From positions 8,327 to 72,326 of the forward strand of contig JBAWYM010000001.1 in the NCBI GenBank assembly GCA_037143575.1: a DNA stretch of 64,000 nucleotides. The letters are read 5' to 3'. The DNA comes from Candidatus Peregrinibacteria bacterium (lineage in GTDB: Bacteria; Patescibacteriota; Gracilibacteria; Peribacterales; Peribacteraceae). Positions 1 through 64,000 of the stretch are shown piece after piece. The notes beneath the pieces are model-generated. The model had not been told where the DNA came from. It made no database searches and saw only the letters and a program-made list of their open reading frames with translations. Position numbers and translations under genes: made by a program. Numbering within the stretch: position 1 is the stretch's first letter; each line of letters opens with the position of its first letter.

Positions 1-1049
1 TCACCGGTGACCTCGTGACCGCCGGAGGGAACATCACCATCAATGGAGCCGTGGATCAAGATATCCTGGCAGCCGGAGGCAATATTTTCATCAATGCTCC
101 TGCAGGAGGTGATGTCCGCATTGCGGGAGGAACACTGGTGACCAGTGGGAATGTGAATGGCGATCTCGTGGCAGCTGGAGGAACGATCTCGGTCAGCAGC
201 AATAGCATTGTTCGAGGTGATCTCCTGATCGGCGGTGGTCAGGTGACCATTGCCGGAACAGTGAATGGTGCTTCGACCATCCGATCCGGTACGGCAAATA
301 TCTCAGGGGAGCTCAAAGGAAAAACGGATATCAGCGCTGATCAGATTGTCATTTCCGGCACCTTCGACGGAGATACAGCCCTCGCAGGAAAGTCGATCAC
401 TCTGACTTCCACTGCAGTGCTCAAAGGAAAAATCCGCTATTGGCTTCCTGAAGCGGAGAAAGCAGCGTTCGAGGCAAGCCCGCAACTCAAAGGCTCTGTC
501 ACCTTCGACCCAACACTTGAGAAATCGGGGAAATCAGGACCTTCCAAAAATGAGATGGCAGGCGCGTTCCTTGCGCTCTTCCTGGGCTTCGAGCTCTACA
601 TGCTCTGCGCCATGGCGATCATCATTCTCCTCCTCGTCCTCGCATCCAAAACATTCGTCCCCGATGCAGCACGCGAACTCTCCGTAAATCCTTGGAAGTG
701 TCTTCTCCTGGGCTTCCTCTACTTCGCAGCCGTTCCCGTCGCCTCCTTCCTTCTCATACTCACGGTCATAGGCATCCCGCTCGCTGCCACCATTTTCGTA
801 GTCTACATGATCTCCCTCTTCTTCGCGAAAGCGGTGGCTGCCGTCGTCATAGCCGAAATGGTCAACCTCCGTCGCAAAGTCCGCTGGGGCACCTTCATGA
901 TGTTGCTCATGAGCATCGTCGCCTACATCCTCCTGAAGATTGTCGGCGCTGTCCCGCTCATCGGCTGGATCATCTCCATTGCTGTAATGTTCCTCTCGTA
1001 CGGAGCGATGCTGACGATCAAGTGGGAGCGGTGGAAGAAGGTACGATGA
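1..1049 (+). CDS. Bactofilin-like repeat protein with C-terminal multi-pass membrane domain (5' end outside window)
   Basis: ORF is open to the left window edge. The N-terminal half is a run of short G-x-[IV]-x-[IV] / AAGG turns like bactofilin (DUF583) beta-helices. The C-terminal ~160 aa has several hydrophobic helices. Confidence 0.6.
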   Translation, partial: TGDLVTAGGNITINGAVDQDILAAGGNIFINAPAGGDVRIAGGTLVTSGNVNGDLVAAGGTISVSSNSIVRGDLLIGGGQVTIAGTVNGASTIRSGTANISGELKGKTDISADQIVISGTFDGDTALAGKSITLTSTAVLKGKIRYWLPEAEKAAFEASPQLKGSVTFDPTLEKSGKSGPSKNEMAGAFLALFLGFELYMLCAMAIIILLLVLASKTFVPDAARELSVNPWKCLLLGFLYFAAVPVASFLLILTVIGIPLAATIFVVYMISLFFAKAVAAVVIAEMVNLRRKVRWGTFMMLLMSIVAYILLKIVGAVPLIGWIISIAVMFLSYGAMLTIKWERWKKVR

Positions 1050-1063
1050 GGAAGTTTGAGAGA

Positions 1064-1125
1064 TTGTAAGGGTTGTAAGGGTTGTAAATGTGAAACCTTT
1101 TGAACCCTTAGAACCTGTTCAACCA
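1064..1125. repeat. Short tandem array (TTGTAAGGG x2) with inverted partner AACCCTTA
   Basis: Read directly from the sequence. Lies between convergent genes. One of many locus-specific short arrays in this window. Confidence 0.6.
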
Positions 1126-1622
1126 TTACATACATGGGAACAAAGCCGCGCTATCCGCTCATCGCTCCCCGCTCTCAATCGATCCAGCGCCACTCCCGCC
1201 GCCACCGACACATTCAGCGATTCCTTCTTCCCGTGCATCGGGATGAAGACCACGGAATCACAGAGCTTCAGTAATTCCTCCGGCACACCCAGTACTTCCT
1301 GCCCCAGAATCAAACAAACCTTCTCGGGTGATGCAAACTTCGTAATATCGATCGCACCTTTGGTCAGTTCCAACGCAACGATGCTGTAGCCTTCCTTCCG
1401 TAACTTCCTGATCACCTTCACCGGATCGTCCTGCTGCTCCCAGGCAATCCACTCCTCCGCTCCCAGAGCGGTTTTGCTGATCTCCCGACGCGGCGGAGTG
1501 GCGGTGTAGCCGGTAAGGAAGATCTTCTCCACGCCGAAGGCATCCGCCGTCCGAAAGAACGAACCGATATTCCAGAGGGAACGGATGTTGTGAGCCAAGA
1601 GGACTATGTGAGGACGAAGCAT
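1119..1622 (-). CDS. SpoU/TrmH-family RNA 2'-O-methyltransferase
   Basis: 167-aa ORF. The C-terminal LILGQEVLGVPEELL...IPMHG..ESLNVSVAAGVAL resembles the SpoU knot motifs. Confidence 0.8.
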   Translation of the reverse strand: MLRPHIVLLAHNIRSLWNIGSFFRTADAFGVEKIFLTGYTATPPRREISKTALGAEEWIAWEQQDDPVKVIRKLRKEGYSIVALELTKGAIDITKFASPEKVCLILGQEVLGVPEELLKLCDSVVFIPMHGKKESLNVSVAAGVALDRLRAGSDERIARLCSHVCNG

Positions 1623-1627
1623 AACAA

Positions 1628-1760
1628 TGTCATAGTGAGCGTAGTCGAACTATGACATTGAATTGCATCCTTCGACTACGCTCAGGATGACAATGACTAC
1701 GCTCAGGATGATAATTGCTACTCTCAGAATGACAATTACTACGAGGATGACACGCTGAGT
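1628..1760. repeat. Cluster of palindromic REP-like elements (GTCAT..GAGCGTAGTCGAA..ATGAC family)
   Basis: Contains GTCATAGTGAGCGTAGTCGAACTATGAC and GCATCCTTCGACTACGCTCAGGATGAC plus degenerate copies. The same family recurs at 5577, 21290, 40141, 42410, 53483 and 55000. Confidence 0.75.
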
Positions 1761-1782
1761 GTATCACGATACCATCACTTCC

Positions 1783-2271
1783 ATGCTCACCTTTTCGCCT
1801 CCATCCGCCTTCCCACCCGGCACTATTGAGCGCCTCCTCCTGGAGAGCTACACACCGATCAAAACTCAACTGACAGAAGCAGAATGGACCAAGCTCACAG
1901 GGAAATTCAGCGAATTCGAACAGGAGGTCGCTCTCCACCCCGAAGTCGCCCGCTGCACGTTCATCAGCATCGTCGATGGAAGCCCCATCGGCGTCGGTTC
2001 TTACGATCCCCGCCTGTCCGACATGGGCATCATCGGAGACAATGTGATTCTTCCCGCTGCACAGGGCAAAGGCTATGGAAAGCTGCAACTCCTAGAAATC
2101 CTTCGCCAGCTCAAAGCAAAGGGATGTCATCACGTTCGCGTGAGCACCGGTGATCATCCGTTCTTCCTCTCCGCGCAGAAGAACTATCAGTCCGTGGGGT
2201 TCAAGGAAACGCGAAGGTTCATTGATGAAGACTGGCATGCCGGACAGATCGAATATGAGATGGATCTATGA
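1783..2271 (+). CDS. GNAT-family N-acetyltransferase
   Basis: ATG at 1783 chosen because the upstream GTG lies in repeat DNA. Q-G-K-G-Y-G acetyl-CoA motif, and the length is typical of GNAT proteins. Confidence 0.75.
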   Translation: MLTFSPPSAFPPGTIERLLLESYTPIKTQLTEAEWTKLTGKFSEFEQEVALHPEVARCTFISIVDGSPIGVGSYDPRLSDMGIIGDNVILPAAQGKGYGKLQLLEILRQLKAKGCHHVRVSTGDHPFFLSAQKNYQSVGFKETRRFIDEDWHAGQIEYEMDL

Positions 2272-2291
2272 GAATTTAATTTAACTGTCAT

Positions 2292-2391
2292 CCAATTTGT
2301 CACAGTGAGCCGAGCCTGTGCTGAGCCGGGACGAAGCATCGAACTGCGACAAATTGGCTCATGTCATGGTTCGACGCGGCTCACCATGACA
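2292..2391. repeat. Composite two-hairpin element, copy 1
   Basis: CCAATTTGTCACAG...CTGCGACAAATTGG followed by GTCATGGTTCGACGCGGCTCACCATGAC. A near-identical composite lies at 41797-41876. This copy supplies the last codons and the stop codon of the purQ ORF. Confidence 0.8.
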
Positions 2392-3724
2392 ACCTTTCCA
2401 TCACACTCGCATGCGGATTCCCAAAGATTTCCAAAACCGCAGACTGAAGTAATTGATCCTCCTTCACTCCACGACAGACATAACAAACTCCGGTCTGACT
2501 AGCCCCGCGAAGCTCCGAACCCGTAGGGAGCGTAGTGGGGCTTCCCTCCCCTATTGCCCCTGCACCGGTATCAGGAATATCACGTCGCAGAAACGCTACA
2601 GAACCTTCCAACGGTGATTTCCTCATCAGTTCAAGCTTCTTCGCTGCGCTATCCCAACGAAAGAACTTCCCATCCTTCCGAACAACCGCCGTTTCTTTAT
2701 TCGGATTGAAGAGGGACAAAGTAGACAAAATCGACTCCGGCGTTCTCTTCTCCGGCGAAAGATACTTGTACTGCGTGAGCCTCAGATCCGGAACAATCCG
2801 ATGCGCCGCCTGTTCCACTGTACGCTCCTCGTTATTGGTAATAATCGTCCCAATGAAAATCTCCGTGCTGCGAGGCCTTCGGGCTGTCACCGAAACTTTT
2901 TGCCCTATCTTGTCCAGCGAAGCTCCCGCAGGAGCGAAGTTGGATGCCATTTTGCCTTCTCTTGCCCCGCGAAGCTCCCGCAGGAGCGAAGTGGGGCGTT
3001 CTATCCACCTCCTCATCGAGCCAAAATACTCCACCCCATTCTCCGTCCGCTCCGGATGCGGCATCAGCGCTACCACATTCCCCGCAGGATTGCAGATTCC
3101 CGCGATAGCAAACGTCGAACCGTTGGGCGTAATCACCGGATCATCGGACACATTTCCGTGTTCGTCGCAGTAAGAAAATGCCAGCTGATCATTAGCCTTG
3201 AGCGTCTTCCACACATCCGGGTCTTTGGTAATGAATCTTCCTTCTCCGTGAGCAATCGGCAAATGTTGAGTACCTTCCCAATCCGACGTCGCACACCGGT
3301 CACGCTTGCACGTCGGCGTGATCCACACCCACTCGCTGATGAATCCGGGCGACTCGTTCCCTAAAGCATTTCTGGCAAGGCTCATCTTCAAACCATGATC
3401 CAACGGAACAAGCCCGCTTTCGACGAGCACCTGCGCCCCATTGCAGTTCCCGATGATCACTTTCCCCTTCGCGGATTCCTCATGAAGCAGAGCAAAGAGC
3501 GGATCCCGAGCGGCCACCATTCCGGCTCGCCCACGATCTTCATACGCGAATCCACCGACGAGGAAGTACCCGTCAACATTCTCGAGCTTGGAAACCGGAT
3601 CATTCCATTTGAAGAAGAGTGCATCCATTCCCGCATTCTTCACCGCCCGGATGGATTCCACTTCGCAGTTGTTGCCGGGGAAGGAAACTATAGCAATAAG
3701 CGGCTGTTTTGGGGGTTTTTGCAT
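2381..3724 (-). CDS. purQ: FGAM synthase glutamine amidotransferase subunit PurQ fused to a C-terminal PurS-like extension
   Basis: The N-terminal ~240 aa has amidotransferase motifs (GNCNGAQ, MPHPER). The C-terminal ~170 aa looks like two PurS-like repeats (LSLFNPNKE, LEIFGNPHASV). The linker is built from repeat DNA. Confidence 0.85.
   Translation of the reverse strand: MQKPPKQPLIAIVSFPGNNCEVESIRAVKNAGMDALFFKWNDPVSKLENVDGYFLVGGFAYEDRGRAGMVAARDPLFALLHEESAKGKVIIGNCNGAQVLVESGLVPLDHGLKMSLARNALGNESPGFISEWVWITPTCKRDRCATSDWEGTQHLPIAHGEGRFITKDPDVWKTLKANDQLAFSYCDEHGNVSDDPVITPNGSTFAIAGICNPAGNVVALMPHPERTENGVEYFGSMRRWIERPTSLLRELRGAREGKMASNFAPAGASLDKIGQKVSVTARRPRSTEIFIGTIITNNEERTVEQAAHRIVPDLRLTQYKYLSPEKRTPESILSTLSLFNPNKETAVVRKDGKFFRWDSAAKKLELMRKSPLEGSVAFLRRDIPDTGAGAIGEGSPTTLPTGSELRGASQTGVCYVCRGVKEDQLLQSAVLEIFGNPHASVMERLSW
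2503..2540. repeat. Imperfect palindrome (CCCCGCGAAGC...GTAGTGGGG family) in frame inside purQ
   Basis: Encodes ...PTGSELRGASQTG... on the minus strand. Related copies lie at 2914-2996, 32952-32996 and 8294-8319. Confidence 0.7.
2914..2996. repeat. Two copies of GCGAAGCTCCCGCAGGAGCGAAGT, in frame inside purQ
   Basis: The 24-nt unit occurs at 2918-2941 and 2969-2992. It translates as the linker RELRGAREG...NFAPAGASL between the PurQ and PurS-like parts. Confidence 0.75.
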
Positions 3725-3755
3725 AGTGAGTAGTGCGTAGTGAGTAGTGAGTAGG
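3725..3755. repeat. GTAGTGA-type heptamer array (left arm)
   Basis: Reads agtgagtagtgcgtagtgagtagtgagtagg. Its inverted partner is at 4125-4153. Confidence 0.8.
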
Positions 3756-4112
3756 TCACACTATAGATTTTGACAACTTATTGAGCATTTTCATAACTTC
3801 ATCGAGAAGTTCAACGGCTTCAGTATATTCATTCACATCAATCGGAAACAATTCTTTGCAGAGTTCTAGTTGTGTTTCCAATTCAGCACCAGACCCAAAG
3901 GCAATGAAAAGAAAATGTCTAAAATCTTTAGGAGTTCCTCTTCTACTGCCTTCTGCGATGTTTGATGGTATAGAGATAGCACAACGCTTCATTTGGGATG
4001 ATAAACCAAAAACCTCATCTTTCGGTAGAAAAGATATCAACTTATATACGGCTTTAGCAAGCTTCATCGATTTCTGCCAAACGATTAATTCACGATAACT
4101 TTGAACAGACAT
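3756..4112 (-). CDS. Four-helix-bundle protein (23S rRNA intervening-sequence protein family)
   Basis: 118-aa ORF with IPSNIAEG...F..F..IA.GS..E motifs typical of this family. Confidence 0.85.
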   Translation of the reverse strand: MSVQSYRELIVWQKSMKLAKAVYKLISFLPKDEVFGLSSQMKRCAISIPSNIAEGSRRGTPKDFRHFLFIAFGSGAELETQLELCKELFPIDVNEYTEAVELLDEVMKMLNKLSKSIV

Positions 4113-4124
4113 TGCCCGACCATT

Positions 4125-4153
4125 CTACCCACTACCCACTACCCACTACCAAC
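4125..4153. repeat. CTACCCA heptamer array (right arm, inverted relative to 3725-3755)
   Basis: Reads ctacccactacccactacccactaccaac, the reverse complement of a GTAGTGG array. Confidence 0.8.
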
Positions 4154-4698
4154 TAAACTTTCATAATTTCCTCCTCTTTCTTCTTCCGCACATTCTCAAT
4201 ATCCGCATTCGCCTTGTCCACCATCTTCTGGAGATCATCCTGCTGCGTGTAGCGGGCGTCTTCGTCCTTCTCCTCCGCCTTGATCTTGTCCAGAACCGTC
4301 TGGCGATGCTGGCGAATGGAAATCTTGGCTTCCTCAGCGAGCTTCTGGATGATTTTGACGAGATCCTTGCGCCGCTCCTCCGTCATCTGGGGCAGATTGA
4401 GGCGTATCACCGTTCCGTCATTCACCGGTGAAGCACCGAGGTCGGCCTGCTGCAGAGCCTTCTCCACGTTGGACATGATGGTGCGATCCCACGGCTGGAT
4501 CACGATGGTCCGCGCATCCTGGATGGAAATGCCGGCAAGCGTCTTGAGTGCCTGACGGTGACCGTAAGCCTCCACCTCCACATGATCGACCAGCGAAGCA
4601 TTGGCACGTCCCGTCTGGAGCTTACTGAATTCCGCGAGGAGGTACTTGATGACGTTTTCGGATTCGGTCTGGAAGGGAGCGAGGCGGAGATGCGGCAT
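4153..4698 (-). CDS. frr: Ribosome recycling factor
   Basis: Internal ATG at 4698 chosen because the upstream part of the ORF is repeat DNA. RRF-like over its full length (LQTGRANASLVDHVEVEAYG, QDARTIVIQPWD). Confidence 0.9.
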   Translation of the reverse strand: MPHLRLAPFQTESENVIKYLLAEFSKLQTGRANASLVDHVEVEAYGHRQALKTLAGISIQDARTIVIQPWDRTIMSNVEKALQQADLGASPVNDGTVIRLNLPQMTEERRKDLVKIIQKLAEEAKISIRQHRQTVLDKIKAEEKDEDARYTQQDDLQKMVDKANADIENVRKKKEEEIMKV

Positions 4699-4775
4699 AA
4701 TGCGGAGTGGAAAGTGGAAGGAAGAAGGAAAGAGGAAAGCGTGAGGTGAGCCGGTACAAACCAAGGAAAGTGACC

Positions 4776-4808
4776 AATCGCAATTCGCAAATCCGGAAAT
4801 CGCAAATC
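4776..4808 (-). repeat. Conserved post-stop motif (AATCGCAATTCGCAAATC..GAAATCGCAAATC family)
   Basis: Abuts the pyrH stop codon. The same ~33-nt motif abuts the stops of the genes ending at 9202, 9921 and 58229. Confidence 0.8.
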
Positions 4809-5516
4809 TCACCGATGCACGAGCGTGCCGATCTTCTCACCTTTGGCAGCTTTGAGCAATGTGCCTTCTTTGCCGAAGTCGAAGACGCGGATGGGGAGAT
4901 TCTGATCCGCACACAAGCTGAACGCCGCCTGATCCATCACATTGAGGTGCTGCTCGAGAGCCTGTTGGTAGGTCAGCTCATCGTACATCTTGGCGGTCTT
5001 CGAGGTCCGAGGATCCTTGTCGTAAATCCCTGCAACATTCGTGGCCTTCAGGAGGACATCGCAATTGAGCTCCAAAGCTCGCAAAGCGGCGGCGGAATCT
5101 GTGGTGAAGTAGGGATTACCGGTACCGCCGGCGCAGATCACAATCCTCCCCTTCTCCAGATGCCTTACCGCTCTGCGACGAATGAAGGCCTCGGCGAGCT
5201 GGGGAATATCGATGGCGGAGCAGACACGCGACTGACACCCGATCGATTCCAGTGCGGATTGCAGCGCCACACTGTTCATGATCGTCGCGAGCATCCCGAT
5301 GGCATCACTGGCCGTGCGCTCGATGCCGCTCTCCTGATTGTCGCGAAATCTCCAGATATTGCCGCCACCGATCACGATGACAACCTGAATCCCCTCCTCC
5401 AGCACTTCCTTGATGCGCTTGGCCATGCCCAGGAGAACTTTGTGATCCAGCCCAAAAGGCTGCTTACCGGCCATCGCTTCGCCGGAGATTTTCAACATAA
5501 TGCGTTTGTACTTCAT
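4809..5516 (-). CDS. pyrH: UMP kinase
   Basis: Start at ATG 5516. Motifs KISGEA and VIGGGNIWRF, with a full-length UMP-kinase-like sequence. Confidence 0.9.
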   Translation of the reverse strand: MKYKRIMLKISGEAMAGKQPFGLDHKVLLGMAKRIKEVLEEGIQVVIVIGGGNIWRFRDNQESGIERTASDAIGMLATIMNSVALQSALESIGCQSRVCSAIDIPQLAEAFIRRRAVRHLEKGRIVICAGGTGNPYFTTDSAAALRALELNCDVLLKATNVAGIYDKDPRTSKTAKMYDELTYQQALEQHLNVMDQAAFSLCADQNLPIRVFDFGKEGTLLKAAKGEKIGTLVHR

Positions 5517-5576
5517 CGTCGGAGAGTATAGCGGGAATACTTCAAAGGGCAAAAGAGCAAAGTATCCTGTCACAGA

Positions 5577-5618
5577 GCATCATGTCACAGTGAGCGTAGT
5601 CGAACTGCGACATGATGC
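5577..5618. repeat. Palindromic REP-like element
   Basis: GCATCATGTCACAGTGAGCGTAGTCGAACTGCGACATGATGC. Confidence 0.8.
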
Positions 5619-5657
5619 GATCTGTAGCCATGGACGATCGAAGGCCGTGTCATTTCC

Positions 5658-5685
5658 TTGACTTCCATCCATCCAAGTATATATT
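5658..5685 (+). promoter_or_regulatory. Sigma70-like promoter TTGACT-N16-TATATT
   Basis: Hexamers and spacing read directly from the sequence. Faces the Met-run mini-ORFs. Confidence 0.5.
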
Positions 5686-5718
5686 CCGACCGTGATCCAC
5701 CTCTCCTCCCTCGCCGCA

Positions 5719-5763
5719 ATGCAAATGATGATGCGCTCAATGCGAGGGCAGGTTGCTGCGTAG
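5719..5763 (+). CDS. Candidate leader peptide MQMMMRSMRGQVAA
   Basis: 14 codons, 5 of them Met. Embedded in alternating complementary 7-mers (CCCTCGC 5708, GCGAGGG 5742, CCCTCGC 5788, GCGAGG 5801). Confidence 0.35.
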   Translation: MQMMMRSMRGQVAA

Positions 5764-5787
5764 AAATAGATCAGCACCTGAAGTACC

Positions 5788-5813
5788 CCCTCGCACCGAA
5801 GCGAGGTTTTTTT
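5788..5813 (+). terminator. Intrinsic terminator (CCTCGC-accgaa-GCGAGG + T7)
   Basis: 6-bp GC-rich stem followed by seven T. No plus-strand gene lies upstream other than the mini-ORF. Confidence 0.6.
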
Positions 5814-5853
5814 GAAACGTACCCGCGGTACATCTCTACTCCCACTTCTCTCC

Positions 5854-5946
5854 ATGATCATCTCTTCCGCCTCCACCGTCCCCACCTCCATCATAATGAT
5901 GATGGCGATGATGATGACCCCTCTGCGAGGCGGGTGTGAGACGTAA
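5854..5946 (+). CDS. Candidate leader peptide MIISSASTVPTSIIMMMAMMMTPLRGGCET
   Basis: 30 codons with an MMMAMMM run. Followed by the hairpin and T-run at 5963-6001. Confidence 0.3.
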   Translation: MIISSASTVPTSIIMMMAMMMTPLRGGCET

Positions 5947-5962
5947 GGAAAAATATCTCACT

Positions 5963-6001
5963 TCAACCCCAACCCTCGCAGAAATGCGGGGGTTGATTTT
6001 T
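5963..6001 (+). terminator. Terminator-like hairpin (TCAACCCC...GGGGTTGA + T5)
   Basis: 8-bp outer stem with an inner CGCA-GAAA-TGCG hairpin, then ATTTTTA. Confidence 0.45.
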
Positions 6002-6027
6002 ATATCGTTCATTTCCGCCCTTCCCCA

Positions 6028-6115
6028 ATGCGCCTCTACATCCTCTATCTACGTACCGACTGCATGCTCATGCGACCTGTCTTTATCCCAAACTCTATTT
6101 CTTCATTTCTCCCCA
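6028..6115 (+). promoter_or_regulatory. Conserved 5' leader element, copy A
   Basis: The first 47 nt match copy B (7154-) at 41 of 47 positions by hand alignment. Ends in the C/T-rich tract before ATG 6116. Confidence 0.55.
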
Positions 6116-7135
6116 ATGACCATGACAACCTTTGAATCAACACCGGCAGAAGATACGGAATTTAAGCTCCGTAAACCCACGCGCACACTGTTCTACTCCG
6201 ATACCGTCGGCGGACAAACACTGCAACCGAACGGTGAACTCGAGCATCCATTCAACAGGCCATGCCTCGAGGAAATTCTCACGCAAGTCGTTCGCTCTCC
6301 AACCTTCGGAGGCAATCCGGAACGAGCCCATACCTTCGGAAGAGAAGGCTCCTTCGCACATCTCGTTGATGAGGCGCGCAGACTGCATAGAGAGCCCGCC
6401 ATCGTCGGACCGCAAGACAAAACGTTTTTCGCCCTCAATGGAGCACCAAGACTGACCACCAAAGCGGGATCCGGAAACGGCAATACCTTTTACTTCGGCA
6501 GACTGCACCCCAATTTGGAAGTCGTCGGTCCGGCGCATTGCTTTGCACGTGTACGACATCTTATTGAGGATGGACGAGTGCAATTATCCGAAGTGGATGG
6601 TGAAGGAGTGATCTGGCCCGAAAAATGTCAGGATCGTTCTTCTCATTTGCTGAGGTTGTCACAAGGAAGAGATCGGCTCAGGGGTCAGGGCAGAGCCGTT
6701 GGAGCTGAAGTGGTTCCAAAGATCCCTGAATGGACGGTGGGAGCGGTGGACAATTTCGGAGGATTCAAACTCTCCGTCGCAGATACTTGGAAATTCGTGG
6801 AGAGCGTTCGCAAAGAGGAAAGCCGTGGAAAAGATGGCCTGAAAACGATTGGCCTGGAGATAGGTGGCGTTCGTCAGGAAGTGGCTTCGGTACTCGATGC
6901 TGCTGCCCTTACAGATCTCCATCAACGCATCAAAGGTGATCCGACACGACTCGTGCTCTACCTGGACCACACGCGACCTCAGAAAGATGCAGAAGGAAAT
7001 CTCTTCGGTGCTCCAACGCTTTATTGGCCGTGGGCAGATCGATCCACTCCGAAGGAGAAATTGCTGACGCATTCTCCCTACGGAAAATTCGGCGCCAACC
7101 CGCACATCGAAGGTCTCCCCGTTAATATTTCCTGA
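6116..7135 (+). CDS. Hypothetical protein (339 aa)
   Basis: Long uninterrupted ORF. G-rich first codon positions and an ordinary soluble-protein composition. The antisense ORFs are compositional shadows (see rejected list). Confidence 0.6.
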   Translation: MTMTTFESTPAEDTEFKLRKPTRTLFYSDTVGGQTLQPNGELEHPFNRPCLEEILTQVVRSPTFGGNPERAHTFGREGSFAHLVDEARRLHREPAIVGPQDKTFFALNGAPRLTTKAGSGNGNTFYFGRLHPNLEVVGPAHCFARVRHLIEDGRVQLSEVDGEGVIWPEKCQDRSSHLLRLSQGRDRLRGQGRAVGAEVVPKIPEWTVGAVDNFGGFKLSVADTWKFVESVRKEESRGKDGLKTIGLEIGGVRQEVASVLDAAALTDLHQRIKGDPTRLVLYLDHTRPQKDAEGNLFGAPTLYWPWADRSTPKEKLLTHSPYGKFGANPHIEGLPVNIS

Positions 7136-7153
7136 TTTCATTCCCCTCATCCC

Positions 7154-7248
7154 ATGCGCTTCTACATCCTCTACCTCCGTACCACCTGCATGCTTATGCG
7201 GGATAGCTAAGCGCCAAAGCATTGTATTTCTTCTTCCCCCCAATTCTC
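7154..7248 (+). promoter_or_regulatory. Conserved 5' leader element, copy B
   Basis: ATGCGCTTCTACATCCTCTACCTCCGTACCACCTGCATGCTTATGCG..., then a C/T-rich tract before ATG 7249. Confidence 0.55.
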
Positions 7249-7785
7249 ATGACTAATGAATCTCCAGAAAATGACCGCCCACATACAAGTGATGACACAG
7301 TGCCGTCAAAGCCGCCAAGCGCTGATAGACATCAGCAAAACCATTCTATCCGACCCCACAATTATCAATCGGTATTCAAAAGAATGTATGAGGAAATTGA
7401 TGAAGAATTGAGACGGGCTTTCACAGAGTTACTGTCTAGCATGAGTTTGCCTTTTGATCTCAAAGGTGGTCTTCATCAAGCTAGTGACGAAAGTACTGTG
7501 TTTTTGCGGTGCGTACGATCAGAAACCGTCGAAGGAAAGGTGTTTCATTATTACGCAGGTTTTATACATGATTCATTTCCCGCTAGCGCAGCTGTTATAG
7601 GAATTCCATGGCAGATCATAGATGCTTCAACGAAGAAAGTGATTGGTGAAGGTACCACAGAAGTATGCGGCCACTTTGGATTCCGGATCAAAGATTCAGC
7701 TGTTTCGGAACCAAAGAAATTGGAATTGCGTTTTGGGCAACAACAATCAGCCATCGAGCAATCTGCGTCTCCTCCATCTGTATGA
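7249..7785 (+). CDS. Hypothetical protein (178 aa)
   Basis: ORF with ATG at 7249 directly after leader copy B. No family recognised. Visibly more A/T-rich than its neighbours. Confidence 0.5.
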   Translation: MTNESPENDRPHTSDDTVPSKPPSADRHQQNHSIRPHNYQSVFKRMYEEIDEELRRAFTELLSSMSLPFDLKGGLHQASDESTVFLRCVRSETVEGKVFHYYAGFIHDSFPASAAVIGIPWQIIDASTKKVIGEGTTEVCGHFGFRIKDSAVSEPKKLELRFGQQQSAIEQSASPPSV

Positions 7786-7828
7786 GATGTTCAAATTTCT
7801 CATTTCTCATTCATTCCCCCCCACTCCC

Positions 7829-8281
7829 ATGTCCGAGAAACCTTCAGAACATCAACGGCCAAAAAGATTGCTTACCTTTCCTGAATTCGTTCGTAAAGTA
7901 GAAATCTGTACCGATAGATTACTGGCAAGAGCTGATCAGAATTTAGATGACCATGAGGATGATGCACCAATGGATCAAGCACGAATTGATGAAATCCGCC
8001 GCAGAGTTGCTAAAAGACTCGCCTCCACTCCCAATCACGAAAACCTAGTTGACCACGATCAGCAAATATCTACATTTTCACTCGATGATATCGCTGAGAA
8101 TGATGGTGACACTCGTGCTGATTATGAAGAAATCGTAAGATTGCTTGAGAGCATGCCCGATGAACGTCTCTCTGATGAGGCAGCTGTTGTTCTCTATGGT
8201 AATTTCCGGGATAGGGTGAAGAGACAGTTGGGTATTGAATTACCCGAGAAATTACCTACAGCTCTTCCATCAGAGGAATAG
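7829..8281 (+). CDS. Hypothetical acidic protein (150 aa)
   Basis: ORF with ATG at 7829 preceded by TTTCTCATTCATTCCCCCCCACTCCC. No family recognised. Confidence 0.5.
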   Translation: MSEKPSEHQRPKRLLTFPEFVRKVEICTDRLLARADQNLDDHEDDAPMDQARIDEIRRRVAKRLASTPNHENLVDHDQQISTFSLDDIAENDGDTRADYEEIVRLLESMPDERLSDEAAVVLYGNFRDRVKRQLGIELPEKLPTALPSEE

Positions 8282-8293
8282 CCAGATTCAATC

Positions 8294-8319
8294 GTGGGGC
8301 GAATCCCCCTTCGCCCCAC
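8294..8319. repeat. Perfect 10-bp hairpin GTGGGGCGAA-tccccc-TTCGCCCCAC
   Basis: Read directly from the sequence. Related to the CGAAGTGGGG repeat family. No T-run follows. Confidence 0.7.
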
Positions 8320-8356
8320 TCATTGGATGACCCTTCCCAAATCCCGAAAACCCCCA

Positions 8357-8384
8357 TTGCTTAGCCCAGATTCGCTGCTACAAT
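8357..8384 (+). promoter_or_regulatory. Sigma70-like promoter TTGCTT-N16-TACAAT
   Basis: Hexamers and spacing read directly from the sequence, about 30 nt upstream of ATG 8415. Confidence 0.5.
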
Positions 8385-8414
8385 GGCATTCAGCACTTCC
8401 TCCTCTCTTTTCCC

Positions 8415-9074
8415 ATGGCCGATCCGACACCCCCCACGCCTCCCCGTCCCGGTGATCCCGTCCCCGCAGGAGGGCTCGATCCCACGCAGGTTTTCGGTAC
8501 GCCACCGCCACCGCCTCCACAGGCCGGTGCCGCTGGTGCTGCCGGAGCCAAGCCTGTAGCCGGTGCTGCTGGTGCGCAGGATGATGGTGCGATTCCACAG
8601 GACATGGGTCCGCCACCGCCTCCGGTGGGGACGATCGCGACCAAGGAAATGGGATTCGATGATGAGGACATCCGTATTCTCGGCGAAATCGGCAATTACC
8701 GCTTCGGGAGCATTACGGTTTCACTGACCAATGACAATATCATCGTCCCCGCTCATACCGAGACGAAGATGGACGAGCAGCTTTTCTTGACCTTGCTCCG
8801 CGGTTCCATCTCCCTCACACGCGACGAGAAGTGGCGCATCATCCAGGCCATTCCCAAGCTCAGTCAGTTCCAGATCGATGAGCTCCAGAAGATCCTGGAG
8901 GAGGAGAAGAAGAAGTTCTCCGAGCTCTCGCCCAAGCACCTCCTTCAGCTTCAGAAGTTGGAACAGAAGCACGCCGCCGACTGGACCGATCTGCAGGCTG
9001 TCACCGTGCAGACGGCCGCCAAGAGCGACGAAGCAGCGAAGGCAGAGGAGATCAGGAAACAACTGGGGCTATAA
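8415..9074 (+). CDS. Hypothetical protein with Pro/Ala/Gly-rich N-terminus and coiled-coil-like C-terminus
   Basis: 219-aa ORF. The low-complexity PPPPPP/AGAAGA N-terminal part is followed by a charged helical region. Confidence 0.55.
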   Translation: MADPTPPTPPRPGDPVPAGGLDPTQVFGTPPPPPPQAGAAGAAGAKPVAGAAGAQDDGAIPQDMGPPPPPVGTIATKEMGFDDEDIRILGEIGNYRFGSITVSLTNDNIIVPAHTETKMDEQLFLTLLRGSISLTRDEKWRIIQAIPKLSQFQIDELQKILEEEKKKFSELSPKHLLQLQKLEQKHAADWTDLQAVTVQTAAKSDEAAKAEEIRKQLGL

Positions 9075-9117
9075 TTGGATTTTTTGAGCATAGTGCTGTT
9101 ATGAGTATGTTGAGCAT

Positions 9118-9199
9118 TGGCGATTTGAAATTTGCGAATTGCGATTGATTACTGAATGGGACTACAAATCGCAATTCGCCAATCAAGAAATCGCAAATC
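9118..9199 (-). repeat. Inverted AATCGCAAAT-type array (13-bp perfect stem) directly after the stop of the 9202 gene
   Basis: GCGAATTGCGATT / AATCGCAATTCGC arms. Positions 9166-9199 match 9882-9915 with one mismatch. Confidence 0.8.
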
Positions 9200-9201
9200 T
9201 T

Positions 9202-9780
9202 TTAGATAACGTTCATCCGATACACCACAAACACTCCAATTCCAATGAGAGTGAAAAGTAGGCCGCTCTTCCAACTCCCCTCAATCTTCTTCCACATGCC
9301 GCTGAGGAGCAGAAAAAGCCACGCAGCGAACGTGAAACTGAGGACGAGGGGAGAGAGGAAGAGTCCCTCCAGGAAGGGAATATCAAAAGGGAGAAGCCGA
9401 AACGATGTGTACGACCCGATGGCGTAGACCAGGAAGTACCACGCGAGGAGCCAGCCCGCATAGAGCCGAAGCGTATCGATCAGCGGAAAATAGGTGGATG
9501 ACGCGGTTTCTGCAGGTGCTGGTGAAGAAGAATTGGGCGCAAATGCATCTGGCGGTTCTGCAACAGCCGAAAAAAGCTTCTCTGCTTTCTCGGGTGTCAG
9601 CTGCTCTCCGGTCACTTCCCAGGGAATCGCATTCTCCGCCATGGTTGTTTCGTGAATTTCCTGAACCGTAAGGGATAATTCCTTGAGAGCATCGCGGGCA
9701 TTCTCGAGGCTTTCGGCAGTTACCGTCCCTTCCTTCATCTTTCCATCACTGTCCTGGGCGGTATAGGAGAATTGGGGCAT
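9202..9780 (-). CDS. Membrane protein with GspF/PilC-like N-terminal motif
   Basis: The N-terminus FSYTAQDSDGKMKEGTVTAESLENARDALKELSLTVQEI resembles the start of type II secretion / type IV pilus platform proteins. The C-terminus has 4 hydrophobic helices. Confidence 0.5.
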   Translation of the reverse strand: MPQFSYTAQDSDGKMKEGTVTAESLENARDALKELSLTVQEIHETTMAENAIPWEVTGEQLTPEKAEKLFSAVAEPPDAFAPNSSSPAPAETASSTYFPLIDTLRLYAGWLLAWYFLVYAIGSYTSFRLLPFDIPFLEGLFLSPLVLSFTFAAWLFLLLSGMWKKIEGSWKSGLLFTLIGIGVFVVYRMNVI

Positions 9781-9837
9781 GGGAGGATCATAGCATATTG
9801 AGCTGCGACAATTGTACCTGTGAAGAATGAAGTGCTG

Positions 9838-9915
9838 ATATTTGCGATTTGCGATTTACGAATTGCGAATTGATCGTGGATAAATCGCAATTCGCAAATC
9901 AAGAAATCGCAAATC
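9838..9915 (-). repeat. Inverted AATCGCAAAT-type array directly after the stop of the 9921 gene
   Basis: Same family as 9118-9199. Together the two copies form direct repeats flanking gene 9202-9780. Confidence 0.8.
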
Positions 9916-9920
9916 GTCCT

Positions 9921-10910
9921 CTACTTCTTCTCCGTCGCCGTCAGGTGCGCCGTCATATAATCCACAGCGCCCTTCAGGCTTGCTGGAGCGGAGATCTCGA
10001 AATGCTGATTACCGGTCCAAGCCTTGAATCCAACGACCTTGTCTCCGGAAGACAAAACCTGCCCATCCGTAGCGCCGGTGGTCGAAATGTCTCCGCTGAG
10101 GAGATTGACGACGATCGGTCCGTCACCCACGGCATTAATTTCCGCTGCACTCGCCTCCACGCGCCAGAGCGCAGTTGTGTTGGCGGAGAAGGAAACGTAG
10201 TACCAGTATTTGTGCATGGGAACGCAGAAACCGATGTGATCGGTGCAATACTTCTGCGTCCAGTTGGCATCGGAGAAATCCTCTTTGGCCATTTTCTTGA
10301 CGAGTGCGAGGAAAGATTCGGTCGGCACTCCAGCAACAGGAGAAACTGCAGCGACTGAACTGCTCGAAACCGGATTCGGCTTGATGACCGGAGGAGTGAC
10401 AGAAGGTACGGCAGGAGCTTTGCTGGATGCTACGGTTGGGACCGAAGAAACCACTAGCGGGGCTTGGGACTGAACGGATGATGTCGGCGCGAAGCTCTCG
10501 GATGAAATCAGCGATGCCTCAGATGAGGACGATAAAGGTTCGACAAGGAGCTGAATTTTCTCGACGCGCATAATGGTCCCTCCCTGTTCTGTCGTCGGAC
10601 GCGTGGATCCTGTCACTTCCGCCTCTTCACCGACATAGCCATTGAGATCCACAGTCTCGCTCGACAGCAGAATGAAACCTCCGGTACTGAGCTGCAGTCG
10701 GTGTGTCCCTTCCATGTACACGCTCACGGTATTGGTCTGGACGATTCCCTGATAGACCACATTATGCGTTTCGACGACCAGTGCTTCGCTCGAAGCAGGA
10801 GCCGACGAGGAAGATTCCCCTGCAGAAGATGGAGTGGTCGTGCTGCTACAGGCGACGAGCAACGTGGGGAGAAGGATTGCTACGGAGAGAAGGACGGTGC
10901 GTGAACGCAT
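9921..10910 (-). CDS. Predicted lipoprotein with Ser/Pro/Val-rich linker
   Basis: ATG at 10910 gives MRSRTVLLSVAILLPTLLVAC-SS (lipobox). The longer ORF extension runs into a terminator. Confidence 0.6.
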   Translation of the reverse strand: MRSRTVLLSVAILLPTLLVACSSTTTPSSAGESSSSAPASSEALVVETHNVVYQGIVQTNTVSVYMEGTHRLQLSTGGFILLSSETVDLNGYVGEEAEVTGSTRPTTEQGGTIMRVEKIQLLVEPLSSSSEASLISSESFAPTSSVQSQAPLVVSSVPTVASSKAPAVPSVTPPVIKPNPVSSSSVAAVSPVAGVPTESFLALVKKMAKEDFSDANWTQKYCTDHIGFCVPMHKYWYYVSFSANTTALWRVEASAAEINAVGDGPIVVNLLSGDISTTGATDGQVLSSGDKVVGFKAWTGNQHFEISAPASLKGAVDYMTAHLTATEKK

Positions 10911-11031
10911 AATTTGGAGAGGAAATTGGAAAGTGGAAAGTGGAAAATGACGTCTTTGAAGCTTTGAGCATTCCACGAGAAAATAGATCTGTATTGTAGG
11001 CGACTTAAGGAGATGAGGATAGTTGTTCTCC

Positions 11032-11060
11032 AAAAAGAGCGGCCGAAGCCGCTCTCTTTT
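11032..11060 (-). terminator. Intrinsic terminator (AGAGCGGC-TTCG-GCCGCTCT, flanked by A5/T4)
   Basis: On the minus strand there is an 8-bp stem with a UUCG loop, then TTTTT, 20 nt after the stop of the DsbA-like gene. Confidence 0.7.
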
Positions 11061-11078
11061 CAATGACAAAATACGAAG

Positions 11079-11819
11079 CTACTTCGCGAGAAGAGCATCG
11101 ATGGCCGTCTGGAAGTTGGCAACCGGCTGCGCACCGGATACCTCCTTCACCTGCTTGGTCTCATGGTTCACGATAATATTTCCCGGAGTTCCGCTGATAC
11201 CGACCTTGCTGCCGGATTGCTCCATATCGCTGATCTTGGATGCAAACTTGCCACTATCGAGACAGGTCTTGAAGGCTGCCTCTTTGAGGCCGATGGCCTT
11301 GGCATACGTCGCAAGCTGAGCGATGTCGGCACCCTTTGCATAAATCATGTCTGTCATCTCCCAGAACTTCGTGTTCCCTCCCAATTCGGTAGCACACTCG
11401 GTGGCCTCAGCGGCCTTCTGAGCGTTCGGGTGCATTTGGGGCGGAAGCGGGAAGTGACGGAAGACCCAGTTCACCTTTCCGCTATTGTCTTTGATGATCT
11501 GCTCAATCGTAGGATGCACACGAGCACAGAACGGACATTCCAGATCCGAGTACTCGATGATCGTAATCGGAGCATTCACGTCACCACGGATGTGATCCGT
11601 CTGGGAATCTACGGGCAGAATATCCGCATAAGCGGGAGCTGTGTCTGCGGGAGGAGCCGCAGGAGGAGTAGGCTGCTGAGCCGTGGGAGCTATAGCAGTA
11701 GGAGCCTTGATGGGTATACTAGTCATTTTCGCTGCGGTGAAACCGACGATGATGCCAATGAGGACCATCGCAATGCCAAACCACATCTTGGTATCGGATT
11801 GCTGAGAAGAATCAGCCAT
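11079..11819 (-). CDS. DsbA-family thiol:disulfide oxidoreductase, membrane anchored
   Basis: CPFC active site in a thioredoxin-like context (IIEYSDLECPFCARVHP). N-terminal transmembrane helix. ATG at 11819. Confidence 0.8.
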   Translation of the reverse strand: MADSSQQSDTKMWFGIAMVLIGIIVGFTAAKMTSIPIKAPTAIAPTAQQPTPPAAPPADTAPAYADILPVDSQTDHIRGDVNAPITIIEYSDLECPFCARVHPTIEQIIKDNSGKVNWVFRHFPLPPQMHPNAQKAAEATECATELGGNTKFWEMTDMIYAKGADIAQLATYAKAIGLKEAAFKTCLDSGKFASKISDMEQSGSKVGISGTPGNIIVNHETKQVKEVSGAQPVANFQTAIDALLAK

Positions 11820-11948
11820 AGGAGTAGGGGGAAAAATGCCCGCCCAGTGTGCGGGAGGTTTATGAGGTTGTAAAGTCAGGAAATCTTTCAGCAATGATTG
11901 ACGAAATTCCGATCGACATTCTGCGCTGCTGTTCAGGAATGTCTCCCC

Positions 11949-13367
11949 TCAAATGCCGCTACCGGATACCGTCGAACCGGACTCTGCACTCGCATGTAAC
12001 AATGCGTACTTTCGGGGAATAGACAAGGGCATTCCCTTATAACGTGAAATCAGCGGACGATCTTCGATGCGACCATCGCTGTAGGAAACTTCCTGAACCC
12101 AAGCGATTTCATTGGAACGAATCGTCTTCGATTCCAACGACTGCTCAGACTGGTCCGTATCGGCGAAATATGGGCCACGGATGTCAGTCATCCTCCCGTC
12201 GGGTGTGCCGTAAATATTCACCACTACTTCCGTTCCTTCATCGTACGACTGAATAAGAATCCAACTTGAAGAATCATTCATAAACGTAAGATCCTGCACC
12301 CCCGGAAGAACCGTTGCATCAATTCCGACGCCAAATTTTTCATAATAGGACACATATAGGCTGTGATTCGCGCGCTTTTCGATCGGAAATCCCGCACTCA
12401 GAGCTGCTCGGAGAGCTGTCGTAGAAACCTGGCAGATTCCGCCACCGGGAGCCATCACAAGTGTCCCCCCATCGATGATGATTTTCGCCATGTACCAGCC
12501 GTTGCCCGTCGTGACCGGCTTGCCAATCGTCGCGTTGAACGAGAAGGTTTCACCCGGGCCTACGAGAACATTACTGAGATGATCATTCGCAGCTTTTTGG
12601 ACATTCCTGATACGAGCAGCCGGAGAACCACTGAAATCCGAGCGACCACTGCCGAGAATCGTAAGACTCCCGAGTTCCCTGCCGGTTGCATTGATAATCG
12701 GCCCACCGGACCATGTCAGTGGCAAGGACACACGATCACCACCGGTGACCAGGACATTGGCGATATCATTGGTTGTTTTCGTCACATCGAACGTGTAACC
12801 GAACTTGGCCACTCCATCAGAAATCACACGAAGAACGTCGCCATCATCCACCGTTTCTTGGAGTGTCGATCCGACGGGACGAATGATGCCTTCGATAGAT
12901 GCATACGTGAGCGTCTCTGCAATACTTGCGGTGTCAAGAATGAAATGGGCTTGTGTTGTCGAAATTTCCGGGCGCATCCACTGCGGATAGGTCTGTACGC
13001 CGACAATCCAAGGGTGCGTCGTACCATCAGGAAATCGGAGATCAACTGTGACAGAGCGATTCATGAGAGCGTGCTGTTCACGAATCGCCGTGACAAGAGC
13101 GGATATCGAAGGAGTCGGAAGAGAGCGCTTCGCAAGTCTCCTACTGAGTCGCGCGGCAATACGCAGGAGCGCGGCATCACTATCGGAAAGAGAGACCGGA
13201 ACCTCAGATGATTTCCACGATGGCAATAACGGAAGGTTGACGGACGCCGAGAATATCAATGGAGATTGCTTCGACGAAAGCATGAATCCCACAGAAAGAC
13301 TAAGACACAGCGCTCCCAGAGTCAGCGCAATTCCTGTTCGAAAATACTTTGAGTGTTTGAAGTTCAT
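11949..13367 (-). CDS. VanW-domain protein
   Basis: GGGICQVSTTALRAALSAGFPIEKRANHS matches the VanW core motif. N-terminal signal/anchor. Confidence 0.75.
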   Translation of the reverse strand: MNFKHSKYFRTGIALTLGALCLSLSVGFMLSSKQSPLIFSASVNLPLLPSWKSSEVPVSLSDSDAALLRIAARLSRRLAKRSLPTPSISALVTAIREQHALMNRSVTVDLRFPDGTTHPWIVGVQTYPQWMRPEISTTQAHFILDTASIAETLTYASIEGIIRPVGSTLQETVDDGDVLRVISDGVAKFGYTFDVTKTTNDIANVLVTGGDRVSLPLTWSGGPIINATGRELGSLTILGSGRSDFSGSPAARIRNVQKAANDHLSNVLVGPGETFSFNATIGKPVTTGNGWYMAKIIIDGGTLVMAPGGGICQVSTTALRAALSAGFPIEKRANHSLYVSYYEKFGVGIDATVLPGVQDLTFMNDSSSWILIQSYDEGTEVVVNIYGTPDGRMTDIRGPYFADTDQSEQSLESKTIRSNEIAWVQEVSYSDGRIEDRPLISRYKGMPLSIPRKYALLHASAESGSTVSGSGI

Positions 13368-13532
13368 AAATGTGGTTGTTATGTATATTATAATATATTA
13401 TTATTAATTTAGCAAATGATTACTCCATACGTGATATGAGGCAGAATCCCCTTCATCAGATGATTCAAACATACAATATGAACAATTTATGTATGCAATA
13501 CTATGACTACTGAGTGTCGCAAGCCCTGCTGA

Positions 13533-13560
13533 TTGAATCTCGGCCATTCTGGCCTAGTAT
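13533..13560 (+). promoter_or_regulatory. Promoter-like TTGAAT-N16-TAGTAT, 6 nt before the rsmH GTG
   Basis: Hexamers read directly from the sequence. The spacing implies a leaderless transcript. Confidence 0.4.
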
Positions 13561-13566
13561 CGCGAA

Positions 13567-14469
13567 GTGCAAAAGCAGCCATTTCATGATCCGGTTCTGC
13601 TGGCGGAAGTCCTTTCCCTTCTCGATCCGGTCTCTGGTGAATCCGTTCTCGATGTCACACTCGGGCTCGGGGGACATGCATTGGCATTTTTGAAAAAGAT
13701 AGGGCAGAAAGGTTCTTTCGTCGGAATGGAAGCAGACGCGGAGAATCTCCTTCTCGCGACCAATCGTCTGTCCTCCTCTCCGGCTGCCGTGAAGCTCATC
13801 CACGGAAATTTCCGGGATATCGCTTCGTTCACAATCGACCCAGTGGATATACTTTTTGCTGATTTGGGATTGAGCTCGCCGCATATCGATGATGCCACAC
13901 GCGGTTTCTCTTTCCGTGAAGACGCTCCACTCGATTTGCGCTTCGATCGCACGCGGGGACTGAGTGCGGCACAGTGGCTCTCCGATGCCTCTGAAGCCTC
14001 TGTACGTTCAGTGCTACGGGAATACGGTGAGCTTGCTCAAGCCCATCAGATTGCTCGCTCTCTGTGCGCGAAGCAGCCACAGACAACGAGCGGCGTACAG
14101 CAAGCGGTAGAGCAGGCTTGTGGCTGGCGTGCGCGCTCGGTACTGCCACAAGTGTTTCAAGCTCTGCGCATCGCCGTGAACGATGAATTGGTTGCTCTCG
14201 ATACTCTCCTTTCCATCGGCCCTACCCTCCTTCTTCCTGGCGGACGTATGGGAATCATCTCGTACCATTCCCTCGAAGACCGAAGAGTGAAGCAATCTTT
14301 CCGTACGCTCGTAACTCCAGAAATTGATCCCCGAACTGGAGGCATCAGTATTCCTGCACCTTTCGCTCTCATCACGAGAAAACCCGTTGCCCCATCATCC
14401 GAAGAAGTCTCTATCAATCCCCGCGCACGCAGTGCAAAATTTCGGGCGATCCGGAAGATGCGTCTGTGA
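13567..14469 (+). CDS. rsmH: 16S rRNA (cytosine1402-N4)-methyltransferase
   Basis: HDPVLLAEV and DVTLGLGGHA motifs. GTG start. Confidence 0.9.
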   Translation: MQKQPFHDPVLLAEVLSLLDPVSGESVLDVTLGLGGHALAFLKKIGQKGSFVGMEADAENLLLATNRLSSSPAAVKLIHGNFRDIASFTIDPVDILFADLGLSSPHIDDATRGFSFREDAPLDLRFDRTRGLSAAQWLSDASEASVRSVLREYGELAQAHQIARSLCAKQPQTTSGVQQAVEQACGWRARSVLPQVFQALRIAVNDELVALDTLLSIGPTLLLPGGRMGIISYHSLEDRRVKQSFRTLVTPEIDPRTGGISIPAPFALITRKPVAPSSEEVSINPRARSAKFRAIRKMRL

Positions 14470-14553
14470 ATATTGCTCTATCTGCTACACTCCTCATCCG
14501 TGACCCGACAGTCGACGCCATCGGCTCTCCCCAATCGCTCCTCTTTGGGCCAA

Positions 14554-14874
14554 ATGGTGAATCAGAGCACCGTATTACTTATGATATCTATAGGATCACT
14601 CATCTTGTTACTCGCTCTGCTCATTCTCTTCCATCAAAACGCAACAGCGACGAAAGGGTACCAGCTGCGCACCCTCGAGCGGGAACGATCTCAGCTGCTC
14701 CTCGAAGAAGAAATTCTCAATATGCAGGTGGCAGAAGCGCAAGCCCTGCACCGATTGACGGAAGATTCCTTGGTTCAAGTAATGATTCCGATGAAGAATG
14801 TCCACTACGTGCAGCAGGATGTAACTGTTGCGGAACGAGAAAAAGACATTGGAAATGGAAATATTACGAAATAG
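14554..14874 (+). CDS. FtsL-like small bitopic protein
   Basis: 106 aa with one transmembrane helix and then a coiled segment. Sits directly after rsmH, as ftsL does in dcw clusters. Called from position and topology only. Confidence 0.45.
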   Translation: MVNQSTVLLMISIGSLILLLALLILFHQNATATKGYQLRTLERERSQLLLEEEILNMQVAEAQALHRLTEDSLVQVMIPMKNVHYVQQDVTVAEREKDIGNGNITK

Positions 14875-15022
14875 CCATTTGAATGAATATTCCTTTAGTA
14901 TTCAACAATTCTTCCAGTTTTCCCGGGTGGGATTATTATTAATAGAACATATCTCGTGTACCATGCAAGTTTCAGAGGAAGATAAAAGTGCGATTCTCTG
15001 CTAAAATAACAGGAAAACAAAC

Positions 15023-17041
15023 ATGCATTCCTTTCGACCTCTCTCGCTGGCATTCCTCTTCTGCCTCTTGGGCAGCGCATTTGGATTCATCCTCCCGAAT
15101 ACATTTCTTCGAGCCGCTGTCACGACTCCAACATTCACTGAATGCATTGGCAAAACGTACCCATCGCCCGGTTGTCCTCTCAAAGGCATCGGCACCGATA
15201 TCATCAACTCGTTGGGGCGACCAGTTCATTGCGGAGACGCCATTGTACAATCGAACGAAGGGGAGGAATGCGATCTTGGTCGATTTAATGGTATCAGCAC
15301 GTGCTCAGATGCCTGCACTCTTCTCTACTGTGGCGATACGGTGGTGACACCTTTCCTCGGCGAGGAATGTGAGCCGACCTTCAATGAAGTGTATGCCATT
15401 GATCCGAAGACCGGACAGATTGGAACACAGCGCACATTTACAATCCCCACCTGTGGAAAATCCTGTAGTCCTCCATTGTGTGATGTGACAGGTAATTGCT
15501 CTGGGGGGTGTGAATGGATATTTCTCGCAACCTGTGCGGGATCAGGAAGCAGCACTTCCCAAAATTCGCCACTGGAGGTCGTATCGATTGCGCAATCCTC
15601 TCTTTTCTCATCTCAGGCTTCCGAGTTGATGCACACAGTTGCGCCCACAGTGCGCTGTGGCGATGGAGTTCTTCAGGATAGCGAAGAGTGTGATGATGGA
15701 ATGAGGAATTCTGACCTTCTCCCCAACGCATGCCGGACGAACTGTCGGAAATCCTACTGTGGAGATGCGACGACTGACCACGGGGAACAGTGTGATACTG
15801 GGGCACGGAACGGACAACTTTGCATATCATCCTACGGGCAAAGCTGCACGTATTGTGCAAGTGATTGTCGCATGCTAGCAATCCAGGGTCCACGCTGTGG
15901 TGATGGAACAGTCGATGAAAGCGAGCAATGTGATGATGCTGCACGCAATGGACAGATCTGTACGCCGACCTACGGTCAGAGCTGCACGTATTGCATCAGT
16001 GATTGCCGCACAAAGACAGTCCAAGGTCCACGCTGCGGAGACGGAACAGTCGATCAGAGCGAGCAGTGTGATGACGGTGCACGCAATGGACAGGTCTGTA
16101 CTGCTTCATACGGCCAGAATTGCTCATACTGTGCAAATGATTGCCGTGAGCTCACATTCCAAGGTCCGCGCTGCGGTGATGGAGCGGTGGATAAAAGCGA
16201 ACAGTGCGATGACGGGGCTCGCAACGGACAGATCTGCAGCGCGTCCTATAATCAGACGTGTGACTACTGCACGAATGAATGCGCCTTAACAACCATTCAT
16301 GGCCCTCATTGCGGTGATGCAACGATCAACCTCGGGGAACAATGTGATGATGGCCCAAGAAATTCTGACGTCATCCAGAATAGCTGTCGTACCAATTGCA
16401 CTCTGCCACACTGTGGTGATGAAATCATCGACAAAGGAGAGCAGTGCGATAATGGAGTTCGCAACGGACAGCGGTGTACAGTTTCCGATGGACAAAGCTG
16501 CGATTTCTGTTCACTAGAATGTTCGACCGTTACCCTCAGCGGACCGCGCTGCGGAGACGGCATACTTCAATCCTCAGAACAGTGTGACGATGGTCCAAGA
16601 AATTCGGACGTGATGTCCAATGCCTGCAGAACGACCTGCACTCTCCCCCGGTGTGGAGACGACATTCTCGACAAAAGTGAATCCTGCGATCAGGGAGCTG
16701 CGAATTCTGATGTCGCACCCAATACCTGCCGACTCGACTGCTCACTTCCTCACTGCGGAGATTTCGTCATCGACAGAGGAGAGGAATGCGATGGGGGCAA
16801 AGATTGCACCTCGCAATGTCGCACAATCGGCTTCTTCGCAGCCCATGCAGGGACCATTGCATCAGGCGGGATCGCCGCGATCTTCCTCTCACTCATTCTG
16901 AGCTTCCTCTTCCGCAGAAACATCCTGTCTACACTGGGATCAGAAATGAATGGGCACACTATTGTTCCCTCCATCGATGATGTGCCACTCGATACCATCG
17001 AAATGCCGTGGCAGAAGTTCGGAGGAAAGCCGGGGAAGTAA
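15023..17041 (+). CDS. Secreted, C-terminally anchored cysteine-rich repeat protein (CGDG..D.GEQCDDG.RN repeats)
   Basis: Signal peptide, then about 10-12 repeats of 34 or 46 aa, each starting CGD[GA]x[IV]D and containing EQCDDG. Resembles the Myxococcus-type cysteine-rich repeat. C-terminal transmembrane helix. Confidence 0.8.
   Translation: MHSFRPLSLAFLFCLLGSAFGFILPNTFLRAAVTTPTFTECIGKTYPSPGCPLKGIGTDIINSLGRPVHCGDAIVQSNEGEECDLGRFNGISTCSDACTLLYCGDTVVTPFLGEECEPTFNEVYAIDPKTGQIGTQRTFTIPTCGKSCSPPLCDVTGNCSGGCEWIFLATCAGSGSSTSQNSPLEVVSIAQSSLFSSQASELMHTVAPTVRCGDGVLQDSEECDDGMRNSDLLPNACRTNCRKSYCGDATTDHGEQCDTGARNGQLCISSYGQSCTYCASDCRMLAIQGPRCGDGTVDESEQCDDAARNGQICTPTYGQSCTYCISDCRTKTVQGPRCGDGTVDQSEQCDDGARNGQVCTASYGQNCSYCANDCRELTFQGPRCGDGAVDKSEQCDDGARNGQICSASYNQTCDYCTNECALTTIHGPHCGDATINLGEQCDDGPRNSDVIQNSCRTNCTLPHCGDEIIDKGEQCDNGVRNGQRCTVSDGQSCDFCSLECSTVTLSGPRCGDGILQSSEQCDDGPRNSDVMSNACRTTCTLPRCGDDILDKSESCDQGAANSDVAPNTCRLDCSLPHCGDFVIDRGEECDGGKDCTSQCRTIGFFAAHAGTIASGGIAAIFLSLILSFLFRRNILSTLGSEMNGHTIVPSIDDVPLDTIEMPWQKFGGKPGK
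15652..16830 (+). repeat. Tandem coding repeats (about 102 and 138 bp units) within the Cys-rich gene
   Basis: Consecutive units share long identical DNA stretches (for example ggtccacgctg[tc]gg[ta]ga[tc]gg). Confidence 0.75.
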
Positions 17042-17129
17042 TATCCATAGGATAGTATGAAGGGAACAGTATTCAGTATTATGGGATCACAAACGAACCC
17101 TTATCGCTGTATACTTGCCCCTTACCCCA

Positions 17130-18566
17130 TCATTCGATCTCCCTCAGCTGCACCGTCGTCACGTGTGCATCGCCTTTCGCGAGGACATCCGTGAGAAGAA
17201 CAACACGCATACCACCCTTGATCAATCCCGCCTTCTTGGCACCATCCAGAGAATCCTCGATAGTTTTCTCGGGCAAAGCGAAGGGAACAACGAGCGGGAA
17301 GATACCGTACACGATCGTGAGAGAGTGCTGAACTGCCGCTGTGGGCGTACAGGCGATGACGGGCAAATCTGGGCGGAATCGAGCTACTTCGCGGGCCGTT
17401 TGGCCGGAACGGGTGATAACGATCATCGCATCGGCTTCGGTGGTCTTGGCGAGACGCACAGCCGCTTCAGCTCGTGCATCGCGATCATTACGGATAGCGA
17501 TATCATCGAAATGATGGAAACGAAATTCCCGTGTCTCCGTGGCGCGGATAATGCGGTCCATCATCTCCACGCACTTCACCGGATGCTTGCCGGCCGCCGT
17601 TTCACCAGAGAGCATGGTGGTATCCGTCCGGGTCGCTGTCGCATGTGCCACATCGGTAACCTCCGCACGGGTCGGCAACGGAAACGCACTCATACTTTCA
17701 AGCATGTGCGTCGCGACGATCACGGGCTTGCCGGCATCGATACAGAGCGACACAATCTCATCCTGATACGCAGGAAGCTCCTCAATCGGAATATCCGTTC
17801 CGAGATCACCGCGCGCAACCATAATGGCATCGGACGCATCGATGATCTCCCGGAGATTCTTCCCGACGGCAACCTTCGTCTCGATCTTCGTAATGATCTG
17901 CATCGCACTCTTCTTTTTCATGAGAAGTGCACGAACTTCTTCGATTTCTTCCGCAGTACGGATGAAGGACAGTGCAACGGCATCCACGCCCTCGTCGGCA
18001 CCGTAGGCGATGTCGTCCCAGTCCTTCTGCGTAAGTGATGGAAGATCAATATCGGCGCCGGGAAGATTAATGTGGCGGCGGGAACCGATGGATCCAGCGT
18101 CGAGAGCCTTGGCGATGACGGCGCCATCCTTCTCGATGGAGACAATATCAAAGGAAATACTGCCATTATCGAGGAGGATGCTCTTGGTCTCACGAACATC
18201 CTGCGCGAAACTATCGTAGTTCACTTCGATGACGGCACGATTTTTCGGATCCTGATATTTGGGATTACTGGAGAAGACCACTTCCTGTCCCAGAGCGATG
18301 GGAATCGGCTGAATGACAACGCCGCTGCGAATCTCCGCCCCGCGGGTATCCATGAAGTGCCCGATGCAATAGCCCTCTTCGTTCAAACGACGAATATGCG
18401 CAATGACGGCGGCGTGCTCCTCACGCTTGCCATGCGAAAGGTTGATGCGGGCGATATTCATGCCTGCCTCTGCCAGAGCGCGGATCTGCTCATACGTATC
18501 GGATGCCGGGCCAAGAGTACAAATGATCTTGGTGAGGCGGGAAGTTTTGGAAGAAGTGGTATTCAT
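17130..18566 (-). CDS. pyk: Pyruvate kinase
   Basis: TKIICTLGPAS and MVARGDLG motifs. ATG at 18566. Confidence 0.9.
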   Translation of the reverse strand: MNTTSSKTSRLTKIICTLGPASDTYEQIRALAEAGMNIARINLSHGKREEHAAVIAHIRRLNEEGYCIGHFMDTRGAEIRSGVVIQPIPIALGQEVVFSSNPKYQDPKNRAVIEVNYDSFAQDVRETKSILLDNGSISFDIVSIEKDGAVIAKALDAGSIGSRRHINLPGADIDLPSLTQKDWDDIAYGADEGVDAVALSFIRTAEEIEEVRALLMKKKSAMQIITKIETKVAVGKNLREIIDASDAIMVARGDLGTDIPIEELPAYQDEIVSLCIDAGKPVIVATHMLESMSAFPLPTRAEVTDVAHATATRTDTTMLSGETAAGKHPVKCVEMMDRIIRATETREFRFHHFDDIAIRNDRDARAEAAVRLAKTTEADAMIVITRSGQTAREVARFRPDLPVIACTPTAAVQHSLTIVYGIFPLVVPFALPEKTIEDSLDGAKKAGLIKGGMRVVLLTDVLAKGDAHVTTVQLREIE

Positions 18567-18776
18567 GAGAAGATGATAACAGGAGTAGAAATAGAACGTT
18601 AACAAATCAGGAGAGTCGCATGAGCAATAAGAATGCAAATAGTGCACTCATGATATCTACGAAACTGAAGACAACAATGCCGGCAAGGATGAATGAATGG
18701 CTTTTGAGAATATGCATGTATGTATATTATGACATACATTGTAACTATTTGCAATTTCGTCACTTCCTCGTAAACG

Positions 18777-18796
18777 AAAAGCCCCCCAAGGGGGGC
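18777..18796 (-). terminator. Intrinsic terminator (GCCCCCC-TT-GGGGGGC + TTTT on minus strand)
   Basis: 7-bp G/C stem with the T-run on the minus strand, about 100 nt after the stop at 18897. Confidence 0.6.
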
Positions 18797-18896
18797 TATC
18801 GTCTCCTCCTGATACGGCTTCCTGATTTCCTGCCGTGATAATTCAGGTCATCGTAAGTATGCATTCTCCGCAATGTTCGCCGTTCCGAAATTCAGA

Positions 18897-19406
18897 TCAA
18901 TAGTAATACATCGGTGCGTCGTAGGTCTGCTGGTAATAGCGACGCATGGGGGTACCGGGGGACGTGTACCGCGCATCGGACCACTGGTAATCGCAGGGAG
19001 TGGATCCGTAGTACGCACCGGAGATCCCACAATTATTCGACCCATTGTACGAGGTGTTGTAGTACGGGCTTACGACACCAGAGGTGATATACGGGCTCCT
19101 GTAGACGGGCTGGTTGGTATCACAGCCGTTGTAGTACGAATTGCAGTTATTGGAATTATAGTATGTGGATCCATTCTGATATCCCGTGTTGTAAGAATTG
19201 CGCTGATTGGAGCGGCTGCTTGTCTGATAAGCATCACAGGTATATTGCTGGCAGGATCCATTGGGATCTGAGAAGAGACAAACACAATCATATGTGTAAT
19301 TCTGTGATCGGCCTGCAGAGCCACGCGTGTAATTCCCTGCAAGAGCAATCGGAGAAAGAGCAAAAAGTGAGAGGAGCGTGCCGATGGCAATCAAAGGCTT
19401 GTTCAT
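18897..19406 (-). CDS. Secreted Tyr/Asn/Ser/Cys-rich low-complexity protein
   Basis: ATG at 19406 gives MNKPLIAIGTLLSLFALSPIALA (signal peptide). The mature part is dominated by Y, N, S, G and C. Confidence 0.5.
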   Translation of the reverse strand: MNKPLIAIGTLLSLFALSPIALAGNYTRGSAGRSQNYTYDCVCLFSDPNGSCQQYTCDAYQTSSRSNQRNSYNTGYQNGSTYYNSNNCNSYYNGCDTNQPVYRSPYITSGVVSPYYNTSYNGSNNCGISGAYYGSTPCDYQWSDARYTSPGTPMRRYYQQTYDAPMYYY

Positions 19407-19594
19407 ACGATGGGAGGGAAGAGTAAAATGAAGACTGAAGAAGGAAATCATCATTATGCTCTGATCATCTTTGGTCAAGAATGACTGGTAGACACTTTGC
19501 AGGTATTAGTTCTTTGTTATTATTTTGGAATGAAGGAAGAGAAAAGGAAGGAAAGGATTGAAATGAACATCAGAACCGAGACTCCCTTCACAGT

Positions 19595-20143
19595 TTACCA
19601 CTGCACCTTCTGCGGCATGATCTGCTGGCGCAGCTGCAGCTCGTATTCCGTCATGGCGATATCGAGCTCATTATTCTCCGAATCCCGTCGCAGAGAAATG
19701 CGCTTCAGTCTCTGCGTATGAGCGGTACTGGTCAGCTGACGAATTCTCGTGAGTATCTTCAGATTCCCCTGCAGCCTCTGATATTCCTCCGCCTGATTCT
19801 TGTCACCGGAGAGCTGGCTGATTATGAGCTGTACCATGGAGATTTCGCGCTCCATCCGGAGATCCGCATCCTTCCAGCGATAATTCTCATCATTCACCAG
19901 AGCATCATCGCAGGCTTTGATCTCTGCACGACGTTTATCGATCGTCAACTTGTACGACGCAATCTGAGCAGTGATCTCCGTCTCCTGTTCTGCCTGCCTG
20001 CACTTCAGTCCGGCTGCAGATCCCTGTTTCTGCTGGATGGCGTCACAGCTCTGCGCTGCCTGAGCGCTTCCGGCGATCATCAGTGATCCGATCAACATGC
20101 CCATGATGGTGAGGCGCAAACGCAAGGAAAGTATTCCTAACAT
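19595..20143 (-). CDS. Secreted coiled-coil hypothetical protein
   Basis: Signal-like N-terminus ending SAQAAQ, then a charged helical sequence. No family recognised. Confidence 0.5.
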   Translation of the reverse strand: MLGILSLRLRLTIMGMLIGSLMIAGSAQAAQSCDAIQQKQGSAAGLKCRQAEQETEITAQIASYKLTIDKRRAEIKACDDALVNDENYRWKDADLRMEREISMVQLIISQLSGDKNQAEEYQRLQGNLKILTRIRQLTSTAHTQRLKRISLRRDSENNELDIAMTEYELQLRQQIMPQKVQW

Positions 20144-20212
20144 GAAGACTCTCCCATCGAAAGCCAAAGACTATTGTTCTTTCGATAGGATGATTGCGTA
20201 GTATTCGATGAG

Positions 20213-20788
20213 TTACGGCGTTTTCCCCTGACGGAAGAACTCCTCGATCGACGCAATACGGGTACGGGCAAGCTCCCGCAAATGCATCAGCTGCTCGTAG
20301 CGCTGCGAAATGAGTGGTGTGAAGTGGACGCGAACTTCCGTCTCCTGCGCCTCCAGGATCAGACTTCCGTACCCCAGGAGATTTTGGATGATGCCATGCT
20401 GCCGTTTGTGAATATCCTGAATCACCCAGAGATCGGTGGATTCGTGATCATCGGTGGTGATGAGCGTCTTCTTGATCCGGTGGAGCTTCTTGTCCGTCAC
20501 CACGATCACGTAGAGAAGGTAATGAAACCAGCGATCGAGGTATTCGAAATGCGAAAGCAGGAAAAAGGCGGTAAGAATGAGAAGAATTGTCTGGCGTATG
20601 TACGGCTCATTCAAGGATCCAGTTCCCAGGATGGCGAATCCCGCGGCAACAATCAGCACATTCCAGAGGATCAAACGAAACGTGGGCCACAGCATCCTGA
20701 TCCAGTGCTGATGGAAGTAAAACTGGAAGTGCTCCTCTTCATCCTTCCCCTGGAAGCGGTAGCCGGCGGTGCGATCGGAGATCATCAT
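20213..20788 (-). CDS. Membrane protein with bacterial PH-like C-terminal domain
   Basis: Two transmembrane helices followed by DLWVIQDIHKRQHGIIQNLLGYGSLILE, which resembles YdbS/YdbT-type bPH domains. Confidence 0.5.
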   Translation of the reverse strand: MMISDRTAGYRFQGKDEEEHFQFYFHQHWIRMLWPTFRLILWNVLIVAAGFAILGTGSLNEPYIRQTILLILTAFFLLSHFEYLDRWFHYLLYVIVVTDKKLHRIKKTLITTDDHESTDLWVIQDIHKRQHGIIQNLLGYGSLILEAQETEVRVHFTPLISQRYEQLMHLRELARTRIASIEEFFRQGKTP

Positions 20789-20828
20789 GATTTCAGGGAA
20801 GATGCAGTGAAGAAGTGAAAGTGGAAAG

Positions 20829-21107
20829 TCATGGCCACAAGAAGATGTAAGCAATGACGATGACCGCGATGAGGAAAGAAATATGCAGGATCATGGCGAG
20901 GCGATTTCTCCAGATCGTGTAGTAACTGAAGAACGTACGCTCGCCCTGATTGGGGAGGCAGATCTGATGGAATCTTCTATTGAAAAGCATCCACATCGTT
21001 CCCTCGATCAGGAGAATGAAGACGATCCAACTGCCGATGGCGATCCAGAGGGAGGACATCGACTGTCCATTATACACCCTGATCCCAGAGGACAGGAACA
21101 TGCGCAC
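20829..21107 (-). CDS. Small membrane protein (hypothetical)
   Basis: Two hydrophobic helices. The start could instead be ATG 21059. Confidence 0.4.
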   Translation of the reverse strand: MRMFLSSGIRVYNGQSMSSLWIAIGSWIVFILLIEGTMWMLFNRRFHQICLPNQGERTFFSYYTIWRNRLAMILHISFLIAVIVIAYIFLWP

Positions 21108-21143
21108 CGATTACGGCATGGTCAGGCTTCAGCTCATGGCGGC

Positions 21144-21172
21144 GCCACGTGCGGCGCAGGCGTTATACGTGG
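21144..21172 (-). repeat. Conserved tRNA 3'-trailer hairpin GCCACGTGCGGCGCAGGCGTTATACGTGG
   Basis: Overlaps the CCA end of tRNA-Arg. Other copies are at 25593-25621, 25718-25746 and 33078-33106. Confidence 0.8.
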
Positions 21173-21246
21173 TACCCCCGGCAGGACTCGAACCTGCGGC
21201 CAACAGGTTAGAAACCTGCTGCTCTATCCAACTGAGCTACGGGGGC
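21170..21246 (-). tRNA. tRNA-Arg (anticodon TCT), CCA encoded
   Basis: Hand-folded cloverleaf: acceptor GCCCCCG/CGGGGGT, D arm GCTC-AGTTGGATA-GAGC, anticodon loop TTTCTAA, T arm GCAGG-TTCGAGT-CCTGC. Confidence 0.9.
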
Positions 21247-21289
21247 ACATGATGCGAAACAAGGATCGGACATCCACTGAAAGACCATA

Positions 21290-21321
21290 CTGTCATCCTG
21301 AGCGTAGTCGAAGGATGACAG
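21290..21321. repeat. Palindromic REP-like element CTGTCATCCTGAGCGTAGTCGAAGGATGACAG
   Basis: Read directly from the sequence. Same family as 1628-1760. Confidence 0.85.
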
Positions 21322-21405
21322 GTGGATGCTGAATGAATTATACCACAAAACACACCCAATCTTTTAAATGGAGGAGGATCACCATCGAAATAGTGACCTC
21401 CGAAA

Positions 21406-23442
21406 CTAACCCTCCCCCATCACTTTCTCCGCAGCCTTCCTCACCCGGATCACAAATTCCGGCTGGAAGAATTTGCTGAGCATCGGACCGGAGAATCCGC
21501 TCTGCCGCAGTCCGAAGAGCTCTCCGGGGCCGCGGATTTTCAAATCGATTTCTGCAAGGATGAATCCATTATTGTGCTTCTCCATCGCTTTGAGTCGCTG
21601 CGAATGGGATTGCTCGGGAGTGGTGGTGAAGAGGAAACAATGACTTTGGAAATCACTGCGCCCCACTCTCCCGCGAAACTGATGCAGCTGAGCGAGGCCG
21701 AAGCGCTCCGCTCCTTCGATGAGAATAATCGTCGCATTGGGGATATCGATTCCCACTTCGATCACCGAGGTCGATACGAGAATATCGAACTTCCTGTCCT
21801 TGAATTCCCGCATGATCCGCTCCTTGTCCTTGGGAACCATCTGCCCGTGGAGTGCGATGATCCGACGTCGCGGAAAGCTCTGTTTTAGGCGCTTCTCCTC
21901 ACTCTCCACACTCTTGATCTCTAGCATCTCCGGGTCCTTGGATTCTCCGATGAGCGGGCAGATGACGAAGACCTGCCTCCCCTCCCCTATCTCGTGATCC
22001 ACGAAGTGCTCGACGGTGATGCGATCGAGCGGAGAGGTGACTTTGGTGTGAATGACTTTGCGATTCCCCGGCTTCTCCAGGAGAACCGAAAGATCGTGAT
22101 GGCCGTACGCGGTCAGCGCCAGAGTGCGCGGAATGGGAGTAGCAGTCATGGCGAGGAAATGCGGATTGCCCTTCTCCGTGAGCTTGGTGCGCTGCTCCAC
22201 GCCGAAGCGATGCTGCTCGTCAACGATTACAAGCTTGAGATCGTGGAAGGACACGGAATCCTGGATCAGTGCGTGTGTTCCGATCAGAACGTCAACCGTC
22301 CCGAGAGCGATATCATGGCGGACGGCGTCTGCTTCCCCTTGCGTGAGCGATCCGGTCAGCAAAGCAACACGCGGCATCCGGTAGGCTGGAACAGGCTCCC
22401 CTGCCCTCTTGCGCTCCTGGAGAAAATTATGCAGTCCGATCAATGTACGCCCGACCGTTTCGCAGTGCTGCCTCGCAAGCACTTCGGTGGGAACCATGAA
22501 GGCACACTGGCCTCCGGTCGAAAGCACATTCGCCATGACTGCCGTCGCCACAAGAGTTTTTCCAGAGCCGACATCCCCTTCCAGTAACCGCGACATCGCG
22601 ACGTCCTTCTCCATGTCTTTGAGAATTTCGTAAATCGCGATCTTCTGACTAGCCGTGGGCGTGAACTTCAGCGAGGCAAAGAACACTTTGATCAGCTCCA
22701 CATTCATCGGGATCTTCAGGCGTTCCTGCCGTACACGCTGCCATTCCTGACGACGATGGAGCGCATCCATCTGCATGTTGTAGAGCTCCTCGAAGGCGAT
22801 GCGCTCGAGGGCTTTTTCGACATCTTCGGGTTTGTCGGGGAAGTGTAGCGTTTCGATGGCCTCGGTTCGGGTCATCAGCTTCTCCTCGGCCAGAATCTCC
22901 TTCGGCAATGTCTCCGGAAGATTCTTCATCAACGGTCGCACAAGTGCCATCTTCTCGCGGAGCCACTTGGTATTGATGATGGCGTGCTGCGGATAAAGAG
23001 GAACCAGACGTCCGGCATGGACGAGCGGCTTGGAACCGGCCTTCTCGAATGTCGGGCTCTTCATCTTCAGCGCGTACCCGTCTTCCACGATCTTGCCCGT
23101 CAGGACGACCTCGTCATCTTCCTTGAGCATCCGCATGATGTGCGGCTGGTTGAACCACGTCACTTCCAGCGACGCTCCGTCACTGTCGGTGAGGAGCGCT
23201 TTCACGAGCCTCTTGCCTGCCCGCAACCGCACGAGCTCAATGCGGCTGATCGTTCCGCGCACCGTTGTCTTCTCATTGAGAACAGCCTGCTCGATGGTGT
23301 GAATCTGACTGAGGTCTTCGTGGCTGCGTGGCAAAAAGAGAATCATCTGCTCCACCGTCCTGATTCCCATCTCCTCCAATGCCAGCACGTGCGCCGTCGT
23401 CGTGTGCAGAACGGTGCTGAGAGGAGAGGTGAGGTCCATCAT
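21406..23442 (-). CDS. recG: ATP-dependent DNA helicase RecG
   Basis: GDVGSGKT (Walker A), VIVDEQHRFG (DEQH) and an N-terminal wedge-like region. Length is typical of RecG. Confidence 0.9.
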   Translation of the reverse strand: MMDLTSPLSTVLHTTTAHVLALEEMGIRTVEQMILFLPRSHEDLSQIHTIEQAVLNEKTTVRGTISRIELVRLRAGKRLVKALLTDSDGASLEVTWFNQPHIMRMLKEDDEVVLTGKIVEDGYALKMKSPTFEKAGSKPLVHAGRLVPLYPQHAIINTKWLREKMALVRPLMKNLPETLPKEILAEEKLMTRTEAIETLHFPDKPEDVEKALERIAFEELYNMQMDALHRRQEWQRVRQERLKIPMNVELIKVFFASLKFTPTASQKIAIYEILKDMEKDVAMSRLLEGDVGSGKTLVATAVMANVLSTGGQCAFMVPTEVLARQHCETVGRTLIGLHNFLQERKRAGEPVPAYRMPRVALLTGSLTQGEADAVRHDIALGTVDVLIGTHALIQDSVSFHDLKLVIVDEQHRFGVEQRTKLTEKGNPHFLAMTATPIPRTLALTAYGHHDLSVLLEKPGNRKVIHTKVTSPLDRITVEHFVDHEIGEGRQVFVICPLIGESKDPEMLEIKSVESEEKRLKQSFPRRRIIALHGQMVPKDKERIMREFKDRKFDILVSTSVIEVGIDIPNATIILIEGAERFGLAQLHQFRGRVGRSDFQSHCFLFTTTPEQSHSQRLKAMEKHNNGFILAEIDLKIRGPGELFGLRQSGFSGPMLSKFFQPEFVIRVRKAAEKVMGEG

Positions 23443-24353
23443 GGCAAGTATAACCTACCATCAACGCTCACCGTGACATCCGTCACCACACGAAACTGCT
23501 TCGCGGTACGCACAATCTGATCCAGCATTCCCCTCTCGCGACAGGTTGTTCCGCTGCCGGATGCTGCGATACCAACGATATTCACAGACAAATTCCCCTT
23601 TCGCAAATCCAGAGATTGCAGCCCTGCTCCTTCGGGAATCTGTGTGAAAAATGCCTGTCGAAGGTCCAGCTCCGTCGGTCCCTTGAGCAATTCCGCAATG
23701 GCTCCTCGCAGCGGATCATCCGTCAACGGAAGCCGGCGGACCACTGGATACGACACATCGCAGAATGCATCTGCAGGATTGCGCTCAGCATTGCTGAAGT
23801 AGACCTTCACATCCTGCGACGGGATGGAGGCAAATCGGATGGGGATGAGAACGGAAGTCATGAACTTCATTCTTCGGGAATACAGGGAAACATCGAGAAT
23901 TCCGCCGGTTCCTTGCGGAACATCGTAACTCAGATATTCATCGAAATGCACAAACTTCCCTGAACCCGCAGAAGGGTAATGCCGGATAACCTCCGTGAGC
24001 GAGGAGCCGTCACGATCCAGGAGAGCAAGCTGGAGAATATTCCCGCTCCCGATGATCGCATCACCCACAATGTGCAGAGGAAGATCGATGGATGCTCCCT
24101 GAGACGGGGCGAAGATCCGAATGGGTGAAGAGACGTCCTCCCAGAACATCCGCACTCCGGCACGACATTGGCGCGGAAAAGTGGGGATGATGGGAAAGCC
24201 GGCAGTCTCACACGAAACAAAATCCGTCGCCTTCGACAGGGAATTGAGAGAGAAGAACACGCAGCCGGGACCCGTACACGCAATCGTGAGATACACAATG
24301 GCCATCACCAGACCCACGCAACCGATGACCAGCATTTGCAGAATGGCCCTCAT
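23439..24353 (-). CDS. GerMN-domain protein with N-terminal Ig-like (Gmad2-type) domain, membrane anchored
   Basis: VKVYFSN...C..SYPVVRRLP...PLRGAIAELLKGPT...IPEGAGLQS pattern of GerMN. N-terminal transmembrane helix. Its end overlaps the recG start (ATGA). Confidence 0.6.
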   Translation of the reverse strand: MRAILQMLVIGCVGLVMAIVYLTIACTGPGCVFFSLNSLSKATDFVSCETAGFPIIPTFPRQCRAGVRMFWEDVSSPIRIFAPSQGASIDLPLHIVGDAIIGSGNILQLALLDRDGSSLTEVIRHYPSAGSGKFVHFDEYLSYDVPQGTGGILDVSLYSRRMKFMTSVLIPIRFASIPSQDVKVYFSNAERNPADAFCDVSYPVVRRLPLTDDPLRGAIAELLKGPTELDLRQAFFTQIPEGAGLQSLDLRKGNLSVNIVGIAASGSGTTCRERGMLDQIVRTAKQFRVVTDVTVSVDGRLYLP

Positions 24354-24429
24354 AAATACATACGGTATCGAATATGAGCCTCAATGGCTATTGCGCATTT
24401 TCTCTGATCTCAGATTCTGCGGCTGAGAT

Positions 24430-25221
24430 CTACACTCCGAAAGATGTGCGAATCTTTTCCAGCTTTTCTCTGTATTTTCCTTCAATAGCAGTACCAGTAT
24501 TAAAGATCCTATCGATGGCAAATATCTGATTCGATATCCAGTTGCACATCAATCGCACCGTGCCAGATCGAGCTGCTGCATCCATTGATTGGAAATAGTC
24601 TTTCTGTTGCAGGAAATATAATGCCGCGATCATTTTTTCAATCCGTCGGATCTTGGCATTAGCTTCGATAAGCTCATGGTTGTCCTCCAGGTTTTGACCT
24701 TCCTCTGTATGATCGATATCCTCTTCCTGTTCCTCTGGAGAAATGAACAAATACGGTTGTGCATTCACAGAATCAATATCCACTGCGGAGTACAGGGCGT
24801 CCAGAAACATAATTGCATGTTCCGCCTTCATGTAACGTCTCCATTCCGTTGATTGTATTTCATGCTGTGCCTGTGCCAACCTTAAATCAGGTAACATCGC
24901 GACATATCTCTGTGGGTCTGCGACATTTCCAGTTTCCAAAGCACAATCGATATCTTTTTGCAGTCCCCTCAATAGATCATTGATGCTTTCTGCAGGTACT
25001 GAGAGACAGGAAAGAACTTGCTTTCTTGTTTCATTGTAGGGCCTTTGCAGAGTTAAGTCGGCACCGTATCCCCCTTCATTCAGATACTGAAAATCGGCAA
25101 AAACGCGAAGGTGCTCTGCCTCTTTCATCAGCTGTAGTGCCTTTTCAGTATCCATCACATTCGCTGCGTCACGAGCTTCTCGGAGTAACTCAAAAGTTTT
25201 ATCCTGAATAATGTTATTCAT
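24430..25221 (-). CDS. Hypothetical protein (263 aa)
   Basis: Clean ORF, visibly A/T-richer than the flanks. No family recognised. Confidence 0.55.
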   Translation of the reverse strand: MNNIIQDKTFELLREARDAANVMDTEKALQLMKEAEHLRVFADFQYLNEGGYGADLTLQRPYNETRKQVLSCLSVPAESINDLLRGLQKDIDCALETGNVADPQRYVAMLPDLRLAQAQHEIQSTEWRRYMKAEHAIMFLDALYSAVDIDSVNAQPYLFISPEEQEEDIDHTEEGQNLEDNHELIEANAKIRRIEKMIAALYFLQQKDYFQSMDAAARSGTVRLMCNWISNQIFAIDRIFNTGTAIEGKYREKLEKIRTSFGV

Positions 25222-25227
25222 ATTAAC

Positions 25228-25257
25228 ATTATAACATAGTTAGTGCATGAATGTCGA
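25228..25257 (-). promoter_or_regulatory. Promoter TCGACA-N18-TATAAT, 6 nt before ATG 25221 (leaderless)
   Basis: Perfect -10 hexamer on the minus strand (plus-strand attata at 25228-25233). Exactly 6 nt to the start codon. Confidence 0.5.
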
Positions 25258-25289
25258 ATCTGGATAAATGGCTTTCTATGAGGAGAAAC

Positions 25290-25590
25290 GGGGGCAGCGC
25301 TCAATGAATAACCCCGCACTCTAAGTGCGAGGTATCCCCGCCCAGTCTGCAGAACTAAGTTTGTGATGTTTTCAAAGTAATTCAAAAACCGTCCACCCCC
25401 AGCAGAGGAACCATTCTACCGACGAGGATCATGATCAATCACTTGCATCAGATAGCTATGAGCAGACGTAGGTTTACCCCGCTCTCGAAGAGCGAGGTAT
25501 CACGGAATGAATAGCCTGGCGGTGCCCCGTATAGGGGACGTGTCCCCACGGGGACTATACGTCCACGTGCGCCCTCAGGATGATGTGGCC
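25290..25590. other. Structured non-coding region with paired hairpin motifs
   Basis: There is no ORF of 60 aa or more. CCCCGC-hairpin-GAGGTATC occurs twice (25312-25336 and 25477-25501) with a compensatory A:T to T:A swap in the stem. Nested hairpins lie at 25527-25568. Confidence 0.3.
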
Positions 25591-25637
25591 GTGCCACGTG
25601 CGCCGCAGGCGTTATACGTGGTCGGGGCGAAAGGACT
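25591..25637 (-). repeat. Duplicate of tRNA-Pro 3' end (19 nt) plus trailer hairpin
   Basis: 47 nt that closely match 25716-25762 (a few mismatches). Beyond it the tRNA sequence is replaced by CCTTCGGCTCGCTC..GCTCAGGATAAAC. Confidence 0.8.
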
Positions 25638-25717
25638 TCCTTCGGCTCGCTCCGCTCGCTCAGGATAAACTTCTCGTCCTTTTTTCAGAGAGAAAATCTG
25701 CAAAATGATCTGGCTGT

Positions 25718-25746
25718 GCCACGTGCGGCGCAGCCGTTTTACGTGG
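25718..25746 (-). repeat. Conserved tRNA 3'-trailer hairpin (copy at tRNA-Pro)
   Basis: GCCACGTGCGGCGCAGCCGTTTTACGTGG, overlapping the CCA end of tRNA-Pro. Confidence 0.8.
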
Positions 25747-25820
25747 TCGGGGCGAAAGGACTCGAACCTTCGACCTTACGGTCCCGAACCGTACGCTCTA
25801 GCCAACTGAGCTACGCCCCG
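25744..25820 (-). tRNA. tRNA-Pro (anticodon CGG), CCA encoded
   Basis: Hand-folded: acceptor CGGGGCG/CGCCCCG, D arm GCTC-AGTTGGCTA-GAGC, anticodon loop TTCGGGA, T arm GAAGG-TTCGAGT-CCTTT. Confidence 0.9.
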
Positions 25821-25956
25821 ATGGTGTTCATAACTGGATCTAGGATTCATCGGTGCGAAGACGGGAGCAACACTCCGATAGCCGCGACATCCTAGCAGAG
25901 CCCGGCCCGAGGGGAAGCAAATATCCGGCTCCCTTTCCATCTCACGAATCTCATTC

Positions 25957-25984
25957 TTGACTACACGCAAACCAGTGCTAGATT
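25957..25984 (+). promoter_or_regulatory. Sigma70-like promoter TTGACT-N16-TAGATT
   Basis: Read directly from the sequence. 11 nt upstream of the leader-peptide ATG. Confidence 0.45.
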
Positions 25985-25995
25985 TAATGCAGTCC

Positions 25996-26052
25996 ATGAC
26001 CACCCGGTCCACGATCATCAGCATTATCATTACCACCCCCACCACGGCGTGA
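25996..26052 (+). CDS. Candidate leader peptide MTTRSTIISIIITTPTTA
   Basis: 18 codons, of which 7 are Thr and 5 are Ile. The stop overlaps a segment that can pair with the 5' arm of the downstream terminator. Confidence 0.45.
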   Translation: MTTRSTIISIIITTPTTA

Positions 26053-26087
26053 GGAGATAACTGTTGAACAATTCCTTCCCTTTCTCT

Positions 26088-26108
26088 CCCGCGCCAAGCG
26101 GGTTTTTT
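26088..26108 (+). terminator. Terminator/attenuator hairpin CCCGC-gccaa-GCGGG + T6
   Basis: 5-bp G/C stem and six T, ending 3 nt before ATG 26111. Confidence 0.5.
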
Positions 26109-26110
26109 GT

Positions 26111-26725
26111 ATGAGCCACTCTCCAACCCTTTCTTCAGAACAACCCTTCTCTTCAGCTACCACAGCATCAGACAATACTGATCCGCAACTCGAGCTCGTC
26201 CCAGAAGAGCACGCCGAAACGAACGGTCGCCATAATGGCAAATCATCCTTTGACAGAATCCGACAAATTGGAGATACCGACTGGAGAGGATGTATGACAC
26301 TCATTATCAGCGCAGGCAATGTGGCTGAATTTTCCGCCATTCGAAGAGCAATTGATGAAATCATCAGTGATGAATGCGGGCTCATACACCAGCTTATACA
26401 TGACTCACGCAGAAATCATGCATCTTCCGCGCCATCCATCGTTATCACGATGCCCTATCACCATCAAACACCAAGCAATCCCGACTATAGAATGATGACC
26501 GTGAAATTCGGTCCAAATGGATACAATTTTCAGAGGGCCGAAGCCGGTAGAGATTACGAGGTTGTCGGGAGAAATGACCAGGAATTCGACGAGGAATCGA
26601 CAGGTGAATTCATCAAACATGCCATAAGAATGATCGCGCAGCGCGTTGACCAGACGACTGCTACTACAGCAGCAGCCACGTCAGATACAGCGATGTATCA
26701 GCAGGAATTCTTCGCGAAATCGTGA
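26111..26725 (+). CDS. Hypothetical protein (204 aa)
   Basis: Clean ORF. Shares a local motif (E.S..R.A.D...S.ECGL) with the ORF at 59685. Confidence 0.55.
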   Translation: MSHSPTLSSEQPFSSATTASDNTDPQLELVPEEHAETNGRHNGKSSFDRIRQIGDTDWRGCMTLIISAGNVAEFSAIRRAIDEIISDECGLIHQLIHDSRRNHASSAPSIVITMPYHHQTPSNPDYRMMTVKFGPNGYNFQRAEAGRDYEVVGRNDQEFDEESTGEFIKHAIRMIAQRVDQTTATTAAATSDTAMYQQEFFAKS

Positions 26726-26916
26726 ATACTTAAAACATATTATTTATAGTATGTAAAATTTAGCTTCTAATATCAACGGATTTCGAAACTGATTGTACAA
26801 ATTATTTGTACGATAAACCGTATCCATTTCCTTGCGCTTAGAAGCAGCTATTTTTGTTTATGATAAGCCTAAATGTCATAATTCATGACCATCAATAACG
26901 CCATCGAACACAAAAG

Positions 26917-26947
26917 TTGACACTCTTCATCTGGACAACAATATCAC
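26917..26947 (+). promoter_or_regulatory. Promoter TTGACA-N17-19-(A)ATATCAC
   Basis: Perfect -35 hexamer and a moderate -10. Faces an ORF-less region that ends in a terminator. Confidence 0.45.
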
Positions 26948-26952
26948 GGTGA

Positions 26953-27232
26953 GTACACTCCCGCGCTTCTATGAGTATTCATACCATGATAGGCGTGAAG
27001 CAACATCTTCATCTTGCTTCCACCCCGCTCGTGCTCACGCACGCGCTGCTCATCACCTTCCTTTCTCTCGTGATGGTGATGAGTCTCCCGGTCCTCGGCT
27101 AACGAGGCGGGTCAGGGTGGAAGACTGCAGCCCCGATTGGGTGCCAAACATACAAACGCACATTCAAACGGGTTTCACCGCCTCTCAGGCTTACCAGCCA
27201 GCAGAGGACAGCAGGATTCTTGAATCCTTTTT
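26953..27232 (+). ncRNA. Candidate structured ncRNA (~280 nt) with SRP-RNA helix-8-like motif
   Basis: Bounded by a promoter and an intrinsic terminator. Contains several 7-9-bp hairpins. Positions 27107-27134, CGGGUCAGG-GU-GGAAG-AC-UGCAGCCCCG, parallel the E. coli 4.5S GGUCAGGUCCGGAAGGAAGCAGCC. Confidence 0.4.
27212..27232 (+). terminator. Intrinsic terminator AGGATTC-tt-GAATCCT + T6
   Basis: 7-bp stem with a T-run on the plus strand only. Confidence 0.7.
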
Positions 27233-27244
27233 TGGGAATAGAGA

Positions 27245-27751
27245 TCACTTGCTGCGCTTCAGTTCCTTCAGCTGAGCGGTCGCTACCGTCAAACCCTCTG
27301 CAGAGTTGTCAGAATCTTTCTTCAGTGTGATGATCACATCAGTATACGCCGTCAAATCCTTGGTGGATTCGAAGGTGAGGGAATGACGGACATCGCCGCC
27401 AATGCTCTTCACGTGGCCCACAGAGACCTTTTCGCCTGTCGCAGGATTCTTGAGCCAACCCTCGTAGAACGTCCCTTCCTTCTCCATGATGATATTCATC
27501 TGAAGAGTATGCATGAACTGTCCTTTCTCGAATCGATGAGACTTGGCGAGCCCATTGGCAGGAGTTTCCTTGGTTCCGGTGATGGCGCCGTACGAGAACC
27601 ACACCTCTTTCCCGAAGCGCTCATCCACAATTGCGCCATTGGGACCCTGCAGGCCAATGGCAGGAGGCTTGCCGGCATTATTCTTGCCACCGCAGGCAGT
27701 GAGGAGGGCGAATGAGAAGAGGAGCGGAAGAATGATGTGGAGCTTTTTCAT
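27245..27751 (-). CDS. Lipoprotein with anti-sigma-K (RskA) C-terminal-like domain
   Basis: MKKLHIILPLLFSFALLTAC lipobox. FYEGWLKNP..GEKVSVGHV......LTF.......YTDVIITLK resembles the RskA extracytoplasmic domain pattern. Confidence 0.55.
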   Translation of the reverse strand: MKKLHIILPLLFSFALLTACGGKNNAGKPPAIGLQGPNGAIVDERFGKEVWFSYGAITGTKETPANGLAKSHRFEKGQFMHTLQMNIIMEKEGTFYEGWLKNPATGEKVSVGHVKSIGGDVRHSLTFESTKDLTAYTDVIITLKKDSDNSAEGLTVATAQLKELKRSK

Positions 27752-27778
27752 GGAGTTGGGAGAAAGTGGCGGAAGTCT

Positions 27779-27854
27779 AATGGCAAAAAGGCAAAATGGC
27801 AAAAAGGCAATAGGGTTCGTACTTCTTGCCCTATTGCCATCTTGCCCTATTGCC
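27779..27854. repeat. Inverted short-array pair (TGGCAAAAAGGCAAAA / TTGCCCTATTGCC)
   Basis: GGCAATAGGG...CCCTATTGCC stem with tandem sub-repeats on both arms. Confidence 0.75.
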
Positions 27855-27893
27855 TTCGTAAACACGGTCAAGTTTCAAAAAAAACCTTAACCT

Positions 27894-29996
27894 TTACCAA
27901 AACAGCCCCGGCACCCTCGCGCCCATCTTCTCCCGCTCCGTCTTGGCAATCCTCGCAACCGCAGCAGCCATCACCTGGTACTTCGGCTCATCTGCCGGAT
28001 ACCACTCGCTGAGGATGGTTGTGATCTTCAGGAATTCATCGGTACTAGGAGAAACTGCCACGTAATGGGCATTACGACCGATGGCAGCGAAGAAAAGACG
28101 CAGAACACCATCGAAATCTGCCTTTCGTGTATCCATCTCCGTTTTACCAGCAGAATTGGCAAGTACTTGAACCAATCGGCGCATCGTTCCCAAGTCCGTC
28201 ATCCGTCCATTGCGGTACGCAAGTACGGCATGGGTGTAAGCCGCTTTTTGATCATTTTGAATCAGATCGATATCTGTCAGGAGAGCGAATGCCCGGGCAT
28301 CACTCTGATTCATGTGCGCGGCAACAGTCGCAACCTTCAAGGCTTCGGTGTAGCGCTTCTGTTGATAGAGCAGCTGCGCCTCAGTGAGATACAGATCCCG
28401 CGGATACCACTCACCCCGAGACTTCTCAAACCAGCGGATGGCAGTGGGAATGTCATTGCGCGCTAATGCACGGCGTCCGAGGGAGGAAGTAACAATATAC
28501 GGAACTTCCCGTAAAGCGATGAATAGTAATAATGTCGCAAGAAGAAGCTCTGATATCCGAACACATTTGTTGATCGTCATAGAAGAATTCCCCTGGGCTT
28601 TCGCTGGAACGAGGAACCCTAGGAAGAGCATGAACGGCAGAATAATACCGACGAACTGGAGATTATAGTCCACGAGATTGTGGGCGAGGACGCCCGTCAC
28701 CGCGGTGAAGAGGAATAAAGCAAGGGGCAGAGCAGCCTCGGTACCACGAGCTTCTCCGGTGAAATTCGGACCATGGGCTTCCGAGCCCATGAATCTCCGT
28801 TCCAACCGCAACCACCGTGTCTTGTCAGTAGAAGACCACAGATCTGACAACCGATTCCTCGTCTGAGAAAGAATCTCTCGAACATGAATATGGGGAACGA
28901 GAATCAGACATAGGACAATAAACAGCAACCCCGCCGCTGGCCAGCCGCTGTCCATCGCCGCTTTGAGGAACACATTATGTGCATGATCCGAAGTCGCAAG
29001 CACACCCTGCGCAGCCCGAGGTTGGACGAAGCGAAAGCTCCCCAGCCCCCACCCAAGGATCGGCTTCTCATTGGCGAAAGCAAAAGCCTGCTTCCAGAAT
29101 TGCATCCGCTCGGTGATCGATGTCGTCCCTTCGTCTGCCAAAAAGAGCGCCTTCTCGGCGAGCGACTGCACGGGATACTGCGTCGCCCTCCACACATTCG
29201 CCGCGCCATACACCGAGACCGCTATGGCCATACTCGTCACGATCACGACGATCCCGCGCCGAAGTCCTCGGTTATACACGAATCCCCACACCAGAAGCAC
29301 AGCACACTGCCCAACGAACGCAATGATGGAAGCACGGGAGTAGCTCAAAAGAAGGGTGCCGAAGACGACGCCGAGAGGAGCAGAGCGAAATATCAGACGT
29401 AAGAATTGCCGAAACTTGCCTCCATTGCCCGGATTCTTCAGAAGCAAATACAGCAGAACCGGCCAACTGAGGAGCACGAGCTCCGCCCAGGCATTGGGCC
29501 AGTAATCTCCCTGGAAGCGGAAATCGAAGAACGTCCCGACGAAGCGATTGGCGGGCTGCAGGGCATAGACCGCGATGCCTGCCAGAGAAGCAATCAATAC
29601 AGCCACGGAGAACACGCGCAAAATCATCGTCCGGACCCGCGCCTCCAGAGGAAGACGCGCAGCCCAGAGCAGCAGCAGGGAAAGTGATGCAGTGCGAAGC
29701 AGCTCATCGAGTCCGTAGTTGCGAACCGAAGAAAAGTACCAACTGAGCCCCGTCCATGTGACATACAGCATGATCGTTCCCCAGAGCAGCACACTCACCC
29801 GCCGCTCCCCTTCCCGGGGATAGAGGAACGCAATGAAGACCACGAGCCACATGACGAAGACGAGCGCCCACGTACTCTCCAACGTCTTGCCGCCCTTCCA
29901 GAGGACAGAGAGGAAGACGAGCATGAGGAGTGAAAAGGGCGCAAGCCACTGGAAAAACTTTCCGGTGCGGGAAGTAGGACGTGAAGAAGAATTCAT
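27894..29996 (-). CDS. O-antigen-ligase-like (Wzy_C) polytopic membrane protein with C-terminal TPR-like repeats
   Basis: About 12 hydrophobic helices with a YSRASIIAF-type loop. The C-terminal ~220 aa is helical-repeat-like (YQQKRYTEALK...). Confidence 0.6.
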   Translation of the reverse strand: MNSSSRPTSRTGKFFQWLAPFSLLMLVFLSVLWKGGKTLESTWALVFVMWLVVFIAFLYPREGERRVSVLLWGTIMLYVTWTGLSWYFSSVRNYGLDELLRTASLSLLLLWAARLPLEARVRTMILRVFSVAVLIASLAGIAVYALQPANRFVGTFFDFRFQGDYWPNAWAELVLLSWPVLLYLLLKNPGNGGKFRQFLRLIFRSAPLGVVFGTLLLSYSRASIIAFVGQCAVLLVWGFVYNRGLRRGIVVIVTSMAIAVSVYGAANVWRATQYPVQSLAEKALFLADEGTTSITERMQFWKQAFAFANEKPILGWGLGSFRFVQPRAAQGVLATSDHAHNVFLKAAMDSGWPAAGLLFIVLCLILVPHIHVREILSQTRNRLSDLWSSTDKTRWLRLERRFMGSEAHGPNFTGEARGTEAALPLALFLFTAVTGVLAHNLVDYNLQFVGIILPFMLFLGFLVPAKAQGNSSMTINKCVRISELLLATLLLFIALREVPYIVTSSLGRRALARNDIPTAIRWFEKSRGEWYPRDLYLTEAQLLYQQKRYTEALKVATVAAHMNQSDARAFALLTDIDLIQNDQKAAYTHAVLAYRNGRMTDLGTMRRLVQVLANSAGKTEMDTRKADFDGVLRLFFAAIGRNAHYVAVSPSTDEFLKITTILSEWYPADEPKYQVMAAAVARIAKTEREKMGARVPGLFW

Positions 29997-30057
29997 CCGG
30001 AACAGTATGACAGAAAAATACTCGCAAGTGATACATCCAAAGGGGAATCAGGCAGTA

Positions 30058-30789
30058 TCACTCCGGCAGGAAACGGATACTCGCCATGATCGGTCCATCA
30101 TACCCACCCTCCGTGCTCCCATCGGGCATCAAGATCGGAGTGGAACCAGACCACTTGTACCCGCCACCCGTTTTGCTCCCAAGAGGACTGAACAGAGCGA
30201 CATTCGATATGCGATCCCAGGAAATGGACTCACCGCACTGGAAATCAGGCGCATCGGTGGGAGGATGCTTCGATTGGAGAAACACATGCGTGATCCCGGG
30301 CTCACTGCTTTGCTCTGTAATCACACAATCGTACGGAAAGACATGATCAATAAACGTCTTGAGTTCTGTCTGATTATGAACACGCGCTGCATAAATGGTT
30401 GCAACGGCAGACTTCGAAGTATGATCATCGGAAATGGTTCTGCAAAGATCGCTGAAATACGGATCTTGCAGGAATTCGATGGAGTATGCGTTTTCGCGAA
30501 CCTTCACCGAGATCGTGTTGTTGCAAGCATTGATGAACGATGATGGATAGCGGAATGCGATGCCCAGTTTCTGCGTGGTGTAGCTCGTATCTAATGCCTG
30601 CAGCAAAGGAAGTACGGCAAACGTAGATGAACTTGCTCCACTCACTGGCTCGAAGGATGGAACGGATGAAGTGACGATCGGGACTGCCGGAAAACTCGAT
30701 GAAGCGTTAAAATTCCCGTTCACGAAGTTCTGCGCAGCGCAGGATGTCAGGAGGAGAAGGCAAATCGGAAGGAAAAGGTGATAACGCAT
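30058..30789 (-). CDS. Predicted lipoprotein (hypothetical)
   Basis: ATG at 30789 gives MRYHLFLPICLLLLTSC (lipobox). Confidence 0.55.
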   Translation of the reverse strand: MRYHLFLPICLLLLTSCAAQNFVNGNFNASSSFPAVPIVTSSVPSFEPVSGASSSTFAVLPLLQALDTSYTTQKLGIAFRYPSSFINACNNTISVKVRENAYSIEFLQDPYFSDLCRTISDDHTSKSAVATIYAARVHNQTELKTFIDHVFPYDCVITEQSSEPGITHVFLQSKHPPTDAPDFQCGESISWDRISNVALFSPLGSKTGGGYKWSGSTPILMPDGSTEGGYDGPIMASIRFLPE

Positions 30790-30847
30790 GGCAGATGGCT
30801 TGAGAAAGAGATAGAGGAATCTGGTCACCGCTGATATTCTATAGGAG

Positions 30848-32524
30848 ATGTCTTCTGTTTGTCTCCAGTGTGGATCGGCTTTCGACATATCCAAGGATGA
30901 TCTCGACTTCTACACTCTTGTCTCACCGGTGTTTCTAGGGAAGAAAGAACTGATCCCGCCGCCCACCCTCTGCCCACGCTGCCGCCTCCAGCGCAGACTC
31001 GCTTTCCGCAATCAGATCTTCGTCTACCAGCGACCATCGTCCATCACCGGCAAAACCGTCTTCTCCCGCTTCACTCCTGATGTCCCCTTCCCTGTGGTGG
31101 AGAATGACTGGTGGTACGGCAATGCTTGGGATGCGACGTCGCTGGGACGAGACTTCGACGACCATTATTCTTTCTTCGAACAATTCCTCACGCTGCGAAA
31201 CGTCGTCCCGCACCGTACCCTCTCCCTCCATCAGGCCGAGAACTGCGACTACTGCAACAATGCGACAGGGATCAAGAACTGCTACCTCACCTTCAATACC
31301 AACGCCGCGGAAGATTGCCTCTACTGCGAGAACTGTACCAAGGCGAAGGACTGCATCGACTGCACGTACTGTCCCGCTTCGGAGCTCTGCTATGACTGTG
31401 TCCGATCGGAGCGGTGCTACAGACTCCACAGCAGCTCCTTCTGTGAGGACTGCAGTGACAGTGCTTTCCTGACGTTTTGCTATTCCTGCAAAGACTGCTT
31501 CGGGTGCATCAACCTTTCGCACAGACAATTCTGCGTCTTCAACGAACAGAAGACCGAAGAGGAGTACCGGACATTTCTGCTATCATTCGATGCCTCATCC
31601 TGGCAAGCACGAGAAGCGATGATAAGCCGATGCACAGAACTCTGGAAAACCCATCCGCGTCCCTCCAGCATCATCCACAATACGGAAGCCGCCGAAGGGA
31701 ACCACATCCTCAATTCCAAGAACGTCTCGGGGAGCTTCTTCATCGAAGACTGTGAAGACGTGAAAAACTGCTTCAGCCTCTACGGACCCGTGAAGACCAG
31801 TCAGGACTTCTCCTTTTTCGGCAAAGACAGCGAACTCCTCTACGAAGCCGCTCAGTGCGGCATCGGTGATAGCGCCGTCGTCCTCTCCTTCGACTGCTGG
31901 GGCAATAATAGTAACCTCCTCTACTGCTGGATGTGCGAGGGATGCCACGACTGCTTCGGCTGCGTGGGGCTCCAGAAGAAACAGTTCTGTGTCCTCAACA
32001 AGCAGTATTCCAAAGATGAGTATCACGCCCTCGTCCCGAAGATTATTGAGCACATGCGGCAGACGAAGGAGTTCGGCGAATTCTTCCCGATGACGCTCTC
32101 GCCTATTCCCTACAACCACTCTGTCGCACAGCGCTATTTCCCGCAGACACCGGATACCACCCGCCAACAAGGTTGTGTTTGGTATGAGCAGAACACGGAG
32201 AATGTAAAACAAGCAATTGAATCATCCTCGCTACCCGACGGAGTTCCGACATCTGATGATGCCATCGTTGTGAAGAGCCTCAAAAGTGGCCGCCCCTTTC
32301 GCATCACCACGCAGGAGATCAAGCGTTATCGTCAAATGCAGGTACCTTTACCACGATGGACCTACGACGAACGCATGGAGGACCGCATCGCGATGCTCGG
32401 AGGGATCACGCTCCATGAGCGAACGTGCGATAAGACGAAGAAGCCCATGCTCACCACGTATTTACCTGATACCGAATTCCCCGTGTGGGAACGGGAGATC
32501 TATAACAGGGAGCTTCGGGGGTAG
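30848..32524 (+). CDS. Cysteine-rich protein with N-terminal zinc-ribbon and two internal C-x2-C-rich repeat blocks
   Basis: CLQCG...CPRCR at the N-terminus. Two similar blocks are dense in NC.YC, DC..C and CF.C patterns. No family named with confidence. Confidence 0.6.
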   Translation: MSSVCLQCGSAFDISKDDLDFYTLVSPVFLGKKELIPPPTLCPRCRLQRRLAFRNQIFVYQRPSSITGKTVFSRFTPDVPFPVVENDWWYGNAWDATSLGRDFDDHYSFFEQFLTLRNVVPHRTLSLHQAENCDYCNNATGIKNCYLTFNTNAAEDCLYCENCTKAKDCIDCTYCPASELCYDCVRSERCYRLHSSSFCEDCSDSAFLTFCYSCKDCFGCINLSHRQFCVFNEQKTEEEYRTFLLSFDASSWQAREAMISRCTELWKTHPRPSSIIHNTEAAEGNHILNSKNVSGSFFIEDCEDVKNCFSLYGPVKTSQDFSFFGKDSELLYEAAQCGIGDSAVVLSFDCWGNNSNLLYCWMCEGCHDCFGCVGLQKKQFCVLNKQYSKDEYHALVPKIIEHMRQTKEFGEFFPMTLSPIPYNHSVAQRYFPQTPDTTRQQGCVWYEQNTENVKQAIESSSLPDGVPTSDDAIVVKSLKSGRPFRITTQEIKRYRQMQVPLPRWTYDERMEDRIAMLGGITLHERTCDKTKKPMLTTYLPDTEFPVWEREIYNRELRG

Positions 32525-32588
32525 AAAGAAAATCGACATGTTCCTTCTTTGCCGCTTCTCTCGCGTGTCAGGTCTTGCTACAGTGTCA

Positions 32589-32666
32589 ATGTGCCGACGT
32601 GTCCCTCGACCCCGCCTGCACTGAGCGTAGTCGAAGTGCTCGGGATGACATGGAATTGGTAGACGC
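32589..32666 (+). pseudogene. tRNA-Leu 5' fragment interrupted by a palindromic element
   Basis: ATGTGCCGACGTG and GGAATTGGTAGACGC match the real tRNA-Leu (32738-32768) but are split by a 51-nt REP-like insert. They are followed by CCTTCGGTTCGCTCAGGATAAAC. Confidence 0.7.
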
Positions 32667-32741
32667 CCTTCGGTTCGCTCAGGATAAACTGCGCTAGCTC
32701 ATTATAGTTCATCGCTGTTGATACTTCAGAATAGGCCATGT

Positions 32742-32828
32742 GCCGACGTGGCGGAATTGGTAGACGCGCACGCTTCAGGAGCGTGTGAGAGCAATCTCTT
32801 GAGAGTTCGATTCTCTCCGTCGGCACCA
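32742..32828 (+). tRNA. tRNA-Leu (anticodon CAG), long variable arm, CCA encoded
   Basis: Hand-folded: acceptor GCCGACG/CGTCGGC, anticodon stem CACGC/GCGTG with loop TTCAGGA, T arm GAGAG-TTCGATT-CTCTC. Confidence 0.9.
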
Positions 32829-32914
32829 TCCGGCTTCGTCCCGTGCGCGGGACTGCGCCGAGATTGAACATAGTCATCACCAAAGCCACGGCGTAGCTCG
32901 CAAGCGAAGCTGGG

Positions 32915-32930
32915 CTCTCCGTCGGCACCA
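32915..32930 (+). pseudogene. Duplicate of the last 16 nt of tRNA-Leu
   Basis: CTCTCCGTCGGCACCA is repeated about 100 bp downstream of the gene. Confidence 0.7.
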
Positions 32931-32951
32931 CACTTCGCGCAGCGATGTGTG

Positions 32952-32996
32952 CCCCGCGAAGCCCTACGGAACGAAGTGGAGTGGGGCGAAGTGGGG
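32952..32996. repeat. CCCCGCGAAGC...CGAAGTGGGG family element
   Basis: Same family as the in-frame copies inside purQ. Confidence 0.7.
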
Positions 32997-33077
32997 CATT
33001 TATAACTCAAGCTGCGCTCCGCGTGGCACAGCCACTAACTCAACGGCTGTGCTTCTTTGTATATAAGCGTTTTACGT

Positions 33078-33106
33078 GCCACGTGCCGCGCAGCGGTTAT
33101 ACGTGG
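33078..33106 (-). repeat. Orphan copy of the tRNA 3'-trailer hairpin
   Basis: GCCACGTGCCGCGCAGCGGTTATACGTGG with no adjacent tRNA. Confidence 0.75.
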
Positions 33107-33161
33107 CTTCAGCGGATCTAACAAACAAAAATCGTAGCACAGCCATTAGCATCCTACAGCA

Positions 33162-33485
33162 CTACCTCACCTTGCTCCCCGCCGGAATGTCCTTCTCTGG
33201 ATGGAGAAGTATCGGATGACCGTCGACGTCCGCAGCGATAATCATTCCATGGCTCTGGTAGCCCCTGAACATGCGAGGTTCGATATTCATGAGGATCGGC
33301 ATCTCTTTGCCGACGAGCATGGAAGGATCGATGAAGAACTCCGCCATCCCCGCTATGATCTGCCTCTCTTCACTCCCCACATCGAAGACAAACTTCAGCA
33401 GCTTGTCGGCATCGGGAACCTTCTCGACGGATGTCACTTTGCCGATGCGAATGTCGAGTTTCTTGAAATCTTCAAAGGTGATCAT
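33162..33485 (-). CDS. tRNA-binding domain protein (CsaA/EMAP-like)
   Basis: 107 aa. KLDIRIGKVTSVEKVPDADKLLKFVFDVGSEERQIIAGM matches the OB-fold tRNA-binding domain pattern. Confidence 0.8.
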   Translation of the reverse strand: MITFEDFKKLDIRIGKVTSVEKVPDADKLLKFVFDVGSEERQIIAGMAEFFIDPSMLVGKEMPILMNIEPRMFRGYQSHGMIIAADVDGHPILLHPEKDIPAGSKVR

Positions 33486-34305
33486 GGCTTGAAGAGGAAA
33501 AGAGAAATTCTGGTATTTCAACAGCCGGAAGGATGATGGATGCCCGCATTGCACGGCATATCTCCGCGATTTTCTGAACGTTTGGAATCTCTTTCACAAT
33601 TCTGCTCGCCACGATCACGCCATCGGCTCCGGCTTGAGTCACGGCACGCACCTGCTCGGGAGTATTGATACCGAATCCGACGATCAGCGGCAGTGAGCTG
33701 TATTTACGTGCCCGTCTGATCGTCTCACGGATCTTTTCTCCAAACACCACATCGGTGATGCCTGTCACACCGAGATATGAAACGATGTAGAGGTATCCTT
33801 CGGCGATTTCGGCGATCTTCTCCATCCGCTCGTCGGTGGTGACTTCGCTTACCAGAAAAACCGGAGCAATCCTATGGGACTTCGCAATCGGCACGACTTC
33901 CTGCGCATGTTCAAGCGGCAGATCCGCAACGAGAACGGAATTGACTCCACACTCTCGGCAATCCTGATAAAACTTTTCGATTCCCCTCTGGAGGATAAGG
34001 TTGAAGTAAATCAGGAGACCGATCGGAATCGTGGTGAAAGCGCGGACTTCCCGGAGGATTCCGAAACAATCATCGACGGTGATCCCTGCTTTGAGTGCAC
34101 GGGTATCCGCGACCTGAATCACGGGACCGTCGGCGGGCGGATCACTGAAGGGAAACCCGAGTTCCAGTGCATCGGCGCCGCTCTCGACGAGCGTGCGAAT
34201 CATCTGAACAGACAGCTTCCGATCGGGATCACCGAGGACGACGAACGGAACGAACAGAGGTTTCCCTTTCCGCAGGAGTGCTAATTGATAGGGATTAGAG
34301 TTCAT
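33472..34305 (-). CDS. trpA: Tryptophan synthase alpha chain
   Basis: [18 protein letters not shown] motif. Follows trpB with a short overlap. Confidence 0.9.
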
Positions 34306-35497
34306 GGTTTTTGAGGTAATGAAGGACATGATCGATGTCTTTGTCTCCTCTGCCTGAGAGATTGATCAGAAGGATGTCTTCTCGCTTCAGAGAAGACCCG
34401 ATCTTCTGCGCGGCGGCGATCGCATGGGACGGCTCCAGCGCCGGGATGATGCCTTCCGTCTTCGTGAGGAGAAGGAACGCCGCGACGGCATCCTGATCGG
34501 TGACGGACACGTACCGCGCACGATCGATGTCCTTGAGGTGACTATGCTCCGGACCCACGCCCGGGTAATCGAGCCCTGCGGAGATACTGTGCGCTTCCAG
34601 AATCTGCCCGTCCTTATTCTGCAGACAGTAGCTGTAGGAGCCGTGGAGTGACCCCGGCCGTCCCATGCCGAGAGCAGCGCCATGCTTGCCGGTCTCCAGC
34701 CCTTCTCCCGCAGGTTCCACGCCGACGAGTCGCACGTCAGGGTCATCGAGGAACGCCTTGAAGATGCCAATGGCGTTGCTCCCGCCGCCAACGCAGGCGC
34801 ACACGGTATGCGGCAACTTTCCATATCTTTCCAAGCACTGCGCTCTCGCTTCGTCGCCAATCACGCGCTGGAAGTGTGCCACGAGAGTCGGAAATGGGTG
34901 AGGACCCGCGACCGTCCCGAAGACGTAGTACGTCTCCCTGCTCCTGGCTGTCCAGTACCGCAGCGCTTCGTTGATCGCGTCCTTGAGACTCTGCGAACCG
35001 GATTCGACCGCGATCACTTCCGCTCCGAAGAGCTTCATGCGTTGGACATTGGGATACTGCCGCTGAATATCCTTCGCTCCCATAAAGATTTTTGTGGGCA
35101 GCCCGAAGAGCGCACCCGCCATAGCGGTTGCCACTCCGTGCTGTCCCGCTCCAGTCTCGGCGATCAGCTCCTTCTTCCCCATGCGCAAAGCAAGCAGAGC
35201 CTGCCCGAGGACATTGTTCGTCTTGTGCGCTCCGCCATGGAGCAAATCTTCGCGCTTGAGAACGACGGTGCAACCAAACAGTTTGCTCAAATTCTTCATC
35301 TCCGTGATCGGGGTCGGTCGTCCGGCGAAATCCCGGAGCATATTGCTCAGCTCCTCTTGGAACGCTGGATCATCCTTGAATTTCAAGAAGGCAGCTTCTA
35401 CTTCAGTCAGAACGGGGACCAGCAGCTCTGAAACATAACAGCCGCCGTATGCCTGTCCAGAGTTATTTGAAGGCCCGAAGTTTCCGAGTGTTTTCAT
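34295..35497 (-). CDS. trpB: Tryptophan synthase beta chain
   Basis: [15 protein letters not shown] (PLP lysine) and [10 protein letters not shown] motifs. Confidence 0.95.
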
Positions 35498-36087
35498 GAG
35501 AAAGATTGGGAGAAGGAGAACATCCTTTGATAATCTTTGATTCCCGGGTGAAATTCGATACCGCGAGCCGTGTCCACGGCAAAAGGCTGAACCGCATCCG
35601 CAACTTCTCTGACATTCGCAGGAGTGAGTCCTCCGGCGAGGAAGAGTTTCGATCGAATGGCAGAAGGCAATGCCGCAACCGAAGAAAAATCCGCCTCATC
35701 TGCACCTTCCGCCTTATCCAGAAGGAAATAGGGGCAAACGGAAAGAAACGACTCCAAAGTCGCAAGATTGGGAATACCACGGAACGCCTGAATGACCGGT
35801 TTACTGATGGCTTTCACCTTTTCCAGATCCGGTCTTCCGTGCAGCTGAACGTAATCGAGGTGGAGTGTGCGTGCGTAGTCTTCGATGACCTCAACAGAGT
35901 GATCTGCGAACACGCCCACGAATTTTGCTTTGCGAATGTCGCGACGGAGAAGCTTTGCTTCGCTCAGGGAAACTGAACGCGCGGAGGAAGGGACAAAAAT
36001 CAGTCCGAGGAAATCCACGTTCAGCGCTTCCGCTGACGTAATGTCGCATCCTCGGGTCATGCCGCAAAATTTGATCTTCGGTTTCAT
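35494..36087 (-). CDS. trpF: Phosphoribosylanthranilate isomerase
   Basis: KFCGMT start motif. Length and operon position fit. ATGA overlap with trpB. Confidence 0.85.
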
Positions 36088-36869
36088 GATTCTGGGGAGA
36101 AGCAAGAAAAAAGGGGCTTGTGGTCACTGGCCTTCAGAAGGGATGTGCCGATGAGGAATCCCTGCACGAACGGAGCAAGACGGCGAACGTCGCGTGGAGC
36201 AGAAATGCCGCTCTCGGCAATGACGGCACGCATCGTGGGGAGCTCATCTCTGAGCATTCCCGCAAGCAATTTGGTCGTGAGGAGATTCATCTTTCCGGTG
36301 TGGAGATCACGGTTATTGATCCCCAGCAGAAGGTGTTCTCTCCGGGCGTCATTAAACGTCCGCAGAACCTCCGCAATCTTCGTAACGTCTTCCTGTGAGT
36401 GAGATTCCAGAAGCACATCGAGGCCAAGATTGAACGCACAATCCATGAGATGGCGAAGATCATCACCGGAAAGGATCGCGGCGATGAGCAGAATGGCATC
36501 CGCTCCATGCAGTGCTGCAAGGTGAATCTGACGCTCCGAGAGAATGAACTCTTTGGCGAGGAGTGGTAGAGACGTGAGGGAGCGGACTTCGGCGAGGAGA
36601 TCGAAGCCTCCGCCGAAGAACTGGTGATCGCAAAGGATGGAGATTGCCTGGGCATGGCGGTTGAAAAGCGCCACCTGGGAAGGAACATCCTTGAGCTCCA
36701 GGAGCCTGCCACCCGAAGGCGAGATCGGCTTGATCTCCGCTATCAATGAAGGACGCTGGTTCATCACTGCAGAAACGAGAGAGGGATGATCTCTTCGTGT
36801 TGCCATAACCTCGGGAAGGAGGGCAATCTCCTCTCTCTTGTGCGCGACGATGGCATCGAGGAGGGTCAT
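36084..36869 (-). CDS. trpC: Indole-3-glycerol-phosphate synthase
   Basis: LIAEIKPISPSGG and ILLIAAIL motifs. ATG at 36869 overlaps the stop of the upstream gene. Confidence 0.9.
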   Translation of the reverse strand: MTLLDAIVAHKREEIALLPEVMATRRDHPSLVSAVMNQRPSLIAEIKPISPSGGRLLELKDVPSQVALFNRHAQAISILCDHQFFGGGFDLLAEVRSLTSLPLLAKEFILSERQIHLAALHGADAILLIAAILSGDDLRHLMDCAFNLGLDVLLESHSQEDVTKIAEVLRTFNDARREHLLLGINNRDLHTGKMNLLTTKLLAGMLRDELPTMRAVIAESGISAPRDVRRLAPFVQGFLIGTSLLKASDHKPLFSCFSPES

Positions 36870-38434
36870 CGGTATTGTTGGGAAAGGTCTCGGTATCGAA
36901 GGAAGAGCGCATGTACCGCGCCGGAATCGAGGGTTTTGCGGGCCAGAAAGAAAGCGGAGCGGAGAGACAATGCCGCACCCGCTAGAAGCAGCGCATGAGA
37001 AGCGTTCACGAGAACAAGGTTCCGTTGTGCTTCTGTTCCCTCGCCCTTCGCAACAGCAGCGAAGATCTTCGCATTCTCCTCGGCCGATCCACCTTCGATA
37101 GCGGAAGGCTGAGCAATCGGCAGACCCAAATCGGAGGGAAGGAAGAACTCTTCTTTGCCGGTCTCGGTATTCCGGATGACCGTCGGAGCGCAAACCGACA
37201 CCTCATCCAGTCCATCGAGTCCCGAAACGACAATGCCCCTGCCAATGCCGAGAATCTTCAAGCTCTCCGCCAACATTGTCGCATCCTCTGCTTTCCCCGT
37301 GCCGAGGAGCTGATGCGTGGCACCGGCGGGATTGCAGAGGGGTCCGAGGAAGTTGAAAATTGTCTTCTTGCCGTAGCGCTTGCGGAGCAGTGCGACGAAG
37401 CGCAGTGCCGGATGATGGAGAGGGGCAAAGAGGAAAACGATTCCAAGCTCATCGAATAACCGTCGTTCCGCTTCGGGCGAAAGCATGATATTCACCCCCA
37501 GATGTTTCAGGAGATCGAAGCAACCGCAGTTCCCGCTCGCCGATCTGTTCCCGTGCTTGGCAACCTTCCCTCCTGCCGCGGCGACGAGGAAAGCTGTCAG
37601 AGTAGAAGTGTTGATTGTCCTCTTGCCGCTGCCTCCGGTGCCACAGGTATCGATGGCCTCTGTACCAAGAGAAACAGGAACCATACGTTTCCTCAGAGCC
37701 AGTACTCCGTCAGCGAGAACGTCAGGGGTCATAGGAAGTTGGACCAATTTCTGAAAAGCCTGATTTCTCTGATCTTCAGAAGTTGCCTCAGAAAGAAGTA
37801 GATAGAGCAATGATTCGATGGATTGATGATCCGTTTCCTCCCTTGTAGATGAGGCCAGCGAAAGAAAGTTTTTGAGTATGCTCTTCCCTGACGGTGTGCC
37901 AATCGACTCCGGATGGAACTGTACACCGAAGAGCGGCAGGGACTCGTGCTCCATCGCCATCACGACCCCGTCCTCTGTCTCTGCAGTGACATGAAACTCT
38001 GGCGGTAGGGTTTCCGGTTCGACACAGAGCGAGTGGTAGCGCATAGCCTCGAATCCATCGACAATTCCGGCGAAGAGCGGACTGCTATGACGGAGCTGAA
38101 TACTCGATGCCTTGCCGTGAAATACGGAGGGTGCTCTGGAGACGGTCGCCCCGAAGTGCTTGCCGAGCACTTGATGACCCAGGCACACGCCGAGGAGAGG
38201 GATCTTCTCTGCGGCGGCGTAATCGATGAGCTCCTCCGAAATCCCGATATCCCGCTTCGTCGAGGGATTCCCAGGACCCGGACTGATGATGATGTGCGTG
38301 AAATGCAGACGACGAATATCGTCGATACTCACGGCATCGTTGCATTCGACGATCGGGTTACCGCCAAGTTCTCCGATCTCCTGATAGAGATTGAAAGTGA
38401 AAGAATCGTAGTTATCGAGGATGAGAGTTTTCAT
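36866..38434 (-). CDS. trpGD: Bifunctional anthranilate synthase component II / anthranilate phosphoribosyltransferase (TrpG-TrpD fusion)
   Basis: N-terminal part: ILDNYDSFTFNL and LGVCLGHQ. C-terminal part: DTCGTGGSGKRTINTST. Confidence 0.9.
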   Translation of the reverse strand: MKTLILDNYDSFTFNLYQEIGELGGNPIVECNDAVSIDDIRRLHFTHIIISPGPGNPSTKRDIGISEELIDYAAAEKIPLLGVCLGHQVLGKHFGATVSRAPSVFHGKASSIQLRHSSPLFAGIVDGFEAMRYHSLCVEPETLPPEFHVTAETEDGVVMAMEHESLPLFGVQFHPESIGTPSGKSILKNFLSLASSTREETDHQSIESLLYLLLSEATSEDQRNQAFQKLVQLPMTPDVLADGVLALRKRMVPVSLGTEAIDTCGTGGSGKRTINTSTLTAFLVAAAGGKVAKHGNRSASGNCGCFDLLKHLGVNIMLSPEAERRLFDELGIVFLFAPLHHPALRFVALLRKRYGKKTIFNFLGPLCNPAGATHQLLGTGKAEDATMLAESLKILGIGRGIVVSGLDGLDEVSVCAPTVIRNTETGKEEFFLPSDLGLPIAQPSAIEGGSAEENAKIFAAVAKGEGTEAQRNLVLVNASHALLLAGAALSLRSAFFLARKTLDSGAVHALFLRYRDLSQQYR

Positions 38435-39837
38435 GATGCGCTGTGGGAAGTATTTGCTAATTGCAAAGCCGCAAGGCAGCTCCTCGCTTTGTGCAGACAT
38501 TCATCATCCTCATGTTCCGGAACGCTATCTTTGACGATCCCCGCCCCTACCCGAAGGCTGATGGAATCGTTCTGAAAGAGCATTGTCCTAATCGTGATCG
38601 CGAAATCGAGGTTGCCCGAGAGATCGATGTACCCGAACGCCCCGCCGTAGACCCCTCTCGGAGAACGCTCCAGACGACGAATGATCTCCATCGCCCGGAC
38701 TTTCGGCGCACCCGTGAGAGTCCCGGCCGGAAAGACCGACCGCACGACATCGAGCGATGTTTTGTCCGATCGTACCTGTCCGACAATCTCCGAGACGAGG
38801 TGGTAGACGTGCGCGTACTGCTCGATGTGCACGGGATCCCGCACCTTCACCGAGCCGATCTCCGCGACCCTCCCCACATCATTCCTCCCGAGATCGACAA
38901 GCATCTGGTGCTCGCAGAGCTCCTTCTCATCATGGAGAAGATCTTCCTGTGATGCTTCGTCTTTCACTGCGTCTCCCGTCCTCTTCCGTGTTCCGGCGAT
39001 GGGTCGGTAGAGAATCTGCCGCCCTTCGACGCGTACGAGCGTTTCCGGTGAAGCTCCGACGATAATGAATGCGGGTGTCTGGAAGTAATACATGTACGGC
39101 GAAGGATTGATCCTTCGAAGCTCTTCGTAGACGCGATCAGGGGGAACAGTGCTGGGCATACGCAATTCCTGGCTCAGGACGACTTGGAATGCCTCGCCGG
39201 AAAGAATCTCTTCCTGGATGTTCTGTACGGATGCACAGAAATCCTCTCGCGATGTCTGACGATACGGTTCGATCTCTTCGAGAGTCGGCATGAGTACAGA
39301 AGGCTCGGCAACGCCGTCTTTCCACTTCCGATCATCGAAGAAAGGTGATGAGAGAATGATGCGTTCGATCTCGTAAAGATCTTCTTTCGAGTCTTCGTGT
39401 GTGATCATGGTAATCTCTTGAGCGGCATGGTCGATCTTCAAGATGACCTCCGGAAGAATGAATAATGCATCGGGAATGGTTGGGTCAGGAGTCAATTCAA
39501 TGAATTCAAACTGGCGCGCTGCTTCGTAACTTAGAAATCCGACGTAGCCCATTCGTAGCCGTGTATCGTTCGTTCCAGATCCGATCAATCCCTGAAAGAC
39601 CGAAAGAACATCGTGAACTTTCCCATCCGGAATGTACCGGGATCCACGGACTTCGCCATTCTGCACGGTGAGCACGTCACGCGCCCCCAAGCAGACGAAC
39701 GAGAGATCGTTATTGCCCTTGCGATCCGCAGATTCCAGGAGTGCGCAGTAATCGCGCTTGATCCCCAGTTTCCGCAGGAGGAAGAGTGGATCGCAGTGCT
39801 GAGGCCGGAGGGTGGTGAAGGTGAGAGGGAAGTCCAT
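38431..39837 (-). CDS. trpE: Anthranilate synthase component I
   Basis: YRPIAGTRKRT and GAFGYIDLSGNLDFAITIRT motifs. ATG at 39837. Confidence 0.9.
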   Translation of the reverse strand: MDFPLTFTTLRPQHCDPLFLLRKLGIKRDYCALLESADRKGNNDLSFVCLGARDVLTVQNGEVRGSRYIPDGKVHDVLSVFQGLIGSGTNDTRLRMGYVGFLSYEAARQFEFIELTPDPTIPDALFILPEVILKIDHAAQEITMITHEDSKEDLYEIERIILSSPFFDDRKWKDGVAEPSVLMPTLEEIEPYRQTSREDFCASVQNIQEEILSGEAFQVVLSQELRMPSTVPPDRVYEELRRINPSPYMYYFQTPAFIIVGASPETLVRVEGRQILYRPIAGTRKRTGDAVKDEASQEDLLHDEKELCEHQMLVDLGRNDVGRVAEIGSVKVRDPVHIEQYAHVYHLVSEIVGQVRSDKTSLDVVRSVFPAGTLTGAPKVRAMEIIRRLERSPRGVYGGAFGYIDLSGNLDFAITIRTMLFQNDSISLRVGAGIVKDSVPEHEDDECLHKARSCLAALQLANTSHSAS

Positions 39838-39868
39838 GGGAGAGGGTCGGGGTGAGGGAATTGAGAAA

Positions 39869-39900
39869 CAAAAAAAGCCCCTCCGCTCAGGGAAGGGCTT
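39869..39900 (-). terminator. Attenuator terminator upstream of trpE (GCCCTTCC-ctgagc-GGAGGGGC + T7)
   Basis: On the minus strand an 8-bp stem is followed by TTTTTTT, ending about 30 nt before the trpE ATG. Confidence 0.7.
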
Positions 39901-39923
39901 TGGATTCAAAGTTCAGAGCACCC

Positions 39924-39992
39924 TTACCGCGAAGCGAAATGTGTAAGGCTCTGCCACCAACCAAGCCGACGGGAAGTGCTGTACTTATACAC
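39924..39992 (-). CDS. Candidate trp leader peptide with tandem Trp codons (...RRLGWWQSLTHFASR)
   Basis: TGG TGG at 39959-39954. The frame is open upstream to in-frame GTG 39992, TTG 40028 and GTG 40046, with no in-frame ATG. The stop TAA at 39926-39924 lies inside hairpin segment 2. Confidence 0.45.
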   Translation of the reverse strand: MYKYSTSRRLGWWQSLTHFASR

Positions 39993-40140
39993 CGGTACAA
40001 TGGTACATATAGGTTTGGATGAATGCAAGGGATTTTTTCCGGTCACACCCGAGCATAATCCGCATTCCTCGTTTGGGATGCGAAAGCGGTTCGAAATTCC
40101 TCAAACACGGTGCACCATCGAAGAAAATCAGGAATGAAAA

Positions 40141-40198
40141 AATGTCATCCTTCGATGCTTCGTCTGTGCTCAGCACAGGCTCCGCTCAGGATGACATT
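40141..40198. repeat. Palindromic REP-like element
   Basis: AATGTCATCCTTCGATGCTTCG...GCTCCGCTCAGGATGACATT. The core is nearly identical to 42410-42456. Confidence 0.85.
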
Positions 40199-40227
40199 TC
40201 TTCATTAATTCTCGTCAAAGAAAACGT

Positions 40228-41670
40228 CTACGACCCCGATATCGTCACGGTCGCAGCAGTGGAAGTCACTCCCAGCGAAGCACGAGTCGGGCTGGAGAGA
40301 CCCACGGTGAAGTTTTTGCCGATAGACCCACCCGGCTTCAAAATCGGGATGGCAATCGTCTTGCTGTACTCACCGGGGAAGAATGTGAGCGTACCGGAGA
40401 ACTGGGTGAACTCTTTGCTCGGCAACGCTGTACCGGCAATGGTCGTGTACACCACTGAAGCCTGACCGATCGTCCCACCGATACGATTGACCGTGAGAAT
40501 GGCATTGGCTCCTTCGGGCGCACTCACCGACGTATTGTCGAAGAGGAACGAACCACTGCCGGGCTTCTCCACCTCATCATCGGTGATCGCAAGATTGATA
40601 AGGGAAGGAGCGGCAATCGTCGCGCCTCCTGTGGGAGTGGTGATGTTGAGCCGAAGAAGCTTCTTCCCATCGGGCGTCGCATTGTAGATGACCGCCACAG
40701 TAAAGGTCTTCGTCGTCTCGCCTGCTGCGAAGGTGATCACTCCTGCAGAGGGCTGGTAATTGATACCACTCCGGGCGGTATTGTCTGATGTCGTATAGGA
40801 AACGCCAACCTGACCATTCGTTCCATTCGTGCGATTGAGAGTGATCGTCGCAAGTCCGATACTCTCGGATACTTCGTAGGCTGCCGCACTGAAACCGATC
40901 GTCCCTGCTCCGCTCACGGCACCTGCCGACGTCTGAGAAGCGGCACTGGAAGACGCTGTGCCCACAGGCTGACTACCAAGAATGGTGAGTGTCGCTGTGT
41001 TGATAGACCCAAGTGTCGCGCCGCCAGTGGGATTGGCGAGGGAGAGAAGCACCGTACGCGCAGAGAGCCCACTCTTGTTTTTGAGCTGTATCGAAAAGGT
41101 CTTCGTGGCTTCGCCATCGCGGAAGTTCAAGACGGAATTGGTGACCTCGATGAAGTCTGTACCGACGACCGCCGTGCCGGCTTTCACAGAGTAGGCGACG
41201 GAGACCACACCGCGAGACCCACCCGCACGTGTCACACTGAAGACCATCGTGGGGATAGACTGCGGAACGGTGAAGGAAGACATGGCAAAGGTAAAGGCTC
41301 CGATAGGATTGGCTGCAACGGCTCCCGCACTACTGGAACTCACGACTGTCGATGCAGTGGAAGAAGGAGTCGTTTGCGTCGGAGTATAGCTCGATCCACG
41401 GATATCGTCACGAAGACGCTTGAGCAAGACTGCAAGTTCTCCGCGTGTGACAGGATTATCCGGTCCGAACGTGCCGTTGCTGTACCCTTTGATAATATTG
41501 AGGTTGTACATCTCTCCCACGGCCTCATCGTAAAAAGTTCCTTCCGACATATCAGTGAAAACGGCTGAGCCTCGCATGGTAGCGAGAGCACCCATCGAGA
41601 GTCCGCCGAGGAGAACACCGGCGAGCAGTGATGGAACGGCGATCGTGAACAATCGTGAGGGGAGACGCAT
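40228..41670 (-). CDS. Surface protein: SLH domain plus four Calx-beta-like repeats
   Basis: Signal peptide. GYSNGTFGPDNPVTRGELAVLL (SLH). Repeated ...V.R.GG..G...V.Y.T..GTA..G.D[FY]......L.F..GE..KT[FI].I blocks. Confidence 0.65.
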   Translation of the reverse strand: MRLPSRLFTIAVPSLLAGVLLGGLSMGALATMRGSAVFTDMSEGTFYDEAVGEMYNLNIIKGYSNGTFGPDNPVTRGELAVLLKRLRDDIRGSSYTPTQTTPSSTASTVVSSSSAGAVAANPIGAFTFAMSSFTVPQSIPTMVFSVTRAGGSRGVVSVAYSVKAGTAVVGTDFIEVTNSVLNFRDGEATKTFSIQLKNKSGLSARTVLLSLANPTGGATLGSINTATLTILGSQPVGTASSSAASQTSAGAVSGAGTIGFSAAAYEVSESIGLATITLNRTNGTNGQVGVSYTTSDNTARSGINYQPSAGVITFAAGETTKTFTVAVIYNATPDGKKLLRLNITTPTGGATIAAPSLINLAITDDEVEKPGSGSFLFDNTSVSAPEGANAILTVNRIGGTIGQASVVYTTIAGTALPSKEFTQFSGTLTFFPGEYSKTIAIPILKPGGSIGKNFTVGLSSPTRASLGVTSTAATVTISGS

Positions 41671-41796
41671 AGAAAAAGGGGGGAAGGACAAAGAGGAAAC
41701 CGGAGAGAGTATGGGAACGATGAAAGGAATAAAGCAAGTGACAGCGGCAAAATCCGTAGGACATGATTATTTCTGTCCTATGGAACCTCTGAATAA

Positions 41797-41876
41797 TTGC
41801 CAATTTGTCACAGTGAGCCGTGTCGAACTGCGACAAATTGGCAAATGTCATGGTTCGACACGGCTCACCATGACAT
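41797..41876. repeat. Composite two-hairpin element, copy 2
   Basis: TTGCCAATTTGTCACAG...CTGCGACAAATTGGCAA followed by TGTCATGGTTCGACACGGCTCACCATGACA. Confidence 0.85.
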
Positions 41877-41920
41877 GCTCGAAAATATTTCAGAGGTTCC
41901 CTTGTATTTGCCCTCCCTAC

Positions 41921-41948
41921 TTGACTCTCCGAATTAGCACTCTACAAT
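41921..41948 (+). promoter_or_regulatory. groESL promoter TTGACT-N16-TACAAT
   Basis: Read directly from the sequence. Overlaps the CIRCE operator. Confidence 0.65.
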
Positions 41949-41960
41949 ACCGACTGCTAA
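41934..41960 (+). promoter_or_regulatory. CIRCE (HrcA) operator TTAGCACTC-N9-GACTGCTAA
   Basis: One mismatch to the consensus TTAGCACTC-N9-GAGTGCTAA. Positioned upstream of groES. Confidence 0.8.
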
Positions 41961-42073
41961 TTCCGTCATTGTCCTAACAAAAGAATAGGATGATTCTCGG
42001 GCATTGGCGCGAAAAAGCCCGCGCGAAGCATCGCGCACTGTAGAAATTATTTTTCATTTTCCCCATCCTTTCT

Positions 42074-42409
42074 ATGTCCACCCCCAAAATTCCGCAGCTC
42101 GCGGTGAAGATCGCTCCGCTCGGTGACCGCGTGGTCGTGCATCCTCTTGCACAGGAACAAGTGACGGCTTCCGGCCTCATCATCCCCGATACCGCTTCCG
42201 GTGAGAAACCACAGGAAGGAGTAGTCCTCGCCATGGGCAAGGGCGGCATCAGCAAAGACACGGCCAATCCGTCGGAATTCCTGAAGGTCGGCGATCGCGT
42301 CCTCTTCGGCAAGTACGCCGGTGACGATGTGAAGCTGAAGGATAAGGACGGCAAAGACGTGGAAGTGAAAGTCCTCCACCTCGATTCCATCTTAGGTAAA
42401 GTCGAATAG
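42074..42409 (+). CDS. groES: Co-chaperonin GroES
   Basis: IAPLGDRVVV...ASGLIIPDTA...GVVLAMGKG pattern. Confidence 0.95.
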   Translation: MSTPKIPQLAVKIAPLGDRVVVHPLAQEQVTASGLIIPDTASGEKPQEGVVLAMGKGGISKDTANPSEFLKVGDRVLFGKYAGDDVKLKDKDGKDVEVKVLHLDSILGKVE

Positions 42410-42456
42410 TTCGATGCTTCGACTCGGCTCAGCACAGGCTCCGCTCACTATGACAT
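42410..42456. repeat. REP-like element between groES and groEL
   Basis: TTCGATGCTTCGACTCGGCTCAGCACAGGCTCCGCTCACTATGACAT. Followed by a TTCTTAA-type simple repeat extending to 42492. Confidence 0.8.
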
Positions 42457-42485
42457 TTTCTTAATTCTTCATTCCTAATTCTTAA

Positions 42486-44138
<1,653 letters not shown>

Positions 44139-44145
44139 TCCGAAG

Positions 44146-44188
44146 TTAAAAAACGTAGGACAGGAATATTCCTGTCCTACGTTTTTTT
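44146..44188. terminator. Bidirectional intrinsic terminator (12-bp stem, A6 / T7 flanks)
   Basis: AAAAAACGTAGGACAGG-aatatt-CCTGTCCTACGTTTTTTT between convergent genes. Confidence 0.85.
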
Positions 44189-44200
44189 GTACGGAATCCA

Positions 44201-45106
44201 TTACTCCAGTCTCAGCGTGTACTGCGGCACTGTCGGGAAGAGCTTCGCCTTCACCGTCTCTGGTTCCACCTCGGAGAAGTCGAGTGATGTCGTCTGATGA
44301 TCGAGCGCGAATTGGATATCGAGGAGATTCATGAAGTGCCCAATCCCCGGGAAACGCTGCACGTCGGAGCCGCAAAATAAAGGATAAAAAATCGAATTCC
44401 AAGAGAAGGCACAGTCGACAGCGGCAAGTACACCGCCAATCCGCACAGAAAGCACATGCACCTTGTACGGCTTTGGCCTCGTCGGATCCACGAGCTTCCT
44501 CAGACACGCGAGCATCTTCTCATCGTGCCACGGGGAATCCGTGAACTTCGCCCTGTTCCATCCGATCATCGCATCCAGATCTTCCAGGTGATTCTCGGAG
44601 ATAATGGGTGACTGCGCAGTGATGACGCGCTGATCGTGACGAACGTTGCTTCGCAGTTTCTTCGGGAGCGTCATCAGATAGTCATCAACACTCCCAATGG
44701 CAGAGAGCGAAAGCACGGACTTCGAATTCTGAGACGTAAGAACTGCGCGCTCGCCGATCTGATGACGCAGGAGCTCAGCACAGGAATTCAGAAGACACGG
44801 ACGTGGAAGATGCGATAGAAGCTCTTCAATGTCACAGCTTTCCCGAACCCAGAACGCATTGTCCTCCTGCCAGTTGAACTCATCGCCGGTATCGCCGAAC
44901 CACAGGTACCGCTTCTGCTCCGGATGAAACCACAGCGGCACCATTCCCTTGTCCGGAAGCACGACGAACGCGGGCGCGAATCCGTAAACTTCGTAAAACG
45001 GCATGCGAAATTCCCACAATTCATAGAGGCTCCGCCTCGGGGAGAACTCGTCCCAGAGTGCTCTGCAGTAATCGATGTTGCTTTCGATGGAAGGGAAAGA
45101 AGGCAT
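44201..45106 (-). CDS. CelD/BioF2-like GNAT-fold acyltransferase
   Basis: The C-terminal half (VLSVRIGGVLAAVDCAFSWNSIFYPLFCGSD...FPGIGHFMNLLDIQFA) resembles the Acetyltransf_6 / FemAB-like fold pattern. ATG at 45106. Confidence 0.5.
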   Translation of the reverse strand: MPSFPSIESNIDYCRALWDEFSPRRSLYELWEFRMPFYEVYGFAPAFVVLPDKGMVPLWFHPEQKRYLWFGDTGDEFNWQEDNAFWVRESCDIEELLSHLPRPCLLNSCAELLRHQIGERAVLTSQNSKSVLSLSAIGSVDDYLMTLPKKLRSNVRHDQRVITAQSPIISENHLEDLDAMIGWNRAKFTDSPWHDEKMLACLRKLVDPTRPKPYKVHVLSVRIGGVLAAVDCAFSWNSIFYPLFCGSDVQRFPGIGHFMNLLDIQFALDHQTTSLDFSEVEPETVKAKLFPTVPQYTLRLE

Positions 45107-45223
45107 AGCTATTGTGATGAACCAACAATTCAATTGTCAAAAGCTGAAGCCGAAGCTCGGTTCCTATGATGAAGGAAAATCGTGAAACGACTACTTTACA
45201 AGTTGCAGCATAAGTAATATAGT

Positions 45224-46258
45224 ATGTACATGACAAAACCATCTAATTTGGAAAATGTAGTTCCGACATCTGCAGATGCAGCACCTCAAGTAGATCACAA
45301 CCGCGGATTGGAACGTCGTGCTGAGACTTTATCGACCATCGCAACTGAAAGACGCAGTGATACACAAGGTATGCTGGAGCGTCCGATGAGTAACAGACTC
45401 GCTCAAGAGCTCGCAGGCATGGCAACGATTACTCCTGTCGAAAGCCCCGAAGATCCTACATTGGAAGTCTTTACCATCAACGTCACTGATCCGGAGAAAT
45501 TCAATTCCAGAGAGAACCATGAACGTATGTTCACTCTCTTCGGGCCAATGCTCTATCGAACATATTATCCTGAAGTGACTCACGTTCCGAAGTTCGATGC
45601 ATGGGAAGATCACGAAGAAGAGGACTTCGGTAGTACAGACATTGGTTCCGCAGACGAGATCACTGTTGCTGCAAAAAATGACAAAGTAAGGTCCCTTGTG
45701 ATGATGAAGAAGGGAGAACCGCTCCCAAGCGGACAGAAAACCGCACTACTGCTCGTCTCTGCCGCACGCGGAAAAAGCAAAGCAAAAATTGCAGAAGACA
45801 TGGTCAATCGTACCTTGAGTAAAAACTACAAAGATACGGTCGTCTTCGCGGGTACCCATGAGCACCCAGCCTTGGTGTCTGCACTCAATATCGCCAACAG
45901 AGAAGACCCCAGTCACCGATTCTTCTTCCGCGGACGGGCAAATGGCGATAAGGACATTCCCGTCAGTCAGGAGGACGTTGCCACATTGGCAGAAGTTAAA
46001 GCGCAATTTACAAAAATGCTCTCACCAGGCGGTTCATTCTATATCGAAGAATCCGATCAAACTGACACAACCGTAAACGATGTAGACTACGGACGCTATG
46101 GCATCCATTGGAACTTCAATATCCATAAAGTTGATGGAGATCAATATCCCGCAGCAAATGAAACGTACAACGAATTGCGTGAACACGTCAGAGCGACCGG
46201 TAAAAAGAAGCATGGTTACTACGGAATGACCGTATGGCTTCCGAATGAGAAAAAATGA
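45224..46258 (+). CDS. Hypothetical protein (344 aa)
   Basis: Clean ORF, relatively A/T-rich. No family recognised. The start may be the second ATG (45230), which lies 6 nt after a TATAGT -10 hexamer. Confidence 0.55.
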   Translation: MYMTKPSNLENVVPTSADAAPQVDHNRGLERRAETLSTIATERRSDTQGMLERPMSNRLAQELAGMATITPVESPEDPTLEVFTINVTDPEKFNSRENHERMFTLFGPMLYRTYYPEVTHVPKFDAWEDHEEEDFGSTDIGSADEITVAAKNDKVRSLVMMKKGEPLPSGQKTALLLVSAARGKSKAKIAEDMVNRTLSKNYKDTVVFAGTHEHPALVSALNIANREDPSHRFFFRGRANGDKDIPVSQEDVATLAEVKAQFTKMLSPGGSFYIEESDQTDTTVNDVDYGRYGIHWNFNIHKVDGDQYPAANETYNELREHVRATGKKKHGYYGMTVWLPNEKK

Positions 46259-46361
46259 AGGATCTGGAGAGAAATAGTTCCTCCCATCCTTTCTCCACGC
46301 TCGTGAGCCGACATCAGGAATTCCTGTATATTCCCTATACACCTCTTCCTGACCTTCTCGC

Positions 46362-47645
46362 ATGCTCCGTATCGCCGCTGTCGAAAGCAGTGAATTGCTC
46401 TTCTCGCCTGCTCAGAAGTCCACGCTGTTTCTCACGTCCCCCGCAAGTCCGTTCCGCTCTCTCCTCCAATCACTCGCGAGCACAGTGAGCGTTCTTGAGT
46501 GGATTTTCCATACGAGGCTCGTCATGGTGGAAGAGGAAGTCCTGCTCCATCCCAAGACCACAGAGCTCCTCCATCAGAAGGATATTCAGGCCATCTGGCT
46601 CAACGACTGGTCGTCCCCGACACTGGAGGAATGGGCTAAGACCAATCACTTCACGCTGCTGTGCAATGCCTTCCGCGATCAGGAGCGACTGGAGAATAAG
46701 CTCTCCTTCGATGCGCTCGCCCGCAAGCATGCTCTTCCAGTTCCCGATGGCTGTACGGTGAAGACGATCGAAGAAGCCAGGAACTCCGGACTCTTCCCCG
46801 GTGTCCTCCAGAAGCCCGAGAGCTTCGGAGCGATGGGAACGTATTTCGTAGGGAATCCAAAAGCGCTGGATGCTCTCGAAAACGTCTTTGACGGCACTCC
46901 CCTCCTCCTCCGGAAATTCGAGAAAGGTCTCCCGATTGGCATCACGGTTCTGGTCGGGCCGAACAGAAGCCTCTTCTCCGCTCTGCGCGTTCAGCTCAAC
47001 TGGATCGACAGCTCAGAGGGCAATGTGCACTACGGCGTGCAGTGGCTTCCCCGCTCCCTCCTTCCATCTGGCGCGGTTGTCGCACTGGAACAGATGCTGC
47101 ATCGCACTGTCACGGCCCTCCGGTCCGAAGGCTTCCAGGGCCTCCTGAGTTTCGACTGCCTCATGACAGCGTCGCAGACACTCCTCATCGAGTGCAATCC
47201 CCGCCACTCCGGCGCGACCCTGCAGCTCAGCGCCCACCCAGAGCTCCTGCATGGACTGGATTATGCCGAGCAGTGCATCCGCGTCTTTTCGCACGACGAT
47301 CCCGCAATCGATGCGCCGACAATTCCAGAGACGATCTTCGAAGGAACCTCGATCGATCTCGATTCCCTTCCGATCGGAAAAGGAGCAGACCTCTCAGCTG
47401 TCCCTCAGAGCGGCTTCTATCAACTGCAATCTGACGGACTTCGAAGAACTGAAAATCAGAGTATTCCTTCCAATTCTCAGAATCTGTTTCTCTGGACACA
47501 GCCACCTGATGAAGAATCGCACTACCGCGGATTCGCCTTTGCCAATCTTCCGCTCACCACACTCTCCGGGCTACGATGCTCCGTGCATCCGCAGGGGCAG
47601 TCGTTCATCGATGCGCTCTCCGCTCTCTTCCGCCGCCAATCATGA
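46362..47645 (+). CDS. ATP-grasp-fold enzyme (unassigned specificity)
   Basis: Central LPVPDG...GVLQKPESFGAMGTYFV and C-terminal LLIECNPRHSGAT resemble ATP-grasp B and C subdomains. Confidence 0.55.
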   Translation: MLRIAAVESSELLFSPAQKSTLFLTSPASPFRSLLQSLASTVSVLEWIFHTRLVMVEEEVLLHPKTTELLHQKDIQAIWLNDWSSPTLEEWAKTNHFTLLCNAFRDQERLENKLSFDALARKHALPVPDGCTVKTIEEARNSGLFPGVLQKPESFGAMGTYFVGNPKALDALENVFDGTPLLLRKFEKGLPIGITVLVGPNRSLFSALRVQLNWIDSSEGNVHYGVQWLPRSLLPSGAVVALEQMLHRTVTALRSEGFQGLLSFDCLMTASQTLLIECNPRHSGATLQLSAHPELLHGLDYAEQCIRVFSHDDPAIDAPTIPETIFEGTSIDLDSLPIGKGADLSAVPQSGFYQLQSDGLRRTENQSIPSNSQNLFLWTQPPDEESHYRGFAFANLPLTTLSGLRCSVHPQGQSFIDALSALFRRQS

Positions 47646-48919
47646 TGCACGATTCCATCGCTCAACGTTTCCCGGACATCGAACGACTCCGACCGATCAT
47701 GCGTGCAATCGCCCAAGACCATCCGACCCCGCTGTACGTTTACGATTCCGACGAAGTCCGGAAGAACTATCGTGCCTTCGTTGCGGCCTTCCAGGCACAG
47801 CACATCCCTATGGACGTCTACTACGCTACGAAGAGCAATCCCTACATCGGTGTGCTCCGGACCGTCGTGGAGGAGGGCGGCGGTCTCGATATCTCGAGCC
47901 CCCGCGAACTCGCCCTGGCGCTGGAGGCAAAGGCGAAACGCATCATTTTCACGGGACCTGCCAAATCCGAAGCGGACTTCCGGGCGATCCTCCCGCTCGC
48001 CGACCGCATCATGGTCAATCTCGAAAGCCTGCGTGAACTGCGTCTCTTGTCCAGGATTGCGAGTGAAGCGGGACAGACGATCCGCTGTGGCGTACGCGTC
48101 TGCTGCAGACATCAGCAACACTGGAAGAAGTTCGGCATCGCACTCGAAACCCTTAGTGCATTTCTGCAGGAAGCACGAACCCTCCCGGGTATCCGCTGCT
48201 GCGGGATCCACTACCACGTGAGCCACGACGGCACACCGGAACGTTCCGTGCAGACCATTGATGAACTCGGAGAGATCCTGAAGCAGGATCTTTCCCCCGA
48301 AGAACTGCAACATTTGGAATATCTGGATATCGGAGGCGGATTTGCCCCACATGAATTTGAGGGAAAGCACTCCTGGAATCCGGAGCAGGAGACACTCCTG
48401 ATTTCCGAAGGACTGGATGTGGAGAATCTTCTCAGAGAGAACATCACTGATCGTTACATCACGGATACCATCGTGCCAATTGAGGAATTTGTTGCGCAAA
48501 TTGGATCGGCGTTGCGACGGAGTATCTTTTCGCTCCAACCGAACATCCACATATTCACAGAACCCGGTCGTTATCTCTGTCACAGCGCGATGCACATGCT
48601 CCTCACCCTCGTCGAAAAGAAGTCGAAGACCATGGGTATCGCCGACGGTGGCGTAAACATGGTCGGCTGGGAGAAATATGAATGCTACTACTACGTGCCG
48701 ATCTTCAACCTCACGCACTTCTCCCTCAATACGGAGATTCCGTTCCTTCTGTACGGTTCACTCTGCACCCCGGACGATGTGTGGGGCTACTCCGTGCACT
48801 GCTCATCTATAAAGGAAGGAGACGTCGTCTGGCTCCCCTACCAGGGTGCGTACACCTTCACGACTGCCGCCACATTCATCCGCGACATTCCTCCGGTGAT
48901 AGATCTCCCGACGAAATAA
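47642..48919 (+). CDS. PLP-dependent decarboxylase, Orn/DAP/Arg decarboxylase family (fold III)
   Basis: YYATKSNP (PLP lysine), YLDIGGGFAP and YGSLCTPDDVW motifs. The start overlaps the upstream stop (ATGA). Confidence 0.8.
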   Translation: MMHDSIAQRFPDIERLRPIMRAIAQDHPTPLYVYDSDEVRKNYRAFVAAFQAQHIPMDVYYATKSNPYIGVLRTVVEEGGGLDISSPRELALALEAKAKRIIFTGPAKSEADFRAILPLADRIMVNLESLRELRLLSRIASEAGQTIRCGVRVCCRHQQHWKKFGIALETLSAFLQEARTLPGIRCCGIHYHVSHDGTPERSVQTIDELGEILKQDLSPEELQHLEYLDIGGGFAPHEFEGKHSWNPEQETLLISEGLDVENLLRENITDRYITDTIVPIEEFVAQIGSALRRSIFSLQPNIHIFTEPGRYLCHSAMHMLLTLVEKKSKTMGIADGGVNMVGWEKYECYYYVPIFNLTHFSLNTEIPFLLYGSLCTPDDVWGYSVHCSSIKEGDVVWLPYQGAYTFTTAATFIRDIPPVIDLPTK

Positions 48920-49021
48920 TTGTTGAACTTTCACGAAGAAATTTTCCGATGACCTGATTCGTTTTTCATTATTCGCGATGAACTTGTTTTTGTTCAATGA
49001 AGTGCATACCCTCCTTGCACA

Positions 49022-50311
49022 ATGACCGACACCCCGAAAAGATTTCTCTTCGTCTCCTACGATGGCTCGACAACCGATCTCGCCTGGACCGTCGCGCAGG
49101 AAGGACATGAGGTTCGCCTCTGTCTGGTGGCGCCGGGTTTCGAGGACGTGGGGAAAGGATTCGTCAATGTGGTTTCTGACTGGAAGAAAAGCGTGGATTG
49201 GGCCGATATCGTCCTTTTCGATTACATCGGCGCGGGAGAAGAAGCGCAAGAAATCCGCAAGAGCGGCAAGCTCTGCATCGGAGGAACGCCGTACACCGAC
49301 CGACTCGAGAATGACCGCACGTTCGGTCAGGAAGAGCTCAAGCGCAACAAAATTCGCATTATTCCCTACCAGGAATTCCATTCCTTCGACGAAGGCATCG
49401 CCTACGTGCAGACGAATCCCGGACGGTATGTCATCAAACCTTCCGGAAGAGCGCAGGATCTCAAGCAGCTGCTCTTCGTCGGGAATGAAGATGACGGAAG
49501 CGATGTCGTCCGCGTGCTCGGGGCCTACCGCGACACGTGGAGCGACACCATCGATATTTTCCAGCTGCAGAAGAAAGTGACGGGCGTGGAAGTGGCGGTC
49601 TGTGCGTTCTTCGATGGAAAGAAATTTGTGCATCCCATCTACGTGAGCTTCGAGCACAAGAAGCTCTTCCCGGGAGAGCTGGGCGTCTCCACCGGAGAAA
49701 TGGGCACGAGCGGCTTCTGGGCTCCCAAGAATCCAATCTTCGAAACCGTGCTCCGCCCCTTCGAGCAGAAGCTCGCCGAGGAGAACTACATCGGATTCAT
49801 CGATGTGAATAGCATCGTCAACGGGTACGGCATCTACCCGCTGGAATTCACCTGCCGCTTCGGCTATCCGCAGATCAGCCTGCAGCAGGAAGGGATCAGC
49901 GAACCGATGGGCACGCTTCTCCTCCGGCTGGCTGCCGGTGAAAGTAATGGCGGTATCAAGGTAAAGCGCGGGTACCAGGTCTGCGCACTGATCGTGGTGC
50001 CCCCGTTCCCCTTCGAAGATCCCAAGACGTTCGAATCCTTCTCGAAGGACGCCGTGGTGGTCTTCAAGAAGAAAATCCCGGACGGCATCCACATCGGTGA
50101 CCTCCGTAAGAAGAATGAGGAATGGCTCATCACCGGAGCGGAGGGGGTAGCACTCGTCGTCTCCGGATCCGGCACAACCATGCGTGATGCACAAAGGCAA
50201 ATGTACGCGCGCATCCAGAATATCCTCATCAGCAATATGTACTACCGCACGGATATCGGTGACCGCTGGATCGACGATAGCGACCGCCTGAATTCTTGGG
50301 GATATTTGTAG
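49022..50311 (+). CDS. PurD-like ATP-grasp ligase paralogue
   Basis: YVIKPSG...LEFTCRFGYPQ parallels IEYNARFGDPEA in the canonical purD at 58356. Otherwise divergent. Confidence 0.65.
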   Translation: MTDTPKRFLFVSYDGSTTDLAWTVAQEGHEVRLCLVAPGFEDVGKGFVNVVSDWKKSVDWADIVLFDYIGAGEEAQEIRKSGKLCIGGTPYTDRLENDRTFGQEELKRNKIRIIPYQEFHSFDEGIAYVQTNPGRYVIKPSGRAQDLKQLLFVGNEDDGSDVVRVLGAYRDTWSDTIDIFQLQKKVTGVEVAVCAFFDGKKFVHPIYVSFEHKKLFPGELGVSTGEMGTSGFWAPKNPIFETVLRPFEQKLAEENYIGFIDVNSIVNGYGIYPLEFTCRFGYPQISLQQEGISEPMGTLLLRLAAGESNGGIKVKRGYQVCALIVVPPFPFEDPKTFESFSKDAVVVFKKKIPDGIHIGDLRKKNEEWLITGAEGVALVVSGSGTTMRDAQRQMYARIQNILISNMYYRTDIGDRWIDDSDRLNSWGYL

Positions 50312-50371
50312 AAACGTCACCACGATCCGGTAAGCACTGAAAGAATGCATACAATTGCCGGTACTGGTCGC

Positions 50372-50401
50372 TTGACTCTCGCGAAGACTGACGATTAGAG
50401 T
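50372..50401 (+). promoter_or_regulatory. Promoter TTGACT-N18-TAGAGT upstream of the first SET gene
   Basis: Read directly from the sequence. 11 nt before ATG 50413. Confidence 0.4.
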
Positions 50402-50412
50402 TCGCACACTTT

Positions 50413-50805
50413 ATGCTTCACATACGATCAACCGGTGAAAAAGGAAACGGCGTTTTTACTACTGCTGCAATCAGCAAAGGTGAAACTATCGAAGAATGCC
50501 CTGTGCTCATCCTTTCTCCCGAAGATACGAAAACACTCGAAAATACTATTCTGGATAATTACCTTTATCTGTGGGGGAAAGATCAATGCTGCATCGTCTT
50601 CGGTTACGGCATGCTTTACAACCACAGTGAACATCCTAATGTCACTGTCCGTGAAGATTTTGCGAACAATCGCTACATCCTCACTGCGCTACGTGACATC
50701 AAACCCAATGAGGAGCTCTGCCATAACTATGCCGATGGTCGTCCTTCTGGCACGACGGTAGTGTTTACAGGTCACGAGTTTGAGTTCATCCACCCCAAAA
50801 GCTGA
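50413..50805 (+). CDS. SET-domain methyltransferase (short form, 130 aa)
   Basis: EKGNGVFT, LYNHSEHPN and NEELCHNY motifs. Confidence 0.75.
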   Translation: MLHIRSTGEKGNGVFTTAAISKGETIEECPVLILSPEDTKTLENTILDNYLYLWGKDQCCIVFGYGMLYNHSEHPNVTVREDFANNRYILTALRDIKPNEELCHNYADGRPSGTTVVFTGHEFEFIHPKS

Positions 50806-50886
50806 CGAAGTCCCGCGAAACCCTCCCGTATCCTTGACACTCCCCACCCCTCCTCAGCACACTGTGGTCCATCTTCCTCCTCATTT

Positions 50887-51453
50887 ATGTACGGAATTAC
50901 CGAACTGAAACCCGGCCGCGCCATCCAGATCGACGGCATCCCTTACCTCATCATCTCCTCGATATTCGGCCGCAAGAGCCAGAGCAAGGCCAACATGCAG
51001 TGCAAGATCAAGAACATGCGCACCGGAGCGGTGATCCCCCGCAACTTCCAGGGAGCAGACATGATAGAGCCTGCAGATGTGGGGTACCGCAAATGCCAGT
51101 TCCTCTTTACCGATGGAGAGCAATTCACCTTCATGGACCTCAATTCCTACGATCAATTTTTTCTCAACAAAGAGACGCTGGGACCGGTAGCGGACTTTCT
51201 CGTGGAAGGCGGCGAAGTGGATGCACTCCTCTTCGAGGACAATCCCATCGGCATCAAGCTCCCATCAACTGTGGATCTGAAGGTGAAGGAGACGATCCCG
51301 GGAGTGAAGGGTGACACCGCAAGCGGCGGAGGCAAGCCTGCCACCATGGAGAGTGGCGTGGTGGTCTCCGTTCCGCTCTTCATCGAAGAAGGCGACATCG
51401 TCCGTGTGAATACGGAAACGGGCGAATATATGAGAAAAGTGGATCAAAAATGA
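50887..51453 (+). CDS. efp: Elongation factor P
   Basis: Full-length EF-P with VKGDTASGGGKPATMESG. The tip loop reads FGRKSQSKA instead of the canonical VKPGKGQA. Confidence 0.9.
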   Translation: MYGITELKPGRAIQIDGIPYLIISSIFGRKSQSKANMQCKIKNMRTGAVIPRNFQGADMIEPADVGYRKCQFLFTDGEQFTFMDLNSYDQFFLNKETLGPVADFLVEGGEVDALLFEDNPIGIKLPSTVDLKVKETIPGVKGDTASGGGKPATMESGVVVSVPLFIEEGDIVRVNTETGEYMRKVDQK

Positions 51454-51474
51454 TCTACCACATGAATTGTTTTA

Positions 51475-51975
51475 CTATTTTTCCTCCGGAAGAATAAATT
51501 TGCGAAAACCCTGAGTGAGAATGCGCACTTCATCCGGGTGGATATCTGCTAAAGTTTTAGCCATCGCGCCTCTGACTTCTTTAGGAATTTTTGTTGTAGC
51601 ATCACCATCGAACTCAAAATAATTACAATTGATTTCGCGACCCTTTGGAATAAATTTCCTTGCAACAGTAATACCCTCTGGGTGAGCAGCATCATTTTTT
51701 TGAATCGTATTGGAATCCTGTGCATGATTCATCATTTGCGCAGCCGCATCGCAGAAAACATATCCACGCTGGGATCTGTACGCGTGCACATCGAGATCTT
51801 CCTTCTCTTGTTTGGATAAATTGGCAACTGCATCGAGGGGAATGAGCCTGTCAATTCCCTCTCGGAATCTCCACACAATCGTGCCTGGATAAATATCTTC
51901 ATCTGCAATCAATCCTTGTCCTGCACCCGGTATTTCACTTGGTCCTACGTGTGCTTTCACTGTAATCATAAGCAT
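51475..51975 (-). CDS. SET-domain methyltransferase (short form, ~166 aa)
   Basis: GAGQGLIA, MMNHAQDSN and GREINCNYF motifs. The start is taken at ATG 51975 (or 51969). The longer ORF is antisense to the next SET gene. Confidence 0.7.
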   Translation of the reverse strand: MLMITVKAHVGPSEIPGAGQGLIADEDIYPGTIVWRFREGIDRLIPLDAVANLSKQEKEDLDVHAYRSQRGYVFCDAAAQMMNHAQDSNTIQKNDAAHPEGITVARKFIPKGREINCNYFEFDGDATTKIPKEVRGAMAKTLADIHPDEVRILTQGFRKFILPEEK

Positions 51976-52050
51976 ATTATAGATTATTATGCTATTATAG
52001 TCAATTTCCTTCAATTGCAAACAGATTTCATCTCCATAAGCTGTGCGCAA

Positions 52051-52626
52051 ATGATCGAACTCTTCTCCGGGTCTACGACTCACAAAGGAACAGGACTCTT
52101 CACCCGTCACGCTCTCGCCAAAGACGACATCCTCCTCGAGATGCAGGGCCCGCGTCTCAATTTCGCAGAGCTCGTCGTCTCTCCGTACTACGCCGTGGAT
52201 CACTACTTCCAGATCGCTGCGGACGAATATATCGGATCCTCTGGTGGCCTGGATGATCTCATCAACCACTCCTGCGAACCCAATTGCGGCATACGCGAGA
52301 AGGATGGCCGGTTTTTCCTGTGCGCCATTCGCGACCTGCCCGCAGGTACAGAAATCTCCTTCGACTACTCCACGGTGATGAATGACGGCAGCTACAAAAT
52401 GGACTGCGCGTGCGGCAGCCCCGTTTGTCGGCGCGTCGTCGGAGACTTCCGGGATCTTCCCGAGCACCTCATGATCAAGTACCTCGGCCTCGGCATTGTC
52501 CTGCCCTACATCGCCAAGGATTTCGGCCACCTCAACGTTCCTGCTCCGGAAGTCGAGCGTGAACTCGTGCCGGTAAGAGCCCGGAAGAAGAAGCAGACGA
52601 TGCGCCTGCAGCCGGCCATGGTCTGA
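52051..52626 (+). CDS. SET-domain methyltransferase with post-SET Cys motif (191 aa)
   Basis: HKGTGLFT, LINHSCEPNC, GTEISFDY and CACGSPVC motifs. Basic C-terminal tail. Confidence 0.8.
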   Translation: MIELFSGSTTHKGTGLFTRHALAKDDILLEMQGPRLNFAELVVSPYYAVDHYFQIAADEYIGSSGGLDDLINHSCEPNCGIREKDGRFFLCAIRDLPAGTEISFDYSTVMNDGSYKMDCACGSPVCRRVVGDFRDLPEHLMIKYLGLGIVLPYIAKDFGHLNVPAPEVERELVPVRARKKKQTMRLQPAMV

Positions 52627-52892
52627 ACTGATCAGTGCAGATCACCACATCCGATTTTTACGATAGCTTTGTCTTCATCGATAAATGTTCTTTCTCGGAT
52701 TACACAAATTCATTTTCCTTCCCGAAGTCGGTCGAATGGTTGTTCGGTGCATCTATCAGGACTGATCACGATGATGCGTTCTCATTTTCCGTTGCGAATA
52801 CCAACCAGCGAACTTCAATCAAAATACGACATCCAAAAAGTACAACCCATCTTTATTGCATCGTGGGATGAGATTACTACAATTCGCCGCAA

Positions 52893-53462
52893 ATGAATGA
52901 ACTGTACTTGGGCGCTACCGCCCACAAAGGAAATGGAGTCTTCTCGTCATCGGATATCCAGAGCGGAGACCTCATCATGGAGTTCACCGGCCCCCTCGTC
53001 ACTCGCAGTGAACTTCCCCAGCCGTACTCTTCCGTACTCGACCACTACACACAGGTGGACGAGGATTTGTACATGGGACCGTCTGGCGATCTGGATGACA
53101 TCATCAATCACTCGTGCAATCCCAACTGTGGACTCCGGGAAGAGGACGGCCGCCTGATGTGCTACGCCATCCGCGATATCGCGCAGGGCCAGGAACTGAG
53201 CTGGGACTACTCCACTATGCAGCAGAGCGGCTGGTGGGAAATGGACTGCCTGTGCGGGAGCGTGCTGTGCCGCGGTCGTATTGCGGACTTCCAGGATCTG
53301 CCCACATTCATCCGCCGCAAGTACCTGGACCTCCGGATCGTTGCACCCTACATCGCCAAGCAGTACGAGGAAGCACCGGTCCATGTTCGCCCGAAGCGTC
53401 GTGCTGTCCCGTCACGCAGGATGCACCTGCCACTGATCGGTCAGGGAGCGGTGATGGCGTGA
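52893..53462 (+). CDS. SET-domain methyltransferase with post-SET Cys motif (189 aa), tandem paralogue
   Basis: HKGNGVFS, IINHSCNPNC, GQELSWDY and CLCGSVLC motifs. Roughly half the residues are identical to 52051-52626 by eye. Confidence 0.8.
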   Translation: MNELYLGATAHKGNGVFSSSDIQSGDLIMEFTGPLVTRSELPQPYSSVLDHYTQVDEDLYMGPSGDLDDIINHSCNPNCGLREEDGRLMCYAIRDIAQGQELSWDYSTMQQSGWWEMDCLCGSVLCRGRIADFQDLPTFIRRKYLDLRIVAPYIAKQYEEAPVHVRPKRRAVPSRRMHLPLIGQGAVMA

Positions 53463-53482
53463 ACGAGCGGTGAGCGGATAAA

Positions 53483-53599
53483 GTGTCATCCTGAGGAGGA
53501 GCGCCGCAGCGCGACGTCTCGAAGGAGGACACGTCTTCGAGTATGCTTCGAGACGTCCTTCGCTTCGCTGCGCTCGCTCAGGACTCCTCAGCATGACAC
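53483..53599. repeat. Long nested palindrome (~117 nt) of the REP-like family
   Basis: Outer arms GTGTCATCCTGAGGAG / CTCCTCAGCATGACAC enclose inner arms GAGCGCCGCAGCG / CGCTGCGCTCGCTC and a central hairpin. Confidence 0.8.
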
Positions 53600-53667
53600 T
53601 CAGAACAGAATGACTGTGAAATCATTTTCAATTTATCCATTTTCCATTCGCCGTTATACTTCCCCCA

Positions 53668-54264
53668 ATGACTTCGCCCCTCTTCATCGTCCTGGAAGGC
53701 CCCGATGGTGCAGGAACCACCAAGCACAGTGTCATCCTGGAAGAACGCCTGAAGCGCGAAGGGCACACAGTACTGAGAACATTCGAACCTACGGACGGGC
53801 CCATCGGTGCGCAGATTCGCGCTGACCTGCGGGCAGGGAATCTCAGCGATCCGGAGGCGATTCAGCGAAGATTCTGCGAAGATCGTGCGTGGCATCTGGA
53901 ACATGTCATCGAACCGGCCATGAAGAATGGCACGATCGTCATTAGCGACCGGTATGCCGCATCCACCATCACCTACGGTCTGGCTCTCGGCATCGACCGC
54001 GCCATTCTGGAAGAAATGAATGCCGCATTTCGAAAACCAGATATTCAGCTTTTCTTGTTGCCGCCATTCGCAATGCTTCAGGAGCGCCTCGCACGACGGG
54101 AATCCACCGATGCCTTCGAGAAAGCGGAATTCCAGAAGAAGGTCTATGCGGAGTACCGGAGGCTGGCGGCGGAAGATCCTTCTATTATCGTCATTGATAC
54201 GTCGGGGGAGCTGGAAGTGGTGGCGGATATTATTTTGAAAGCGACGAAGAAGAATGACGAATGA
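53668..54264 (+). CDS. tmk: Thymidylate kinase (variant P-loop)
   Basis: FIVLEGPDGAGTTKH...TFEPTDGPIG...ISDRY pattern of dTMP kinase. The P-loop reads GAGTTK rather than G.GK[ST]T. Confidence 0.8.
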   Translation: MTSPLFIVLEGPDGAGTTKHSVILEERLKREGHTVLRTFEPTDGPIGAQIRADLRAGNLSDPEAIQRRFCEDRAWHLEHVIEPAMKNGTIVISDRYAASTITYGLALGIDRAILEEMNAAFRKPDIQLFLLPPFAMLQERLARRESTDAFEKAEFQKKVYAEYRRLAAEDPSIIVIDTSGELEVVADIILKATKKNDE

Positions 54265-54410
54265 CCAAGGACCAAGCACCAATGACCAGGGAAATCCCAA
54301 ATCAAAAGCACCAATGAGACGTTATATCATTTTTGATTTGGTCATTGGTCATTCCTTGGTCATTGGAATTTGGGATTTGGTCATTCCGCGGTCATTGGGA
54401 TTTGGTCATT
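54255..54410. repeat. Inverted pair of GGTCATT/TGACCAA short arrays with only ~14 nt between the arms
   Basis: The left arm aatgaccaaggaccaagcaccaatgaccagg... faces the right arm ...tttggtcattggtcattccttggtcattgg.... Spans the tmk stop to the rlmN stop. Confidence 0.8.
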
Positions 54411-55515
54411 CCGCTGCGGCTAATTGTCCACACGCCGCCGCAATATCCTCCCCCATCGTCCTCCTCTCCGTGACATCCAATCCATGCCGCAGGATTTCGG
54501 CTTTGAATGCCTCGATGTTGTCGCGCTTCGCCGCGAAGTAAATTTTGCCGGAGACCGGGTTTAAGGGAATCACATTGAGCTTGGGCGCTCCGGCACTCTT
54601 GATGTACCGCACGAGCTCCCGGGCGTGGTCCAGGGAATCATTCACGCCGCTGATCAGCGTGTACTCGAAGGTGACGTAGTGACGGCGATTGCCCTTCTCC
54701 ACTTCGTAGCGCTTGCACCAGGTCGCGAGCTTGGTGAGGAAGTCGGGGACAGTGGAAGGAACGATTGCTGTACGACGCTTTTGATCGGCGCTATGAAGAG
54801 AAACCGCGATGCGCACATTGGGCCAGTCGGGATCGGTGAGGACTTTCTCGAGCGCAGGCAGAATGCCGACGGTGGAGAGCGTGATGTGCGTGGGACCGAT
54901 GTCGGCATACGTCGTCCAGAGGTGAATTGCCTTCTTCACGTTCTCGATGTTGTTGAAGGGCTCACCCATGCCCATAAAAACGACGTTGCTAATGCGCAGC
55001 ATTGTCATCCTGAGCGGAGTCGAAGGATGACAATGCGTGTTCATGGTTCGTTCCTCGACACGGCTCGGAATGACAGGACAATGCAGCAGATAGTTATTCC
55101 AAAACCGTATCTGATCCGCGATCTCATCCGAAGATAAATTCCGCTTGAATCCCATCGCTCCGGTTGCGCAGAACACGCACCCCATCGCGCAGCCAATCTG
55201 GGAGGAGACGCACACCGTCCACTGATCCTTGGCATTGGCCATCAGAACCGTCTCGAAGAGCTGCCCATCGCTTCCTTTCAACAATGCCTTGAACGTATCG
55301 CCGCGCTTGCTCTCGAGGACCTTCGAAGCCTCCACGGAAATCCACGGAATCTCCCGCGCGATGACCTCACGCATGGGTTTAGGGAAAACGGTAACGTCCT
55401 GCCAGCTCTTGAAATGGGGGCTAAAGACTGCCTCTTCGATCTGCCGGGCTCTGAACTTCGGAACCTTGGGAAAGAGTTCCGCGAATCGCTCGGTGCGGGT
55501 AACGGGGACGGGCAT
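54406..55515 (-). CDS. rlmN: 23S rRNA/tRNA adenine-C2 methyltransferase RlmN (radical SAM) carrying an in-frame repeat insertion
   Basis: CAMGCVFC (Cx3Cx2C), VVFMGMGEPFNN and C-terminal Cys region. ATG at 55515. Confidence 0.9.
   Translation of the reverse strand: MPVPVTRTERFAELFPKVPKFRARQIEEAVFSPHFKSWQDVTVFPKPMREVIAREIPWISVEASKVLESKRGDTFKALLKGSDGQLFETVLMANAKDQWTVCVSSQIGCAMGCVFCATGAMGFKRNLSSDEIADQIRFWNNYLLHCPVIPSRVEERTMNTHCHPSTPLRMTMLRISNVVFMGMGEPFNNIENVKKAIHLWTTYADIGPTHITLSTVGILPALEKVLTDPDWPNVRIAVSLHSADQKRRTAIVPSTVPDFLTKLATWCKRYEVEKGNRRHYVTFEYTLISGVNDSLDHARELVRYIKSAGAPKLNVIPLNPVSGKIYFAAKRDNIEAFKAEILRHGLDVTERRTMGEDIAAACGQLAAAE
55000..55075. repeat. Two REP-like palindromes inserted in frame within rlmN
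   Basis: CATTGTCATCCTGAGCGGAGTCGAAGGATGACAATG plus TCATGGTTCGTTCCTCGACACGGCTCGGAATGACA. Translated (minus strand) as ...HCPVIPSRVEERTMNTHCHPSTPLRMTML.... Confidence 0.8.
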
Positions 55516-55538
55516 GGGGAGAGTATAGAGGAAAGCCG

Positions 55539-55620
55539 TTTCCGTAGCTGGGGTTCTGCTTCCGTAGCTGGGGTTCACCTGTAGTGAGCTTGTCGAACTA
55601 TGAACCCCAGCTACGGAAAC
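55539..55620. repeat. TTCCGTAGCTGGGGTT x2 with inverted AACCCCAGCTACGGAA partner
   Basis: Read directly from the sequence. Lies in the divergent rlmN/folD intergenic region. Confidence 0.8.
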
Positions 55621-55668
55621 TGGGCTCCATCCCTTCCACTCTCCCCCGTCCATCCCTATCATAGAACC

Positions 55669-56520
55669 GTGACTCCCCTTCTCCTCTCCGGCCGCGAAGC
55701 CGCCGACGCACTCCTCGCAGAACTCAAGCCGAAGGTCCAGGAACTCGATCCCAAGCTCGTGGTCGTGCAGGTGGGTGACGATCCGGCGAGTGCCAGCTAC
55801 ATCAAGCAGAAGATCAAGAGCTGCGATGCTGTAGGGATGCGCCATGAGCACCGGCATCTTCCCGCAACGACGACGCTAAAGGAATTGATGGCACTCATTG
55901 ACGAGCTGAATACCGATCCGGACGTCACAGGATTCATCGTCCAAGTTCCCCTCCCCGGCGAACTCCAGAAGCACGTTCCGCAGATCATCCGCGCTATCGA
56001 TCCCAAGAAAGACATCGATGGCTTCGGCGCCTATAACCTCGGCAAGATGTTCCTCTCCCAGGAATTCGAGCACCTGCCGCCGGCAACCCCGGCAGGAATT
56101 ATCGCCATGCTGGATCACTACAAAATTCCCGTTGCCGGTAAGCACGTCGTGGTCGTGGGACGGAGCAATACCGTCGGCAAGCCCATCGGCATCATGCTCC
56201 TCAACCGTGACGCCACAGTGACGCTCTGCCACAGCAAGACCGCGAACCTCGCAGAAATCACCAAGCAGGCCGATATCCTGATTGCGGCTGTAGGAAGACG
56301 TAACCTGATCACCGCTGCGATGGTGAAAGACGGAGTGGTCGTCATCGACGTCGGAATGAACAAGAACGACGAAGGTAAGCTCTGTGGGGATGTGGACTTC
56401 GATGAAGTTTCGAAGAAAGCCTCAGCGATTACTCCGGTCCCTGGTGGCGTAGGTCCGATGACGGTGGCGGCACTAATCAGGAATTGTGTGAGGGCGAAGG
56501 AACGACAACACGGAGAATAA
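55669..56520 (+). CDS. folD: Bifunctional methylene-THF dehydrogenase / methenyl-THF cyclohydrolase
   Basis: VVQVGDDPASASYIKQK, GFIVQVPLP and VVVVGRSNTVGKP motifs. GTG 55669 is preferred because the upstream ATG 55600 lies inside the repeat. Confidence 0.85.
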   Translation: MTPLLLSGREAADALLAELKPKVQELDPKLVVVQVGDDPASASYIKQKIKSCDAVGMRHEHRHLPATTTLKELMALIDELNTDPDVTGFIVQVPLPGELQKHVPQIIRAIDPKKDIDGFGAYNLGKMFLSQEFEHLPPATPAGIIAMLDHYKIPVAGKHVVVVGRSNTVGKPIGIMLLNRDATVTLCHSKTANLAEITKQADILIAAVGRRNLITAAMVKDGVVVIDVGMNKNDEGKLCGDVDFDEVSKKASAITPVPGGVGPMTVAALIRNCVRAKERQHGE

Positions 56521-56726
56521 CGGAATAACAGATTATCGGAATATCCGTCCAGTTATTCAGATATTCCGATATTCATCACCTCGTTTTCTTGCGTCCCCAA
56601 AACAAATCGGTACTATCTCTTCGTGGAAACACCGTTTCCCTCTGTTTCGGCCTTTCGGATTTCCTTCCGTCTGGCCCGCTTGCGCGTTCACCAAATCCAA
56701 TCCCTAACCCCTAATCCCTAACCCCC

Positions 56727-58229
56727 ATGTGTGGAATTATCGCTGTTTCCGGCTTCCGCGACGTCATCCAGGATCTGTATGACGGGCTACTCCTGCTCCA
56801 GCACCGCGGTCAGGATGCTGCGGGCATCGTCACGTACAACAGCCAGTTCCATCTGAAGAAATCCAACGGCATGGTGCGCGACGTCTTCCACACACGCTCC
56901 CTGGAACGCCTGAAGGGAACGGTGGGAATCGGGCATGTGCGTTATCCCACGGCAGGCTGCTCGAGTGAATTCGAGGCACAGCCATTCTTCGTGAATACGC
57001 CTTTCGGTATCGCTTTGGCGCATAACGGAAACCTCACAAATTCTGCGGATCTGCGCCGGTTCCTCTTGGAGCACGAGTACCGCCACCTCAATACCAATTC
57101 CGATTCCGAGGCACTCCTGAATATGCTCAGCGTAGCGCTCAAGAATCAGCGCCCCAAAGGTCACCTCTCCCCCGATCAGATCTTCAATGCGATGAAGAGT
57201 GTGTACCGGCACTGTAAGGGCGCCTACTCCGCTGTTGCGCTCATCGGCGGCCAGGGCATCATCGGCTTCCGTGACCCGCACGGCATCCGCCCGCTCCAGC
57301 TCGGCAAACGGAAATTCGGTATGAAGGAGGAGTACATCATCGTCTCGGAAAATACCTGCATGAAGGCGCTCGAATTCGAATTCATCCGTGACATCCGCCC
57401 GGGAGAAGTGGTCTTCATCGATCACCAGAATCACCTCCACAGCCGCATCGTGCACCCGGGCATCCTCACCCCCTGCATCTTCGAGTGGGTCTACCTCGCA
57501 GCACCGGATTCCACCATCGACGGAGTGAACGTGTACAAGGCTCGCCTGCGCATGGGAGAGTACCTCGCAGCCCAAATCAAAGCCTCGGGCATCCACATCG
57601 ATTCCGTCATTCCGATCCCCGATACGGGCCGCCCCAGTGCCGCAGGACTCGCCGACAAGCTCAAAGTCCGTTACCGCGAAGGCTTCGTGAAGAACCGCTA
57701 CATCGGGCGCACCTTCATCATGCCGGGGCAGAGTCTGCGCAAGCGAAGTCTCCAATTCAAGCTCCACCCGATCGAGCTCGAGTTTAAAAATAACTCTGTC
57801 CTCCTCGTGGATGATTCCATCGTCCGGGGCAACACCTCTAAGAAGATCGTGGAGATCGCCCGCGAGGCAGGAGCCAAGAAAGTCTACTTCGCCACCGCAG
57901 CACCCCCAATCATCGCCCCAGACCCCTACGGTATCGATCTCCCGACGACCGATGAACTGATCGCCGGGGACAAGAGCATCGAGGAGATCCGCAAGTACAT
58001 CGGCGCTGACGGACTCTTCTACGGCAAGATCGAAGATCTCCACAAGTCCATCCAACACGGTAATCCCCGCATCACCGCCTTCAGCGAAGGCTGCTTCACC
58101 AAGAAGTACCCCACCCCCGAAGTGACACCCAAGCTCCTCAGGGAAATGGGCTGCGGCCGCAATCAGACCCGCGATGCTTATCAGGATGAAGATGAGCCGG
58201 AGTCGCAGAAGATGCTGGCACTCGTGTAA
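56727..58229 (+). CDS. purF: Amidophosphoribosyltransferase
   Basis: MCGI N-terminal nucleophile and a DDSIVRGNT PRPP loop. Confidence 0.95.
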   Translation: MCGIIAVSGFRDVIQDLYDGLLLLQHRGQDAAGIVTYNSQFHLKKSNGMVRDVFHTRSLERLKGTVGIGHVRYPTAGCSSEFEAQPFFVNTPFGIALAHNGNLTNSADLRRFLLEHEYRHLNTNSDSEALLNMLSVALKNQRPKGHLSPDQIFNAMKSVYRHCKGAYSAVALIGGQGIIGFRDPHGIRPLQLGKRKFGMKEEYIIVSENTCMKALEFEFIRDIRPGEVVFIDHQNHLHSRIVHPGILTPCIFEWVYLAAPDSTIDGVNVYKARLRMGEYLAAQIKASGIHIDSVIPIPDTGRPSAAGLADKLKVRYREGFVKNRYIGRTFIMPGQSLRKRSLQFKLHPIELEFKNNSVLLVDDSIVRGNTSKKIVEIAREAGAKKVYFATAAPPIIAPDPYGIDLPTTDELIAGDKSIEEIRKYIGADGLFYGKIEDLHKSIQHGNPRITAFSEGCFTKKYPTPEVTPKLLREMGCGRNQTRDAYQDEDEPESQKMLALV

Positions 58230-58304
58230 TTGGCGATTTCTTAATTTGCGAATGGCGATTTAGTCATCAATATATCGCAACTCGCAAATTTTAAATCGCA
58301 AATA
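58229..58304 (+). repeat. Post-stop AATCGCAAAT-family inverted array after purF
   Basis: TTGGCGATTTCTTAATTTGCGAATGGCGATTT...ATCGCAACTCGCAAATTTTAAATCGCAAAT. Has the same orientation relative to its gene as the minus-strand copies. Confidence 0.8.
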
Positions 58305-58355
58305 GTTCGCTGTTGCCCCATACTTCTAACACCTTACTGCTTTCCAGAAACTCCC

Positions 58356-59678
58356 ATGAAAATCCTCCTCATCGCCTCAACAGCCAGAGAGCACGCCCTC
58401 GCCGAAACCTTCGCCCGAAGTTCCCACCATCCGGAGATCATCGCTCTCTGCCCATCGCAAAATCCGGGGCTCAAGAAGCTCACGGATCTTCACGTGGGAA
58501 ACATCCTCGATTTCGACTGGGTAATGGAGATCGCGAAGAAGACGAACCCGGACATCGCTTTCATCGGACCGGACGATCCAATCGGTGCCGGTCTCGCTGA
58601 TCCTCTGGAAGCCGCCGGTATCCCAACCGTCGCTCCGAAGAAGAAATTGGCGCAAATAGAGTCGAGCAAGTCCTTTGCAAGAGATCTTCTATTACAAGTA
58701 GACAAAGAATCTCTGCCAAAGTATCTTGTTCAGACTTCATTTGAGCCGAAAGAGATGTACACATTTATTGATCGAGAATTGCACGGACAGTGCGTGGTGA
58801 AGTACGATGCACTGAAAGGTGGCAAAGGAGTCAAAGTGATGGGAGAACATCTTAATAATATCGAAGAAGCCCTAGCCTATGCCAAAGAGTGTATCGATGA
58901 GTGCGGGAGGGTTGTCATCGAAGAGAAACTGGTCGGAGTGGAATTTAGTCTGCTTTCCTTTGTGTCCGGTCTACAGGTTGTAGACATGCCAGCCGTGCAG
59001 GATCACAAACGAGCCTACGAAGGTGACACTGGTCCAAATACCGGCGGCATGGGAACATATACCGATACCCATCACTCGCTCCCCTTCCTTATGCCGGAGG
59101 AACTCAATCGTGCAAAAGAGCTCAACCGGATCACAGCCAAAGCCCTCATGGATCAGTGTGGCGAACCCTACCACGGCATCCTCTACGGCGGCTTCATCGC
59201 CACAGCCTCAGGAGTGAAAGTGATCGAATACAATGCTCGCTTCGGCGACCCCGAGGCACTCAATATCCTCCCGCTCCTCTCCTCCGACCTCGTGGATATC
59301 TGCCTAGCCATCAAGAGTGGAGAGCTCACCGAGGACCTCGTGCGCTTCGAGAATAAGGCAACAGTGTGCAAGTACATCACGCCGGAGAGTTACCCCGTGA
59401 GCAAAGATCAGAAAGGCGCAGCCGTCACATTCCCCACGATGCCAGGGAATGCACGACTGTACTACGGAGACATCGCTGAGGCCGCTGATGGCTCACTGAC
59501 ACTCGGAGGTTCCAGAACCGCTGGAATCGTCGGCATAGGAGATACACTGGAAGCGGCGGAGAAGATTGCTGAAGAACTGTGCGAAAAGGTAACGGGGCCG
59601 GTGAGGTTTCGGAAGGATATCGGCACGAAGAAACTCATTGATCTCCGTATCGCGATGATGCACGATCTGAGAGGATAG
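58356..59678 (+). CDS. purD: Phosphoribosylamine-glycine ligase
   Basis: MKILLIAS..AREHAL, GKGVKV and IEYNARFGDPEA motifs. Confidence 0.95.
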   Translation: MKILLIASTAREHALAETFARSSHHPEIIALCPSQNPGLKKLTDLHVGNILDFDWVMEIAKKTNPDIAFIGPDDPIGAGLADPLEAAGIPTVAPKKKLAQIESSKSFARDLLLQVDKESLPKYLVQTSFEPKEMYTFIDRELHGQCVVKYDALKGGKGVKVMGEHLNNIEEALAYAKECIDECGRVVIEEKLVGVEFSLLSFVSGLQVVDMPAVQDHKRAYEGDTGPNTGGMGTYTDTHHSLPFLMPEELNRAKELNRITAKALMDQCGEPYHGILYGGFIATASGVKVIEYNARFGDPEALNILPLLSSDLVDICLAIKSGELTEDLVRFENKATVCKYITPESYPVSKDQKGAAVTFPTMPGNARLYYGDIAEAADGSLTLGGSRTAGIVGIGDTLEAAEKIAEELCEKVTGPVRFRKDIGTKKLIDLRIAMMHDLRG

Positions 59679-59684
59679 AACATC

Positions 59685-60026
59685 ATGCCCCTTCGACAGA
59701 CTGACATCACGGAAGCTTCCATAGCGCGGCAGGCGCTGGATGATGCCCTATCAGAAGAATGCGGGCTCCCCAGTTATGTGCAGCTTCGCCCGTCACTGCA
59801 CGTACACAAAATCATTGAAGATGAAAATCTCGAAGCCTTCATCATTCACTTCGAAGACTGGGTAAATCACCTGCTCTCTGCCCCATTCCACGATCGCTAT
59901 CACAATGCATTCCATTGCGATAAACCTCCGTCGGAAATCGCATCCATGGATCTCTCATCACTCCTAAGATACATCGAAGACCGCTTACATGTGCTGCTAC
60001 ATAACGGAAAGAACGATGTCTCGTAG
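59685..60026 (+). CDS. Hypothetical protein (113 aa)
   Basis: ORF starting 6 nt after purD. Its N-terminal motif EASIARQALDDALSEECGL resembles part of the 26111 ORF. Confidence 0.5.
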   Translation: MPLRQTDITEASIARQALDDALSEECGLPSYVQLRPSLHVHKIIEDENLEAFIIHFEDWVNHLLSAPFHDRYHNAFHCDKPPSEIASMDLSSLLRYIEDRLHVLLHNGKNDVS

Positions 60027-60038
60027 CAATCCCCAACA

Positions 60039-61091
60039 TCACTGCGCCTTCGCCAGCTTCTCCTCTGCATCCTTTTCGCGTAACGCTTGAAGGAGATCCC
60101 CGATGCCTCCTTCCATTATCGAGGGGAGGTTGCTGAAGTTCTGACCGATGCGGTGGTCCGTTACGCGGTCCTGCGGGAAATTGTAGGTGCGGATCTTCTC
60201 GCTGCGGTCGCCAGTACCGATCTGCCCTGAGCGCATTTCCCCGCGTTCTTTTGCTAACCGTTCACGTTCAGATTCATAGATACGACTGCGTAGCAAATTC
60301 ATCGCGAGCTCACGGTTCCGCAGCTGGCTGCGCTCCGTCTGACAGGCAACGACAGTATTCGTAGGAATGTGGGTAATGCGGATGGCGGATTCCACTTTGT
60401 TGACGTTCTGACCCCCGGCACCACCGCTGCGGAACGTATCGATCCTCAGGTCCTGGGGACGAATCTGAATATCCACCTCTTCGGCTTCCGGCAAAACAGC
60501 GACGGTCGCAGCAGATGTATGCACACGACCTTTGCTCTCGGTCGATGGAATGCGTTGGACGCGATGCGCGCCAGATTCGAACTTGAGCTCACCGAACACC
60601 GGTCCCTCGATACGGACAACCACCTCCTTCACTCCCCCACCCTCGGCCTCCGTCATACTCATCATCTCCGTCTTCCATCCCTTCTCTTCGGCATACCGCA
60701 GATACATCCGCAGCAATTCCGAAGCGAAGAGTGCAGCCTCCTCTCCACCGGTCCCCGCCCGCACTTCCAGAATGACGTTCCTCCCGTCCATCGGATCCTG
60801 TGGAACGAGGAATGAACGCATCTTCTGCTCGAGCACCGGAAGCAGAGCACGCGCCTCAGACGCTTCCAGCTCGGCCAATTCCTTAAGCTCCTTCTCTTGG
60901 ACCTCGCCGGCAAACCGGATAGCCGCCTCTGCGCGGTCATACTGCGCAATGATCTCCACGAGAGGCTCGAGGAACTTCAGTCTTCTGCCAATTTCAATGA
61001 TGCGCTTGCGATCCTCATGGATTGCAGGGTCTTGCAGCGACAACTGAAGATCCTGATACTCCTTGGCCAATGCACGAATTTTATCAATCAC
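60039..61091 (-). CDS. prfA: Peptide chain release factor 1
   Basis: GGQ motif (SGGAGGQNVNKVES) and an RF1-type P-x-T tripeptide (RIPSTES). GTG 61091 is preferred as the start. The ORF extends to TTG 61145. Confidence 0.9.
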   Translation of the reverse strand: MIDKIRALAKEYQDLQLSLQDPAIHEDRKRIIEIGRRLKFLEPLVEIIAQYDRAEAAIRFAGEVQEKELKELAELEASEARALLPVLEQKMRSFLVPQDPMDGRNVILEVRAGTGGEEAALFASELLRMYLRYAEEKGWKTEMMSMTEAEGGGVKEVVVRIEGPVFGELKFESGAHRVQRIPSTESKGRVHTSAATVAVLPEAEEVDIQIRPQDLRIDTFRSGGAGGQNVNKVESAIRITHIPTNTVVACQTERSQLRNRELAMNLLRSRIYESERERLAKERGEMRSGQIGTGDRSEKIRTYNFPQDRVTDHRIGQNFSNLPSIMEGGIGDLLQALREKDAEEKLAKAQ

Positions 61092-61168
61092 GGCGGCAGT
61101 ATGGACGAGGAGAGGGTCAAGAGGAAGTCCTTTGCCTGAAATCAACCGGAATAGTACATTAAGACTCT

Positions 61169-61672
61169 ATGGACATTCGCAAAAACTCCACCCTTATCAT
61201 CGGCCTGCTCATTCCTGTACTCATGATCGTCTTCGTCGCAGGAAGCATCTATATTCCCGGGCTCTTCGCTCCTGCTCCAACCTACAATTTCCTGTACACC
61301 AGCTCCAACGACTACAACTACAATTGGACGGTGGAAGTTCGCGGAGACAAGCTGGTACGCCTCAATCGTGATGCTCCGAAAGATTCCAATCTTCTGGATG
61401 CCGAGCCCGCGATCTACCTCTTCGACGTCGCTACCCGCAAGAGTCGCATCATCACCCTGGCAGAAGCACAGAAGCTCAAGCTGAATCCGAATGCCGAGTC
61501 TCCCGATGGCTACCAGGTAAATCAGAGCAGTAACGGCGGTGGATTTCCCTTCGGATTCAATAACGAAAGCCGACTGTACATGCGAGGGCATTCCACGAGC
61601 TTTAGGATCGATGTAAACATCGATAATGGCTACTGGAATTTCCGGTTCCTCGGTTGGGTGATTCCTCAGTAA
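61169..61672 (+). CDS. Membrane-anchored hypothetical protein
   Basis: N-terminal transmembrane helix (LIIGLLIPVLMIVFVAG). No family recognised. Confidence 0.5.
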   Translation: MDIRKNSTLIIGLLIPVLMIVFVAGSIYIPGLFAPAPTYNFLYTSSNDYNYNWTVEVRGDKLVRLNRDAPKDSNLLDAEPAIYLFDVATRKSRIITLAEAQKLKLNPNAESPDGYQVNQSSNGGGFPFGFNNESRLYMRGHSTSFRIDVNIDNGYWNFRFLGWVIPQ

Positions 61673-61756
61673 TCGAAGGCATACACTTTTTCATTTTCTC
61701 GACGAAGCTCTGAACATTCTGGTAATGAGCTTCAGCGATCCCTCCCCCTCACACCC

Positions 61757-62737
61757 ATGGATAAGCACGCTCTCCTCTCAGAAGTGACAGCACTCGCTCG
61801 CTCAGGAGCGCTCTCGCAATCGGAATTGAATCAGGCATTCCAGGCAGGCTCTTCTACTCACCCGCACGGCATGGCTGAGCGGATTCGCTTCACCGAGATC
61901 CTCTACTACCTTGGCGGGTTCATCATCTTCCTCGGGCTCGTAATCCTTCTGGGTCAGAATTGGGAACATCTCAACTCCATCGCTCGGATCCTGATCACGC
62001 TCGGCAGCGGTATTGCCGCGTATTTCATGGCCGTCCTCTTCCTCCAAAACGCTGCGGCCTCCCGTCTTTCCATCGCCTTCTTCTTCCTTTCCGCCATCCT
62101 CCTGCCGATCGGCATCTTCGTCACGTTCAATGAGGCTGGGTTCTCCACGGATGATTCAGGGATCAATACCGTCCTCTCGGGCATCCTCTTTGCAGTGTAT
62201 CTCGCATCATTCTTCCAGATGAAGCGCACACTGTTCCTCTTCTTCTCAGTGGTCTTCGGCACATGGCTCTTCTTCGCCTTCACGAGCTTCCTCATGAGTA
62301 CGAGCGGTATGGACTTCGGTTGGCGCTTTTATGCGTACCGGATTCTCCTCACAGGACTCAGCTATGTCCTCCTCGGTCAATCATTCCGTAGCAAGAACCT
62401 CAGTGGAGATCTCACCGGCTTCCTCTTCGCCACCGGGACATTCGGATTTCTGGGTGCTGCCCTGACTCTCGGAGGATGGACCCCCGAGCAATCGATGATT
62501 TGGGAGCTCCTCTTCCCCGGTATTGTCTTTGCGATCATGTTCCTGAGCATTCCTCTCAAGAGCCGATCTTTCCTGATTGTCGGAGCAGGCTATCTGATGG
62601 TGTACCTCGTAAAGATCACATCCGAATACTTTTCGGAGGGTTTGGGCTGGCCACTCGCGTTGATCCTTCTCGGATTTGCTATCATCGGAGTCGGGTATTA
62701 CGCATACCATCTGAATAAGAAATATCTGACGACGTAA
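61757..62737 (+). CDS. Polytopic membrane protein (hypothetical)
   Basis: Soluble N-terminal ~45 aa followed by about 9 hydrophobic helices. Confidence 0.55.
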   Translation: MDKHALLSEVTALARSGALSQSELNQAFQAGSSTHPHGMAERIRFTEILYYLGGFIIFLGLVILLGQNWEHLNSIARILITLGSGIAAYFMAVLFLQNAAASRLSIAFFFLSAILLPIGIFVTFNEAGFSTDDSGINTVLSGILFAVYLASFFQMKRTLFLFFSVVFGTWLFFAFTSFLMSTSGMDFGWRFYAYRILLTGLSYVLLGQSFRSKNLSGDLTGFLFATGTFGFLGAALTLGGWTPEQSMIWELLFPGIVFAIMFLSIPLKSRSFLIVGAGYLMVYLVKITSEYFSEGLGWPLALILLGFAIIGVGYYAYHLNKKYLTT

Positions 62738-62745
62738 CTCAGAAG

Positions 62746-62784
62746 ATGTCATTCAGAGCCATGTCGAGGAACGAACCATGACAT
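62746..62784. repeat. REP-like palindrome ATGTCATTCAGAGCCATGTCGAGGAACGAACCATGACAT
   Basis: Same subtype as the second element inside rlmN. Confidence 0.8.
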
Positions 62785-62834
62785 TTTCATATGATTCACC
62801 ATGCGTATGGATCTGAAACAGATACACTGATCTT

Positions 62835-63926
62835 ATGCGCGTCCTCGTCGCCATGTCCGGGGGTATCGATTCCAGTGTGGTGGCCTGCCTGCTAAAAGAG
62901 CAGGGGCATGAAGTAATCGGAACCCACTTCCACCTCTGGCAGGATCCGAAGGCACCGGCACTCGCTACCCTTCTGCCGAGCAAGTGCTGTACGGCGCAAT
63001 CCTTTGCCCGTGTCCGGAAAGTAGCGAAGAACTTGAATATCCCACTCCACATCCTGGATCTGCAGAAAGAATTCAAGAAAGAGGTGGTAGATCCGTTCAT
63101 CGCTGCGTACAAGAAGGGACTGACTCCGAACCCCTGTATACTCTGCAATCGCCACTTCAAATTCGATCGATTGCTCACGCTTGCTGACAAGCTCTATTGT
63201 ACGCATGTCGCGACCGGTCACTATGCCAGAATCCTTACGAGAAGGAGGGGTAATATTTCATATTCAGCCCTACTGGAAGCCTCGGACAAGAAGAAAGACC
63301 AGAGCTACTTTCTGTATCGACTCACCCAGAAAGAACTAAAGCGCACGCTGCTCCCTCTGGGGAACATCACGAAGAAGAAGGTCTTCTCGTTAGCAGAAAA
63401 GTTCCAGATTCCTTTGAATCGAAGCAGCTATCGCGAAAGTCAGGATCTCTGCTTCTTCCCGGAGAAATCCCCTGATGCCTTCCTGCATCGCTATCTGAAG
63501 GGCGTCAAAGCAGGAGTCATCCTTTCGAAAGATGGAGTGACACTTGGAATGCATGAAGGACTGCCTTTCTACACCATCGGGCAGCGCCGTGGGCTCCATG
63601 TAGGGGGCCAAATGATCCCACTGTATGTCCTCAAGAAAGAACACAAAAGTAATGCATTAATTATCGCTCCATTAAGGGATCTCCGTGATAACAAAGTTTT
63701 AATCCGATCATGCACATTCACTCGAGGAAAGCTCGTGCATTCTTCCCGTTTTTCGCTTTCTGCCCGTATCCGATCGCAAGGGAAGAAGATGAAGGGAATG
63801 CTGCGAAAGCGCTCACGGGATTTTCTCTTCACTACAACGAAACCCATGATGAGTATTACCCCTGGTCAATCCCTAGTCCTCTATCAAGGGAATGAGGTAT
63901 TGGGAGGAGGAATAATTGAAACATGA
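62835..63926 (+). CDS. mnmA: tRNA 2-thiouridine(34) synthase
   Basis: VAMSGGIDSS PP-loop, a TPNPCILCN region and typical MnmA length. Confidence 0.9.
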   Translation: MRVLVAMSGGIDSSVVACLLKEQGHEVIGTHFHLWQDPKAPALATLLPSKCCTAQSFARVRKVAKNLNIPLHILDLQKEFKKEVVDPFIAAYKKGLTPNPCILCNRHFKFDRLLTLADKLYCTHVATGHYARILTRRRGNISYSALLEASDKKKDQSYFLYRLTQKELKRTLLPLGNITKKKVFSLAEKFQIPLNRSSYRESQDLCFFPEKSPDAFLHRYLKGVKAGVILSKDGVTLGMHEGLPFYTIGQRRGLHVGGQMIPLYVLKKEHKSNALIIAPLRDLRDNKVLIRSCTFTRGKLVHSSRFSLSARIRSQGKKMKGMLRKRSRDFLFTTTKPMMSITPGQSLVLYQGNEVLGGGIIET

Positions 63927-64000
63927 ATACCTTCCCGAAGTACTGATACAAGGCTAACATACGGTACCTTTCCCCTGTTCTGCTTCATCGTTTTCTGCTA

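Follow-up and report, generated by a model that had tools for sequence, protein, structure and literature searches.

A methionine-codon leader with two tandem attenuator-like modules upstream of a predicted SAM-hydrolase-like gene in a CPR bacterium

The window analysed here is a stretch of 64,000 nt, and all positions follow its numbering. Positions 5658-6001 carry one promoter and two homologous modules of ~100 nt each, followed by a gene for a protein of 339 aa (6116..7135, + strand), in the following called the cargo gene. The sigma-70-type promoter (5658..5685, + strand) is composed of the -35 box TTGACT (5658-5663), a 16-nt spacer and the -10 box TATATT (5680-5685) and matches the consensus at 10 of 12 positions. 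On the + strand no promoter was found before module 2, nor between its terminator and the cargo gene. In each module, Met codons form a run within a short ORF, which also holds a G-rich segment; a hairpin bearing the stop codon and an intrinsic terminator complete the module, and the 5' arm of the terminator is complementary to the G-rich ORF segment. The modules are homologous copies at a spacing of about 184 nt (direct repeats D3 and D5). BLASTN with the modules found no further copies in the own genome, and the covariance model described below likewise finds just these two. An earlier note on this DNA had described the promoter, the ORFs, the complementary segments and the terminators; all of them are present where it had placed them, three corrections aside.

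For module 1 the earlier note had given an ORF at 5719-5763 that starts with ATG and reads MQMMMRSMRGQVAA. This ORF exists at that position, but GTG 5692 is the likelier start. Leader ORF 1, (M/V)IHLSSLAAMQMMMRSMRGQVAA (5692..5763, + strand), most likely begins at this GTG, 7 nt past the -10 box, and is leaderless. Its Met codons at 5719-5721 and 5725-5733 amount to 4 Met in 5 codons, and it encodes a type A peptide, M(M)MQMMMRS[MLVA]RGQVAA, which is shared by eight modules including the window's own. Segment 1 (CCCUCGC, in DNA CCCTCGC; 5708..5714, + strand) is inside ORF 1, since the latter most likely starts at GTG 5692. It is the putative anti-antiterminator arm, which in the absence of a ribosome would pair with segment 2, as it does in the minimum free energy (MFE) fold of the free leader. 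Segment 2 (UGCGAGGG; 5741..5748, + strand; GCGAGGG at 5742-5748) is located in ORF 1 at the M-R-G codons and can be the partner of either segment 1 or segment 3; 8 of its 8 bases are complementary to 5788-5795 (inverted repeat I24). The middle hairpin (5749..5780, + strand) holds the stop codon UAG (5761-5763) and would cap the antiterminator stem. Hairpins of this type are kept in relatives with changed sequence, e.g. as CCGGAU/AUCCGG in L020. Terminator 1 (5788..5813, + strand) consists of segment 3 (CCCUCGCA, 5788-5795, with CCCTCGC at 5788-5794), segment 4 (GCGAGG, 5801-5806) and U7 (5807-5813); its hairpin was called at 5789-5806, followed by T7. In folding calculations the free leader of module 1 adopts the 1:2 pairing plus the terminator (-37.1 kcal/mol). 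Masking of segment 1 shifts the MFE structure to the antiterminator (-25.8 kcal/mol), and downstream of a ribosome placed at the stop codon the terminator forms.

In module 2, leader ORF 2, MIISSASTVPTSIIMMMAMMMTPLRGGCET (5854..5946, + strand), ends with ...IIMMMAMMMTPLRGGCET. Its Met run (5896-5916) contains 6 Met in 7 codons, one Ala codon interrupting it, and the peptide is of type B, MMM[ASE]MMM[TS]PLRGGC..., which is found in 16 modules including the window's own. In the second modules of the relatives L046 and L048 the start is likewise 10-11 codons upstream of the run. Segment 1 (U-CCGCCUC-CA; 5866..5875, + strand) is within ORF 2 and pairs with GAGGCGG (5927-5933) in the MFE folds. Segment 2 (UCUGCGAGGCGG; 5922..5933, + strand) is found at the L-R-G-G codons. 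Its part TCTGCGAGG (5922-5930) is complementary in 9 of 9 bases to CCTCGCAGA at 5974-5982 (inverted repeat I13), and a U:A pair of this segment covaries across relatives (UA 17, UG 3, AU 2, CG 1). The middle hairpin (GUGAGA...UCUCAC; 5936..5961, + strand) holds the stop codon UAA (5944-5946). Terminator 2 (5970..6001, + strand) has an 11-bp stem (5970-5980/5985-5995), a GAAA loop and A-U5, with -20.4 kcal/mol. CCTCGCAGA had been assigned to the loop of this terminator; it is in fact part of the 5' arm.

To describe the distribution of the element, a covariance model was built from 24 modules. By covariance model and BLASTN the element was found in 125 of 200 genomes of the host's family, representing 65 of 84 genera. 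Beyond this family it is present in 11 more families of the same class and, sporadically and in few genomes, elsewhere in the phylum (CPR/Patescibacteria). At least four Met in 8 codons occur in 93 of the 99 best matches and at least five in 83 of them. This high share is partly circular because the model was trained on Met-run sequences. Outside the Met run and the R-G codons, which constitute segment 2, the sequence of the leader peptide is not conserved. It had been doubted in the earlier note whether (ATG)n is more than a simple repeat, and (ATG)3 is abundant in the own genome (73 copies, about 10 expected). This doubt was rejected for the present site: the three other places where 7 codons include 5 ATG or more fall without exception within long ORFs of the opposite strand, and the pattern (ATG)2-3 NNN (ATG)3 occurs in this genome only at 5658-6001.

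The position of the leader start was analysed in 111 modules. An exact TTGAC[AT] is present in 80 of them, mostly 52-79 nt upstream of the Met run. In 77 of these 80 promoter-bearing modules an in-frame, open ATG, GTG or TTG is found at a distance of 34-40 nt from where the -35 box begins, and the start-like triplets within this interval are distributed over frames 0, 1 and 2 as 84, 0 and 2. Since the start codon in these 77 modules coincides exactly with the predicted transcription start, the leader mRNAs are probably leaderless and without Shine-Dalgarno sequence, with the reservation that the transcription start itself is inferred from the promoter motif. The missing Shine-Dalgarno sequence is normal here, as such motifs are depleted genome-wide in the own genome. 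As the first codon of the leader ORF is probably also the point where transcription starts, segment 1 comes to be within the ORF just upstream of the Met run, like in trpL. The logic of ribosome positions had seemed less clean than in the trp case; with the ORF start probably identical to the transcription start this objection has largely been removed.

The alternative pairings were evaluated across modules. In the terminator helix 82.8% of the cells are paired, and its covariation was reached by 0 of 500 shuffles. For the antiterminator pairing 2:3 the share of paired cells is 88.5% across 24 modules, and the consensus structure computed by RNAalifold is this antiterminator. The 2:3 duplex has an energy of -14.7 kcal/mol as compared to -8.1 in shuffled sequences. 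Among 43 distinct 2:3 designs, matched partners reached -14.86 and mismatched partners -11.65; none of 10,000 permutations attained the observed value. Outside the family the 2:3 pairing has been redesigned wholesale in a compensatory manner, e.g. UGCGGAG/CUCCGCA, CCGAGGGU/ACCCUCGG, GCGAAGG/CCUUCGC and CGGGAGGUGU/ACACCUCCCG. A similarly strong signal was sought for the 1:2 pairing, and only weak support was obtained: in relatives it has -13.8 kcal/mol versus -12.2 for shuffles and is better in 65% of the modules, a modest difference. It is present in the MFE folds of both window modules. Segment 2 starts at a median of 7 nt past the Met run, and the stop codon, which is part of the middle hairpin, follows about 10 nt after segment 2 has ended. 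As far as can be modelled, this geometry meets what is required of an attenuator, in that a stalled ribosome would free segment 2 and a ribosome at the stop codon would mask it; for module 2 this holds only kinetically.

The product of the cargo gene appears to adopt, in a divergent form, the SAM hydroxide adenosyltransferase (DUF62) fold. A word search of 5.8 billion proteins had returned only the protein itself. Its apparent status as an orphan was overturned by BLASTP against leader-linked genes, which matched genes behind homologous leaders in relatives. The family so defined is the commonest cargo (33 of 93 loci) and has been seen solely in these CPR genomes. The 339-aa window protein has no Pfam or NCBIfam match. 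PF20257 (SAM_HAT_C) matches in 9 of 27 family members, below the curated cut-off and with a best E-value of 5.8e-5, whereas the N-terminal Pfam domain SAM_HAT_N (PF01887) was never detected in the cargo family. At the profile level the family matches PDB 2zbu. The fold was predicted by AlphaFold (AF2) with a custom alignment, which gave a model of pLDDT 86.6 and pTM 0.88. In a Foldseek search of the PDB its ten best matches were all DUF62, SalL or MJ1651 SAM hydrolase structures (E 1e-8 to 1e-5, probability 1.0); the next match had an E-value of 0.015. TM-scores to DUF62 structures are 0.47 and 0.58, with an identity of about 10-11%. The protein shares the two-domain fold of the DUF62 family (MJ1651, PH0463, T.maritima 2zbu/2zbv, the SalL chlorinase and the fluorinase) but is about 60-80 residues longer. 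The family consensus contains the motifs SDTxGG, NxAPR and YVDRFGN, which resemble DUF62 at the motif level only. The C-terminal 'vDrFGN' matches PF20257 and 2zbu. The N-terminal 'SDTxGG', compared without an alignment, resembles the TDFG/SDLG ribose-binding motif of DUF62. The reaction predicted from this fold would be SAM -> adenosine + L-methionine; the activity is inferred from the fold alone. The window genome contains metK and lacks a homocysteine methyltransferase.

Homocysteine S-methyltransferase (PF02574) is found behind the leader in 11 of 93 loci, and MetA (PF04204, 2e-60) in one locus outside the class. It weighs against a Met switch that about 40% of the cargo genes cannot be assigned a function and that some are class-I methyltransferases, i. 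e. SAM consumers. The next long ORF is hisS in 9 loci. Three of these were inspected, and there hisS is not the regulated gene, as an ORF of 71-77 aa intervenes between leader and hisS, followed in two of them by a hairpin before hisS.

The interpretation that we favour, with a probability of roughly 0.8, is that 5658-6001 is a promoter followed by two tandem attenuators of the trp type with Met codons as sensor, which control the SAM-hydrolase-like, Met-releasing gene at 6116-7135. It is based on the observed anatomy, conservation, covariation and cargo associations. The idea of a Met-codon leader-peptide attenuator had been put forward in the earlier note together with ways to check it, and two of these came out favourably: the mini-ORFs and complementary segments are conserved in related genomes (about 100 genomes, with a covarying 2:3 pairing), and the downstream gene has a link to Met and SAM through the DUF62 SAM-hydrolase fold here and through homocysteine S-methyltransferase or MetA in relatives. 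Leader translation, ribosome stalling, terminated short transcripts and the response to Met are inferred, as there are no expression data.

The element would work as follows. Transcription would start about 7 nt past the -10 box at GUG 5692, the start codon of ORF 1, to give a leaderless mRNA. Each module would provide four segments: segment 1 in the ORF just upstream of the Met run, the G-rich segment 2, (U)GCGAGG(G), in the ORF about 7 nt past the run, and segments 3 and 4, which together are the terminator. Without translation the pairings 1:2 and 3:4 would form and transcription would stop. When charged elongator Met-tRNA is plentiful, the ribosome would reach the stop codon and occlude segment 2; again 3:4 would form and transcription would stop. 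When Met-tRNA is scarce, the ribosome would stall in the Met run and cover segment 1, leaving segment 2 free. The free segment 2 could then pair with the nascent segment 3 to a long antiterminator stem capped by the middle hairpin, so that the terminator is blocked and the polymerase reads through. Since both modules in series need read-through, the response would be sharper and the basal level lower. The outcome of read-through would be expression of an enzyme that spends SAM to recover Met.

At the window locus itself the leader could have lost this function and be a relic, or act merely as a constitutive brake, with leaky terminators that set a low basal level and Met codons that no longer sense anything. 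The behaviour of module 2 gives some room for this. Its terminator is of unusual strength, and the 11-bp stem remains the thermodynamic optimum (-31.9 kcal/mol) even when segment 1 is masked; the antiterminator (-27.1 kcal/mol) would exist only before segment 4 is made. Read-through at module 2 thus rests on a kinetic argument. Moreover, the usual upstream neighbour in relatives, recG, has been lost here and replaced by the divergent pyrH, and an additional conserved upstream ORF of unknown role follows the modules. Yet the scores of the two modules under the family model, 109.5 and 80.4 bits, are at or close to the top, the four segments, the Met runs, the stop codons and the promoter are all intact, and the cargo gene is an intact member of the commonest cargo family. 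We therefore regard the loss of sensing at this locus as improbable.

The element could also be a sensor by its RNA alone, either as a SAM or Met riboswitch or in a T-box-like manner in which the AUG repeats pair with the CAU of uncharged tRNA-Met, the ORF being incidental. In other bacteria, control of Met and SAM genes is normally exerted by S-box, SAM-II or T-box RNAs, the AUG triplet could base-pair with the anticodon of tRNA-Met, and alternative terminator and antiterminator hairpins would fit this mechanism as well as attenuation. However, no Rfam family matches. In a scan with permissive E-values the best hit was Leu_leader with 17.9 bits (gathering score 50), to the terminator only, and no SAM or T-box match appeared even at E-values up to 10; the known riboswitch and leader families were rejected on account of this terminator-level noise. 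Nor is there a conserved aptamer, and space for one is scarce, with only about 25 nt before the run and about 7 nt from the run to segment 2. The pattern is phased in codons. Interruptions of the run nearly always comprise a single codon (two in few modules), and the interrupting triplet, where present, is free to vary (S, Q, A, H, E, G and others). For the Ser codon after the run all four TCN codons are used. The stop codon follows the run at a median of 27 nt (10th to 75th percentile 27-30 nt). From run to stop the Met frame is open in every module, in contrast to the other two frames, which have stops in 28 and 35 of 111 modules. Together with the 84:0:2 preference for in-frame starts this makes a sensor that ignores the reading frame quite improbable.

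Very improbable, finally, are Met-rich functional micropeptides (e. g. metal-binding or exported ones) with ordinary terminators that close small independent genes, unconnected to the regulation of the downstream gene: conservation and probable translation of the ORFs would fit, as would the good terminator behind each of them, but the peptide is unconserved beyond the Met run and the R-G codons, the latter being simply segment 2, the complementarity between ORF and terminator 5' arm covaries although a plain terminator does not need it, the modules are in tandem without a promoter before the second one or the cargo gene, and the cargos are repeatedly Met or SAM enzymes.

Attenuation by Met codons might not be the only layer of control at the locus. 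Between terminator 2 and the cargo gene a third upstream ORF, MRLYILYLRTDCMLMR... (6028..6135, + strand; conserved part 6028-6075), is present, which has no terminator of its own at the window locus. Its peptide, MR[LF]YILYLRT[DT]CMLMR, also occurs, with synonymous codon changes, in at least five other genomes (loci L011, L012, L016, L017 and L100), and a second copy at 7154-7210 precedes the next gene. One could speculate that this ORF acts on translation of the cargo genes as a nascent-peptide sensor or as a sensor with Met and Cys codons, so that the whole would be a Met sensor of three layers; at present we consider this unlikely, albeit conceivable. If it were true, it would constitute, together with the phylum-wide attenuators, a ribosome-read "methionine regulon" of CPR bacteria, with cleavage of SAM back to methionine as its emergency output.

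The attenuator reading of the two modules, for its part, would fill a gap, namely the Met specificity that is missing from the attenuator repertoire. The family is large and cleanly structured; its instances number more than 100, extend over a whole class of CPR bacteria and in part reach further. It offers a rare view of gene regulation in unculturable organisms. If the mechanism holds, it would mean that CPR bacteria couple transcription and translation on leaderless mRNAs without Shine-Dalgarno sequence. AUG doubles as the initiation codon, and in the proposed design translation begins at a separate codon at the 5' end, ahead of the run. A highly divergent branch of DUF62 that had so far been invisible would obtain a role, the predicted one being to supply Met from SAM when translation runs short of Met. 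Short (about 100 nt) and modular, the element lends itself to direct tests in reporters, and it could help to annotate Met-related genes of unknown function behind it.

Methionine genes are known to be under the control of MetJ, SAM riboswitches or T-boxes. With S-box/SAM-I, SAM-II and Met T-box RNAs the present element shares the purpose and the output, i. e. a decision between terminator and antiterminator upstream of Met and SAM genes. In these RNAs, SAM or uncharged tRNA is recognised directly by large conserved aptamers, whereas the element described here has neither an aptamer nor an Rfam match and its sensor would be a codon-phased ORF, the translation of which is inferred.

Neither Rfam nor the literature that could be searched yielded a described Met-codon attenuator, with the exception of a prediction in Streptomyces (PMC8079986). 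In Streptomyces lividans TK24 a leader peptide 'metL' was predicted upstream of metNIQ and proposed to be a Met-dependent attenuator, with the typical Rho-independent terminator missing (PMC8079986). A leaderless short ORF with Met codons upstream of methionine-related genes is common to both cases; the metL peptide (MSTTSDRTPATEATTTPGARCMCRRMCAF), however, has scattered Met codons only, is unrelated in sequence to the present family and remained a one-line prediction without comparative or covariation evidence (PMC8079986).

The closest likeness is to the classical attenuators of E.coli and Salmonella (trpL, hisL, leuL, thrL, pheL, ilvL/ivbL; Rfam Trp_leader, His_leader, Leu_leader, Thr_leader). 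Leader-peptide attenuation is textbook knowledge for Trp, His, Leu, Thr, Phe and Ile/Val. Shared features are a short ORF in which codons for the regulated amino acid are enriched, four segments with the alternative pairings 2:3 and 3:4 and, with weaker support here, 1:2, a segment 1 near the sensing codons, a stop codon placed where a terminating ribosome would mask segment 2, and an intrinsic terminator before a gene that supplies, here by prediction, the amino acid in question. In contrast to them, the putative sensing codons here are Met (AUG), which neither Rfam nor the literature found lists as a specificity, and neither sequence nor model comparison shows similarity to any Rfam leader. 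The mRNA is probably leaderless and without Shine-Dalgarno sequence, two modules are arranged in series, and the element belongs to a CPR bacterium whose genome is reduced. Finally, the gene behind the leader is not a biosynthetic operon but, by prediction, that of a SAM-cleaving enzyme, or in relatives homocysteine methyltransferase or MetA.

The promoter TTGACT-N16-TATATT was found at 5658-5685 and is the only promoter-like site detected on the forward strand from pyrH to the gene at 6116. Downstream of it, at 5789-5806 and 5970-5995, are two terminator-like hairpins that carry T-tails, and the complementary heptamers and nonamers are perfect matches (inverted repeats I13 and I24). All sequence features that the earlier note had quoted for this leader region were recovered exactly. 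The two modules, each a short Met-run ORF, a hairpin with the stop codon and an intrinsic terminator, are homologous to each other and spaced about 184 nt apart, as seen from direct repeats D3 and D5 and from module comparison. The element is best explained as a trp-type attenuator which senses charged Met-tRNA by ribosome stalling and is present in two copies in series.

The caveat raised before, that (ATG)n is merely another simple repeat, did not survive a genome-wide test, in which the pattern at this site was unique. In the small, CPR-type genome (1.64 Mb, 85 contigs), (ATG)3 occurs 73 times where about 10 copies are expected. The arrangement (ATG)2-3 NNN (ATG)3 was present at this site only in the whole-genome count, and the three other windows with at least five ATG in seven codons all lie within long ORFs of the opposite strand.

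Both modules are conserved. When 151 family genomes were searched by BLASTN with 5690-6005, one or both modules were clearly matched in many genera; every matched locus, once re-oriented, encoded a Met-run mini-ORF with a terminator behind it. The peptides resemble either window ORF 1 (type A, M(M)MQMMMRS[MLVA]RGQVAA) or window ORF 2 (type B, MMM[ASE]MMM[TS]PLRGGC..). A covariance model (R1) trained on 24 jointly aligned modules (alignment A3) matched 125 of 200 family genomes (65 of 84 genera) and 11 other families of the class; elsewhere in the phylum the element was seen in a few genomes only. At least four Met in eight codons were found in 93 of the 99 best R1 matches, and at least five in 83, a share which is partly circular because the training set had Met runs.

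Tandem modules occur at 12 of 93 loci. In most relatives (loci L007-L021) the order is recG, Met leader, a variable cargo gene and a proline-rich protein (MADP..PPPRPGDPVPxGGLDPxQVF; window copy at 8415-9074). In the window, a divergent pyrH takes the place of recG and extra genes lie between cargo and proline-rich protein (7249-8281). A further type of Met leader in relatives, ..MM[x]M[x]MR[x]PRE.R., carries a separate CCCGCGGG/CCGCGGG switch and a terminator and is always the second module, behind one of type B (L027, L035, L045, L051, L059, L026). Four low-scoring matches (L104, L106, L110, L130) share the architecture, but in place of Met runs they encode Lys/Thr-rich peptides such as MQHCSSMKKTTKMTSLPGKDGC and MITKKTSPPRADF; they may represent sister attenuators that respond to Thr or Lys.

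Counted as non-circular were the interrupting codon, the stop distance, the Ser codons, the frames, the promoter, the start codon and the RNA pairing. The non-Met residue inside the run is freely variable (S, Q, A, H, E, G, F, P and others), and almost all interrupted modules have a one-codon interruption. The stop codon follows the run at a median distance of 27 nt (10th-75th percentile 27-30 nt). For the Ser after the type A run TCC, TCG, TCT and TCA are all used. Of the 111 modules, 28 have stops in one of the other two frames and 35 in the remaining one.

An exact TTGAC[AT] is present in 80 of the 111 modules, mostly 52-79 nt upstream of the run. Of these 80, 77 have an ATG, GTG or TTG in frame with the run, and open to it, 34-40 nt downstream of where the -35 box begins; this position, 6-9 nt past the -10 box, is where transcription is expected to start. 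Start-like triplets in this interval are distributed over frames 0, 1 and 2 as 84, 0 and 2. The in-frame start codons at the inferred transcription start suggest, from sequence alone, that the leader mRNAs are leaderless. Window ORF 1 would then run from GTG 5692 to 5763 and read (M)IHLSSLAAMQMMMRSMRGQVAA, which places segment 1 (5708-5714) inside the ORF just ahead of the run, as in trpL. Around the predicted transcription start (5686-5698, and its equivalent in many relatives) the sequence is often CGTGATC or CGTGA. Its GTG shares the reading frame of the leader ORF, and the motif may be a conserved context in which leaderless mRNAs initiate at GUG. The lack of a Shine-Dalgarno (SD) sequence is no objection, since SD-like motifs are depleted upstream of 838 long ORFs of this genome (8% vs 12% background). 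The 20 nt before their starts are C/U-rich and G-poor, and translation in this lineage appears to initiate without SD sequences.

In each module segments 1:2 would form an anti-antiterminator, 2:3 the antiterminator and 3:4 the terminator. The terminator helix is paired in 82.8% of cells, with covariation above all 500 shuffles. The antiterminator is paired in 88.5% of cells (closing pair UA 17, UG 3, AU 2, CG 1) and is the RNAalifold consensus structure. Over 111 modules the duplex of the segment 2 region with segment 3 has a mean energy of -14.7 kcal/mol vs -8.1 for shuffled ORF regions. When the 43 distinct designs of segment 3 are compared, the mean is -14.86 for matched and -11.65 for mismatched partners, and none of 10,000 permutations attains the matched value. 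Outside the family both partners have been rewritten together (UGCGGAG/CUCCGCA, GCGAAGG/CCUUCGC, CCGAGGGU/ACCCUCGG, GCGGCGCGAGCU/AGCUCCCGCCGC, CGGGAGGUGU/ACACCUCCCG). The 1:2 pairing has weak support across relatives. Segment 2 begins a median of 7 nt after the run, and the stop codon lies about 10 nt past segment 2, in the conserved middle hairpin at the top of the antiterminator.

The free module 1 leader folds into 1:2, middle hairpin and terminator (-37.1 kcal/mol). With segment 1 and the run masked, the minimum free energy structure is the antiterminator (-25.8), and the RNA lying 3' of a ribosome placed on the stop codon folds into the terminator. In module 2 the 11-bp terminator (-20.4) remains the optimum and the antiterminator (-27.1) is favoured only before segment 4 is transcribed, so that read-through there rests on kinetics.

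Under the attenuator reading, Met shortage would stall the ribosome in the run, covering segment 1 and leaving segment 2 free; the antiterminator would form and polymerase read through. A SAM-cleaving enzyme would be made and Met released. With sufficient Met, or without translation, transcription would terminate at 5813 and 6001. Leader translation, stalling and this physiological response are inferred. A functional micropeptide, an RNA-only riboswitch or T-box-like sensor, and a constitutive brake are each considered improbable.

The anatomy of the element, its conservation, the covariation and the association with cargo genes were all observed rather than inferred. The 339-aa window protein (6116-7135) had no Pfam or NCBIfam match and no homologue in an indexed protein search; despite this empty search, genes behind homologous leaders are related to it. 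In a survey of 93 loci its family accounts for 33 (consensus motifs SDTxGG, NxAPR, EQFRSS and YVDRFGN), homocysteine S-methyltransferase (PF02574; E 1e-15 to 1e-21 for three members scanned) for 11 and class-I methyltransferases for at least two. At nine loci hisS is the next long ORF; a small ORF of 71-77 aa lies between leader and hisS in all three inspected. A family of small proteins of about 70-100 aa, with M[VG]N[IL]LP[IV].. at the N-terminus, is an alternative cargo (L061, L072, L049, L019, L041), and such an ORF followed by a hairpin precedes hisS in two of the three inspected loci. The remaining cargos have no assignable function, leaving about 40% unexplained. Beyond the class, leaders of this kind stand before a cluster-1-like gene, a methyltransferase and MetA (PF04204, 2e-60).

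The profile of the window's cargo family matches the DUF62 structure 2zbu, and 9 of 27 members match PF20257 (SAM_HAT_C). A PDB search with an AlphaFold model predicted for the window protein (pLDDT 86.6, pTM 0.88) gave DUF62 proteins, SalL and the MJ1651 SAM hydrolase only (ten matches, E 1e-8 to 1e-5; next match 0.015). Its putative SAM-cleaving activity is inferred from the fold alone. The genome has metK and a single SAM-hydrolase-like gene; homocysteine methyltransferase is absent.

A third conserved upstream ORF, MR[LF]YILYLRT[DT]CMLMR, stands after terminator 2 and ahead of the 6116 gene (6028-6135), with a second copy at 7154-7210 before the next gene (ATG 7249). Five other genomes (L011, L012, L016, L017, L100) keep the peptide while their codons differ synonymously, and it precedes both SAM-hydrolase-like and homocysteine-methyltransferase cargos. 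In the window the ORF lacks a dedicated terminator; GCATGCTCATGCG is common to it and to the 'type D' Met leaders seen in relatives.

An Rfam scan of the element gave no match over threshold; the top match, Leu_leader (17.9 bits vs a threshold of 50), covers the terminator only. A literature search for a published Met-run attenuator found only the predicted "metL" peptide of S. lividans, which has scattered Met codons and no typical terminator (PMC8079986), in contrast to the Met runs and terminators of the present element. Although it belongs to no curated Rfam family, the Met element would have the same mode of working as trpL, hisL and leuL.

Follow-up and report, generated by a model that had tools for sequence, protein, structure and literature searches.

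What a short open reading frame rich in threonine and isoleucine codons senses, and what it controls, is not obvious when a terminator and then a gene of no recognisable family follow it. The preliminary description of this DNA likened such a unit to the E. coli thrL and ilv leaders and left open whether its downstream gene is tied to threonine or isoleucine supply. The unit lies in the 64,000-nt stretch analysed here (the window), from an uncultivated Peribacteria member of the Candidate Phyla Radiation (CPR). Most probably, the element is a transcription attenuator of the ribosome-mediated (leader-peptide) kind that responds to isoleucyl-tRNA supply, and its ancestral 2-oxobutanoate gene has been replaced by an ORFan segment.

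Table 1. Features of the leader and its surroundings (window coordinates).
Feature	Position	Strand	Remarks
tRNA-Pro(CGG)	25744..25820	-	conserved leader neighbour
Sigma-70-type promoter (consensus scan)	25957..25984	+	-35 TTGACT (25957-62), 16-nt spacer, -10 TAGATT (25979-84)
Leader-peptide ORF MTTRSTIISIIITTPTTA	25996..26052	+	18 codons + TGA; ATG 25996, TGA 26050-52
Region 1	26018..26039	+	5' strand of 1:2 anti-antiterminator hairpin in MFE fold; overlaps Ile codons
Region 2	26046..26067	+	pairs with region 1, or via 26046-26057 with region 3
Region 3 (UCUCCCGCGCC)	26085..26095	+	antiterminator 3' strand; overlaps terminator 5' arm
Intrinsic terminator	26088..26108	+	CCCGC / loop GCCAA / GCGGG (26088-26102) + T6 (26103-08)
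ORFan cargo	26111..26725	+	204 aa from ATG 26111, or 143 aa from ATG 26294
Lineage-specific replacement segment	26114..26900	+	787 nt; cimA (1.7 kb) or ilvA (1.3 kb) there in relatives
orf43	26971..27102	+	conserved 43-aa hydrophobic ORF; far boundary of swapped segment

Leader peptide, promoter and translation context

The 18-codon frame is present as first described, with seven Thr and five Ile residues. The Ile residues are clustered within codons 7–12, at codons 7, 8, 10, 11 and 12 (26014–26031), giving a short translatable leader ORF in which the codons of a single amino acid are clustered. Its combined Thr and Ile content is the highest among the 324 ATG mini-ORFs of the window, and no further T/I-rich mini-ORF (≥14 codons) with a terminator behind it was found in 730 kb of Peribacteria DNA.

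The TTGACT-N16-TAGATT promoter reported earlier was recovered by a consensus scan, with a TG (25976–77) preceding the −10 box; such scans also give false positives. The related lineages described below have a promoter at the same place (TTGACA, a 16–17 nt spacer, and TACAAT or TACACT), always 10–12 nt upstream of the leader ATG. Transcription is predicted to start at about 25991–92, which would leave a 5′ UTR of 4–5 nt. A second in-frame ATG at 25987 is probably upstream of the transcription start, because it lies just 2 nt past the −10 box. The genome is essentially devoid of Shine-Dalgarno sequences (groEL, purD, purF and others have none), so that a leader ORF lacking one is normal here; the genome has many leaderless genes, and in many genes the start codon is 4–8 nt past a −10 box.

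Alternative RNA helices and ribosome position

The CCCGC/GCGGG hairpin with its six T residues, noted previously, stands as an intrinsic terminator (helix 3:4) after the leader ORF and ahead of the structural gene; its stem is short (5 bp) and its energy is −9.7 kcal/mol. The antiterminator pairing proposed earlier also exists, but its form differs: instead of 4 + 5 bp around an internal loop, GGCGUG.AGGAGA (26046–57) pairs with UCUCCCGCGCC through 6 + 5 bp (11) with a single bulged A. This part of region 2 reads GGCG-UGA-GGAGA and includes the stop codon. The 2:3 helix has an energy of −17.0 kcal/mol as a hairpin (26044–26097, 27-nt loop) and −19.2 kcal/mol as an isolated duplex. In the comparison with controls, the 2:3 duplex energy (−20.4 kcal/mol) was equalled in none of 2000 dinucleotide shuffles and in 1.6% of genomic 85-mers. 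The 1:2 helix (26018–26067; −13.3 kcal/mol) lies over the regulatory codons and makes the classical four-region layout complete. The folding z-score of the whole window leader is modest (−1.47). In the untranslated window RNA at equilibrium, 2:3 is slightly favored over 1:2, so that default termination must rest on folding kinetics.

The helices are mutually exclusive, 1:2 with 2:3 and 2:3 with the terminator. In folding with ribosome masks, the RNA took the antitermination form with codons 5–13 in the A site, and with codons 14–18 or the stop codon there it formed the terminator; the codons that gave antitermination coincide with the Ile run, and the same pattern was obtained with the four homologous leaders described below. 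Region 2 is left free by a stall at the regulatory codons and is covered once the ribosome sits at the stop. The earlier suggestion that a ribosome at the stop codon blocks the antiterminator, and one stalled in the Ile/Thr run does not, is thus supported by mask folding and, decisively, by the conservation of the ORF, the stop within the helix and the terminator in four lineages.

We infer that the leader is translated and responds to isoleucine starvation. Transcription would start ~4–5 nt before the leader AUG. If the leader were untranslated, or the ribosome ran to the UGA in region 2, region 2 would be unavailable, the CCCGC/GCGGG-U6 terminator would form, and the transcript would end at ~26108. 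A ribosome stalled with an Ile codon (codons 5–13) in its A site would cover region 1, allowing 2:3 to pair; the terminator 5′ arm would then be sequestered, and RNA polymerase would read through.

Conservation in related lineages

The same element occurs at the same syntenic position in four related lineages (L178, L180, L184/185 and L187), whose RecG proteins are 69–72% identical. They were found through Wzy-anchored synteny, and the shared gene order is wzy-rskA-orf43-X-leader-tRNA-Pro-Germane-RecG; the tRNA-Pro gene is divergent from the leader in the window and in L184 and L187, and on the same strand in L178 and L180. The preliminary description had proposed looking for the mini-ORF in relatives and would have counted its lack of conservation there against the attenuator reading; the same 18-codon ORF is present in all four lineages, ahead of isoleucine-pathway genes.

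The homologous leader peptides (MKRSIIIRSIIITRAPRR, MVLRAIISSMIITPATQA, MVRSSIISSIIIISAPTA and MAHRAIISSIIITQAQTA) have 4–6 Ile residues at the same positions and 1–2 Thr. Codons 7, 11 and 12 encode Ile in each of the five lineages, and synonymous ATC/ATT changes at Ile codons 6, 7, 11 and 12 keep the residue; other positions vary freely. Frame and regulatory codons are therefore conserved in a manner indicative of codon-level selection. At the nucleotide level, mean column identity in the five-lineage alignment of the leader (115 nt) is 83%, whereas the flanking proteins are just 40–72% identical.

Elements of the RNA structure are conserved as well. The UGA stop lies within GGCG-UGA-GGA of region 2 in 5/5 lineages, GGCGTGAGGA (region 2) is kept in all five, and the terminator stem is invariant while its loop differs (AA, CA, CG). 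Every relative has an equivalent of the 1:2 hairpin (−15 to −23 kcal/mol), and the 2:3 duplex ranges from −16.0 to −21.7 kcal/mol across all five lineages. The 1:2 register of the window, UCAGCAUUAUC/GAUAACUGUUGA, differs from the CAGCAGC/GCUGCUG of the relatives; likewise, 2:3 helix registers and bulges differ among the window, L180 and L178, and no single structure string fits all. An RNAalifold consensus of the five sequences contained zero pairs changed on both sides. Because there are five sequences with no double-sided change, structural support comes from conservation, energies and register shifts rather than from classical covariation.

Together these loci form a Peribacteria Ile-leader family (model R1), characterized by GGCG-UGA-GGA ... 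CCCGCGCC-N2-GCGGG-U6 and an 18-codon ORF. The window element belongs to it by shared sequence and structure and by its tRNA-Pro-adjacent slot between rskA/orf43 and Germane/RecG. Model R1 scores 106–126 bits at the five known loci, which are its training sequences, the 106 bits of the window copy being by construction; no further copy was found in the 777 kb scanned.

Could chance alone have brought together a site resembling a promoter, a low-complexity frame rich in ACC and ATC, and a hairpin resembling a terminator? Consensus scans do yield false positives, and the whole-leader folding z-score is modest. Nevertheless, the Thr and Ile ranking, the shuffle and 85-mer tests of the 2:3 helix, and the 730-kb mini-ORF scan exclude coincidence, and it is effectively refuted by syntenic conservation of the element in four lineages, where frame length and Ile codons are shared; within 777 kb, scores of 106–126 bits are also confined to these loci, whose sequences, however, served to train the model. 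Coincidence is scarcely credible.

Other searches extended the survey. Among RecG-anchored loci of 40 Peribacteria in GTDB (≤68% identity), there was no synteny around RecG and no leader copy, and a metagenome scan with the Germane-domain neighbor found no relatives. A look-up of the 263-aa neighbor protein gave just the near-identical contigs L001 and L002, which are uninformative on conservation. Among the matches listed, a metagenome scan with the degenerate pattern II.IIITT.TT gave only (ATH)n(ACN)n microsatellites. A Thr-rich match in L013 was rejected as a leader; it is the C-terminus of a 684-aa ORF.

Genes behind the leader in relatives

Directly behind the leader, three lineages have citramalate synthase (CimA) and one has the threonine ammonia-lyase IlvA. 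The matching families, TIGR00977 citramalate synthase (468, 442 and 413 bits) and NF006390 IlvA (378 bits), are by far the best, with the L184, L187 and L180 enzymes falling below NCBIfam curated cut-offs. CimA and IlvA are two alternative routes to 2-oxobutanoate, the entry point of isoleucine synthesis. Because the enzymes behind the leader in relatives both make 2-oxobutanoate, the element is classed as an ilv-type, Ile-sensing attenuator. The controlled gene thus contributes to supply of the sensed amino acid in the relatives; the window cargo is an ORFan.

The twofold likeness first proposed, to thrL and to ilv leaders, accordingly holds for ilv and not for thrL, since Ile is conserved and Thr is not, and only codons 5–13 favor antitermination. 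Thr richness is peculiar to the window genome among the five lineages. It could mean that the Thr codons are regulatory too, as in thrL, and that the switch was retuned to threonine supply along with its new cargo. The window leader has 7 Thr against 1–2 in relatives, four of them new at otherwise variable positions (rough binomial P ~1e-3, 6% Thr background), and Thr6 and Thr13 fall within the antitermination codon window. However, the other 5/7 Thr codons (2, 3, 14, 16 and 17) are at positions where a stalled ribosome still permits the terminator, Thr is conserved in no relative, and a search relaxed to E ≤ 10 gave no match to Rfam Thr_leader. The window leader's Thr codons sit in ACCACC(C) repeats, which could stem from slippage. 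Joint threonine and isoleucine sensing is therefore rather unlikely, and sensing of isoleucine remains the preferred reading.

In blastn comparisons of the window with the relatives, only tRNA-Pro, the leader (26005–26113) and the orf43 region (26901–27104) align. The orf43 product is 72–74% identical to its counterparts (80–84% at the DNA level), and the gene has a promoter-like site of its own by consensus scan, TGGACA-N16-TACACT at 26932–59. No decayed cimA or ilvA was detected by tblastn of CimA and IlvA against 25901–27400. By this comparison of sequences, the ancestral cargo was a 2-oxobutanoate-making enzyme (CimA or IlvA), and the ORFan is its lineage-specific replacement. The question of whether the downstream gene is tied to threonine or isoleucine thus receives an evolutionary answer: the ancestral switch would have governed a single gene making 2-oxobutanoate for isoleucine, and the intact switch would now govern the ORFan on the replacement segment. 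Conservation is greater for the sensor than for its cargo: one Ile switch stands before citramalate synthase, threonine deaminase or an ORFan, depending on the lineage. With its sharp swap boundaries, it clearly exemplifies a modular regulatory cassette in nature.

A switch that outlasts its biosynthetic cargo might also be a small gene in its own right, the ~115-nt terminated RNA or the 18-aa peptide acting in trans and the downstream ORF being irrelevant. Such a gene would have its own promoter and terminator, as this unit does, and trans-acting attenuator RNAs and leader peptides have precedent (PMC6614838, PMC7298713). The peptide is poorly conserved beyond its Ile codons, however, and in four relatives the unit stands directly before a functionally matching enzyme gene, as attenuation in cis predicts. 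A role in trans would add to the cis role rather than replace it. As an alternative to cis attenuation, this reading is very unlikely.

The ORFan cargo

As the preliminary description had held, the gene behind the window leader is not a recognisable thr or ilv enzyme. Searches of Pfam, NCBIfam, PHROGs and PADLOC gave no match, and PDB gave two chance-level matches only (E 0.35 and 0.62). Among 5.8e9 clusters and 1.84e9 representatives, the only homologue was the same protein, called as 143 aa, and an exact-sequence contig look-up of the 204-aa and 143-aa products found nothing. Structure prediction, one of the checks proposed at the outset, gave an AF2 model (without alignment) with a pLDDT of 44.5, a quality too low to support fold comparison. 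Neither depletion nor enrichment of Thr or Ile was seen in the ORFan (cf. the Met-poor cargo of the Met leader described below).

The start of the ORFan bears on the arrangement noticed earlier, in which the T-run ends close to ATG 26111. The geometry is real, only GT separating the T-run from the ATG, but it probably has no meaning: the TTTTTTGTATG motif that includes this ATG is also present in L180 and L187, where the ATG is not a gene start. ATG 26111 is thus probably part of the conserved TTTTTTGTATG and not the true start. ATG 26294 is preceded by GGAGAGG. The codon-usage score of 26111–26293 is −0.06, which ranks at the 3.5th percentile among real coding windows.

One possibility is a fossil switch, because its cargo is an ORFan whose first 122 codons have a weak coding signal, no higher than the 5th percentile for real genes. 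It would then be a true ilv-type attenuator by descent, now useless, the biosynthetic gene having been deleted, 26111–26725 being non-functional and the leader not yet decayed. Supporting this possibility, the replacement segment has no homologue anywhere searched, its G+C content is 41–49% compared with ~53% for the genome, and the ORFan structure prediction is unconfident. Also in its favor, most amino-acid biosynthesis is missing from Ca. Peribacter riflensis, the member of the class that has been described (PMC4736985). On the other hand, promoter, 18-codon frame, stop within region 2, and the 2:3 and 3:4 helices are all intact, and the 1:2 helix has been kept in a register other than that of the relatives, which suggests continued constraint. 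The last 82 ORFan codons score as normal coding sequence (+0.29), and the ORFan is intact in an independent assembly (L001), JGI having separately called the 143-aa form. On balance a fossil is the less probable outcome, though one to be taken seriously; the preferred reading remains a working isoleucine switch.

In the preferred reading the switch controls the ORFan, which may be expressed and functional. A more specific proposal is unlikely: that isoleucine starvation induces the ORFan as a functional protein, which displaced CimA or IlvA non-orthologously and supplies or spares isoleucine or 2-oxobutanoate. If it were true, the ORFan could serve its CPR symbiont host as a small enzyme of a new kind, as a scavenging factor or as a regulator.

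Comparison with known attenuators

The Peribacteria element resembles the enterobacterial ilv leaders (ilvL of ilvGMEDA, ivbL of ilvBN) in having clustered branched-chain codons in a short leader ORF, the same alternative 1:2, 2:3 and 3:4 helices with region 2 blocked by a ribosome at the stop, and a terminator before an isoleucine-pathway gene (here in the relatives). It has no sequence or Rfam relationship to them, and it differs further in that Ile codons alone are conserved and a Val or Leu run is lacking; in its predicted ~4-nt 5′ UTR without a Shine-Dalgarno sequence; in its single-gene cargo (cimA or ilvA, or the window ORFan) in place of an ilv operon; and in its CPR host.

The 21-residue thrL leader peptide of E. 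coli is rich in Thr and Ile. The window leader shares this richness and the attenuation logic, but its Thr codons are unconserved in relatives and mostly outside the responsive codon window, and no thrA, thrB or thrC gene lies downstream in the window or the relatives (cimA, ilvA or the ORFan is there). Rfam searches, of the window at gathering threshold and of 25800–26300 at E ≤ 10, returned tRNAs and noise only, with no Thr_leader (RF00506). By covariance model and by the lack of conserved Thr codons and thrABC genes, the element thus falls outside the thrL class.

Leader-peptide attenuators also occur beyond the Proteobacteria: Corynebacterium ilvBNC, with a uORF and three-hairpin attenuator (PMC11857589, PMC10272879), a Leu-rich attenuator peptide in S. 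aureus (PMC5794164), the Listeria ilv attenuator (PMC5864092), and actinobacterial leader-peptide attenuators (PMC1262725). The Gram-positive ilv attenuators likewise combine a short uORF of cognate codons with alternative hairpins before branched-chain amino-acid genes. They differ in being unrelated in sequence, from other phyla and attached to ilvB-type operons; none is reported ahead of citramalate synthase or a lone ilvA. The Sinorhizobium trpL attenuator, with its trans-acting rnTrpL and peTrpL (PMC6614838, PMC7298713), is a precedent for functions beyond the downstream gene and so is relevant to a switch minus its biosynthetic cargo; it senses Trp, in contrast to Ile here.

Literature searches found no leader-peptide attenuator reported from Patescibacteria/CPR. 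The mechanism itself is textbook. Its occurrence in CPR is new, and so are the Shine-Dalgarno-free translation starting at very short 5′ ends and the exchange of cargo. Classical leader-peptide attenuation is thereby extended to the CPR, in a genome without Shine-Dalgarno sequences.

Other leaders in the window

In the same window, trpE is preceded by a Trp-codon leader (GWWQ) with a terminator, and this leader is conserved in three relatives. A SAM-hydrolase-like gene follows tandem Met-codon leaders, which are conserved in 12 relatives. Because these leaders are conserved too, leader-peptide attenuation is a working strategy in this clade. Where most genes lack an assignable function, such sensors give a testable hint at the role of the gene behind them; more broadly, the conserved Ile, Trp and Met leader sensors of Peribacteria could label CPR genes of unknown function. 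The Met-codon leaders look like an undescribed attenuator class.

Anatomy and folding of the leader

The promoter, the 18-codon ORF, the CCCGC/GCGGG hairpin with its T6 run and the ATG at 26111 agree with the preliminary description of this locus. RNA folding, a check proposed there, gave three competing helices, namely an anti-antiterminator (1:2), an antiterminator (2:3) and the terminator (3:4), with the UGA stop of the leader ORF lying within region 2. The antiterminator pairing described earlier is present, but as an 11-bp helix with one bulge rather than as 4+5 bp. When the leader RNA was masked as by a translating ribosome, A-site codon by codon, and then folded, an A-site at codons 5-13 gave the antiterminator, and one at codons 14-18 or the stop gave the terminator, as did one at codons 1-4; unmasked RNA formed 1:2 plus the terminator. 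This agrees with the earlier proposal that a ribosome at the stop blocks the antiterminator and one stalled in the Ile/Thr run does not.

The T+I fraction of the leader ORF is the highest among 324 ATG mini-ORFs of the window, no comparable mini-ORF plus terminator occurs elsewhere in 730 kb of related DNA, and the 2:3 duplex was equalled in 0/2000 dinucleotide shuffles and in 1.6% of genomic 85-mers. A chance origin of the element is excluded.

RecG, TrpE and Wzy homologues assign the window to Candidatus Peribacteria (Peregrinibacteria, CPR). Shine-Dalgarno sequences are missing at window gene starts (e.g., groEL, purD, purF), and many genes have a -10-like box 4-8 nt before the start codon (starts at 42504, 58356, 56727, 23442(-), 25221(-) and 29996(-) exemplify both features), a pattern suggesting that leaderless mRNAs are widespread in this genome. 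Because Shine-Dalgarno absence is typical of window genes, its lack before the leader mini-ORF is normal here, and the predicted 4-5 nt 5' UTR fits the local gene-start pattern. That the leader would be translated from so short a 5' end, with no Shine-Dalgarno sequence, is a point of interest.

Features of the window discussed in the text
Feature	Position	Strand	Details
Promoter TTGACT-N16-TG-n-TAGATT	25957-25984	+	consensus scan
Leader ORF, 18 codons, MTTRSTIISIIITTPTTA	ATG 25996 to TGA 26050-52	+	sequence reading
Region 1:2 helix	26018-39 with 26046-67		-13.3 kcal/mol (RNA folding)
Region 2:3 helix, GGCGUG.AGGAGA with UCUCCCGCGCC	26046-57 with 26085-95		11 bp, one bulge, -17.0 kcal/mol (RNA folding)
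Terminator hairpin CCCGC/GCGGG (3:4)	26088-26102	+	-9.7 kcal/mol (RNA folding); then T6 26103-08, GT, ATG 26111
ORFan	26111-26725	+	204 aa from ATG 26111 or 143 aa from ATG 26294
orf43, MSIHTMIGVKQHLHLASTPLVLTHALLITFLSLVMVMSLPVLG	26932-27102	+	43-aa hydrophobic ORF, own promoter-like site
O-antigen-ligase-like gene	27894-29996		1.8 kb from leader
Trp leader unit	40028-39870	-	promoter, leader, antiterminator, terminator; before trpE (ATG 39837)
Trp promoter	TTGCAT 40028, TACCAT 40005-40000	-	17-nt spacer
Trp leader ORF	GTG 39992, stop 39926-24	-	opens MYKYSTSRRLGWWQSLTHFASR
Trp terminator GCCCUUCCC-UGAGCG-GAGGGGC-U7	39898-39870	-	strong; also delimited as 39898-39877
GTAC-containing repeats GTACCATTGTACCGGTGTATAAGTAC	40010-39975	-	overlap trp promoter and leader start
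Tandem Met leaders	5692-6004 (region 5659-6004)	+	upstream of ORF 6116-7135
Met leader unit 1	GTG 5692-5763	+	MIHLSSLAAMQMMMRSMRGQVAA
Met leader unit 2	ATG 5854-5946	+	...IIMMMAMMMTPLRGGCET
Second tRNA-Pro 3' end, GTGGTCGGGGCGAAAGGACT	25619-25646		followed by hairpin
263-aa ORF	24430-25221	-	G+C 44-45%
Clade-specific ORF	8415-9074	+	
Cysteine-rich ORF	15023-17041	+	672 aa

Conservation of the switch in related genomes

No relative of the leader was found at RecG-anchored GTDB loci or among the matches listed in two metagenome scans. Anchoring on the O-antigen-ligase-like gene recovered four lineages (related Peribacteria loci L178, L180, L184/185 and L187), with identities to the window of 69-72% for RecG, 86-88% for GroEL, 40-50% for Wzy and about 40% for Germane. 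All four share the order wzy, rskA-like, orf43 (a conserved short ORF), gene X (the gene directly behind the leader), leader, tRNA-Pro, Germane, RecG. In each, gene X is preceded by a TTGACA-N16/17-TACAAT or TACACT promoter, a leader ATG 10-12 nt beyond the -10 element that opens a frame of precisely 18 codons, the motif GGCG-UGA-GGA and the terminator CCCGCGCC-NN-GCGGG-T6-GTA. The mini-ORF, whose conservation was a point raised by the preliminary description, is thus found at a syntenic site in four lineages, ahead of Ile-pathway genes.

Leader peptides and the best-matching family of gene X
Locus	Leader peptide	Gene X	Bits	Curated cut-off
Window	MTTRSTIISIIITTPTTA			
L178	MKRSIIIRSIIITRAPRR	citramalate synthase TIGR00977	468	450
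L180	MVLRAIISSMIITPATQA	threonine ammonia-lyase IlvA NF006390	378	421
L184/185	MVRSSIISSIIIISAPTA	citramalate synthase TIGR00977 (L184)	442	450
L187	MAHRAIISSIIITQAQTA	citramalate synthase TIGR00977	413	450

Mean column identity over the 115-nt alignment of the five leaders is 83%. Ile occupies codons 7, 11 and 12 in 5/5 and codons 6 and 10 in 4/5, with synonymous ATC/ATT swaps at Ile codons and the remaining codons free to vary. A leader-peptide attenuator is therefore supported, but of the Thr/Ile signal proposed earlier only Ile is conserved. Retuning of the sensor by the extra Thr codons is improbable, since most of these lie outside the responsive codon window of the mask scan. The 1:2 hairpin and the 2:3 duplex (-16 to -21.7 kcal/mol) are kept in all five leaders, which respond identically to codon position in the mask scan, and helix register and bulges vary from lineage to lineage. 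Two weaknesses are that the RNAalifold consensus contained no pairs with changes on both sides, and that five sequences do not suffice for covariation statistics.

The family of gene X differs among lineages; citramalate synthase and threonine ammonia-lyase both yield the committed isoleucine precursor 2-oxobutanoate. The classical attenuation model predicts just such an Ile-codon leader ahead of cimA or ilvA. The window element is best explained as an Ile-sensing, ribosome-mediated attenuator homologous to these switches; in addition to this cis role, the terminated RNA or leader peptide possibly acts in trans.

The predicted mode of action resembles that of enterobacterial ilv and thr leaders and of Gram-positive ilv leader peptides (PMC11857589, PMC10272879, PMC5794164, PMC5864092, PMC1262725). 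No Rfam model matched the leader, including Thr_leader, the only leader model of relevance; the element also has a cargo other than thrABC, and its Thr codons are unconserved. No account of this type of attenuation from Patescibacteria turned up in the searchable literature; the mechanism would be extended to CPR bacteria, which adds to its interest. Most amino-acid biosynthesis is described as missing in Ca. Peribacter riflensis (PMC4736985), so that starvation sensors in relatives keeping single pathway steps are of interest.

Replacement of the cargo gene

DNA alignment of the window with its relatives is confined to three islands: tRNA-Pro (25744-25823), the leader (26005-26113) and the orf43 region (26901-27104). 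The intervening 26114-26900, home of the ORFan (the present cargo), has no counterpart in relatives and no trace of cimA or ilvA, indicating that the enzyme gene was cleanly replaced between the terminator end and the orf43 promoter. A lineage-specific ORFan would thus now stand behind an Ile-sensing attenuator.

As described earlier, the ORFan is not a recognisable thr or ilv enzyme: Pfam, NCBIfam, PHROGs and PADLOC gave no family, and the PDB only two chance-level matches (E 0.35 and 0.62). Among 5.8e9 clusters, and among 1.84e9 representatives searched with full HMMER, the sole homologue was this very protein with its start placed at ATG 26294 (143 aa). By codon usage, 26111-26293 looks non-coding and just the last 82 codons look normal, and the AF2 model is unconfident (pLDDT 44.5). 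L180 and L187 share TTTTTTGTATG, whose ATG is not a gene start there, and ATG 26111 is thus probably fortuitous. A fossil switch before a meaningless ORF would fit the reduced G+C and the poor coding signal, but all switch parts are intact and the 1:2 helix is held in a lineage-specific register; this is a minority reading, if a slightly likelier one than Thr retuning. The cargo swap is of interest, and such sensors could help to assign roles to uncharacterised CPR genes.

orf43 is conserved far above neighbouring proteins (72-74% aa and 80-84% DNA identity to relatives) and matched no family.

Other putative leader-peptide attenuators in the window

The Trp leader ORF begins at a leaderless GTG 7 nt past the -10 box and carries tandem UGG codons; its stop lies inside a helix competing with the strong terminator. 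The antiterminator pairs CGGUAAGGG with CCCUUCCCUG (-11.7 kcal/mol), in competition with the terminator. Rfam gave no match. The leader peptide (RLGWWQ) and terminator are kept before trpE in L173, L175 and L177 (TrpE 75-81% identical). A Trp_repressor (PF01371) gene divergently adjoins trpE in L173 (9513-9830); together with the GTAC repeats, this suggests that the trp operon may be regulated by a repressor as well as by the attenuator.

Each Met leader has alternative CCCUCGC/GCGAGG helices and a terminator, with homologues in 12 Peribacteria genomes (L003, L005-L008, L010, L012, L014, L024, L029, L040, L041). Among the members of the cargo family are clear SAM hydroxide adenosyltransferases (SAM hydrolases, PF01887/PF20257), enzymes that free methionine from SAM; the window copy contains just 2 Met in 339 residues. 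The tandem leaders look like an undescribed Met-sensing attenuator class. Since Trp and Met leaders are conserved, leader-peptide attenuation appears to be a general strategy in the clade, and the nameable cargo always supplies the amino acid sensed. These units lend the Ile reading independent support.

Further observations

The second tRNA-Pro 3' end lies ~120 nt beyond the true one and is conserved in relatives (L184 10592-10622, L178 11987-12012); it may be an att-like integration scar or a structured element. tRNA-Pro orientation relative to the leader varies among lineages. The 263-aa ORF between Germane and tRNA-Pro lacks homologues in all four syntenic relatives, matched no family and is a second insertion specific to this lineage next to the tRNA. 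Over about 25 Peribacteria loci, the last ~148 residues of ORF 8415-9074 are 65-82% (mostly 70-82%) identical, with no Pfam match at E<=0.05; the product is a clade-specific, strongly conserved protein. The product of ORF 15023-17041, with cysteine-rich CGDG...EQCD repeats and a C-terminal membrane anchor, resembles the very cysteine-rich surface proteins of Ca. Peribacter riflensis (PMC4736985).

What the first reader, a model, noticed from the sequence alone, without database searches (positions are those of the whole stretch)
39838..40060. Leader-peptide (ribosome-mediated) attenuator upstream of trpE
All of the following is read on the minus strand. About 30 nt upstream of the trpE ATG there is an intrinsic terminator. 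It has an 8-bp stem (GCCCTTCC/GGAGGGGC, 39897-39876) followed by seven T.

Upstream of the terminator there is an open frame containing tandem Trp codons (TGG TGG, 39959-39954). It reads ...RRLGWWQSLTHFASR and stops at TAA 39926-39924.

Immediately after the Trp codons, segment 1 (CAGAGCCTTAC, 39953-39943) pairs with segment 2 (GTAAGGGTGCTCTG, 39927-39914). That helix is 11 bp with a 3-nt bulge. The AAGGG..CT part of segment 2 can instead pair with the 5' arm of the terminator (AGCCCTT).

This is the logic of the E. coli trpL attenuator. Stalling at WW covers segment 1 and frees segment 2 to act as an antiterminator. Reading through to the stop codon inside segment 2 lets the terminator form.

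Caveats:
- There is no in-frame ATG. The only candidate starts are GTG 39992, TTG 40028 and GTG 40046.
- The antiterminator pairing is short, about 5 to 7 bp.
Basis: partly seen in the sequence, partly recalled or inferred. Interest (0 to 1): 0.7.

Follow-up and report, generated by a model that had tools for sequence, protein, structure and literature searches.

The report
Tryptophan-sensing leader-peptide attenuator before trpE
A short 22-codon reading frame with two adjacent tryptophan codons, followed by a terminator hairpin and a competing hairpin, sits in front of the tryptophan-synthesis operon of an uncultured Peregrinibacteria (CPR) bacterium and is conserved in its relatives. It is therefore very probably the classic ribosome-sensed trp attenuator, here in a lineage where I found no earlier description.

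Summary
On the minus strand, an 8-bp G+C-rich hairpin plus seven T lies 32 nt upstream of the trpE ATG. A TGG TGG-containing frame ends at TAA 39926-39924.

Twelve Peribacteria-type relatives with an intact leader were retrieved through TrpE alone (66-81% identity). All keep the same layout:
- a promoter (TTGnnn-17-TAnnnT) and a 20-bp TGTAC-N10-GTACA palindrome;
- a short open frame (WW in 11 of 12);
- exactly 9 codons from WW to a stop (TAA, TAG or TGA);
- a terminator.

The window's start codon is GTG 39992, which is ATG in two relatives. It lies at the predicted transcript 5' end, so the leader frame is probably leaderless.

The last four codons, the stop and 4-5 nt beyond it (39937-39920) pair with the terminator's 5' arm and its conserved loop AGCGG (39898-39883). 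This pairing is the RNAalifold consensus, shows compensatory changes, and beats shuffles.

The Rfam Trp_leader model scores below threshold. Verdict: interpretation supported; a new member of a known kind; nothing tested experimentally.

The parts
   Evidence: TTGnnn lies 17 nt (16 in L003) upstream of a TAnnnT hexamer in 11 of the 13 leader-bearing sequences, while the spacer sequence is not conserved. Consensus match only; the transcription start is not mapped.
40000..40005 (-). -10 hexamer TACCAT
   Evidence: A TAnnnT hexamer directly abuts the 20-bp palindrome in 11 of 13 sequences. The tool's strict sigma-70 scan did not call it, so it is inferred from conservation.
39980..39999 (-). TrpR-type operator-like palindrome TGTACCGGTGTATAAGTACA (TGTAC-N10-GTACA). 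It overlaps the predicted transcription start and the first four codons of the leader ORF.
   Evidence: It is the only perfect match in the 64-kb window. It is conserved in all leader-bearing relatives and also in L091 and L095, which lack the leader. A Pfam Trp_repressor gene (E = 9.5e-21) lies next to it in L002, L003, L004, L086, L089, L091 and L092. It has the same outer GTAC half-sites and 10-nt spacing as the E. coli trp operator GAAC-TAGTTAACTA-GTAC. Binding was not tested.
39924..39992 (-). Leader ORF, GTG...TAA, 22 codons: MYKYSTSRRLGWWQSLTHFASR
   Evidence: This frame is open in 13 of 13 sequences; the other two frames carry stops in 4 and 7 of them. An in-frame ATG, GTG or TTG is present at nt 1, 5 or 13 of the predicted transcript in all. 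L093 has an in-frame 9-nt deletion. L087 has a 1-nt insertion together with a new ATG ATG start. The stop is TAA, TAG or TGA at the same site.
39954..39959 (-). Tandem Trp codons TGG TGG (the regulatory codons)
   Evidence: Invariant in 12 of 13 sequences. L087 has TGG CGG plus a TGG just before its stop. The distance to the stop is always 9 codons.
39943..39953 (-). Segment 1 (CAGAGCCTTAC), 5' strand of the 1:2 helix
   Evidence: It pairs with 39927-39914 in the MFE fold of the window leader, at -12.5 kcal/mol, z = -1.8. It is not significant in the relatives.
39914..39927 (-). It contains the stop codon.
39920..39937 (-). Antiterminator 5' strand: UCGCUU-c-G-c-GG-u-AAGGG(U), that is, the last four codons, the stop codon and 4-5 nt beyond it
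   Evidence: The constrained fold pairs it with 39898-39883. It is the RNAalifold consensus on the unbiased alignment A2. 96.2% of cells are paired, 3 pairs carry compensatory changes, and 2 of 500 shuffles reach the score.
39883..39898 (-). Antiterminator 3' strand: the terminator 5' arm GCCCTTCC, the loop CTGAGC and the first two nt of the 3' arm
   Evidence: Same calls. The loop core AGCGG is invariant except for AACGG in L088, where the partner CCGTT keeps Watson-Crick pairing.
39874..39901 (-). Intrinsic terminator hairpin (core stem 39898-39891 / 39884-39877, extended by AAA/TTT)
   Evidence: 11 pairs, 6 G-C, loop 6. -18.1 kcal/mol with the A:U extension and -14.3 without it. A terminator is present at the same place in all 12 relatives; L093 has a poor T-tract.
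39870..39876 (-). T-run (7 T), the expected site of the attenuated 3' end
38431..39837 (-). trpE, first gene of trpE-trpGD-trpC-trpF-trpB-trpA (down to 33472)
   Evidence: Pfam Chorismate_bind 1.5e-90 plus Anth_synt_I_N. ORF map. 100% identical to a protein that NCBI names as from a Candidatus Peregrinibacteria MAG.

Best explanation
This is a ribosome-mediated (leader-peptide) transcription attenuator of the trpE-GD-C-F-B-A operon of a Peregrinibacteria (Peribacter-like, CPR) bacterium.

Transcription probably starts at or 1 nt before GTG 39992, from a TTGCAT-17-TACCAT promoter. The 22-codon leader frame is therefore translated from the very 5' end, without a Shine-Dalgarno sequence.

When charged tRNA-Trp is scarce:
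- the ribosome stalls with UGG UGG (39959-39954) in its A/P sites;
- its 3' edge reaches only about 39944-39941;
- the last four codons, the stop and the next nucleotides (39937-39920) stay free;
- as they emerge, these pair with the terminator's 5' arm and loop (39898-39883);
- the terminator cannot form, and RNA polymerase reads into trpE.

When tryptophan is plentiful:
- the ribosome runs on to UAA (39926-39924) and physically covers the antiterminator's 5' strand;
- after release, in the window, segment 1 re-pairs with segment 2;
- the 39898-39877 hairpin plus U7 forms, and transcription ends near 39870.

A TrpR-type operator over the transcription start probably adds repression of initiation, giving dual control as in E. 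coli.

Shown by sequence and comparison: the elements, their conservation and the alternative pairings. Inferred: the transcription start, translation of the leader, stalling, and the termination outcome.
For: 1. Context. The leader sits between a gene that has its own strong hairpin terminator (40211-40137, -39.5 kcal/mol, z = -4.7) and a complete trp operon.

2. Conservation, retrieved without bias through TrpE. All 12 distinct relatives with TrpE at 66% identity or more have the leader, although their upstream neighbours differ.

3. Coding signatures.
- The WW frame is open in 13 of 13; the other frames have stops in 4 and 7.
- L093 has an in-frame 9-nt deletion.
- L087 has a 1-nt insertion rescued by a new ATG ATG.
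- The start is ATG in L001 and L005 where the window has GTG.
- L003 and L004 have lost that start (TTA) but carry an ATG four codons (12 nt) downstream.
- The stop is kept as TAA, TAG or TGA.
- The WW-to-stop distance is invariant at 9 codons.

4. Antiterminator.
- It is the RNAalifold consensus of the MAFFT alignment.
- 96.2% of cells are paired, against 69% or less for slid controls. Three pairs have double changes. The covariation score is reached by 2 of 500 shuffles.
- Its energy is -17.6 to -23.2 kcal/mol, against -7.7 to -14.3 for the terminators.
- Against shuffles of the 5' strand, z = -1.9 to -4.5 in all 13.

5. Ribosome-position model. Mean predicted terminator probability is 0.08 or less with the A site on W1 or W2. 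It rises to about 0.75 or more within four codons past W1, depending on the assumed 3' edge. In the window it jumps from 0.10-0.16 at W2 to 0.95-0.97 at the next codon. So the Trp codons are the last positions where a stalled ribosome leaves the antiterminator free.

6. The sub-threshold but best Rfam hit is Trp_leader (20.7 bits, E = 0.12).

7. Leaderless initiation is plausible.
- The -10 ends 7 nt before the start codon.
- The genome is SD-poor (4 of 47 starts), and TAnnnT is enriched 4-9 nt upstream of ATGs.
- Candidatus Peribacter riflensis is listed as SD-scarce (PMC10783764).
- A leaderless trpEGD leader peptide is documented in Deinococcus deserti (PMC4007540).
Against: - There are no experimental data of any kind: no mapped 5' or 3' ends, no evidence of translation.
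- The start codon is GTG in the window and TTG in five relatives, which are unusual for leaderless initiation. The NTG at that site is also part of the operator's central dyad (nTG|CAn), so it could be there for the operator rather than as a start.
- The peptide shows no clear third-position bias.
- The equilibrium ribosome-position model failed its positive control. For the authentic E. coli trp leader it predicts 0.97 terminator at every ribosome position. The model is therefore not a validated predictor; it only shows that here the antiterminator is thermodynamically dominant when free.
- The 1:2 helix is not significantly conserved.
- With the U-tract included, the window's own terminator stays favoured at equilibrium in all states (0.95).
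- L087 has only W-R at the regulatory position.
- L004's modelled terminator is weak (0.06 with the ribosome at the stop).
- The 13 sequences are related, so the covariation statistics are modest.
- The 11-mer CCTGAGCGGAG of the window's terminator also occurs in a hairpin-repeat family of this genome, so part of the loop similarity could have another origin.
Confidence: 0.8

Rival explanations
1. The terminator/antiterminator switch is real but is set by a trans-acting factor rather than by a translating ribosome. Candidates are an RNA-binding protein of the TRAP or PyrR type, uncharged tRNA-Trp as in a T-box, or a small ligand. On this view the WW frame is incidental.
For: The strongest conserved blocks (UGGUGGCAG, UCCGCU, CGGUARGG, AGCGG) are conserved at nucleotide level. 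The frame shows little third-position bias. UGG could in principle act as a specifier. The start codons are weak (GTG, TTG).
Against: No T-box or any other Rfam family appears even at E <= 10, apart from noise-level hits and Trp_leader. The predicted transcript is only about 120 nt up to the T-run, too short for a T-box. It contains only 3 GAG and no UAG triplets, against the 9-11 repeats a TRAP site needs. The stop codon identity changes (TAA, TAG, TGA) while its position is kept. An in-frame 9-nt deletion and a frameshift with a new ATG preserve the frame.
Confidence: 0.07
2. Regulation is by the TrpR-type repressor only. The hairpin is a constitutive partial terminator or insulator, possibly derived from the genome's hairpin-repeat family, and the alternative pairing has no regulatory role.
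For: The TGTAC-N10-GTACA palindrome is conserved and trpR genes are adjacent in many relatives. Two more distant relatives (L091, L095) have the operator directly before trpE with no leader, so TrpR alone suffices there. The window's terminator shares the 11-mer CCTGAGCGGAG with repeat hairpins.
Against: This does not explain several observations: the invariant WW codons, the fixed 9-codon spacing, the maintained frame and stop, the conserved terminator loop with a co-varying partner inside the ORF, or the antiterminator's stability relative to shuffles.
Confidence: 0.06
3. The leader is a ribosome-mediated attenuator, but the released about 120-nt attenuated RNA or its 22-aa peptide also acts in trans, as rnTrpL and peTrpL do in Sinorhizobium. 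This is an add-on to the main explanation, not an alternative.
For: There is precedent in PMC6614838 and PMC7298713 (listed). The peptide motifs RRLGWWQ and S[AV]xR are fairly conserved.
Against: No target was identified.
Confidence: 0.05

Closest known systems
E. coli / enterobacterial trpL attenuator (Rfam RF00513 Trp_leader), together with the TrpR operator at the trp promoter
   Same: A short leader ORF with GGU UGG UGG, followed by an intrinsic terminator just upstream of trpE, with an antiterminator that uses the terminator's 5' arm. Initiation is also controlled by a TrpR-family operator with GTAC half-sites 10 nt apart overlapping the promoter (E. coli sequence checked). The best Rfam hit for the window is this family.
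   Different: - The score is far below the family threshold (20.7 and 22.6 bits against 41).
- There is no 5' UTR or SD; the ORF starts at the predicted transcript 5' end and inside the operator.
- There are 9 codons, not 3, between WW and the stop.
- The stop lies inside the antiterminator strand.
- The antiterminator also pairs with the terminator loop, and it is more stable than the terminator, whereas in E. coli 2:3 is the weaker helix.
- The 1:2 helix is weak or absent in most relatives.
- The host is a CPR bacterium.
Leaderless leader peptides of Deinococcus deserti (including trpEGD) (PMC4007540)
   Same: The leader-peptide ORF begins at, or 1 nt from, the transcription start, without an SD. 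It sits upstream of amino-acid biosynthesis genes including trpE.
   Different: In D. deserti the 5' ends were mapped by dRNA-seq; here the start is only predicted from a conserved promoter. The phylum is unrelated, and no sequence similarity was tested.
Leader-peptide attenuators predicted in Actinobacteria and alpha-proteobacteria (for example Sinorhizobium trpL upstream of trpE(G); PMC1262725, PMC6614838)
   Same: Same logic: Trp codons in a short upstream ORF, with terminator and antiterminator alternatives before trpE.
   Different: The sequences are independent, those hosts lack an associated TrpR operator, and the starts are SD-led in most cases.

Membership tests
Rfam RF00513 Trp_leader | Covariance-model score at or above the curated gathering threshold (41 bits) | tested here: not met
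   Window 39869-39965(-): 20.7 bits, E = 0.12. Among 10 relatives only L001 hits, at 22.6 bits. No hit at gathering threshold in the whole window.
Ribosome-mediated (leader-peptide) transcription attenuators of amino-acid operons | Short ORF upstream of the operon, enriched in codons for the cognate amino acid and conserved in relatives | tested here: met
   A 17-22 codon ORF in 13 of 13 sequences. TGG TGG in 12 of 13; L087 has TGG CGG plus a further TGG.
Ribosome-mediated (leader-peptide) transcription attenuators of amino-acid operons | Intrinsic terminator between the leader ORF and the first structural gene | tested here: met
   Present in all 13; the T-tract is poor in L093.
Ribosome-mediated (leader-peptide) transcription attenuators of amino-acid operons | Antiterminator mutually exclusive with the terminator, supported by conservation or covariation | tested here: met
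   RNAalifold consensus. 96.2% of cells paired, 3 compensatory pairs, 2 of 500 shuffles. z = -1.9 to -4.5 against shuffles.
Ribosome-mediated (leader-peptide) transcription attenuators of amino-acid operons | Geometry: a ribosome stalled on the regulatory codons leaves the antiterminator free, and a ribosome further on blocks it | tested here: met
   In-silico footprint scan. The switch occurs 1-3 codons after W2 in all 13, and the spacing is invariant. Caveat: the same model does not reproduce the E. coli control.
Ribosome-mediated (leader-peptide) transcription attenuators of amino-acid operons | Anti-antiterminator (1:2) helix that restores termination when the leader is not being translated | tested here: inconclusive
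   Window: -12.5 kcal/mol, z = -1.8, and the model gives termination when the ribosome is 3 codons or more upstream of WW. Relatives: z = -1.6 to +0.8, and several fold into the antiterminator without a ribosome.
Ribosome-mediated (leader-peptide) transcription attenuators of amino-acid operons | Leader is translated, and termination responds to charged tRNA-Trp | not testable with these tools
   Needs Term-seq, reporter assays or coupled in-vitro assays.
T-box riboswitch (RF00230) | Stem I with a specifier loop, and the T-box antiterminator motif | tested here: not met
   No T-box hit at E <= 10 in 39700-40300, nor at E <= 5 in 10 relatives. The leader is only about 120 nt long.
TRAP-regulated trp leader (Bacillus type) | 9-11 (G/U)AG triplets spaced by 2-3 nt, overlapping the antiterminator | tested here: not met
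   Direct reading of 39992-39870: three GAG and no UAG triplets, not regularly spaced.
TrpR-family repressor/operator control | Palindromic operator with GTAC-type half-sites overlapping the promoter, and a TrpR-family gene in the genome | tested here: inconclusive
   The palindrome TGTAC-N10-GTACA is conserved and unique in the window. PF01371 genes are adjacent in 7 relatives, and they hit PDB Trp-repressor chains. No trpR gene lies in the 64-kb window. Binding was not tested.

The most novel reading that the evidence does not exclude
A leaderless, default-ON form of trp attenuation in a CPR (Peregrinibacteria) lineage. The leader peptide is initiated at the 5'-terminal GTG, ATG or TTG inside a TrpR-type operator. 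The antiterminator is thermodynamically dominant and includes the terminator loop. The terminating ribosome itself, rather than a 1:2 hairpin, is what permits termination. On this reading the element arose within one Peribacteria subclade by insertion between the operator and trpE, possibly from a duplicated trpE 5' end. It would be the first described ribosome-mediated attenuator in the Candidate Phyla Radiation.
Probability: 0.45. Interest if true: 0.55.

Novelty: new member of a known kind. Interest (0 to 1): 0.42.

Why it matters
CPR/Patescibacteria are thought of as reduced, host-dependent cells with little biosynthesis and poorly known gene regulation. This lineage keeps a full trp operon under what looks like the same two-layer control as E. 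coli: a repressor operator plus a Trp-codon-sensing attenuator.

If real, several things follow:
- Transcription and translation are tightly coupled in these organisms.
- Their SD-poor, probably leaderless mRNAs can support ribosome-mediated attenuation.
- Tryptophan supply is a regulated variable for them.

The finding also provides a compact, well-defined RNA motif that current Rfam models miss. That motif could be used to annotate Peribacteria MAGs.

The mechanism itself is textbook, so the gain is in phylogenetic reach and architectural detail, not in principle.

Tried and rejected
- **Metagenome scan.** Run with an alignment of six TrpE proteins. The best 80 loci (L006-L085) are 55% identical or less (mostly 37-45%) and unrelated. 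None of these loci contains the leader pattern.
- **Rfam.** Run at gathering threshold on the window and at permissive E-values on the window and 10 relatives. Only sub-threshold Trp_leader hits appeared. The PyrR, Thr_leader and miRNA hits are noise.
- **Whole-leader MFE against shuffles.** Not significant (z -0.5 and -0.7). This is expected for a switch with competing folds, so it was not used as evidence.
Rejected as a family-wide feature and kept as a window-specific contributor.
- **Equilibrium ribosome-footprint model on the E. coli trp leader, as a positive control.** It predicts the terminator at all ribosome positions, so the model is not validated for kinetically controlled attenuators. 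I report the Peribacteria results only as thermodynamic statements.
- **trpR in the window.** tblastn with the L004 TrpR-like protein and with E. coli TrpR found none in 64 kb.
- **Other copies of the operator palindrome in the window.** None convincing.
- **Rejected readings.** T-box, TRAP, and 'terminator of the upstream gene'. The upstream gene has its own hairpin, and upstream neighbours differ among relatives.
- **Literature.** No paper in the held library links Peregrinibacteria or CPR with leader-peptide attenuation.
Full report
**What is in the window**

On the minus strand the window carries a complete trp operon:
- trpE, 39837-38431;
- a trpG-trpD fusion, to 36866;
- trpC, trpF, trpB;
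- trpA, to 33472.

TrpE is 100% identical to a protein that NCBI assigns to a Candidatus Peregrinibacteria MAG. The five closest genome hits are Candidatus Peribacteria or Peribacteraceae MAGs.

The upstream gene (41691-40228) encodes an SLH/Calx-beta protein. It ends with its own long hairpin at 40211-40137 (-39.5 kcal/mol, z = -4.7). The 390-nt gap before trpE is therefore a separate regulatory region.

**Check of the observation**

- Terminator stem GCCCTTCC / GGAGGGGC at 39898-39891 / 39884-39877.
- Loop CTGAGC, then seven T at 39876-39870, 32 nt before the trpE ATG. The scan tool calls it with 11 pairs.
- TGG TGG at 39959-39954.
- Stop TAA at 39926-39924.
- Segment 1 (39953-39943) pairing with segment 2 (39927-39914) in the MFE fold.

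Alone, these features are only modestly beyond chance. The whole-leader z is about -0.6, and the 1:2 helix z is -1.8.

**Comparative evidence**

I retrieved relatives only through the TrpE protein, so the sample is not biased towards the leader. The sources were:
- five genome loci;
- eleven contigs encoding TrpE homologues of 64-81% identity. One look-up (P0052) returned no DNA.

After removing one duplicate (L090 = L005) there are 15 distinct relatives.
- All 12 with TrpE at 66% identity or more carry the same leader.
- The three at 64-65% identity (L091, L095, L096) do not.

The shared layout is:
- TTGnnn, 17 nt, TAnnnT;
- immediately afterwards a 20-bp palindrome TGTACC-N8-AGTACA;
- a short ORF containing TGG TGG CAG;
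- exactly nine codons later a stop embedded in CGG-TAA/TAG-GG;
- a terminator hairpin whose loop contains AGCGG;
- a T-run.

**Is the frame a real ORF?**

- The WW frame is open in 13 of 13 sequences. The other two frames contain stops in 4 and 7 of them.
- The window's GTG 39992 aligns with ATG in L001 and L005, GTG in L093 and L094, and TTG in five others.
- L003 and L004 have TTA at that position and instead carry an ATG four codons (12 nt) downstream.
- L087 has a 1-nt insertion and a new in-frame ATG ATG.
- L093 has a 9-nt in-frame deletion.
- The stop is TAA, TAG or TGA at a fixed position.
- TGG TGG is invariant in 12 of 13. L087 has TGG CGG and a third TGG before its stop.

That is normal for leader peptides.

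TTG 40028 is the conserved -35 hexamer, and GTG 40046 lies upstream of the promoter.

**Transcript start**

[quoted passage not shown] Three observations make this plausible.
- Only 4 of 47 long ORFs in the window have an SD-like motif. TAnnnT is enriched 4-9 nt upstream of ATGs: 17 occurrences, where about 6 are expected.
- Candidatus Peribacter riflensis is listed among SD-scarce organisms (PMC10783764).
- Leaderless leader peptides, including one for trpEGD, were mapped in Deinococcus deserti (PMC4007540).

The start is inferred, not shown. In addition, the NTG at this site is also the centre of the operator dyad, which weakens it as independent evidence.

**The RNA switch**

RNAalifold on the plain MAFFT alignment of the 13 leaders does not return the terminator. 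It returns a long-range helix between UCCGCU..CGG.UAAGGG and CCCUU.CC..AGCGGA.

In window coordinates, 39937-39920 pairs with 39898-39883:
- U39937-G39883, then CGCUU (39936-39932) with GAGCG (39888-39884);
- G39930 with C39890;
- GG (39928-39927) with CC (39892-39891);
- AAGGG (39925-39921) with CCCUU (39897-39893).

This helix consumes the whole 5' arm and the loop of the terminator.

Support for it:
- On the alignment, 96.2% of cells are paired, against 42-69% when partners are slid. Three pairs show double changes. Only 2 of 500 column shuffles reach the covariation score.
- Examples of covariation: CCGCU:AGCGG becomes CCGUU:AGCGG and then CCGUU:AACGG in L088. UAA with CCCUU changes to UAG with CCCC or CCCUC. 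L087 has GCC:GGC.
- Its energy is -17.6 to -23.2 kcal/mol. The terminators without their A:U extension are -7.7 to -14.3 kcal/mol.
- It beats dinucleotide shuffles of its 5' strand in all 13 sequences, z = -1.9 to -4.5.

In the relatives it is not better than shuffles.

**Ribosome geometry**

I masked a footprint from 15 nt upstream to 11-15 nt downstream of the first A-site nucleotide. I computed the probability of the terminator pairs, with the RNA cut at the T-run.
- With the A site on either UGG, the mean terminator probability is 0.02-0.08.
- Three to four codons past W1 it is 0.3-0.87.
- From four codons past W1 onward it stays at about 0.7-0.86.
- In the window it jumps from 0.10-0.16 at W2 to 0.95-0.97 at the next codon.
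- With the ribosome three codons or more upstream of WW, the window's 1:2 helix restores termination (0.76-0.95).

The invariant 9-codon spacing thus places the Trp codons at the last positions where a stalled ribosome leaves the antiterminator strand free. A ribosome at the stop covers that strand.

Caveat: the same equilibrium model gives 0.97 terminator at all ribosome positions for the authentic E. coli trp leader. It cannot capture kinetic control and is not a validated predictor. It shows only that in these leaders the antiterminator is thermodynamically dominant whenever it is accessible. With the U-tract included, the window's own terminator stays favoured in all states.

**Second layer: a TrpR-type operator**

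The palindrome 39999-39980 is TGTACCGGTGTATAAGTACA. In L001 and L005 it is TGYACCGATG|CATCAGTACA, with up to 9 of 10 positions symmetric.
- It is the only perfect match in the window.
- It has the same GTAC half-sites and 10-nt spacing as the E. coli trp operator GAACTAGTTAACTAGTAC.
- A Pfam Trp_repressor gene (74 bits; closest PDB chains are 'putative Trp repressor' 3frw and 3kor, and more distantly E. coli TrpR) lies next to the leader in seven relatives. It is often divergent, with its start inside the trp promoter spacer.
- No trpR gene lies in the 64-kb window.
- L091 and L095 have the operator followed directly by the trpE ATG. This is the position where L003 and L004 have the leader ATG. 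L004's leader and L095's trpE share GTACATGACCTCC. This suggests the attenuator was inserted between operator and trpE in one subclade.

**Comparison with known systems**

The element works like the enterobacterial trpL attenuator combined with TrpR control. It is not a member of Rfam RF00513: it scores 20.7 and 22.6 bits against a threshold of 41.

It differs from that system in:
- its probable leaderless start;
- a stop codon inside the antiterminator strand;
- an antiterminator that uses the terminator loop and is stronger than the terminator;
- a weak 1:2 helix.

T-box and TRAP models fail their defining features. I found no paper linking CPR or Peregrinibacteria with leader-peptide attenuation.

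**Verdict**

This is a new member of a known kind, of moderate interest for phylogenetic reach and architecture, and experimentally untested.

Noticed in passing
window 39980-39999 (-); L002 181-408, L003 1723-1980, L004 2503-2775, L086 2013-2330, L089 2013-2330, L091 1457-1756, L092 1508-1762: A 20-bp TGTAC-N10-GTACA palindrome lies over the predicted transcription start of the trp leader. An extra TGTACC repeat lies 8 bp upstream, overlapping the -10. TrpR-family genes (PF01371) are adjacent or divergent in seven relatives, but none is present in the 64-kb window. This suggests E. coli-like dual control and possibly trpR autoregulation from the shared region.
   Followed up: partly
window, whole; examples at minus-strand starts listed: The genome is Shine-Dalgarno-poor (4 of 47 long ORFs). 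Regions upstream of start codons are C/T-rich. A -10-like TAnnnT is enriched 4-9 nt upstream of ATG starts, suggesting many leaderless mRNAs. This is consistent with Peribacter being listed as SD-scarce in PMC10783764.
   Followed up: partly
window 1650-1710 (two tandem copies), 21285-21330, 40137-40211, 55000-55040: A family of hairpin repeats with core TGTCATCCTGAGCG(G/T)AG(T/C)CGAAGGATGACA. CCTGAGCGGAG with one mismatch or fewer occurs 12 times, against 1.8 expected. One copy forms the long terminator hairpin of the gene upstream of the trp leader. The trp attenuator's terminator shares the exact 11-mer CCTGAGCGGAG. The origin and role of the repeats are unknown.
   Followed up: partly
L086, L087, L088, L091, L092 downstream of trpE (e.g. 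L086 3904-6407): In several relatives trpE is followed by a TrpG (GATase)-DAHP synthase fusion, DHQ synthase and an EPSP synthase-shikimate kinase fusion, instead of trpD-C-F-B-A. In L086, L087, L088 and L092 the WW leader therefore appears to control shikimate-pathway genes. L091 has this operon but no leader.
   Followed up: no
L091 2470-2530; L095 about 2420-2500; L003 and L004 leaders: More distant relatives have the operator directly followed by the trpE ATG, and their gene calls start at the wrong codon. The leader ATG of L003 and L004 occupies the same position. L004's leader and L095's trpE share GTACATGACCTCC. This hints that the leader ORF derives from a duplicated trpE 5' end, or that the attenuator was later deleted.
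   Followed up: partly
window 39951-39953 (-) and the same column in all relatives: The codon after WW is invariably CAG (UGGUGGCAG in 12 of 13 sequences; UGGCGGCAG in L087). The weak 1:2 base pairing CAG:CUG does not obviously account for this invariance. It remains unexplained.
   Followed up: no
L087 1055-1217: Variant leader: the regulatory dipeptide is W-R (TGG CGG), a second Trp codon sits just before a TGA stop, the upstream frame is shifted by 1 nt with a new ATG ATG start, and the antiterminator carries compensating GCC:GGC pairs.
   Followed up: partly
window 38431-38434 (-): The likely true start of trpGD (MKTLILDNYDSF...) overlaps the trpE stop as ATGA, which suggests translational coupling. 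The longest ORF (from 38500) overshoots by 22 codons.
   Followed up: no
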